NCBI GenBank assembly: GCA_963767625.1
Contig: CAVYFB010000009.1
Span: 449,310 to 473,309 of the forward strand
DNA length: 24,000 bases
Reading direction: 5' to 3'
From: an uncultured Chloroflexia bacterium
Lineage (GTDB): Bacteria > Chloroflexota > Ktedonobacteria > Ktedonobacterales > Ktedonobacteraceae
Shown here: piece by piece, positions 1 through 24,000 of the stretch
Position numbering within the stretch: the stretch's first letter is position 1
How the letters are laid out: every line of letters begins with the position of its first letter
Notes under the pieces: model-generated
What the model saw: only the letters and a program-made list of their open reading frames with translations
Databases searched by the model: none
What the model was told of the DNA's origin: nothing
Position numbers and translations under genes: made by a program

Positions 1-172
1 CCAGGTGTTCCCACACAAAACGAGCCGAGATGGCGTCACGCATGCCTTGTTCCAGGTGCGTGCGCTGATGGGACCATCTTTTATCGGGGGCCTCACCAAG
101 GCCCCACAATCGAGCGATCTGCTCAAGCTGTGGTTCAGTACATTCCGTTAGTATCTGTCGTAGAGACTTCAT
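1..172 (-). CDS. hypothetical protein, N-terminal part only (gene runs off the left edge)
   Basis: A minus-strand ATG at 170-172 opens a frame that stays open to position 1 (MKSLRQILTECTEPQLEQIARLWGLGEAPDKRW...). I recognise no motif. It lies 4 nt downstream of the ispH stop. Confidence 0.35.
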   Translation of the reverse strand, partial: MKSLRQILTECTEPQLEQIARLWGLGEAPDKRWSHQRTHLEQGMRDAISARFVWEHL

Positions 173-176
173 ACAT

Positions 177-1058
177 TTACTCTGGTTGATATTGCTCGAT
201 GAAGCGGATGACCTCCCGCGTCAACTGGCTGGGGGTTGAGGCACCGGCGGTGACTGCTATGCGCTTCTTGCCTTTCAACCACTCTGGATTCAGTTGGGAG
301 AGGTCCTCAATGCGTACTGCGGGTACCCCTGCCATCTCCTCCGATACCTGGACGAGGCGGCTGGTGTTGTTGCTGCGTGGGTCACCCACCACAACTGTCA
401 AATCTGCCCCCTGGGTCTGCGCTACCACGGCTTCCTGGCGGGACTGCGTTGCTGCGCAGATGTCAATGTGTACCTCTGCATGCGGATAGCGGATCTTAAT
501 ATACTGGATCACACGTCGCGTATCCCACTGTGAAAGCGTCGTCTGTGTCGAGATAGCCAGTTTTTCTGCTTGCTCTGCTGTCAGGCTGAGTGCATCTACA
601 TCGGCCTCGTTCTCGATCAGACTGATATGCCCCGGCACTTCGCCGAGCACACCTTCTGGCTCAGGATGGCCCTTCTTGCCGATATAGAGGATATAGTAGC
701 CCTTTGCCACCAGATCGCGTACGAGATCGTGCGTCTTAGTGACGTCAGGACAGGTGGCGTCTATGCAATTGAGGCCGCGTGCTCGCGCCCGCCGTTTAAC
801 CAGCGGTGAGACACCATGCGCGGTGAAGATGACGGTCCCCTGGGTGACTTGTTCCAGGATACTGGCGCGGTTTGCCCCGTCCAGGGTCATTACACCCAGG
901 TTGGTGAGTTCTTCAATCGCGTGACGATTGTGGACAATCTGTCCAATGATGTAAATTGGGCGCGGTACTTTGGGGTCTTTGGCCACAGTACGTACGATTT
1001 GTAGTGCGTCGACGACGCCGTAGCAGTAGCCACGGGGCGATATTTTAATGACTTCCAT
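177..1058 (-). CDS. ispH: 4-hydroxy-3-methylbut-2-enyl diphosphate reductase (IspH/LytB)
   Basis: 293-aa ORF with three conserved Cys contexts for the 4Fe-4S cluster (PRGYCYGV, DATCPDV, DICAATQ). Length and overall pattern are typical of IspH. Confidence 0.9.
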   Translation of the reverse strand: MEVIKISPRGYCYGVVDALQIVRTVAKDPKVPRPIYIIGQIVHNRHAIEELTNLGVMTLDGANRASILEQVTQGTVIFTAHGVSPLVKRRARARGLNCIDATCPDVTKTHDLVRDLVAKGYYILYIGKKGHPEPEGVLGEVPGHISLIENEADVDALSLTAEQAEKLAISTQTTLSQWDTRRVIQYIKIRYPHAEVHIDICAATQSRQEAVVAQTQGADLTVVVGDPRSNNTSRLVQVSEEMAGVPAVRIEDLSQLNPEWLKGKKRIAVTAGASTPSQLTREVIRFIEQYQPE

Positions 1059-1175
1059 GAATTCCTCAAACTGGCATAGATGACCACTAGTCTACCACAT
1101 TATAGCATACGAAGTGAGTAGGAGCCTGATTATGCACATTGACAAATTAATACGGACATGCCATTGGGTTTGCCG

Positions 1176-1215
1176 GGGGCCGATAAATCGGCGGTGGGCA
1201 CGATAAATCGGCCCC
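1176..1215. repeat. GC-rich palindromic repeat unit carrying two tandem CGATAAATCGGC modules
   Basis: GGGGCCGAT (1176-1184) pairs with ATCGGCCCC (1207-1215) as a 9-bp stem. The 12-mer CGATAAATCGGC occurs at 1181-1192 and 1201-1212 (period 20 nt). A third copy lies at 5492-5503 inside the MFS gene insert. Confidence 0.7.
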
Positions 1216-1279
1216 TACAGGCGTTTTGTCCCCTTTTATGGTGTCCTGGGTATTTCGTTAATGTCCATTATCGCGCCCG

Positions 1280-1702
1280 CTACTTGGGGAGGAGTGTGTT
1301 CTCCTCGACCCTGGACAAGATGCGACGCATGTCTTCAGGCGTATAGAGGCAGACCGCAGGTAATAATCCGGCCAGTTCCTCGACTGAGGCGTATTCGGCA
1401 AGATCGAGGATCAGCAGAGGTGTACGTCGCCCAGCACATCCCCTGGCGACGGTTGCAGCCGTAAGCAATGGGACCGTATATGAGGGGGCGGGTAGACTCA
1501 TCAGTAACTGCACATGTGGCAAGATATGAGCAACATGAAGGGGCGTGCTCTCCTGGTAGATGCACGTCATTCCGGCTCTCTGCAACAGCTCTGTGTAGGG
1601 AAGTCGCTGCTCCTCTGGGCCAATGAGTAGCGCCGAGCGATTTTGCAGGCCACCAAGGCAGGCATCAGCGATGGACACTACCTCGGATGCAAAACTCTGC
1701 AT
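1280..1702 (-). CDS. stand-alone, degenerate glutamyl-tRNA reductase (HemA)-like NAD(P)-binding domain protein
   Basis: The 140-aa ORF has its own SD (GAGGAG 9 nt before the ATG). By eye it aligns with the HemA NADPH-domain region (RTPLLILDLAEYASVEELAGLLPAVCLYTPEDM vs the HemA P-L-x-IDLAVPRD...V-x-LY-x-IDDL pattern). The GxGxxG site reads LLIGPEEQ. The N-terminal catalytic domain and the C-terminal dimerisation domain are absent. Confidence 0.5.
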   Translation of the reverse strand: MQSFASEVVSIADACLGGLQNRSALLIGPEEQRLPYTELLQRAGMTCIYQESTPLHVAHILPHVQLLMSLPAPSYTVPLLTAATVARGCAGRRTPLLILDLAEYASVEELAGLLPAVCLYTPEDMRRILSRVEENTLLPK

Positions 1703-1975
1703 TGAATCGTTCTCCTCAGCTAGGGGGATGTAAGCCGGTAATCACTTGAGACGAAGACATTATGTAATACTATAGCAAATTTGATCGAGGTGACATCAGG
1801 TGAATACCCGATTTTTGACGAGAAAGTACTTTAGGGGAGCAATTCGTTTTATGCACAGGTTTCTAAGTTTCGTTTCAGGAAAACCCTGAGGATGTAGCCT
1901 TTCATATGTAGCCGTGCGTGTAGTATAAGGGACGGCATCCAGAAGTATCCCTGGTACTTATGCATCGCTGTGGGC

Positions 1976-1981
1976 TATAAT
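1976..1981 (+). promoter_or_regulatory. possible -10 box (TATAAT) for the 2021 gene
   Basis: A perfect TATAAT lies 40 nt upstream of ATG 2021. No convincing -35 is present (GGTACT at the 17-nt spacing). Confidence 0.25.
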
Positions 1982-2020
1982 TTCAGTATTAGCCCTATTT
2001 TAATTCGTTGGAGGAGTGCT

Positions 2021-2506
2021 ATGCAGCAAAAAATAAAAAACATCGCGTTGATTACCGGAGCGGTGCTGGTAATAGTCATAGTGGGGATCATCGTCGTCGG
2101 GGTCACTACTGGACATATGATTGATGTCGTCTACGTTTCGCTGATCATTGTGGCTCTTCTCACCCTGGCAGTGACGGTTTTGCAGATTATTGCAATTGTC
2201 AGGCTTATAGGTACCATTTCGATGGTACGCGACGAGATGAAGCCTTTGCTGGTATCGGTGCAGGAGACGGTTGGCGTGGTCCAGGAGACAGCAAAGAACG
2301 CGAATCAGACGGTGGCTACGATTGGCACTGTGGCTCGCTTCACGAGCGATTTTGCTGTCCAGCCGAGTGTACGTGCAGTCTCCCTTTTAATGGCAGCCCA
2401 ACAGGTGATCCGCGTGTTTATCGGTAAAGGCCATGTCAGGAGTCGTGCTGATCGACGTCGCAAGCAGCAAGTCAATGACCTCCCCCTAGCAGGGGGAGGC
2501 TTGTAG
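2021..2506 (+). CDS. small membrane protein (N-terminal TM helices plus coiled-coil-like tail; DUF948-like architecture)
   Basis: ATG 2021 is preceded by GGAGGAG (2010-2016). The ORF-track start at 1970 is a GTG with no SD. Hydrophobic segments are IALITGAVLVIVIVGIIVVGV and VVYVSLIIVALLTLAVTVLQIIAIV. The last codons and the stop lie inside hairpins at 2479-2526. Confidence 0.6.
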   Translation: MQQKIKNIALITGAVLVIVIVGIIVVGVTTGHMIDVVYVSLIIVALLTLAVTVLQIIAIVRLIGTISMVRDEMKPLLVSVQETVGVVQETAKNANQTVATIGTVARFTSDFAVQPSVRAVSLLMAAQQVIRVFIGKGHVRSRADRRRKQQVNDLPLAGGGL

Positions 2507-2526
2507 GAGCCAGGCTCTTGCAAGCC
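2479..2526 (+). repeat. two adjacent hairpins at the upstream edge of the IscB unit (terminator of the 2021 gene and/or IS left-end structure)
   Basis: CCTCCCCC (2479-2486) pairs with GGGGGAGG (2492-2499) around a 5-nt loop. GGCTTG (2498-2503) pairs with CAAGCC (2521-2526), with an inner GAGC/GCTC stem. The TAG stop of the upstream gene (2504-2506) sits between the arms. Confidence 0.45.
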
Positions 2527-2765
2527 GAATTGACCAGACTCAGCCCTGGAGATCAGCCAGCCGAGCAAGTGTGCGTCTGGCTCATCCGTGACAGGGCTAC
2601 GATACGACGAAGCGTTCCTGTTCGGACTCTGCTGTGCCGCCCCAGCAGCAGACCCTTCAACCGCTGATTTAACCAGCAATGCGGTCAGTTGCCGTGATCA
2701 GCGGAAAGTACCGCGTCGTATCTGTGTCGAGGGGAACACTTGTACTCCGAAAGGAGCCTTACCTG
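2507..2765 (+). ncRNA. candidate IscB omega-RNA (guide plus scaffold); exact 5' end not determinable
   Basis: 259-nt gap directly 5' of iscB on the same strand, which is the canonical omega-RNA position. Nested helices: 2542-2548/2592-2598 enclosing 2551-2560/2577-2586; long-range 2601-2609/2714-2722 (9 bp) enclosing hairpins 2628-2634/2646-2652 and 2661-2668/2697-2704 (8 bp). The 3' end overlaps the iscB SD. Confidence 0.6.
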
Positions 2766-4040
2766 ATGAAGGTCTTTGTCTTGTCCCAGCAGGGGACACT
2801 ACTCATGCCCACCACGCCCAGGAGGGCACGGCTCTGGCTCAAGGCCAAGCGTGCGCGCATGCTCAGCCGCGACCCGTTTACCATCCAGCTGCGCTTTGAG
2901 ACCACTCATTATACCCAACCCGTCACCGTTGGAGTGGATACAGGTTCGCAGACGGTGGGAGTTGCCGCGACGACGGGAGGCTCGGTGGTCTACCAGGCTG
3001 AAGTGCATCTGCGCGATAACATCACGAGCAAGCTGAAAGAGCGCCGACAGTCACGCCGAAATCGGCGGAGTCGCAAAACGCGGTACAGACCGGCACGCTT
3101 TGCCAACCGTCGTCGGCCTTCTGGCTGGCTTGCACCCTCGCTGCGCTCGAAGGCGGAGGCAACCCTCAAGGCCGTGCGTTTTGTCACCACCATCTTACCT
3201 GTCCAGCACATCAAGGTCGAGGTAGCAAGCTTCGACACGCACAAGATGCAGCACCCTGAAATCGCGGGGATGCAGTATCAGCAGGGCGAGTTACAAGGCT
3301 ATCAGGTGCGGGAATATCTGTTGCAAAAGTGGCAAAGGACGTGCATCTATTGTCACAAGAGCGGCATTCCCCTTCAAGTGGAGCATCTTACGCCCAAAGC
3401 CAGGGGAGGATCGGACCGGATCTCCAACCTTGCACTAGCCTGTGAGCCGTGTAATCGGCGCAAAGGCAAGCAGACCGCCACAGAGTTCGGCTACCCAGAG
3501 ATGCAGGCGCAAGCCAGGGTTCCTTTGAGGGATGCTGCCCAGGTCTCGAGTGTGAAGACGGCTCTCGTCTCAGCACTGCGCGAGCAGTTCGGGGTCGAGA
3601 GGATCGTGATCACCTATGGCTATGAGACGAAGTACAAGCGCATCCAGGTGCTTGACCTGCCCAAATCGCATACCAACGATGCCGTGGCCATTGCATGCGG
3701 GATGGGCGAAGCAGTCAAGCCGGGGTCTCTGGTCTATCAGATCCGCTGCGTTGGGCGTGGGAACTACCAATTGTTCAATGGGAAGCGCGGGGAACACCGA
3801 GTCTGGGCACCCAAGAAGCTGCATGGCTGGAAGTTGTATGAACTGGTCGAGGCGAAAGGAGTCAGAGGCTACATCGGTGGGAGACGAGTCAAGGGGGCTT
3901 TTGTCGTCAAGGATATAGCAACAACACAAACCATGCTGGAAGTCACACCGCGCAAACTCCGACGGCTGAATCGCCCAACGCAGGGGTGGATCATTCAGAG
4001 AGAGGAGGAGCGCGCTTCCTCCCTCAGCCTGAAGGCATGA
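2766..4040 (+). CDS. iscB: IscB, OMEGA-family RNA-guided DNA endonuclease (RuvC plus HNH)
   Basis: ATG 2766 with AAGGAG at 2751-2756. Motifs in order: PLMP-type N-terminus GTLLMPTTPRRARLWL; RuvC-I GVDTGS (Asp codon 2937-2939); Arg-rich bridge helix RRQSRRNRRSRKTRYRPARFANRRRP; RuvC-II IKVEVASFD; HNH CIYCHKSGIPLQVEHLTPKARGGSDRISNLALACEPCNRRKG; RuvC-III SHTNDAVAIA; C-terminal GWKLYELVEAKGVRGYIGGRRVKGAFVV segment typical of the TAM-interacting domain. Confidence 0.9.
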   Translation: MKVFVLSQQGTLLMPTTPRRARLWLKAKRARMLSRDPFTIQLRFETTHYTQPVTVGVDTGSQTVGVAATTGGSVVYQAEVHLRDNITSKLKERRQSRRNRRSRKTRYRPARFANRRRPSGWLAPSLRSKAEATLKAVRFVTTILPVQHIKVEVASFDTHKMQHPEIAGMQYQQGELQGYQVREYLLQKWQRTCIYCHKSGIPLQVEHLTPKARGGSDRISNLALACEPCNRRKGKQTATEFGYPEMQAQARVPLRDAAQVSSVKTALVSALREQFGVERIVITYGYETKYKRIQVLDLPKSHTNDAVAIACGMGEAVKPGSLVYQIRCVGRGNYQLFNGKRGEHRVWAPKKLHGWKLYELVEAKGVRGYIGGRRVKGAFVVKDIATTQTMLEVTPRKLRRLNRPTQGWIIQREEERASSLSLKA

Positions 4041-4043
4041 GGG
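4004..4043 (+). repeat. two adjacent hairpins at the downstream edge of the IscB unit (candidate IS right-end structure)
   Basis: GGAGGA (4004-4009) pairs with TCCTCC (4017-4022). CCCTCAGCC (4021-4029) pairs with GGC-A-TGAGGG (4034-4043), with a TGAA loop and one bulge. This second hairpin overlaps the iscB TGA stop (4038-4040). Confidence 0.4.
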
Positions 4044-4061
4044 TACCCAGAAAGGATTTTT

Positions 4062-4622
4062 ATGGATCAACCAAATAACCTGCTTGCCATTTTGGGACAG
4101 ATAGCCGCTTTCATTCTGATCCTTGAACTCCTGGTCTATGTCTTGCTCGCCGTGGTTCTGAATGGGGCATTCGCGATCGCCTTTACCTGGATACGAGAAC
4201 AGACTGAATTACTAAAGAAATTGCGACCAGTGGTTGATAGCGTCAACACAACAACTGAGGCAGCAATCAAGGGAACATTACCTGCTGCGAGTGCCAATGA
4301 TAATAAGATTATGCGAACGGTGGCACAGATTCCTGCTCAGGCCAATGCTATTGAAGGCAAGATTGAGCAGGGAGCGGATCGTGTTGCCAATGTTATGATT
4401 GAGCTTCGCGCTCGCACTGTGATGGTGCAGGGGATAGCCAGGGCGATCTTTTTACCGGGCCTGTCGACCAGGCAACAGCGTTTGCCTGCGCCAAAGAGCC
4501 CCGAGGCAAGGGTGATGCTGGAAGAGCGCTCATCAGAGATAAATACGCCTGCAGAAGCTAGTGATGGCCGTGTAGATCTGGCAGCATCTGGCTCGCAGCC
4601 TGGAAGGTCTACAGGCACATAG
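4062..4622 (+). CDS. small membrane protein (N-terminal TM region plus coiled-coil-like tail), same architecture as the 2021 gene
   Basis: ATG 4062 with AAGGA at 4052-4056. Hydrophobic N-terminus LAILGQIAAFILILELLVYVLLAVVLNGAFAIAF is followed by a low-complexity polar tail. Confidence 0.6.
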   Translation: MDQPNNLLAILGQIAAFILILELLVYVLLAVVLNGAFAIAFTWIREQTELLKKLRPVVDSVNTTTEAAIKGTLPAASANDNKIMRTVAQIPAQANAIEGKIEQGADRVANVMIELRARTVMVQGIARAIFLPGLSTRQQRLPAPKSPEARVMLEERSSEINTPAEASDGRVDLAASGSQPGRSTGT

Positions 4623-4629
4623 TCGAGAG

Positions 4630-6177
4630 ATGCAATTCATCATTGAGTACGTCCGACAATTTGGACGTTTTCAGCGCAATGCGCGTCTGTACCTGATTAG
4701 TAATGCATTGGGTGGAGTTACGGCAGGTATTGTGCTGGTGCTTTATAATCTCTACCTGGTTTCGCTTGGCTACCGCGCGGACTTTGTTGGGGTGTTGTTG
4801 TTTGTAGGGACACTAGGAGCTGGTCTTGCCATCTTTCCCGCAGGAGCATGCATTGACCGCTTTAGCGGAAAAGCGATACTGATCTGGTCAAGTCTGCTGA
4901 TAGGGGTAGCTTGCATAGGGTTATTCCTCTTTCGCCAGCCAATCCCGTTGTTGGTAAGTAGTTTCGTAGCTGGTATTGGTGGCGCATTTCTTCTCGTGAT
5001 AAATGCGCCGTTCTTGACGGCGAATAGTACACCCTCTGAACGTCCTCACCTCTTCAGCTTGAATATTGTTCTATCATTGGTGACAACGGTCCTTGGTAAA
5101 CTGGTTGGAGGAGTCTTGCCGATATGGTTTGGCGCGATCTCCTGGTTGATGACTCCTCTGTCATCGTGGTCAGTGTGGTTACTGGCCAACCAGCCTGATG
5201 CGCGCTCATATCAACTGGCCCTTCTTTTTGCAGGTATCATCGCCGGGCCCAGTCTGATTCCGCTATTTCTCATAAGTGATGATCTAAACCGTCGCCCTGT
5301 CTCTGACAGCTTTCAAGGAACAGCGGGTCGTGAGGCCTGGCACCCACAAGGGCCCCGCCGCTCCGCCCTTCCGCCCCGTGCCACTACATTTCGGGGAGCC
5401 GTCCCACCACCAGACGACGGCACGGTGGACAAGAGGGCCGTGCGAGATGTAGTGGCACGGGGGAAGGCTGGGGGTGGTTGGGCCACGTGCTCGATAAATC
5501 GGCACTCTACGGTGGGTGCCAGGTTCTGGCATGTATTGCGTAGTCCAATCGTGCTGCTATCGCTGACGCAGGTGCTGATCGGGTTGGGCGCAGGGCTATT
5601 CATTCCCTACTTCAATATCTATTTTGTGCAACACCTGCATGCCTCCTCTGTGTTGTTTGGGCTAATCGATGGTAGTGCTACCGCTATGGTTGCATTGTTC
5701 ACCTTATGTGCTCCGTGGCTAGCCACTCGAGTGGGCAAGGTGAACACGATTGCATTGACGGAACTAGCGAGCATCCCACTGTTACTGGCGTTTGGGCTGA
5801 CAAACATACTGCCTCTGGCAGCAGTACTGTATCTTTTCCGTTACAGTTTGATGGATATGTCTACCAGTATTTTTCAGGTTTTCTCGATGGAAGCGGTGCC
5901 GAAAGATCGTCGTGGACTGGCAAATAGTAGTTATCAGGCGGCCTTTCAGGTGTCCTGGGCCCTGGCGGCACCGCTAGGGGGACTGGTGATTGTGCATCTT
6001 GGTTATCCGCCGATTTTTATCGCGGCAGCTGTCTGCTATCTGCTGTCGATTGCGGTGCTATGGGGATGTTTTGGACGTGGGAGGAGAAGACAGTTCGAGC
6101 AAAGAGGGGGGACAGAAGAAATAACGGCATCAACAAGAGGGACGGCTATTTCTTCACATGAGCTTCTCCACCCATGA
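4630..6177 (+). CDS. MFS transporter with a repeat-derived insertion in the central loop
   Basis: 515-aa ORF with two blocks of about six hydrophobic helices. MFS motif-A-like GACIDRFSGK lies after the second helix. The central loop is inflated by the GC-rich segment at about 5336-5523. Confidence 0.8.
   Translation: MQFIIEYVRQFGRFQRNARLYLISNALGGVTAGIVLVLYNLYLVSLGYRADFVGVLLFVGTLGAGLAIFPAGACIDRFSGKAILIWSSLLIGVACIGLFLFRQPIPLLVSSFVAGIGGAFLLVINAPFLTANSTPSERPHLFSLNIVLSLVTTVLGKLVGGVLPIWFGAISWLMTPLSSWSVWLLANQPDARSYQLALLFAGIIAGPSLIPLFLISDDLNRRPVSDSFQGTAGREAWHPQGPRRSALPPRATTFRGAVPPPDDGTVDKRAVRDVVARGKAGGGWATCSINRHSTVGARFWHVLRSPIVLLSLTQVLIGLGAGLFIPYFNIYFVQHLHASSVLFGLIDGSATAMVALFTLCAPWLATRVGKVNTIALTELASIPLLLAFGLTNILPLAAVLYLFRYSLMDMSTSIFQVFSMEAVPKDRRGLANSSYQAAFQVSWALAAPLGGLVIVHLGYPPIFIAAAVCYLLSIAVLWGCFGRGRRRQFEQRGGTEEITASTRGTAISSHELLHP
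5336..5523. repeat. MITE/REP-like GC-rich palindromic element lying in-frame inside the MFS gene
   Basis: 12-bp terminal inverted repeat CCTGGCACCCAC (5336-5347) / GTGGGTGCCAGG (5512-5523). Internal inverted repeat GTGCCACTACAT / ATGTAGTGGCAC. Contains CGATAAATCGGC (5492-5503). The left end matches 15229-15246 at 17/18 nt. The segment is visibly more GC-rich than its flanks and has no stop codons in several frames. Confidence 0.7.
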
Positions 6178-6260
6178 TATCCTCATCAAGAACCTTGCAC
6201 TCTCCGGTTTTTGATGCCTGCTCCAGTCATCCGTGTGGACGAGTTCGCCCCGACATCAAG

Positions 6261-6288
6261 GTACGGGCGTGATTAGTCACGCCCGTAC
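6261..6288. repeat. palindromic hairpin (12-bp stem, TTAG loop) 19 nt downstream of the tatC stop; relative of the 7110-7129 palindrome
   Basis: GTACGGGCGTGA (6261-6272) pairs with TCACGCCCGTAC (6277-6288). No U-tract follows on either strand. It lies between the convergent MFS gene and tatC. Confidence 0.75.
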
Positions 6289-6306
6289 ATCGACATTGTA
6301 ACTCGG

Positions 6307-7095
6307 TCACTTCTTGGTAATTTTGATGAAGATGATTGACAGCTCATACAGACAGGACATCGATACTCCCAGAAAAATGGGACTATAAATGTCGGCTCCT
6401 GGGGTGAGGAACGTTGATGCAATCCACAAACCGATATGAGAGCCTGCACGCTTCCTGACAAGCGTCTGTGAACTGATTATATCAATCTGCGCAAGGAAGG
6501 TGAGGACAAGAGGCAGTTCGAAAACGATGCCAAAGGCAAGCAAGAAAAACGCCACAAAGGTAAAGTAGCTGCCAGCCGTCACCAATTCGGTAAAACTGTC
6601 CGACGCAAATGTCACCAACCACTCGACCGGGTAGCGCAGGACGATGTAGCCCAGTGCAACGCCGGCCGTGAACAGGACAATACCAACTAATATGAAGGGG
6701 ATGGCATATTTCTTCTCTTTTTCAAGCAACCCGGGAGCGATAAATGCCCATGTCTGGTAGAGCACCACCGGCAGAGCGATAATGAAACCCACAGCAATAG
6801 AGATCATGAGAAAGACGGTAAAGCCTTCTGTAATTCCTGTCACAATCGGTTTTCTGCCGAATACATCGGCATTTGCTGGCAGTGGGTATGATAAGAAGTG
6901 GACAATCTGCTCGCGGAAGATGAAAGCGATGATTGCGCCAACCGCGATGGCGATCAAGGATTTGAAGAGACGCCATCGTAGTTCCTCCAGGTGATCGAAC
7001 AACGACATGGCAGACGGGTCGTCTTCTTCCTCTTCCGTGTTGTAGTCATTGATAGAGGTCATACGACTCTGCTGATTTATATTACCTGTTGCCAT
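6307..7095 (-). CDS. tatC: twin-arginine translocase subunit TatC
   Basis: FDHLEELRWRLFKSLIAI signature plus six hydrophobic helices. I prefer the ATG at 7095 (GAGGG SD about 5 nt upstream). The ORF-track start at 7125 would translate through the 7110-7129 palindrome. Confidence 0.9.
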   Translation of the reverse strand: MATGNINQQSRMTSINDYNTEEEEDDPSAMSLFDHLEELRWRLFKSLIAIAVGAIIAFIFREQIVHFLSYPLPANADVFGRKPIVTGITEGFTVFLMISIAVGFIIALPVVLYQTWAFIAPGLLEKEKKYAIPFILVGIVLFTAGVALGYIVLRYPVEWLVTFASDSFTELVTAGSYFTFVAFFLLAFGIVFELPLVLTFLAQIDIISSQTLVRKRAGSHIGLWIASTFLTPGADIYSPIFLGVSMSCLYELSIIFIKITKK

Positions 7096-7109
7096 ATTTT
7101 CCCTCGTAG

Positions 7110-7129
7110 GGGCGTGATTAATCACGCCC
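7110..7129. repeat. perfect 20-bp palindrome GGGCGTGATTAATCACGCCC between tatA and tatC
   Basis: Perfect dyad read directly from the sequence. It shares the GGGCGTGATTA / TCACGCCC arms with the hairpin at 6261-6288. Confidence 0.8.
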
Positions 7130-7141
7130 GAACCACAGACA

Positions 7142-7456
7142 TTACTCAGCGGGAGTTTCTACTTCTGTGTGGCTGACCTCGCTGGCGGCCTTTTTGCTTG
7201 CAAGCTCGCGGTCTATTGCTTCAAGCTGAGCTTTTTTGCTGGCAATTTCGCTGTCAATTGCAGCAGGGCTGGTAGCCGTTGGTTCTGACACTTCTTCTTT
7301 CGCTTCTTTTGGCGCAGTCAGTTCGCTCATGCCCTTTCTGAATTCATTAATACTCTTGCCGATGGCTGAACCCATCTCTGGCAGCTTTTTAGGGCCAAAA
7401 ATGAGAAGTGCAACGACTAGAATGATGATAAGTTCGGGAGCGTGAAATCCAAACAT
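7142..7456 (-). CDS. tatA: twin-arginine translocase subunit TatA/E
   Basis: MFGFHAPELIIILVVALLIFGPKKLPEMGSAIGKSINEFRKG is the canonical TatA TM plus amphipathic helix. ATG 7456 has AAAGGA 7 nt upstream. The ORF-track start at 7492 adds 12 atypical residues. Confidence 0.9.
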   Translation of the reverse strand: MFGFHAPELIIILVVALLIFGPKKLPEMGSAIGKSINEFRKGMSELTAPKEAKEEVSEPTATSPAAIDSEIASKKAQLEAIDRELASKKAASEVSHTEVETPAE

Positions 7457-7498
7457 GGTCGGAATCCTTTCTGGTTTACTTCGTTTCTTCAACTAGTA

Positions 7499-7795
7499 TT
7501 ACGGGTATGCGGGCTGGGTGACATCTTCCCCCATTAAGGCCGATCCAATCGCCTGCAGACTCTCCATGCCAATGCCTAGTACACTCAGGCCGGTTGCCCC
7601 CATGGCTACTAGTTTGACAGCCTTGCGTCGGCTCACCTGTTCTTGCTGCCAGTAAGCAATACTCTGTTCCTGCTTGCGTAATTCTCTTGCCTCAGCATGT
7701 ACCGAGGCGCATAATCGTCCCTCCAGTTCGGCTGGGACCTGTGCTGTGCTACCAAAGTGGCGCAATAACAATGTCTCGATAGAATCGTTGTGCAT
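7499..7795 (-). CDS. small single-pass membrane protein, putative anti-sigma factor
   Basis: It lies immediately downstream of the ECF sigma gene. One TM segment is present (AVKLVAMGATGLSVLGIGM). ATG 7795 has a GAGGAA SD. The function is inferred from position only. Confidence 0.45.
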   Translation of the reverse strand: MHNDSIETLLLRHFGSTAQVPAELEGRLCASVHAEARELRKQEQSIAYWQQEQVSRRKAVKLVAMGATGLSVLGIGMESLQAIGSALMGEDVTQPAYP

Positions 7796-7831
7796 AGGTT
7801 CTAGTTCCTCGCAAATGACCACGAAATCGCG

Positions 7832-8539
7832 TTACATTAATGGAGATGCATGAGAGTGGAGGAATGTGACATGGTTTTGTTTGTCTCTGTCACCTGGTTG
7901 GGTAGTTACTTTTGCAGGGTTCGTTTCGCTGGTATCATCGGTAATTGCTTCGCCGCACTCAAGGGCGTAGAACTGCTGAAATTGTTTGCGCGCGCGCGCG
8001 AGACGTTGACGTACAGCAGCTTCCTGGATGTCGAGCAGAGCGGCGATCTCGGCAGTTGATAAACTGGCGACTACCGAGAGGAAAAGGCAGATGCGTAACG
8101 ATTCGGGTAGCCGTGCCATGGTGCGCTGTACAGCGTCCCGCTCGGCTACGATTAGAGCGGGGTCTTCACTACTCGTGACCCCATATCCTGCTGGCTGAAC
8201 TGGCGCAGCGGAGTCGTCCAGCACATCTGCCTCGGTCTCATATTGCTTCATCTGCTGTTCCCCTTTTTGCATTTGGGAGAAGGGGATAAAGCGGAAGAGG
8301 CTACGCCGTCGTCGTTGCATGCGTACAGTGTTCAATGCAATGCGCAGCAACCAGGCTTTTGGACGAAACTGTGTGCCACTGGCAGCACGAGCAGCATCAA
8401 TACCTTTCAGGGCCTGCTGAAAGGTGTCCTGCGTCAGGTCCTGGCTTTCTTCCCAGTTGCCTGTTAAGCCATGAATGGTATGGAAGACTAGTTTGTAATA
8501 TTCATGAACGAAGGCTTCTACCGCTTGAGCGGCAGGCAT
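7832..8539 (-). CDS. ECF-type RNA polymerase sigma-70 family factor
   Basis: Region 2 (EESQDLTQDTFQQALKG, WLLRIALN) and region 4 HTH (LSTAEIAALLDIQEAAVRQRLARARKQ) are present. The ORF-track start at 8602 is TTG, so I prefer ATG 8539 (MPAAQAVEAF...). There is an unusually long 2-4 linker and an extra C-terminal tail of about 50 aa. Confidence 0.8.
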   Translation of the reverse strand: MPAAQAVEAFVHEYYKLVFHTIHGLTGNWEESQDLTQDTFQQALKGIDAARAASGTQFRPKAWLLRIALNTVRMQRRRRSLFRFIPFSQMQKGEQQMKQYETEADVLDDSAAPVQPAGYGVTSSEDPALIVAERDAVQRTMARLPESLRICLFLSVVASLSTAEIAALLDIQEAAVRQRLARARKQFQQFYALECGEAITDDTSETNPAKVTTQPGDRDKQNHVTFLHSHASPLM

Positions 8540-8679
8540 CGTGTCCACACAAAATGCTCTTTTCGCGTCTTGTCTACATGCAATGATGATGGAGATACAC
8601 AAGACTGGAGAAATCCGATAGAGGCGGTTTGACTAGATTTATGGGACGCTGCCCGTCTCCGCCTCCATGATCAAAGTAG

Positions 8680-8916
8680 TTAATGCAGATGTTCTTCTAT
8701 ATAATCATCGGCCTCTTGAACCGTCGTGATCTTCTCTGCATCCTCATCTGAGATCTGCAGTTTAAACTCCTCCTCTAGGGACATAATAAGTTCAACCAGG
8801 TCAAGAGAATCTGCATTGAGATCTTCAACAAAAGATGCGTTGGGGACAACCTCACTTTCATCAACGCCGAGCTGATCGACGATGATTTTCTTAAGTCGCT
8901 CAAAAACTGTGGCCAT
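8680..8916 (-). CDS. acpP: acyl carrier protein
   Basis: 78 aa with the [19 protein letters not shown] phosphopantetheine-attachment motif (DSL). The start overlaps the nusB stop (TAATG). Confidence 0.95.
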
Positions 8917-9363
8917 TAATTCACCTCGCTTTCCGCTTTAGGGGTGGGCGCTTGTTGCGCCCGGTTAAATATTGTGCCAAGGACGCCATTGACAAAACGG
9001 CTGGAGGTGTTGCTGCCAAATTGTTTGGCTAATTCCACCGCTTCGTTAATAGCAGCCTTTGCTGGTACCGTATTATTAAACAGAATTTCGAAGATTGCAA
9101 GTCTGAGGATATTTTTGTCGAATTCGGGCCATTTGTTGTAATGGCCATTCGCGTGCCGCGCTCTGAATATGAGCATCGATATCGGCGAGGTGATTACGCA
9201 CCCCTATCACTAATTCGTCGGCGTATTCCAGCACCTTCGGTGGCAGATGGCGATCTTCGGCATGGCGCTGCAAAACCGCTGTGGGCGAGTGTTGGACAAG
9301 GTCATATTCATAGAGTGTTTGCAGCGCGATCATACGTGCTTGTCTGCGTATCCCTATAGGCAT
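8916..9363 (-). pseudogene. nusB: transcription antitermination factor NusB, frame broken by a 1-nt indel (genuine or sequencing error)
   Basis: The N-terminal half (MPIGIRRQARMIALQTLYEYD...[18 protein letters not shown]) is in one frame (9076-9363). The C-terminal half ([16 protein letters not shown]...[27 protein letters not shown]) is in another (8916-9176). The switch falls at the GGG run at 9126-9128; one fewer base would give a continuous NusB. Confidence 0.8.
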
Positions 9364-9482
9364 GGTATCCTCAACTGAGTTCTAGCTAGCTATGTTATGC
9401 TTTGCATCGCTGGACCTGGTGAGGCATCGTTGCAGAGCAACGCATAACGATATGTTTTTGCTTCCGACCTGCTGTCAGCGCA

Positions 9483-9815
9483 TCAGGCGACATCCTGAAT
9501 AAAGACGTTGACCTCGCGCACCTGCATCCCAACCAGGTCTTCAATGGCCGAGACGACTTCGTCCTGAACGGCGGAGCCGACATCAACAATATTAGAGCCG
9601 GATGCGACAACGATATAGAGATCGGCGGAGACCGTCGTATCCTTGATTGTCAGTGCCACACCTTGCCTGGGAAGTTCATGGCCAAGTAGGCGCGACCACT
9701 GATCCCCGATGTGAGCCATACGAACGACGCCAGCGGTCTGCAGTGCTGCGTTAATCACGATGGTTGAGAGCACTTGACGCGCAACCCGTACAACCCCTAG
9801 CGGTTCGGTTGCCAT
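9483..9815 (-). CDS. Asp23/Gls24-family (DUF322) envelope stress protein
   Basis: 110 aa with a pattern typical of the family (VARQVLSTIV...VRMA...GVALTIKD...VSADLYIVVASGSNIVDVGSAVQDEV). It lies upstream of nusB, as in Firmicutes yqhY-nusB. Confidence 0.75.
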   Translation of the reverse strand: MATEPLGVVRVARQVLSTIVINAALQTAGVVRMAHIGDQWSRLLGHELPRQGVALTIKDTTVSADLYIVVASGSNIVDVGSAVQDEVVSAIEDLVGMQVREVNVFIQDVA

Positions 9816-9857
9816 CGATTGGATTCCTCCTTCTCAAACGATAGGCCGTTATCAACA

Positions 9858-10889
9858 TTATATCTCAAGCGCCATTTCACGTACCAGGTCAACCGCCTTC
9901 TCCAATTCTGCCATGTTACTGATGTTGATGGTGGTGACGCTTTTAGCAATACGTTTAACCATTCCCGTCAAGGCTTGACCTGGCCCAATTTCGAAGAAAA
10001 CGGTTACGCCTGCGTTCGTCAGATGCTCGATGATGCGAACCCACTGTACAGAAGAGGCGATTTGTTGAGCCAACTCTACTCGTATGGAGCCAGATGCTGT
10101 CAATGGAGTGGCATCGATATTGCCAATAATGGGAATGGCCGCATCACGCACATTGGTGGCATCGATGGCTCGTGCCAGGCCAGCGGCGGCGGGTTGCATC
10201 ACGGGTGAGTGAAAAGCTCCACTTACAGTCAACGGGATAACTCGTTTGGCTCCGCGGGCTTTGGCTAATTCCATTGCCAGGGCCAGAGCCCGTTGCTCGC
10301 CAGAGATGACAATCTGGCCGGGCGCATTGAAGTTAGCAATAGTCACGTGTCCCTCTCCAGGATGGGAGGCATTGGTAGAAAAGCTGGCAAGCGTTTGTGT
10401 TGTTGCCTCCTGGCAAACAGCCTGCAACGTCTCTCCATCCATACCAATGACAGCTGCCATCCCGCCTGGGCAAACAGTCCCCTCGTAGTGCATCAAACGA
10501 CCACGTTCGCGTACCAGCAGCACCGCGTTGTCAAGAGCAAGTGCACCGGCAGCTACCAGTGCCGCATACTCGCCGACACTGTGACCGGCGGCATAGCTGG
10601 GAACGAGTGGTGACGACCAGGAAGAGGAATACTCAGGCGGGGCAAGAGCTTCTTGGAATGCTGCCAGCAGCGCAAGACTGACGATTACGATCGCAGGTTG
10701 CGCGTTGATGGTTTCGCGCAGGATATCTTCGGGACCATGAAAACACAAGTCGCTCAATGAGAAGCCCAGGGCTTTATCTACTACGTCAAAGACGTTGTGA
10801 GCAGCAGTTGATCTTGCGAAAACATCGGCTCCCATGCCGACGGCCTGGCTTCCCTGTCCTGGGAAAAGAAAGGCGACTCGTCTCGTCAT
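9858..10889 (-). CDS. fabD: malonyl-CoA:ACP transacylase
   Basis: FPGQGSQ, GHSVGEYAAL (active-site Ser) and SGAFHSPVM motifs; 343 aa. Confidence 0.92.
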   Translation of the reverse strand: MTRRVAFLFPGQGSQAVGMGADVFARSTAAHNVFDVVDKALGFSLSDLCFHGPEDILRETINAQPAIVIVSLALLAAFQEALAPPEYSSSWSSPLVPSYAAGHSVGEYAALVAAGALALDNAVLLVRERGRLMHYEGTVCPGGMAAVIGMDGETLQAVCQEATTQTLASFSTNASHPGEGHVTIANFNAPGQIVISGEQRALALAMELAKARGAKRVIPLTVSGAFHSPVMQPAAAGLARAIDATNVRDAAIPIIGNIDATPLTASGSIRVELAQQIASSVQWVRIIEHLTNAGVTVFFEIGPGQALTGMVKRIAKSVTTINISNMAELEKAVDLVREMALEI

Positions 10890-10946
10890 AATGCTCTGCT
10901 CTTGTGTAGGGAGATGGCGGGGAAACCATAACCGTCCCGCCCCGGG

Positions 10947-11138
10947 TTACTTTTTCTTCTCTTTGGGCAAAAAGACCTGACGACCACGATATGTCCCACA
11001 GTTGGGGCAGGCATGGTGCGAAAGTCGTGGCTTCTTGCACTGCGGACAGGCGACCAGCTGAGGCAAACTCAGGTGAAGATGTGAACGCCGCTCACCCTGC
11101 CGGGCGCGTGAAACTCGTTGTTTTGGTAGTGCTCCCAT
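10947..11138 (-). CDS. rpmF: 50S ribosomal protein L32
   Basis: 63 aa: basic N-terminus PKQRVSRARQGERRSH, then CPQC...CPNC zinc-ribbon cysteines. It lies downstream of yceD, as in the conserved yceD-rpmF pair. Confidence 0.9.
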   Translation of the reverse strand: MGALPKQRVSRARQGERRSHLHLSLPQLVACPQCKKPRLSHHACPNCGTYRGRQVFLPKEKKK

Positions 11139-11194
11139 TTTTTTAGATACTCCCCTCTTCTATTGATGGAGTGCCCGATCTTCAGGCTCCCCGG

Positions 11195-11725
11195 TTATAA
11201 TTGTGAGCCGTTCTGTAGCAATTTCCCAAGGACACTGAGTCGTGTATCCACCTCTGGCTTGCACTCGCATGGGCCAAGGCTCAGATCATGGCCGCACTGG
11301 GAGCAAAGCCCCGGACAATCCTCCCGGCACAGTGGTACCATAGGAATCGCTAGCAGCACTTCTTGCCGTATCGCCTCGGTCAGATCGACTAGATGGCGCT
11401 CATCGATAGGGAAGATTTCTTCCTCATCGAATGGAGGCAGATGGATGCCGGTGATCACATCGACGGTCGGGTAAAAAACTTCTTCAAAGGTCACATGCAG
11501 TGGCTGCTCAAACTCCTTCAGGCAGCGACTGCATGAAAGTTCAAGCGTCAGATCCACCCAGCCATCGACGAGCAATCCCTGATTTATGCGACGCATGCGC
11601 ACATGTCCATTGAGCGGGCCGATGACTTTCAAGTCAGCATCGAGCTGGACCTGCTCTTCGTGAATTTCAGCTTCTAACGAGGTGCCCACTCCAGCCTTCA
11701 TTAATTGGGCCACGTTATACAGCAT
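11195..11725 (-). CDS. yceD: YceD/DUF177 family ribosome-maturation protein
   Basis: 176 aa with a C-terminal cysteine cluster (CREDCPGLCSQCGHDLSLGPCEC). It lies upstream of rpmF. Confidence 0.8.
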   Translation of the reverse strand: MLYNVAQLMKAGVGTSLEAEIHEEQVQLDADLKVIGPLNGHVRMRRINQGLLVDGWVDLTLELSCSRCLKEFEQPLHVTFEEVFYPTVDVITGIHLPPFDEEEIFPIDERHLVDLTEAIRQEVLLAIPMVPLCREDCPGLCSQCGHDLSLGPCECKPEVDTRLSVLGKLLQNGSQL

Positions 11726-11832
11726 AGTTCTGCCTTCTTTATTAAGAATACATAAAATCTCTTTTGCTTACGCTTTCGAGAACTGTGGTTATCTCCTTTG
11801 CCTGCTTATTATAGGGGAGCGAGAGAAGGGTG

Positions 11833-13284
11833 TCAAGGCGCTAGGCTGACGATCCGTTTCATACTCCATGGCAAGCTTTGTAAAAAATCGGCAAAAGACT
11901 CGCGGCCATCGACGCGAATGCGCAGGAGCGCAAAAGGCGTCAGGCCATTCTGGTAGAAGCCTGTCATGCCAGGGTCGGTTGCCGCGCCCACGTACCCATC
12001 TGCTGCCAGCAGGGCAACGACGCGCTGCTGCAGCGCCAGGCTCCCGCTGCGGAATGGCTCCCCGGATGGATAGCAGAATTGTTGGATCACTATGCCCAGG
12101 TTTCTATGCAGTACAGCCTGAGACTGTAGCAGTTCCAGTTGCGCTTGCTCCGGTGAAAGCAAGAAGGTCGCGCCGATATTTACATGATGTATGGTATGGG
12201 AACCGATCTGCATGCCCGCTGCCTGCATGGTACGAATCTGGTCCCAATTCAAATAGCCCTGCCAACCCACGACGCCGGTAATGATGTAGAACATGCCACT
12301 GAAGCCATGGGCCTGCAACAGAGGAAAGGCGAACTGGTAGGCATCCTCATAGCCATCGTCGAAGGTGAGAATGATCGGATGCGAAGGCAAAGGCCCACCA
12401 TAGTAGAGTGCTGCAAACAATTGGTTGAAGGTGATGGTGTGGTAGCCTTGCTCTTTGAGGTAGTCTAACTGTTGCGCAAAGTGTGCTACAGTGACGGTCA
12501 GACTCAGCTGAAGAAGATTATTCGCTGGCACGAAATTGGAAATATGATGATACATCAGGATGGGCACCTTCACTAACGTGTCGGCGGGTCGTATTGGTGG
12601 CAAGATAGGAGCTTCCAGGTCTGCGGGGCCACCATCGAGGATGAGCCAATGGCTCTGCTGGTTTGCCGGGTTGACGGCTTGCTGTACGACGAAGGGGAGG
12701 TTTTGAAACACATGGCTGGGGTAGAGGTCTTCTGGTGGCAAGTCTGCCGGTTGCTCTAAGGTCGGATTTGGCTGGATCTCTAGGGAGATAGGTAACAGAA
12801 TCACCTGGTGATAGATGACCATTGTCTCCGGGTTGACCCACTGCAGCCGTCCAAAAGGCTTGCCCAGGATAAAACCCTGGAGGGTATAGTCTTGAAAACG
12901 GACACGATAGAAGTTGGCAAATGCTGCCTCGTTCGGCCATATGGCCTGCACCTGTGGATGCAGTAATGACCAGATAGTCTTGTACCGATGCTTGAGCAAT
13001 GCAGTCATATACTGCTGTGCCACTGCTTGGGCCTCTATTCGGCGTCCAATAGAGATGGGAATTTCAGGAGCAGGAGTGGGGAATATCTGAGTTAGAGTCC
13101 CCACACCCGGCAACCAGGTGAGTCTTCCTGACCACCAGGAGAAACTTCCTAAAAGTATGGCTATCAAGAGAAATAGCACGCCAACAATGGATATCACTAT
13201 CAGCAGCCAGCGACTTCGGGGACGTCGCCGAGAAGGAGTTGTGACGTTTTCTTCTTTTATTGCCAGCAATTGATACTTCTTCAT
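11833..13284 (-). CDS. membrane-anchored polysaccharide deacetylase (NodB homology domain)
   Basis: N-terminal TM segment (WLLIVISIVGVLFLLIAILLGSF). NodB motifs LTFDDGYEDAY and GSHTIHH, plus ILMYHHI. The start overlaps the lpd stop (TAATG). Confidence 0.8.
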   Translation of the reverse strand: MKKYQLLAIKEENVTTPSRRRPRSRWLLIVISIVGVLFLLIAILLGSFSWWSGRLTWLPGVGTLTQIFPTPAPEIPISIGRRIEAQAVAQQYMTALLKHRYKTIWSLLHPQVQAIWPNEAAFANFYRVRFQDYTLQGFILGKPFGRLQWVNPETMVIYHQVILLPISLEIQPNPTLEQPADLPPEDLYPSHVFQNLPFVVQQAVNPANQQSHWLILDGGPADLEAPILPPIRPADTLVKVPILMYHHISNFVPANNLLQLSLTVTVAHFAQQLDYLKEQGYHTITFNQLFAALYYGGPLPSHPIILTFDDGYEDAYQFAFPLLQAHGFSGMFYIITGVVGWQGYLNWDQIRTMQAAGMQIGSHTIHHVNIGATFLLSPEQAQLELLQSQAVLHRNLGIVIQQFCYPSGEPFRSGSLALQQRVVALLAADGYVGAATDPGMTGFYQNGLTPFALLRIRVDGRESFADFLQSLPWSMKRIVSLAP

Positions 13285-14705
13285 TATCTCGCTCGTGCTG
13301 ACTGCTTCGGTGGGATATGGATCGGACGGCCTTGTACTGCCAGCACCGCCTCGCGCAAACCCTCGCTAAGCGTTGGATGAGGATGGATGGTCTCGCTGAT
13401 CTCCTCGACAGTAAGCTCACCGCGCATGGCCACTGAGAACTCGCTAATCAAATTTGTGGCGTCGGGGCCGATGATGTGTGCACCCAGAATTTCGCCGTAT
13501 TTCCCGGTGATGACTTTGATAAAGCCTTCTGTTTCGGCGATGGCAACGGCTTTGCCAATTGCTGACCAGGGGAAACGCTCGACGTGTACTTCGGGATACT
13601 GCTCTTTTGCTTCCGCCTCGGTCAGGCCGACAAAGGCAATTTCGGGGAAGGTGTAGATAGGATTGGGCACAACGTTGTAATCCATTTTTGCTTCGTGTCC
13701 TAGCGCGTTGTCTGCCGCTACCTCGCCCTCAGTGGAAGCGACATGGGCCAGCCCAGCACCATGTACCAGGTCGCCGATAGCGTATATACCGGGCAGGTTC
13801 GTCTCCATCTTCTCATTGACACGAACACGCCCGCGGTCGTTATCCAGACCTTGCTCCATCAGGTGCTGCAGGCCGCTGGTATTGGCGCGGCGACTCACTG
13901 CCATCAATACGTACTCTCCGCTGAAGCTTTGCTCACCCTTGGTCGTACTGGCGATAACCTTCTTCAGATCGCCCTCATCGGCAATGGACTCGACCTTGGC
14001 GCCTGTGACGATGTTGATGCCACGTTTGCTGAGGATTCGCACAAGGAGTCTACGCACCTCTTCGTCGACGGGCGCGAGGATATTGGGTAGCATTTCGACG
14101 ACGGTCACCTGCGTGCCAATCGCGTTGAACATGCAGGCCAACTCGATACCAATCACGCCACCGCCAACACAGATAAGGCTCTTGGGCGTATCGGGCAGGT
14201 CCCAGCATGTATCGCTATTCATCACATTGTGCCCGTCGATGCCAGGAAATGGAGGCATGAGGGGTAATGAACCGGTGGCGAGGATGATCTTGTCTGCGCT
14301 AAACTGCTGCGAACTGCCATTTTTGCTGACGGTAACGGTGTGCGAAGTATCGAGCGTTGCCAGACCATCAAATACTTCGATGTTGTTGCCTTTCATGAGC
14401 GTTCCAACGCCGTTCGTCATGCGTTTGACAACTTTATCCTTGAAGGCGACGGCCTTGCGCATGTCGAAGGTCGGTGGCTGTGGCAGATGGATGCCGAGTT
14501 CGTCCAGCGACTCCATATTATGCATCACCTCGGCAATATGCAACATGGCTTTAGAGGGAATGCAACCCACGTTGAGACAGGTGCCGCCCAAATATTGCTT
14601 CTCGACGATGGCGGTCTTTGCCCCCAGTTGAGCAGCTCTGATAGCAGCAACGTAGCCACCAGGACCTGCACCAATAACCGCTACATTATAATGTGCATTT
14701 GCCAT
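13284..14705 (-). CDS. lpdA: dihydrolipoyl dehydrogenase (E3)
   Basis: FAD fingerprint VIGAGPGGY, redox-active disulfide GGTCLNVGCIPSK, NAD site VGGGVIGIE and C-terminal HPHPTLSE; 473 aa. Confidence 0.92.
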   Translation of the reverse strand: MANAHYNVAVIGAGPGGYVAAIRAAQLGAKTAIVEKQYLGGTCLNVGCIPSKAMLHIAEVMHNMESLDELGIHLPQPPTFDMRKAVAFKDKVVKRMTNGVGTLMKGNNIEVFDGLATLDTSHTVTVSKNGSSQQFSADKIILATGSLPLMPPFPGIDGHNVMNSDTCWDLPDTPKSLICVGGGVIGIELACMFNAIGTQVTVVEMLPNILAPVDEEVRRLLVRILSKRGINIVTGAKVESIADEGDLKKVIASTTKGEQSFSGEYVLMAVSRRANTSGLQHLMEQGLDNDRGRVRVNEKMETNLPGIYAIGDLVHGAGLAHVASTEGEVAADNALGHEAKMDYNVVPNPIYTFPEIAFVGLTEAEAKEQYPEVHVERFPWSAIGKAVAIAETEGFIKVITGKYGEILGAHIIGPDATNLISEFSVAMRGELTVEEISETIHPHPTLSEGLREAVLAVQGRPIHIPPKQSARAR

Positions 14706-15026
14706 TTATTATTCTCCTCCGAGATGAGTTTCTTGCGTCTGGGTTGTTCTCTTAATCGTAAGTATAACACGTTTGCGATGCTAGAAACATAGACGGTCGA
14801 TGGCCTATTAGGACTAATGGAAAAGTCGTGAGATACATTCGCATCTTCCAAACGTATGAATATATGGAAGGAATATAGTGGTAAGGGACTTATACTAACT
14901 TATAATATTTATAACGAGCAGAACACCTGGCACATGACATAGTTGAAATGGAGGAGGGTGCCCGGTACATGAGATGGCAGGGGGTCCAACCCGATACAAT
15001 TTAAGAGATAGGAGTATTCTTTTATT

Positions 15027-15224
15027 ATGGCAACAACTGGAGAATTACGGGCAATCATTCAGGAACTGCAACTCATCGACATCGGTGATGCTGGCAGCTA
15101 TCTAGGAGAAGAGGCTACAGTGGTAGAGGAATCATCAGTTTCTGTACAGACTCCATCTGTCACTGATACACACCCTCATGTTACTTGTGACGCCGCAGCT
15201 GAATGTTATATGGCCTGCCTGTAG
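15027..15224 (+). CDS. small acidic ORF with RiPP-precursor-like leader/core layout (hypothetical)
   Basis: 65 aa; GGAG at 15011-15014. Leader-like ELRAIIQELQLIDIGDAG is followed by a Ser/Thr/Cys-rich tail SSVSVQTPSVTDTHPHVTCDAAAECYMACL. No modification enzyme is adjacent, and whether it is coding at all is unproven. Confidence 0.35.
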   Translation: MATTGELRAIIQELQLIDIGDAGSYLGEEATVVEESSVSVQTPSVTDTHPHVTCDAAAECYMACL

Positions 15225-15228
15225 TGGA

Positions 15229-15292
15229 CCTGGTACCCACAAGGGCTGGGAAGCTTATTTGGAAGGACAAGCCAACCTGCTTCTTGTGGGTA
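15229..15292. repeat. short member of the CCTGGYACCCACAAG palindromic repeat family
   Basis: CCTGGTACCCACAAGGGC (15229-15246) matches 5336-5353 at 17/18 nt. TACCCACAAG (15234-15243) pairs with CTTGTGGGTA (15283-15292). It lies between the convergent small ORF and the phosphoesterase gene. Confidence 0.65.
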
Positions 15293-15321
15293 TTGCAATC
15301 GATCCGATCAGGTTTCTGTAA

Positions 15322-16032
15322 CTAATACCTCGCCTCTGTTAGTGTCTTAATGCGCTTTTCCACGTTGGGCATGCCACAGGTTTTGATTTGCTTGATCACG
15401 GCTTCAACATCATAGACAACCCGGCGAATCTCAGCCGTCCATAAGCTATCCTGCCAGGTAAGGATGCCATAAGCTGCACGCAGGTCCTCATCACGTGGAA
15501 GCCCGCAACTGGCCACATCGACCAGCAATAGATGTCGCCAACGCCGCATGTAGGCAATATGAAGGTGGCCAAAGATCAGCACCCCAATACCCAACCCTAA
15601 ACCGCCTAAAAAATGCTCGAGCGTACTATCAGGCGCATTGGGAAAGATGGCCTCTTCCAGGTTGAGCGGATTGGCATGGACTATGAGGAGGTCGCTACCA
15701 CTTGGGTTGGCAACACAATATGAAAATGGCAAAGAAGCCAGGTAGTCAATTCCCGCCTGTCCGATCTGCTCTCGTGTCCAGCCGACAGTGCTGCGTTTCC
15801 TTTCACTTTTTTCGGCTGCATGGGTAACTACTTCCAGGTCCACATTGCCCTGAATAACCGGACAATGCAGCCCTTGCACTGTTTCCAGCGCTTGACGAGG
15901 GCGAGGGCCATTCAAACACAAGTCGCCTGCGATGACCAGCTGGTCTACCTTTGATTGCTGTGCCAGGTCCTGCAACACTGCTTCCAGCGCAATTTGATTT
16001 CCGTGGATATCCGATATAACAGCAATGCGCAT
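15322..16032 (-). CDS. calcineurin-like metallophosphoesterase (YfcE/MJ0936-type)
   Basis: Metal-binding motifs in order: ISDIHGN, IAGDLCLNG, QGNVD, FGHLH; 236 aa. Confidence 0.8.
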   Translation of the reverse strand: MRIAVISDIHGNQIALEAVLQDLAQQSKVDQLVIAGDLCLNGPRPRQALETVQGLHCPVIQGNVDLEVVTHAAEKSERKRSTVGWTREQIGQAGIDYLASLPFSYCVANPSGSDLLIVHANPLNLEEAIFPNAPDSTLEHFLGGLGLGIGVLIFGHLHIAYMRRWRHLLLVDVASCGLPRDEDLRAAYGILTWQDSLWTAEIRRVVYDVEAVIKQIKTCGMPNVEKRIKTLTEARY

Positions 16033-16242
16033 ATGTTATCCTTGTGAAAGAAGCTACAGACTGTATCGTGACCAGTTTACTTAGTATAGATACTATACCT
16101 CAAAGGAAGCGGGTGAACCAAATTGCAACGTTACCTTCACATCATCCGTATACTGATTGTAGAGAACTGAAAAACAACCACGTTAGCCCAGACAGCACAA
16201 GCACCTGTTCAGAACTAACGCTTCTTTATGAGGAGGCCTTTC

Positions 16243-16482
16243 GTGTCTAAAGATCGTGGCTGCATAGCCAATTCACTGTTGTTCCTGGTCATCGTCTTCA
16301 TTCCTGTAGTGGGTCACATCATCGAAACGGTTATGGTCTTTGAAGATGACCATTCCACAGCCGGTACCATACTCTGGTTAATAGTCATCTGGTCAACACC
16401 GTTCCTTGGACCTCTGCTGTACCTGCTTTTTGGTCAGCGGCGCCAGCGTGTGATGTTCGGCCAACCAAGTTATGTGCACTAA
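16243..16482 (+). CDS. PLD-nuclease N-terminal (PLDc_N) domain small membrane protein
   Basis: Two TM helices and the family signature ILWLIVIWSTPFLGPLLYLLFGQRR. GTG 16243 lies 6 nt after AGGAGG (16231-16236). The ORF-track ATG at 16228 contains that SD inside itself, so the start is uncertain. Confidence 0.6.
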   Translation: MSKDRGCIANSLLFLVIVFIPVVGHIIETVMVFEDDHSTAGTILWLIVIWSTPFLGPLLYLLFGQRRQRVMFGQPSYVH

Positions 16483-16592
16483 ATTTGCCCTTGACACCCC
16501 TGAGTTCTGTTCGCTATACTTAACCAAGTAGGGGTGACCCTTGCGGTTGTCCCCCAACAGCATATACAACTGAATACATGCAGTGAGATCTG

Positions 16593-16704
16593 CTCTCATC
16601 AAGAGAGGTGGAGGGAAACGGCCCGATGAAGCCCGGCAACCCGTCTGCGATAATACAGCGCAGGATGGGTGCCAATTCCGGCGGAGTATTCCGCAAGATG
16701 AGGG
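16593..16704 (+). promoter_or_regulatory. SAM-I (S-box) riboswitch
   Basis: CTCTCATCAAGAGAGGTGGAGGGAAACGGCCCGATGAAGCCCGGCAACC...GGTGCCAATTCCGGC...AAGATGAGGG matches the S-box core. P1 is 16593-16600 / 16697-16704. The element lies upstream of metX. Confidence 0.9.
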
Positions 16705-16724
16705 GAAGCAAGCAATGATGCTAG

Positions 16725-16750
16725 AACCCCTGAATCTCAGGGGTTTTTTG
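16725..16750 (+). terminator. riboswitch expression-platform intrinsic terminator
   Basis: AACCCCTGA (16725-16733) pairs with TCAGGGGTT (16737-16745) around a 3-nt loop, with a T-run through 16749. AGGGG on the 3' side of P1 can pair with CCCCT as an antiterminator. Confidence 0.8.
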
Positions 16751-16764
16751 CGGACTGAATATTT

Positions 16765-16796
16765 ACCCTCACTCGAGCAGAGGTGAGGGTTTTTTG
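16765..16796 (+). terminator. second intrinsic-terminator-like hairpin in the metX leader
   Basis: ACCCTCAC (16765-16772) pairs with GTGAGGGT (16783-16790), followed by TTTTT. It ends 31 nt before the metX ATG. Confidence 0.65.
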
Positions 16797-16826
16797 TTCC
16801 CATGTTCAGGAAGGAGCGACAAGGCG

Positions 16827-17978
16827 ATGGTTACACAGCTTGAACACAATAGATTGGCCAATACCCCATTCGCCCTGGCAAACCCGGTGTTCACCTATAC
16901 TTTCGACCAACTGTCATTGCAACGGGGAGGACCGTTCGGCCCCATTACGCTTGCTTACGAGACATGGGGAACACTGAATGAAGCAGGTGATAATGCCATC
17001 CTGCTCGTCCACGCGCTAACGGGTAGTTCACATGCGCACGACACTGAATATCCTGACGATCCAAAGGCGGCGTGGTGGAATCCATTGATCGGCCCAGGGC
17101 GGCTATTCGACACCTCGCGCTACTTCGTAATCTGCTCAAATATCCTGGGCGGCTGCTACGGCAGTACCGGTCCATCGACCATCGACCCACGCAGCGGACA
17201 ACCCTATGCCATGCGCTTTCCCGTCATCACTATCCGCGATATGGTGAACGCCCAACGCATGCTGATTGAGCATCTGGGTGTGAGCCAACTGGCCATGGTC
17301 GCTGGTGGTTCGATTGGCGGACAACAAGCGCTGGAGTGGGCGGTAACCTATCCCGACCTGGTGCGCAACGTCGTCGTTGTGGCGGCGACAGCAGCATTGA
17401 CTGCGCAAGCTGTGGCGTTCAGTGAGGTAGGGCGTCAGGCGATCATGGCGGACCCACGTTGGCAAGATGGTGACTATCCGCCAGGACAGGGGCCGGATGC
17501 TGGTCTCTCGATAGCGCGTATGTTGGCGATGATTACCTATCAGAGCGAGGAAGCAATGGAGTTGCGTTTCGCTCGACGCCCTGCCCGTAACAATGTGATT
17601 ACTACACCCAGCGGGGCGGCTGATCTGGGGAGCCGTTTCGACGTGGAGGGCTACCTCTACTATCAGGGCCACGCGTTGGTACAGCGTTTCGATGCCAACA
17701 GTTACCTCTACATTAGCCGTGCAATGGACTTGTACGATGTGAGCGAAGGTTATCCTTCGCTAGAGGCTGCATTGCGGCGCTTGCGTAGCAGAGCGTTGTT
17801 TATCGGTATTCGGTCAGATTTTCTCTTCCCTGCGGTGCGTGTGCGCTGGCTGGTCGACCAGGTACGTTCATTGGGTGGTGTTGCAACCTACGTAGAACTC
17901 GACTCACCGTTTGGTCACGATGCCTTCCTCAAAGAATGGGAGCAGATGACTGAGGCCCTTGGCGTCATTAAGGAATAA
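16827..17978 (+). CDS. metX: homoserine O-acetyltransferase
   Basis: Alpha/beta-hydrolase with nucleophile elbow GGSIGGQQALEWA, C-terminal FGHDAFL, and LVHALTGSSH near the N-terminus. ATG 16827 has AGGAAGGAG at 16808-16816. The ORF-track TTG at 16794 lies inside the terminator T-run. Confidence 0.9.
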   Translation: MVTQLEHNRLANTPFALANPVFTYTFDQLSLQRGGPFGPITLAYETWGTLNEAGDNAILLVHALTGSSHAHDTEYPDDPKAAWWNPLIGPGRLFDTSRYFVICSNILGGCYGSTGPSTIDPRSGQPYAMRFPVITIRDMVNAQRMLIEHLGVSQLAMVAGGSIGGQQALEWAVTYPDLVRNVVVVAATAALTAQAVAFSEVGRQAIMADPRWQDGDYPPGQGPDAGLSIARMLAMITYQSEEAMELRFARRPARNNVITTPSGAADLGSRFDVEGYLYYQGHALVQRFDANSYLYISRAMDLYDVSEGYPSLEAALRRLRSRALFIGIRSDFLFPAVRVRWLVDQVRSLGGVATYVELDSPFGHDAFLKEWEQMTEALGVIKE

Positions 17979-18006
17979 TCTTAGGTAATGACGAGTTATG
18001 GCGGAG

Positions 18007-18051
18007 AAATATTCCTCCTGGCGGGGCAAGCCTCCGCCAGGAGGAATATTT
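18007..18051. terminator. bidirectional terminator hairpin with an 18-bp perfect stem between convergent genes
   Basis: AAATATTCCTCCTGGCGG (18007-18024) pairs with CCGCCAGGAGGAATATTT (18034-18051). The AT-rich stem base gives U-stretches on both strands. It overlaps the stop codon of the 18050 gene. Confidence 0.7.
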
Positions 18052-19372
18052 ATTGCTTAAGTGCTGCAATCAACGCTGGTAGTAACACACCCGCATCTGG
18101 TGAGCCAAGCCCCGTCACGGGGTTCCAGCCGGGCATAGCGGAAAAGCCCTTGATATTTACCGTTCCGTTATCAACACTATTATTGCCAACAGTGATTTCG
18201 TGGAATGCCTGCGCGTACGTACTCGATGCCGCTACCTTGTAGAGGCCTGGGTTGATAAACCCCAGTGGATGACCTGCCATCTGGTCAGCAATAGCACCAA
18301 GTGCTGCCCATGTAGGGGCGCTGGCGCTGGTACCGCCTATCTGCGTCCATGACCCATCCACATAATTGGCCATGGCTGTGGTAGGATCGGCATCCGCCGA
18401 CACATCTGGCACGCCTCGACGATTCTGGAACAGAGTTTGCACAGAAGCTGGTAATGTCTGCTGGTAAGGAGGTGTTGGATAAAAGGCACTGAAGCCACCT
18501 TCACTATCGTTCCATGCTATCTCTCTGCCTTGTTGCAGCGACGTGCCACCGACACCTGTCACCCAGGGACTATCAGCGGCGAAACCAATCGTTGGCGTTG
18601 GCGACAGATGCTTTGACTGCAGGTCTGTAAAGTCAGTAGCCCCGTTGTCACCAGAAGCGGCAAAGAAAGTAATACCCTCCTGTGTCGTGGCTTTCTGCAA
18701 CAAGGCATCCCACTTCTGGATCTCTTGCTGCCCCGCCTGATCTTTGAGCGTGGCTTCGGATGCGCCCCAGCTATTAGAAATGATGTTGCCCAGGTGATGG
18801 TCGATAGCATACTGGATCAGTTGTCGAAATTCAGGCAGGCCCAGGGTGCCCTCGGTTTCAGCGACGGGGCTGGTCAACACGACGATACCTGCATCAGGGG
18901 CAAGAGCGTGAATGACCTCAACATCCAATGTTGTCTCCTCGCCCCACCCCGGTTTATCCTTATTAGGGTCAGACTCTGGTTCGTTGATCGGCGAGATGAC
19001 TTGAATTTTGATCGGCGGCAAACCGAACTGCTGGTCAAACATGTCCATGTCCTGTTGTAAGGTTGGACTGCCAAACGAGACAATATCGACCACCGTTTGC
19101 CCCTTACCAGTGAAACCGTGCTCTACCAGGGACTCAACACCATAAGCTACGCGCAGGCTATGCGGCGTCTGGCAGGACGACGACTGGCTAAGGGGGGCTG
19201 GGCAGGTGTCTGTCGTCGCTCCTGGAGGGAGCGTGGGTGCCTGCGTTGGTACGACTGTGGTTGGTGTCGTGCTTCCTCCACCGATGCCTCCTAACGGACT
19301 ACAGGCGGCGAGAAACAGACACAAGATCGGCAGAAGGAATGGAAAGGAACGTCGGGATGTGTGAGTAATCAT
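18050..19372 (-). CDS. S53 (sedolisin/kumamolisin-like) serine peptidase, lipoprotein
   Basis: Lipobox LFLAAC after a signal sequence. Catalytic contexts EETTLDVEVIHALAP (Glu/Asp), SGDNGA and GGTSASAPTWAA (Ser). There is no long N-terminal prodomain. Confidence 0.75.
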   Translation of the reverse strand: MITHTSRRSFPFLLPILCLFLAACSPLGGIGGGSTTPTTVVPTQAPTLPPGATTDTCPAPLSQSSSCQTPHSLRVAYGVESLVEHGFTGKGQTVVDIVSFGSPTLQQDMDMFDQQFGLPPIKIQVISPINEPESDPNKDKPGWGEETTLDVEVIHALAPDAGIVVLTSPVAETEGTLGLPEFRQLIQYAIDHHLGNIISNSWGASEATLKDQAGQQEIQKWDALLQKATTQEGITFFAASGDNGATDFTDLQSKHLSPTPTIGFAADSPWVTGVGGTSLQQGREIAWNDSEGGFSAFYPTPPYQQTLPASVQTLFQNRRGVPDVSADADPTTAMANYVDGSWTQIGGTSASAPTWAALGAIADQMAGHPLGFINPGLYKVAASSTYAQAFHEITVGNNSVDNGTVNIKGFSAMPGWNPVTGLGSPDAGVLLPALIAALKQ

Positions 19373-19428
19373 CGATGAACTCCTACTATATTAGGAACTG
19401 ACCTGGTACCCTTGTCGGCACCTGGTTG

Positions 19429-20763
19429 TTACGACTTGAGTGCCGCGATCAGATCAGGGATAAACTGGCTGGCCAGTGGCGCGCCCCAACCGGTAACAGC
19501 ATCCCAGCCAGCGACTGCATGGAACCCCTGTACTTGAACACTTCCCTGATTCACGCTGTTATCGCCGCTTATAATGTCGCGAAAATCCTGCTGGGCATGC
19601 ACAGATGTTCCCAGTTTGTAAATGCCAGGGTTGATGAACCCGAGCGGATGACCTGCCATCTGATTGGCAATGGCGATAATAGCAGCCCACAATGGTGTGC
19701 TGGCGCTCGTACCACCTGCCTGTTGCCATTGCCCATCGAAATAGAAAGCCATGCCAGTTACAGGGTTAGCATCACCAGCAATATCTGGCAAACCACGATG
19801 CCCTGCCAGTTCTGATTGTACCACTTGTGGCAGCCCTTGTTGGAATGCTGGCTCGCTGAAGAACTTGCTCATGCCACCACCACTGCCTGACCAGGCACTT
19901 TCGTCGTAGCCGTTGGCTGTACGTGTCAGGGCGGTGCCGCCGACAGTGGTCACCCAGGGAACATCTGCCGGGAAGTTGACGGTCGGCGTAGGGGCGAGCT
20001 TCGTGGCTTTGATATCTTCATAGTCGGTTGCTCCATTATCGCCAGAGCCACTGACAATAGTGAACCCTTGCTGGGTCGTAATTTGCTTGTAGAAATCGCT
20101 GTACTGCTTGATAAGTTGTTGCCCTGCATTGTCTGTGAGAGTCGCTTCTGAAGCAACGTAGCTCTGTGAAAAGATTTGGCCGAGATGGTGCGCGACGGCA
20201 TATTGCTCGAGCTTCATAAATTCAGGTAAGCCGATGGTACCTTCGGTTTCATCGACCGGGCTGGTCATAACCACAATGCCTGCGCCTGGTGCAATGGCGT
20301 GAATGATTTGTACATCGAGTTCCGTCTCACCTGCCCAACCGAGCATATCTTTATTGTTGGGGTCGAAAGGCACAGTTCCCAGTGGCGATACGACCTGAAT
20401 GGTAATCGACGGCAAACCAAACTGCCGATCAAACATATCCATATCCTGCTGCAAGGTAGGACTACCGTACGAGACGATGTCGATGACAGTTTGTCCCTTG
20501 CCCGCGAAGCCTTGTTCGGTCAGTGCTTCTATACCATAGGCAACACGCATGGCATGCGGTGTGTAGCAACTTTTATTTTGACCTAACCCGGTTGGGCAGA
20601 GGTCTGTTGTGCTGGCCGGTGTGAGTAATGCGCCTGGCGTTCGCGTTGGTATTTTTGTTGCTATCGGCGTGGAACCATTACCTGTTGACTGAGCGCCAAA
20701 AGGACTACAAGCTGTGAGCAGTAGCAGTACGATGAAAGGAAATAATTTGGACCTTAAACGCAT
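19429..20763 (-). CDS. S53 (sedolisin/kumamolisin-like) serine peptidase, lipoprotein (tandem paralog)
   Basis: Lipobox LLLTAC. GETELDVQIIHAIAP, SGDNGA and GGTSASTPLWAA are present. It is colinear with the 18050-19372 product over the whole length. Confidence 0.75.
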   Translation of the reverse strand: MRLRSKLFPFIVLLLLTACSPFGAQSTGNGSTPIATKIPTRTPGALLTPASTTDLCPTGLGQNKSCYTPHAMRVAYGIEALTEQGFAGKGQTVIDIVSYGSPTLQQDMDMFDRQFGLPSITIQVVSPLGTVPFDPNNKDMLGWAGETELDVQIIHAIAPGAGIVVMTSPVDETEGTIGLPEFMKLEQYAVAHHLGQIFSQSYVASEATLTDNAGQQLIKQYSDFYKQITTQQGFTIVSGSGDNGATDYEDIKATKLAPTPTVNFPADVPWVTTVGGTALTRTANGYDESAWSGSGGGMSKFFSEPAFQQGLPQVVQSELAGHRGLPDIAGDANPVTGMAFYFDGQWQQAGGTSASTPLWAAIIAIANQMAGHPLGFINPGIYKLGTSVHAQQDFRDIISGDNSVNQGSVQVQGFHAVAGWDAVTGWGAPLASQFIPDLIAALKS

Positions 20764-21050
20764 GGAAGCGTTCTCCTATCAATTCAATGAACATGTCGGC
20801 ACGTAAACACTGCTATCTATTATATACGCTAATAAAGCTTCATGACTTCCCATTATGTTGTTAGCTCTCCATCCTCCTGAAGATGGTGGAGGAGTAAGCA
20901 GAGTGGTCGGTACCAAAGTCCTACACTCAGCCTGCGTCGCTTGACCAGCCATCTCGTGGCAGGTTACATTCTCAATTAGAGAACATTGTGCATCGAGATC
21001 GTTTGGTGCCGGTCCGACTCTACTGGATTGAGGATACATGTATGTCGTCT

Positions 21051-21420
21051 GCTGATAATCGTCAAAGTAGTGCTACTCGTGGACAAGGGCTAATTAAGAA
21101 ACCTTTTGATCTACCGAACCGTGTCAATCAGCTTTCGCCTGCAGAGCAATCACCTTTTTCTGATGCTGTTCCTCCACCTACTGCCGATAATCGTCAGGGT
21201 GGTGCACCTCGCGGACAGGGGTTGATCAAGAATCCCTTGAAGCTGCAAGGTAGGGTCGGACAGGCCTGCAATCTGTGGAGCAGCCTCCTTTCCCAAATAC
21301 TGATCGACTACCGAATAGTGGTACTCCTGTCAGACAGGGATTGATCAAGAATCCCTTGAAGCTGCAAGGTAGGGTCGGACAGCTGCAACCTGTGGAGCAG
21401 CCGCCCATTCCCAATTCTGC
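21051..21420 (+). repeat. three imperfect tandem coding repeats (about 117-132 nt) at the 5' end of the CHAP gene
   Basis: Peptide unit RGQGLIK-x-P-x-x-L-x-x-RV-x-QL-x-P-x-EQ-x-P. A 42-nt block TTGATCAAGAATCCCTTGAAGCTGCAAGGTAGGGTCGGACAG is identical at 21222-21263 and 21341-21382. Confidence 0.85.
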
Positions 21421-22339
21421 TCCGTCATATATAGGGGTGCCCCACCGAACAGAGTACAATGCTTCTCCTCGCATGATCCGCCCCTTGTCTGAACCTATTA
21501 CGCCGCTGAACGGGACACCTCCTCTAGCGGACCCTATCACGTCGCCTCGCATAACCCGGCACTTACCGGAATATAGGACAGTGGTCACTCGCCCGCTCAT
21601 TGATGAACAGACGGGTGTGTTGCCCTATCTCATGAGTAGCGGTACAACATCGGTGCGCCAACCAGTGGTCATCCCTGCTACGGCCAAAAAGCGTAACAGT
21701 AGCAGCCTGGGACCTGAGCAACCCCCTCGGAAGCGGCATTGGCGTGCACAAATTGTCGTGACAAGCTTGATTCTGGTGATAGCTGTTGCTACGTTGTTGA
21801 GTGTCGTGCCTGTCGACAAGGCTGGGGATCACCTCTTCAATCCGTTCCGATCGATTAGTAATCTGGTACAAACGAGCGGCGGCAACCCGAGTTCGATCGC
21901 GCAACAAGATGCGACGGCAACGGTGACCCACCAGGATGGTTATGACCCTGGCAGTAGTGTAGCACCTCTGAGCGCTGGCGGTGCCTATGATCATTTCGCC
22001 TTTGGCCAATGCACCTACTATGCGTCTATGCGTTATCACGAGTTGACGGGTCAGTGGGTCCCCTGGCTGGGGAATGCCTTTCAGTGGGCGTATGAAGCCA
22101 GTGGCTTTGGCTGGGTCGTGTCATCAAAGCCGAGAGTGCCTTCGATCATCGTCTTGCAACCCGGCGTTCAGGGAGCTGGTTGGTTTGGCCATGTCGCTAT
22201 CGTCGAGTCGATCAATGCCGATGGCAGTGTCTCTACGAGCGGCTGGAACTGGTACGGCCCTGGCGGTGCTGGCTGGGGTCGCCTCAGTGTCGTCACCTTC
22301 CGTCCCGGTCCGGGCGTGAGCTTTGTGTGGCATCAATAG
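21275..22339 (+). CDS. CHAP-domain peptidoglycan hydrolase with TM anchor; probably the 3' part of a frameshifted longer gene starting at ATG 21042
   Basis: C-terminal CHAP motifs FGQCTYYA (Cys) and GHVAIVESI (His). TM segment IVVTSLILVIAVATLLSVV. The track start is a GTG inside repeat 2. The upstream frame 21042-21344 (SD GAGGA at 21030-21034) encodes the same repeat and would join if GC at 21264-21265 were removed. Confidence 0.75.
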   Translation: MEQPPFPNTDRLPNSGTPVRQGLIKNPLKLQGRVGQLQPVEQPPIPNSAPSYIGVPHRTEYNASPRMIRPLSEPITPLNGTPPLADPITSPRITRHLPEYRTVVTRPLIDEQTGVLPYLMSSGTTSVRQPVVIPATAKKRNSSSLGPEQPPRKRHWRAQIVVTSLILVIAVATLLSVVPVDKAGDHLFNPFRSISNLVQTSGGNPSSIAQQDATATVTHQDGYDPGSSVAPLSAGGAYDHFAFGQCTYYASMRYHELTGQWVPWLGNAFQWAYEASGFGWVVSSKPRVPSIIVLQPGVQGAGWFGHVAIVESINADGSVSTSGWNWYGPGGAGWGRLSVVTFRPGPGVSFVWHQ

Positions 22340-22710
22340 TAGATACTCCTTGCATCTTTTTGGACCTTCCCACTTGTTTCTGACTTCTTCAAGCGTGTAT
22401 GAAAAACGTGCAAGATCATATTGCATAGTATGCTCAGCCGATGTAGCTGAGAGCTCACGAAGCGAAGCAGGAACGCCCTTTGTGAGCGGGCCTATCACAC
22501 TATCAGCGCCAAACCGAAGTACATCGGTCGCTGGTAGTCTCGTTTCATCCTCCCCTACAAAGGGGTTACGCAATCTTTACCCAGGTTGGCTGATCTTAAC
22601 CGCATTGTAACCGAATCATCACCATTTCTCAACCCCTAGGTCTTATTTTTAGTTCTGACGTTCCAATTTTTTCCAGGGTTGTTATTTTCGTTTTTGTAGG
22701 TAGGTGTACT

Positions 22711-23985
22711 ATGGCTGCAGACGTTCATGAGCATGGAGCAGTGCTCATTGCGCATATTGGCACTGGCGAATTGGTTGCCAGAAAATCCTCCGAGGCTTCT
22801 CTCTACCCTGACCCCAGATGTGGCTATTATCAGATCGAAGACGCACGCGAGTCTGAATGTGCCCTGATACTGTTTGCTCGAGATACACTTACGTCTGAAC
22901 GCGTCGTCATGAAAATACTACGTCAGTACAAAGATACTCGCTATAGCTTGGCGACTCTGTATGAGCGACAGCAGTGTCAACTCGAGGCACTGGAACGAAA
23001 CAGAGTATTTACGCCGGAAGTTTATATCGGACTGGCCCGCATTGACTATCTCGATCTACCACAAGGACGTTTCGCCATTGAAGAGATTATCAGGAGTTCT
23101 ACACCTGGAGGCATTAGCCTGTTGGGTCTAGAGCAAGGATTTTTCCCTATCAATGAGATTATCGCCAACCCCACACAAGAAATACTTGATCACGATGCCG
23201 AGTATGCCTTGGCCATGTGCCAATTGCCAGAGGAAAGGCGTCTAGATCGCCTCCTGAGTGAGGAGAGTGAAGATGCTCTTTTAGATTTCATGCACCTATT
23301 GTCTAAATACGTAGCGTATATGCATACTAATCTTGTCAAGCCGCTTGATGTTGACGAAGATGAGACAAAATGGGGCAGTTACGAGCAATTACACTGCAAG
23401 CTCTTGCATAACCTTGGCCTCCTCGACCTAGTGCTGACAACCAGTATACTCGATCAGCATTTCACCTTTGACTTGTCGAAAGATACCCTTCATTGGCTGG
23501 AGGAGATGCTACTTCAAGTATTTACGGAGAGCCGCTATCGCAGCTATTTTGAGCAGAGAGTGCGGGAGCAACGGATTAAGCGTTGTCATGGCGATTTGAA
23601 ATCCCCAAATATCTGGATTCTGCCGCCTGATCAGAGTTGCAATGGGAAGCCTGGTGAGTGTGTCAAAATCCTGGATGCCATTGACTTCAATCCTTCGTAC
23701 AGTAACATCGATACGCTCAGTGATTTTGCTATGCTCGTCATCGACGTTCAGACGCGTACTAAGTCACCCACCCTTGCTGACAAGATGGTAGAGGACTATC
23801 TGGAGCTTACAGATCAAAATAACCAGACAGCTAGGTCAGTGCTCACCTATTATCTTGTTGAAAAGGCCATTGTTGGCGCGGCGATAAGTATCGTCTATGA
23901 TAATTTGGCTGAGCTTGGCCTGAGTCTTCTGGAAATTGCCAGGAAGCGCTTGCAATGTTTGGTAGATGGGAGTACTTTAATCTGA
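22711..23985 (+). CDS. aminoglycoside-phosphotransferase/choline-kinase-fold phosphotransferase-like protein
   Basis: 424 aa. Putative ATP-Lys context RVVMKILRQ, catalytic loop RCHGDLKSPNIWIL (HGDLxxxN) and metal-binding KILDAIDFN. The substrate is unknown. Confidence 0.6.
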   Translation: MAADVHEHGAVLIAHIGTGELVARKSSEASLYPDPRCGYYQIEDARESECALILFARDTLTSERVVMKILRQYKDTRYSLATLYERQQCQLEALERNRVFTPEVYIGLARIDYLDLPQGRFAIEEIIRSSTPGGISLLGLEQGFFPINEIIANPTQEILDHDAEYALAMCQLPEERRLDRLLSEESEDALLDFMHLLSKYVAYMHTNLVKPLDVDEDETKWGSYEQLHCKLLHNLGLLDLVLTTSILDQHFTFDLSKDTLHWLEEMLLQVFTESRYRSYFEQRVREQRIKRCHGDLKSPNIWILPPDQSCNGKPGECVKILDAIDFNPSYSNIDTLSDFAMLVIDVQTRTKSPTLADKMVEDYLELTDQNNQTARSVLTYYLVEKAIVGAAISIVYDNLAELGLSLLEIARKRLQCLVDGSTLI

Positions 23986-24000
23986 GCGGTTACTCTCGTA

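Follow-up and report, generated by a model that had tools for sequence, protein, structure and literature searches.

A HEARO omega RNA immediately 5' of iscB in a Ktedonobacteria ISC element, with a predicted guide read from the adjoining host gene

The window analysed here, a 24,000-nt stretch of DNA from an uncultured Ktedonobacteraceae bacterium, carries an iscB gene preceded by a leader that an earlier note, made from the letters alone, had outlined at 2507-2765 and proposed as a structured candidate IscB omega RNA with a guide near its 5' end. The locus raises the questions of whether this leader is indeed an omega RNA, where its scaffold ends and its guide begins, and what DNA such a guide would recognize.

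An Rfam scan of the whole window answers the first question directly. HEARO (RF02033) matched positions 2471-2742 of the + strand with 105.6 bits against a gathering score of 83 (E 3.8e-21), and the match covers the full model, positions 1-211, without truncation. No second HEARO was found in the window, even at a relaxed threshold. The same RNA was found 5' of iscB in 10 related loci among 14 genomic loci. HEARO was reportedly linked to IscB, as its omega RNA, in the work of Weinberg et al. and of Altae-Tran et al. in 2021. [quoted passage not shown] On these sequence grounds the leader 5' of iscB is a HEARO/omega RNA, a textbook example of one, with the family membership of both RNA and protein established here. 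By analogy with published homologs, it would be stably expressed, bind IscB and support cleavage that depends on guide and TAM. The earlier note was thus borne out on the nature of the structured leader, by the RF02033 match together with the covariation described below. It was equally right about position and strand, as the RNA (2471-2757) stands immediately 5' of iscB (2766-4040) on the same + strand, and about the 3' end, which reaches the SD and start codon of iscB. Its leader was real but began at the wrong place: the true start is not 2507 but 2471, 36 nt further upstream.

One other Rfam family exceeded its gathering score in the window, the SAM riboswitch (RF00162; 16593-16704, + strand; 79.7 bits vs 44.4), located 5' of an alpha/beta-hydrolase ORF (16794-17978) that is possibly a homoserine O-acetyltransferase. 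Outside the window, a Myxococcales MAG (L010) has two HEARO matches, at 2708-2937 and 6665-6876, 4 kb apart on the same strand, which are probably two elements in tandem.

The scaffold (2471-2757, + strand) begins at the transposon end, GTCAATGACC. Its first helix, P1 (2471-2476/2529-2534), is essentially invariant and closes around two hairpins, H1a (2481-2487/2491-2497) and H1b (2499-2510/2514-2525), both of which show compensatory changes. The earlier note had seen no fold in 2471-2534, a segment that forms this additional three-helix domain. A putative pseudoknot (2537-2541/2724-2728) is followed by P2 (2542-2548/2592-2598), the HEARO stem that was the first helix of the earlier note; the second one (2551-2560/2577-2586) is a lineage-specific extension of P2 within a 43-nt insertion at 2549-2591. 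Then come the long-range stem P3 (2601-2609/2714-2722) and the internal hairpins P4 (2628-2635/2645-2652, first drawn as 2628-2634/2646-2652) and P5 (2661-2669/2696-2704, first drawn as 2661-2668/2697-2704, with an inner stem 2673-2681/2686-2695). A GAAA hairpin at the 3' end (2745-2748/2753-2756) contains the iscB SD and falls outside the Rfam model. As originally drawn, the five helices of the earlier note hold 7/7, 9/10, 9/9, 7/7 and 8/8 standard pairs, 40/41 altogether. The minimum free energy of 2471-2765 is -121.7 kcal/mol (z = -3.7), and none of 200 dinucleotide shuffles was as stable.

Covariation was assessed by projecting the HEARO structure and the five helices onto a MAFFT alignment of 46 non-redundant homologous regions that was not fitted to structure; an 8-sequence version was also made. 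As controls, the 3' partner of each helix was slid by 1-3 columns, and 500 shuffles were made. Standard pairs occupied 90.4% of the cells (34-48% when slid), 59/85 pairs had changed on both sides (31-37 when slid) and 669 cells were compensatory (64-164 when slid); no shuffle matched any of the observed measures. Each of the five helices proposed in the earlier note carried 6-8 compensatory pairs across the 46 loci. The helices thus go beyond chance. The pseudoknot pairs at 4/5 positions in the window, with one U-U mismatch, and family-wide it keeps three pairs with some covariation; its two inner pairs are unpaired in 27-31 of the 46 sequences, a figure that the MAFFT alignment may blur. The 3' GAAA hairpin (2745-2756) is conserved without covariation and is the least covarying helix of all. 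One relative (L008:2925-2990), whose RNA scores below the Rfam threshold, has a 65-nt insertion separating P5 from the 3' strand of the long-range stem.

The gene that follows, iscB (2766-4040, + strand), is intact and encodes a 424-aa RNA-guided nuclease with RRXRR (Pfam, 2.2e-63) and HNH (1e-11) domains. The protein aligns from its first residues to the solved structures of TbaIscB (4.8e-43) and OgeuIscB (6.5e-38), and all its catalytic residues find their counterparts in OgeuIscB: the RuvC-I Asp, the RuvC-II Glu, the HNH His/Asn and the RuvC-III His..Asp. Because this alignment starts at the Met encoded at 2766, the gene begins there and not at the ATG at 2679. The leader holds no credible ORF, as the earlier note had also stated; the only frame that it listed there was the SD-less upstream extension from 2679. 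The SD, AAAGGAG, lies in the loop and 3' arm of the GAAA hairpin, 9 nt before the ATG. In comparison with its ortholog in L029, iscB has a dN/dS of 0.21; with L026, a copy that is 95% identical and inserted elsewhere, the value is 0.34. Compared with the latter, the RNA region differs at 6/295 positions, four of them in hairpin loops, and the CDS at 67/1,265. Purifying selection thus acts on iscB, whose CDS has diverged more than the RNA.

In a subgroup of relatives (e.g., L005:2990-3003, L049, L057, L093; alignment columns about 343-365) iscB begins with ATGGAGCAATCCATC, an inverted repeat in which the TAM sequence ATGGA is joined by its complement TCCAT and which lies within the element, where the omega RNA borders on iscB; the subgroup to which the iscB of the window belongs (ACCTGATGAAGGTC) is without it. 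A further ORF of the window (22711-23985, + strand), which also encodes 424 aa, was ruled out as a second IscB, with no Pfam match and no HEARO upstream, and the equal length is probably coincidental.

The boundary between scaffold and guide was located by comparison of related loci. A first set comprised 14 genomic loci, among them those of Ktedonobacter racemifer and K. robiniae (62-68% protein identity), and a second one 80 more from soil metagenomes (55-97% identity). Upstream conservation drops at 2470/2471 in the 8-sequence and 46-sequence alignments alike, with a sharp start at GTCAATGACC. Across the 46 loci, information content is at most 0.21 bit per column in the 16 columns 5' of G2471 and rises to 2.0 bit from G2471, with 1.6-2.0 bits over G2471 and the next bases. 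The flanks 5' of the scaffold are unrelated among 57 insertion sites, those left once duplicate sites had been removed. Because conservation drops at this point, the guide should be the flank just 5' of 2471, approximately 2455-2470. The predicted guide ACGTCGCAAGCAGCAA (2455-2470, + strand; also written ACGUCGCAAGCAGCAA) is host DNA just outside the element and within the CDS of the upstream gene. Its length of 16 nt is assumed by analogy, presumably as in OgeuIscB, and it might extend to about 24 nt, with a start at ~2447. The HEARO system MG35-1 prefers a 24-nt guide (Goltsman et al., 2022).

This placement departs from the earlier note, which had put the guide at ~2490-2540, a segment that is conserved, covarying scaffold (P1, H1a and H1b). 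The suggestion that the guide may overlap the stop of the upstream gene also falls, as it lies in the CDS, 34 nt before the stop at 2504-2506. So does its assignment to the left end of the insertion sequence: in the nomenclature of Meers et al. [quoted passage not shown] Its codons 1-150 (2021-2470) are native, whereas the omega RNA scaffold supplies its last 11 codons and stop (2471-2506, VNDLPLAGGGL*). Two homologs (P0033 and P0034) end instead in ...RRKQQ followed by 8 other residues, and an element-free locus (L015) reads ...CAGCAG ATGGAAGCAGCCGCCGGAGGTGAGTAA at this gene end. Since the guide lies outside the element, the RNA would come from read-through of the co-oriented upstream gene, which is its likely source of transcription. 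In IscB elements the guide has to be transcribed from beyond the element, and an upstream gene co-oriented with iscB is typical (Meers et al., 2023). Promoter scans for the RNA, including a promoter-like site at 1746-1773, gave results at chance level. Translation of the upstream ORF would continue for 36 nt within the scaffold, across P1, H1a and a portion of H1b, until the TAG at 2504-2506; ribosomes moving along such a read-through RNA would open its 5' domain and could interfere with its folding.

Excising 2471-4061 fuses the two flanking ORFs in frame. The idea that the element splits one host gene was nevertheless rejected: all 42 of 42 homologs are 186-225 aa long and cover one half only, and the syntenic loci have two genes 2 nt apart. 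The flanking proteins are not paralogues either, as BLASTP shows no similarity between them. The in-frame match is a by-product of a 29-nt loss at the site, described below.

At its other end the element (2471-4061, 1,591 bp) abuts ATGGA (4062-4066). This far end (4021-4061, + strand), the left end in TnpA orientation, is recognized by a conserved hairpin and spacing. The sub-terminal imperfect hairpin, CCCTCAGCC-TGAA-GGCATGAGGG (4021-4043), overlaps the iscB stop and is followed by a terminal 18-nt segment, TACCCAGAAAGGATTTTT (4044-4061). The ATGGA (+ strand), taken as the TAM, would be 3' of the target in iscB orientation and consists of the start codon and the next two bases of a host gene (4062-4622). 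A sub-terminal hairpin, then 18-19 nt, then ATG(GA) occur 3' of iscB in all loci, and ATGGA flanks 51/57 of the non-redundant insertion sites. No target duplication was seen, and the two ends, GTCAATGACC and hairpin plus 18 nt, are those of a non-autonomous ISC or IS200-IS605 transposon, which has sub-terminal imperfect hairpins and lacks terminal inverted repeats. The TAM of GstIscB was shown experimentally to be TTCAT (Meers et al., 2023), and ATGGA matches its reverse complement, ATGAA, at 4/5 positions. No TnpA was found in the 24-kb window, and the element could move only by means of one encoded elsewhere, should there be any.

The terminus itself, TACCCAGAAAGGATTTTT, differs from the CGCGCGCATCTGTTC-type terminus of relatives that are 88-95% identical: its last 13 nt are different, and the 3' half of their outer stem is missing. 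A decayed or defective far end was considered and rejected, as a similar terminus, TACCCAGAACGGAGGTTTT|ATGGA after the hairpin, ends a second element in another locus (L040, about 3181-3225). This suggests that ends are exchanged between elements, giving a modular or chimeric end. The version in the window creates an SD-like AAAGGA 5 nt before the ATG of the downstream gene. The stretch AGAAAGGATTTTT was also considered as leftover host DNA and rejected, as it is unlike the empty-site sequence at that position.

The position of the TAM on a host start codon recurs in related loci. At 30/53 determinable sites (~57%), a co-oriented ORF of 100 aa or more starts at the flanking ATG, compared with 58/287 (20%) of the remaining ATGGA sites in these host flanks (Fisher p = 2e-7). 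The sample (loci L001-L105) is metagenomic and partly redundant, and the control ignores which insertions cells tolerate. In reconstructed pre-insertion sequences, 14/22 such frames were closed within 30 codons upstream, compared with 2.8% of controls that were both long and closed. Pfam matches were obtained for 8/10 ORFs tested, several of the domain models beginning near the N-terminus, as in real genes; Dxr, Crp, APH and MFS domains are represented, as well as GNAT, DinB and TPR proteins. At most sites the iscB stop is 21-29 nt upstream of the host ATG. We found no report of an insertion bias toward start codons in the searchable literature; the term start codon is absent from Kapitonov (2016, PMC4810608) and appears in Meers et al. 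(2023) only as a distance reference. This adjacency is a lead rather than a result, and it may be new. We tentatively consider, while thinking it somewhat doubtful, that in the clade of Ktedonobacteria-type IscB the TAM is usually a host start codon plus two bases and that the elements live as promoter traps, provided that selection or targeting, and not TAM composition, accounts for the bias. Such an element could sit exactly between the 5' UTR of a gene and its ATG, so that the host promoter and leader supply transcription and become the guide. The host gene could stay expressed as a cistron after iscB, with the element end providing the SD in the case of the window. If confirmed genome-wide, this would bear on how elements with an external guide secure their transcription and limit the damage to their host.

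What the guide would recognize is suggested by syntenic element-free loci, which were reached by homology search with the flanking proteins. They have the gene order of the window (LytB, 140 aa, 158 aa, 189 aa, MFS, TatC, TatA) and no iscB. Their empty site reads ...ACGTCGCAAGCAGCAG|ATGGAAGCAGCCGCCGGAGGTGAGTAATC|ATGGATCAACC... (L015; L024 similar), so that ACGTCGCAAGCAGCAG|ATGGA offers 15/16 guide bases with ATGGA directly after in both loci. From these sequences, the expected target of the guide is the element-free form of the same locus, a guide match plus ATGGA as the homing model predicts, and precise excision from the window would likewise yield guide plus ATGGA. Within the 24-kb window the 16-mer is unique, and no other target occurs there at up to 3 mismatches.

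The empty sites (L015:4964-5000, L024:1480-1530) also show that the insertion history is not a simple single event, because 29-35 nt between two ATGGA motifs are absent from the window. The missing stretch takes in a spacer as well as the final 8 codons and the stop of the upstream gene; the downstream gene starts at the second ATGGA. To the left of the element stands the sequence that precedes the first ATGGA in the empty sites, and to its right the second ATGGA. The 29 nt could have been lost by deletion between the 5-nt repeats or by recombination of two elements at adjacent sites; recombination between elements at the two neighbouring ATGGA sites would explain both the loss and the odd terminus.

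We are confident that 2471-4061 is a solitary, non-autonomous ISC element of the IS200/IS605 family, made up of IscB and its omega RNA (HEARO) and presumably acting by restorative homing. What the sequences show is the family membership of RNA and protein, the exact point where conservation starts, the covariation of the helices, the ATGGA next to the element, the make-up of the empty site and the purifying selection. A transcript reading through from the upstream host gene would be trimmed to a guide of ~16 nt (2455-2470) and a scaffold of ~290 nt (2471 to about 2757). The scaffold would fold into its covarying, multi-helix, pseudoknotted structure and bind the 424-aa IscB, the omega RNA fold replacing the REC lobe of Cas9. 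The complex would then recognize double-stranded DNA by a 16-nt guide match followed 3' by ATGGA, and would cut it with RuvC and HNH. Such a target would exist only where the element is missing, either at the donor joint after TnpA-mediated excision or in an element-free allele. Cleavage would force recombinational repair from the element-bearing copy, by which the element would be retained or copied in. Transcription, processing, the 16-nt length of the guide, cleavage and homing are modelled here on published homologs.

It could be argued that the insertion is a fixed relic, old and immobile, with no live target in its genome, and that the guide is a historical footprint or has some other role at the level of the host. 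The insertion is indeed old and inherited, because the same junctions are common to L023, L025 and L029, the same insertion in lineages with host flanks 92-100% identical (about 92-94% in L025 and L029). In addition, TnpA is absent from the 24-kb window, the junction departs from a simple insertion by the 29-nt loss, and the far-end terminus is unlike that of the closest IscB relatives. However, iscB has dN/dS values of 0.21-0.34, and the RNA, which has diverged less than the CDS, has changed mostly in loops, all of which argues against a relic. The 95%-identical copy at a different site (L026) implies that the family moved recently, the presence of the same terminus type at the end of another element (L040) speaks against decay, and homing would require no more than IscB, its RNA and an allele free of the element. 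We therefore regard a relic as unlikely and retain restorative homing as the preferred reading.

A second alternative keeps the element and its activity but shifts the junction. ISC elements have been described with 5'-GTCA...ATGG-3' termini and N|ATGA targets, and for the K. racemifer elements the cut was inferred 2 nt further in, at GT|GG (Kapitonov, 2016, PMC4810608). Because of this alternative cut, the position of the junction is certain only to within 2 nt. With a shifted junction, the termini would be 5'-CA...AT-3' and the target GT|GG, which would extend the flank to 2472, give a guide with GU as its last bases and move the start of the TAM to the GG at 4064. GT|GG was derived from three insertions into repeats in K. 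racemifer (Kapitonov, 2016), and GT and AT are invariant either way, so that conservation alone cannot decide. The orthologous sequences of the empty sites read AT|GG at both candidate positions (CAGCAG ATGGAAGC and TAATC ATGGATC), which favours N|ATGGA. Moreover, homologs (P0033) have Met at the first position, the 30 flanking ATGs that are host start codons would, with a shifted junction, all have been GTG before insertion, and the experimentally defined TAM of GstIscB is the full TTCAT (Meers et al., 2023). A shifted junction thus seems unlikely.

Finally, the leader might be only a cis-acting 5' UTR that controls how iscB is translated, for example with the SD sequestered in the 2745-2756 hairpin, and supply no guide in trans. 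The place of AAAGGAG in that hairpin, 9 nt before the ATG, is in its favour. We nevertheless regard this as highly improbable, given that experiments, among them solved complexes of IscB with its RNA, have established the family as the guide RNA of IscB, that a 290-nt covarying and apparently pseudoknotted fold far exceeds what SD control needs, and that this hairpin is the least covarying helix. A regulatory side role of the leader may exist beside its guide function.

The finding itself adds little: this copy joins a well-described family that standard Rfam annotation recognizes directly, so novelty is low and the identification is within reach of routine work. Its class, Ktedonobacteria, reportedly also furnished the first descriptions of IscB elements and the first studies of omega RNAs. 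What is useful here is the revised anatomy, with a predicted guide at 2455-2470, a scaffold from 2471, the TAM ATGGA and an element spanning 2471-4061. This anatomy explains why the upstream ORF ends in element DNA and why the SD of the downstream gene is element DNA.

Compared with the HEARO RNA of RF02033, as seen in the OgeuIscB complex (PDB 7XHT/7UTN), the RNA of the window has the same position, strand and helix order. In both, P1 closes around two hairpins, and there are a long-range stem and a nexus-like hairpin, with a putative pseudoknot in the window; the guide precedes GUCA, and the protein that accompanies the RNA is of the RRXRR+HNH type. RNAs of the Ktedonobacteria type differ from the HEARO model in the 43-nt insertion in P2 (2549-2591) and a longer H1b, which is why a 211-position model gives a 272-nt match. 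As noted by Meers et al. (2023), a conserved 3' hairpin, here over the SD, lies outside the Rfam model.

Similar elements include ISC2-1_KR and other ISC2 transposons of Ktedonobacter racemifer (PMC4810608; KraIscB-1). ISC2-1_KR is from the same host lineage, measures 1,594 bp compared with 1,591 bp and encodes only IscB. Both elements have 5'-GTCA and ATGG-3' ends and sub-terminal hairpins and lack a target duplication, and the K. racemifer IscB proteins (L005, L006) are 64% identical to that of the window. Still, the two elements belong to different families by the criterion of >75% DNA identity of Kapitonov, Makarova and Koonin, and the cut site proposed for ISC2 is GT|GG (Kapitonov, 2016) whereas the empty sites here favour N|ATGGA. 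GstIscB of ISGst5 from Geobacillus stearothermophilus (Meers et al., 2023) is likewise co-oriented with its upstream gene, and the homing model applies to it; its TAM TTCAT (ATGAA in iscB orientation) differs from ATGGA at one position. It is a distant protein.

The same logic is found in the reRNA/omega RNA of TnpB in IS605 and IS607 elements, where the transposon end and its flank are transcribed as the guide and the TAM is the target motif of TnpA. The TnpB RNA, however, has an unrelated fold, is located 3' of or within tnpB and carries a 3' guide with a 5' TAM, and its nuclease has RuvC only.

Follow-up and report, generated by a model that had tools for sequence, protein, structure and literature searches.

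A probable non-autonomous ISC2 OMEGA transposon with an intact iscB gene, inserted between two small membrane protein genes

The IscB family, its ωRNA, its transposon nature and the usual absence of a transposase are all established, and the locus described here adds little as an IscB. The ISC2 element of Ktedonobacter racemifer, which encodes the KraIscB OMEGA system (Kapitonov, Makarova & Koonin 2016, PMC4810608), is likewise about 1.6 kb in size and carries a single iscB gene, with HNH located within RuvC. Both elements begin with 5'-GTCA..., carry subterminal imperfect hairpins and are inserted at a 4-5-nt target of the ATGA/GTGG type; both lack terminal inverted repeats, a target-site duplication and tnpA. 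In the GstIscB/ISGst system (Meers et al. 2023, bioRxiv 10.1101/2023.03.14.532601), as in the present element, the transposon end provides the scaffold and the adjacent flank the guide; the TAM is the transposase target motif, as is probably the case here, and the ωRNA depends on transcription from a co-oriented upstream gene, a logic that would also apply to this locus. The same study reported that iscB genes depend on outside transcription and show an orientation bias, and that about 1.5% of them are located near tnpA.

The DNA analysed, hereafter the window, is a stretch of 24,000 nucleotides in which an earlier note had described an intact, transposase-less IscB gene. The corresponding open reading frame (positions 2766-4040, + strand; 424 aa) was found in the ORF list, and all the motifs listed for it were located in the translation. 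The assignment to the IscB family was borne out by profile HMMs, which matched IscB rather than generic HNH enzymes: the equivalog model NF040563 (guided_IscB) of NCBIfam covered residues 3-309 with a score of 393.7 bits (cutoff, 175), and Pfam matched RRXRR (E = 2.2e-63) and HNH (1e-11, residues 193-236). By sequence comparison, the best solved-structure matches of the protein were IscB-ωRNA complexes. A stand-alone HNH restriction-type endonuclease would agree with these Pfam HNH matches and with the label '5-methylcytosine-specific restriction endonuclease McrA' that several databases give to close relatives. This label is an automatic name derived from the HNH domain, which covers only residues 193-241 of 424; the remainder is RRXRR/RuvC, with residues 2-320 aligning to solved IscBs, including the catalytic RuvC residues, and a covarying ωRNA lies upstream. 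The HNH-enzyme reading is already refuted, and we give it practically no chance of being correct.

The split RuvC motifs aligned residue for residue with OgeuIscB. They comprised RuvC-I (GVDTGS, residues 56-61, catalytic D58), RuvC-II (VEVASFD, residues 151-157, catalytic E152) and RuvC-III (HTNDA, residues 302-306, with H302 and D305), with an Arg-rich bridge helix at residues ~86-118. D58, E152, H302 and D305 aligned to D61, E193, H340 and D343 of OgeuIscB, and H207 to H247. The HNH, inserted between RuvC-II and RuvC-III, was made up of CIYC (193-196), VEH (205-207), SNL (220-222) and CEPCN (226-230), which supply Cys 193, 196, 226 and 229, the catalytic His 207, and Asn 221 and 230. Every RuvC and HNH catalytic residue was thus found, as the note had stated, and D58, E152, H207, H302, D305, C193, C196, C226, C229, N221 and N230 were invariant in a 37-sequence alignment. 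The description of the N-terminus (GTLLMPTTP, residues 10-18) as PLMP-type held for the domain, since residues 2-113 could be matched to the N-terminal part of OgeuIscB and of further solved IscBs, and failed for the motif proper, which reads LLMP (residues 12-15). M14, P15 and T16 were invariant in the same alignment; the change of Pro12 to Leu was unique to the window copy and occurred in none of the 36 aligned relatives. D85N and P330G were further departures from the consensus.

Alignment to solved IscBs stopped at about residue 320. The region beyond it (residues ~320-424, with GW at 354-355 and GRRVKGAFVV at 372-381) is conserved within the clade and beta-rich in a low-confidence AlphaFold2 model (pLDDT 54), computed from the 37-sequence alignment, whose members were all at least 67% identical. 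When this weak model was submitted to Foldseek, the top matches were only IscB/IsrB complexes, the best being 8csz (full-length alignment, TM-score ~0.36), in line with the family assignment of the earlier note. Because of the low-diversity alignment and the poor model, this result backs the family only and not the C-terminal domain. Residues 320-424 are a candidate TAM-interacting domain. RNA-guided, TAM-dependent cleavage of double-stranded DNA by this IscB is predicted from its sequence.

More than 5,500 close relatives of the protein were present in databases; no record of the exact protein was found in those searched. The nearest relative, from a soil metagenome, was 98% identical, and the best match in a species collection was 68% identical. 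Another 424-aa ORF of the window (22711-23985) was considered as a second IscB copy and ruled out, as it had no BLASTP similarity and no Pfam match.

To delimit the element, some 90 related loci were set against the window, together with five empty sites in syntenic position (L015-L019). In all related loci compared, conservation started precisely at GTCAATGACC, position 2471. On the right, these loci exhibited a structured end and a short linker, followed by ATGGA, which lies outside the element. The segment delimited by these two boundaries (2471-4061, + strand) was absent from the empty sites. Its ends were sharp, with subterminal imperfect hairpins at 2479-2499 and 4021-4043 and no terminal inverted repeats, and comparison of the window with the empty sites revealed no duplication of the target. 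Within the clade, elements ranged from 1,465 to 1,679 bp and were free of cargo; three loci with a long gap between the iscB stop and the TAM, considered as cargo-bearing elements, were frameshifted copies. Relatives at 78-94% protein identity were located at other sites, with unrelated flanks and other guides; judging from these differing insertion sites, the iscB lineage is mobile.

The statement that the window holds no Y1 tnpA gene was confirmed: Pfam detected no Y1_Tnp domain in any plausible ORF of the window, and a tblastn search of 522 kb, comprising the window and related loci, gave no significant match to the query, an IS608 TnpA sequence. The term 'transposase-less' is therefore correct for the window, and it also describes the norm of the family, given the low proportion of iscB genes near tnpA mentioned above. 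Since no Y1 TnpA is encoded in the window, the element was classed as non-autonomous. Taken together as a single explanation, these sequence comparisons make it highly probable that 2471-4061 is a non-autonomous ISC2 (IS200/IS605-family) OMEGA transposon of 1,591 bp, with only an ωRNA and an intact iscB aboard.

The ωRNA scaffold (HEARO RNA) was assigned to positions 2471-2765 (+ strand) from an Rfam match, the conservation boundary and covariation. Rfam RF02033 matched over its full length at 2471-2742 (105.6 bits against a gathering score of 83), and 48 of the 70 predicted pairs exhibited compensatory double changes among 38 independent loci. The window ωRNA exceeded the Rfam model by about 60 nt and had a clade-specific insertion. 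The subterminal hairpin of the ωRNA-side transposon end (arms 2479-2487 and 2491-2499) lies inside the scaffold, and a terminal hairpin is formed by CTCC (2745-2748), GAAA and GGAG (2753-2756); the iscB Shine-Dalgarno sequence AAAGGAG (2750-2756) sits within the latter. An RNA leader had been proposed at 2507-2765. The leader corresponds to a full-length HEARO/ωRNA with strong covariation, and its proposed bounds were wrong: the scaffold starts at 2471, and the guide, at about 2455-2470, falls within the host ORF that precedes it. The view that guide and TAM could not be known from the sequence was too pessimistic, both being inferable from it.

Upstream of 2471, sequences were unrelated between loci. 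The putative guide, ACGTCGCAAGCAGCAA (2455-2470, + strand), lies directly 5' of the scaffold and consists of host DNA, namely the last codons of the truncated gene A; the 16-mer occurs once in the window. Its extent would be the 16 nt of gene A left of the element if its length is as in characterised IscBs, which we assumed. In one orthologous copy (L101), the guide had been exchanged through a rearrangement; guides may be swapped wholesale by recombination at the ωRNA boundary. In the new left flank of L101, the consensus scan called no + strand promoter, though TGGTATAAT was visible by eye.

Gene A (1970-2506, + strand; taken from the ORF list, no Pfam match) encodes a small membrane protein and had its 3' end cut off by the insertion. 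Its frame is co-oriented with the element and crosses the boundary, so that the last 11 codons of the gene (2471-2503, VNDLPLAGGGL) and its stop (2504-2506) are now supplied by the element; homologs at empty sites end in ...RKQQMEAEAAVGGE*. A sigma70-like site was present at 1746-1773, upstream of gene A, and the scan found no promoter-like site between gene A and the ωRNA. Transcription of gene A probably reads through into the guide and the ωRNA.

Immediately 3' of the element, gene B (4062-4622, + strand) encodes another small membrane protein of 186 aa, whose homologs (P0001-P0024) begin at the Met of ATGGA. With a slash marking each break point, the empty host allele reads ...CGCAAGCAGCAG/ATGGAAGC...(36 nt)...TAATTC/ATGGATCAACC and the window allele ...CGCAAGCAGCAA/element/ATGGATCAACC. 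The 36 nt between two ATGGA motifs, which are missing in the window, contained the gene A tail with its stop and the gene B ribosome-binding site; at empty sites the latter is GGAGG, 10-14 nt 5' of the ATG. Genes A and B fuse in frame when 2471-4061 is removed, and we considered whether the element had split a single host gene. This was rejected, as the homologs of the fused A+B query, all about 200 aa long, comprise the B half only and the empty sites carry two genes with a stop between them; the shared frame is a side effect of the loss of the 36 nt.

The motif next to the right end, ATGGA (4062-4066, + strand), marked the junction at almost every one of some 52 unique sites among the related loci, with an information content of about 2 bits that fell to about 0.1 bit at position +6. 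Uninserted host sequence had ATGGA at both break points. ATGGA is thus the putative TAM of the window IscB. Relatives with documented ATGG and ATGA TAMs or targets are known (PMC9581776; PMC4810608), and ATAAA is given as the TAM of KraIscB-1 in a commentary. In the window, gene B natively starts at the ATG of the ATGGA motif. Across the clade, ATGGA coincided with a host start codon at 19 of 40 sites versus 4.6% by chance, a coincidence far above chance expectation. In the literature searched, which covers the subject incompletely, no earlier report of a start-codon association for IscB insertions was found.

The insertion was common to four sampled lineages, and comparison of the orthologous copies indicated how iscB has evolved in place. 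Its dN/dS was 0.19, 0.215 (Fisher p = 3e-5) and 0.10 in three pairwise comparisons (Fisher p from 3e-5 to 2e-4); purifying selection acts on iscB in its fixed position. An inactive relic, in which the ORF is open merely for lack of time and the RNP has no function, would be compatible with the P12L change in the PLMP motif of this copy alone and with the premature stops that already make pseudogenes of about one-tenth of the clade members. In addition, at least one housekeeping gene of the window, nusB, is frameshifted, which means that the genome or the assembly tolerates, or contains, lesions. Against such a relic are the dN/dS ratios and the retention of all catalytic and zinc-binding residues. 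The ωRNA, too, is better conserved than synonymous sites: the 2471-2765 region was 98% identical between the window and L101, where the dS of iscB is about 0.06. We regard the relic as very improbable. The earlier view that the protein looks active rather than decayed receives indirect support from the dN/dS of about 0.2 between orthologous copies, so far as sequences can tell.

The far, TnpA-side end of the transposon (4010-4061, + strand), defined by aligning and folding its DNA alongside that of the nearest relatives, overlaps the last iscB codons. It consists of the 5' half of an outer stem (GCGCGC, 4010-4015), an inner imperfect hairpin (4021-4029 pairing with 4034-4043, with a bulged A), an SD-like AAAGGA (4051-4056) and a T5 linker (4057-4061). 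The near relatives all retain the outer stem GCGCGC/GCGCGC; in the window its 3' half is gone, with AGAAAGG in its place. The SD-like motif lies 5 nt before the ATG of gene B, and among about 51 unique right ends, this insertion alone had such a motif in the last 16 nt. The remodelled end was also observed in L024, L101 and L102.

Such a right end raises the question of whether the copy has been immobilised and partly domesticated, being kept for service to the host (as the ribosome-binding site of gene B with A-B coupling, or through a role of IscB-ωRNA in regulation or defence) and not by retention. The lost half of the outer stem, the SD-like replacement, the loss of the native gene B SD with the 36-nt deletion, the presence of the insertion in four lineages and the purifying selection on iscB in situ all agree with this. 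Known domesticated derivatives such as TldRs lose nuclease residues; here, unlike in these, all are intact. The inner hairpin, the linker and ATGGA are intact as well, a role as spacer or RBS donor leaves the purifying selection on missense changes unaccounted for, and the guide swap in L101 speaks against a fixed host target. Domestication therefore seems unlikely to us, though less so than decay. Under the preferred reading of a selfish OMEGA transposon, the window copy may be poorly mobile or immobile because of its altered right end; if TnpA needs the outer stem, there would be no excision and nothing for retention to act on, which would leave the purifying selection without an explanation.

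For the transposon reading, the following mechanism can be proposed. A transcript from the gene A promoter would cross the boundary, joining about 16 nt of host sequence (2455-2470) at the 5' side to the ωRNA scaffold, with the messages of iscB and gene B farther downstream. The processed ωRNA would be bound by IscB, which would scan DNA for a 16-nt match with a 3' ATGGA. These would occur together only where the element is absent, that is, at a donor joint from which TnpA has excised it or in an empty allele; the occupied locus has GTCAAT 3' of the guide match and would therefore escape self-targeting. HNH would cut the target strand and RuvC the non-target strand, and repair from an occupied copy would restore the element, as in the retention/homing model of Meers et al. 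Movement to a new site would require a Y1 TnpA from another genomic locus.

As to history, the element would have gone in ahead of the upstream ATGGA of the pair. The stretch of 36 nt reaching to the downstream ATGGA would then have been lost, most simply via slippage between the 5-nt repeats, which removed the gene B ribosome-binding site. Subsequently, the outer stem at the right end would have been reduced to its 5' half, and this end would have gained an AAAGGA positioned to serve gene B.

A broader and more tentative proposal, which we consider possible but hardly probable, concerns the whole ISC2 clade of Ktedonobacteria. These elements may prefer ATGGA motifs whose ATG serves as the start codon of a host gene, and would thereby be placed between the 5' UTR and the first codon, borrowing the host promoter, using the 5' UTR as guide and leaving the host gene as the last cistron. 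The window copy would represent a later stage, fixed in its clade, with an eroded TnpA-side hairpin, a new ribosome-binding site in the transposon end, an IscB and ωRNA kept by selection, and a guide that recombination can swap. If this were true, it would be a nuclease-competent OMEGA element midway between a selfish transposon and a host-integrated module. The start-codon excess, if upheld, would provide a testable form of the dependence of IscB on host transcription for its guide; the right end, if its reading is upheld, would be a case in which a ribosome-binding site has taken the place of a transposase-binding end, with the nuclease still constrained. Beyond this, the locus is a fully resolved natural example, with occupied and empty alleles, exact ends, a guide, a TAM and four diverged orthologous copies, which makes selection on one fixed OMEGA element measurable (dN/dS ~0.2). 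The compact 424-aa enzyme, with its short putative TAM, is also a further candidate for genome-editing screens.

Like Cas9 (type II effectors, including the compact Cas9d), whose ancestor is the transposon-borne IscB, the window protein has a bridge helix and a split RuvC that accommodates HNH, and its putative TAM, too, lies 3' of the target. It has no REC lobe within its 424 aa, and the Cas9d/Cas9 models of NCBIfam gave weak, partial matches over the HNH region (55.7 against a cutoff of 375, and 30.1 against 100). No CRISPR array or other repeats were found nearby in the window. OgeuIscB-ωRNA (7utn, 7xht, 8csz) has the same domain order, with aligned catalytic residues and an ωRNA of the same Rfam family; the two differ in size (424 versus 496 aa for OgeuIscB), in a C-terminal TAM-interacting region that cannot be aligned by sequence, and in the TAM, putatively ATGGA here and NWRRNA for OgeuIscB (PMC12660989). 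The TAM of GstIscB is AT-rich (TTCAT-type), in contrast to ATGGA; retention has been demonstrated experimentally for GstIscB, and for the window element we infer it.

The K. racemifer copies (L005 and L006) encode a protein 64% identical to that of the window and share both end architectures and the ATGGA junction. The junction is parsed here as N/ATGGA and was parsed as GT/GG in 2016 (PMC4810608); the sequence is the same, with GT now counted as part of the ωRNA. In contrast to K. racemifer ISC2, the window element comes from a different, unsampled Ktedonobacteria-like genome, and it exhibits a remodelled right end and an adjacent 36-nt deletion in the host sequence.

The iscB ORF, located at 2766..4040 on the forward strand, encodes a protein of 424 aa. 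Its frame is open further 5', up to an ATG at 2679; the Met of 2766 is the point at which homology starts in every relative, and a Shine-Dalgarno-like AAAGGAG lies upstream of it (2750-2756, +). The motifs from which the earlier note had recognized an IscB nuclease were all found in the translation, in the order and with the spacing described, and this copy alone begins the PLMP motif with Leu instead of Pro. Profile searches confirmed the family, with Pfam matches to RRXRR (E=2.2e-63, residues 3-174) and HNH (E=1e-11, residues 193-236), and with the NCBIfam equivalog model for "RNA-guided endonuclease IscB" scoring 393.7 bits (cutoff 175). The top solved structures by sequence were TbaIscB, OgeuIscB, and other IscB-ωRNA complexes. 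A profile derived from 37 clade sequences aligned residues 2-320 to OgeuIscB and paired the RuvC residues D58, E152, H302, and D305 with D61, E193, H340, and D343, respectively, and the HNH residue H207 with His247. These five residues, as well as four zinc-binding cysteines, did not vary in the 37-member alignment. The last ~100 residues, a candidate TAM-interacting domain, were conserved in the clade and alignable to no solved structure. An AlphaFold model of poor quality (pLDDT 54) gave Foldseek hits that were all IscB/IsrB complexes, with E-values down to 5.5e-17 and TM-scores of about 0.36. Both the original observation and its interpretation as an IscB are correct.

To map the ends of the element, we drew related loci from the species genomes and soil metagenomes. 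Alignability among these loci started exactly at GTCAATGACC, position 2471, upstream of which the flanks were unrelated. On the 3' side of the iscB stop codon, a conserved imperfect hairpin was followed by a linker of 5-8 nt and by ATGGA, where similarity ended; the whole element therefore spans 2471..4061 (+; 1,591 bp). In the TAM logo, the sixth base holds about 0.1 bit, down from about 2 bits before it. ATGGA was itself part of the search profile, which makes the logo partly circular; few exceptions to this motif were seen among the loci. From these boundaries, we infer the flank at ~2455-2470 as the putative guide and ATGGA (4062-4066) as the putative TAM; ATGG and ATGA motifs have previously been described in IsrB and ISC elements (PMC9581776, PMC4810608).

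The 5' part of the element matched the Rfam HEARO RNA, which is the ωRNA family, over its full length (2471..2742; 105.6 bits, gathering score 83), and nearly all relatives gave this hit upstream of iscB. In an alignment of 38 independent loci, 48 of the 70 ωRNA pairs predicted by RNAalifold were preserved via changes on both sides. At the 3' end of the ωRNA is a small, conserved GNRA-capped hairpin, CTCC-GAAA-GGAG (2745-2756, +), which is longer and covarying in relatives. Its 3' arm is the GGAG of the iscB Shine-Dalgarno sequence, and the hairpin might link iscB translation to the folding of the ωRNA.

The insertion history was resolved from five contigs (L015-L019) that carry homologs of gene B, the host gene on the right (4062..4622, +). 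In these contigs, the element is absent and gene B begins 3 nt after the end of gene A, the host ORF on the left (1970..2506, +). The uninserted host sequence reads ...CGCAAGCAGCAG|ATGGAAGC...TAATTC|ATGGATCAACC. In the window, the left flank ends just 5' of the first ATGGA and the right flank restarts at the second, so that two independent break points adjoin ATGGA. The 36 nt between the two motifs, which contained the last ten codons and stop codon of gene A and the GGAGG of gene B, are absent, and the last 11 codons of gene A are now element-encoded. Gene B homologs have the same start Met as gene B. The simplest history would be insertion at the first ATGGA and, later, slippage from one 5-nt repeat to the other. 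The same right-hand junction was found in three related loci, L024 (IscB 97% identical), L101 (98%), and L102; the insertion is therefore old and vertically inherited.

L101 shares both the element, starting at its first base, and the right flank with the window (collinear, 94-96% nucleotide identity), and its left flank is unrelated, the switch falling exactly at the ωRNA boundary (L101:5387, equivalent to 2471). The right-hand site and the element are thus unchanged in L101, and the guide has been swapped by rearrangement, probably through recombination between two element copies. Guide and TAM remain self-consistent after such a swap because the TAM is constant. A TGGTATAAT sequence was visible ~35 nt upstream of the L101 boundary, and was not called by the promoter scan.

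To examine start codons across the clade, empty joints were reconstructed for 40 unique insertion sites (related loci L001-L100 and the window). A site was considered start-like when the ATG of ATGGA opened a co-oriented ORF spanning 100 aa or more and an in-frame stop occurred no further than 120 nt upstream. Of 325 background ATGGA sites, 4.6% qualified, compared with 19 of the 40 insertion sites (p=2e-15). Under a survivorship-only null, restricted to intergenic or start positions, the count was 17 out of 26 versus 20% expected (p=5e-7). Moreover, SD-like tetramers were enriched in guides (16/47 versus 13.6%), and the distance from the iscB stop codon to the host ATG was usually 28-29 nt.

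In the nearest relatives (L021, L093, and L025), the right-end hairpin has an outer GCGCGC/GCGCGC stem. In the window, the inner hairpin is kept and AGAAAGG replaces the outer 3' arm, which places AAAGGA 5 nt 5' of the gene B ATG. Among ~51 unique right ends, only the window's insertion carried such an SD-like motif. The coding part of this copy is nearest to L021 and L093 (CCGCC/GGCGG-type end hairpin), and its terminal ~45 nt resemble the end of the K. racemifer L005/L003 type, CCCNCAG...CATGNGGGTACCC, which suggests a mosaic or recombinant end at 4010-4061.

Among orthologous copies, the dN/dS of iscB was 0.19 for the window versus L024, 0.215 for the window versus L101 (Fisher p=3e-5), and 0.10 for L024 versus L101; for the host genes adjoining the element, it was 0.33-0.41. 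The ωRNA diverged at 2.0% of positions versus a dS of ~0.06. Premature stops or deletions were present in about one tenth of clade copies. Judged from these comparisons, the window copy is intact and constrained, not just young. Six copies (L075, L091, L092, L093, L098, and L099) were decayed, with premature iscB stops or an element deleted to 1,465 bp; their ends and ATGGA junction were still discernible.

The neighbouring genes are housekeeping genes: ispH/lytB, an MFS transporter, tatC, tatA, an ECF sigma factor, acpP, nusB, fabD, yceD, and lpd. At ~9100-9180 (- strand), one extra base (GAATTCG versus GAATCG in L101) breaks nusB into two overlapping ORFs, 8916..9176 and 9076..9363; either this housekeeping gene is truly frameshifted or the base is a sequencing error, a point that bears on how reliable the window sequence is. 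Relative to its L017 ortholog, the MFS transporter (4630..6177) has a central loop extended by ~50 aa; the loop (~5290-5530) is GC-rich, has a 20-nt inverted repeat (5374-5393/5443-5462), and may represent a small in-frame insertion. On either side of tatC lie two perfect palindromes of near-identical sequence, GGTACGGGCGTGATTAGTCACGCCCGTAC (6260-6288 and 7106-7134), which may be REP-like or terminator-like repeated hairpins. A SAM (S-box) riboswitch (16593-16704, +; Rfam, 79.7 bits) precedes an alpha/beta-hydrolase ORF (16794..17978) whose product is plausibly a homoserine acyltransferase of the MetX type. The region 18050-20763 and 21067-21422 includes two tandem paralogous S8 peptidase genes (183-nt repeat, 70% identity) and a CHAP-domain ORF region whose 5' part has three tandem copies of a ~105-130-nt unit.

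As the earlier note had also reported, tnpA is missing: Pfam detected a Y1 transposase domain in no window ORF. Such an absence is normal, as ~1.5% of iscB genes have tnpA nearby (Meers et al., bioRxiv 10.1101/2023.03.14.532601). No related element has room for cargo. Copies with 78-94% identity occupy different sites with different guides, and the element lineage has therefore moved. Because the guide lies outside the element, host transcription must enter it, an argument also made by Meers et al., who reported an orientation bias. Gene A is co-oriented with the element, its frame runs across the left boundary, and a sigma70-like site was found upstream of it; the scan detected none between gene A and the ωRNA. 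The IscB-ωRNA most likely has the published cut-and-restore function: the complex would cut a guide match followed by ATGGA, a combination expected solely in alleles that are empty or from which the element was excised, and recombination would then restore the element.

The element is of a well-described kind and fits the "non-autonomous ISC2" class described from K. racemifer (PMC4810608). It is of interest for its insertion history, which could be resolved, and for the start-codon pattern rather than for the family assignment. No report of a start-codon association of insertions was found in the searchable literature, and this pattern refines the upstream-gene orientation bias described by Meers et al.
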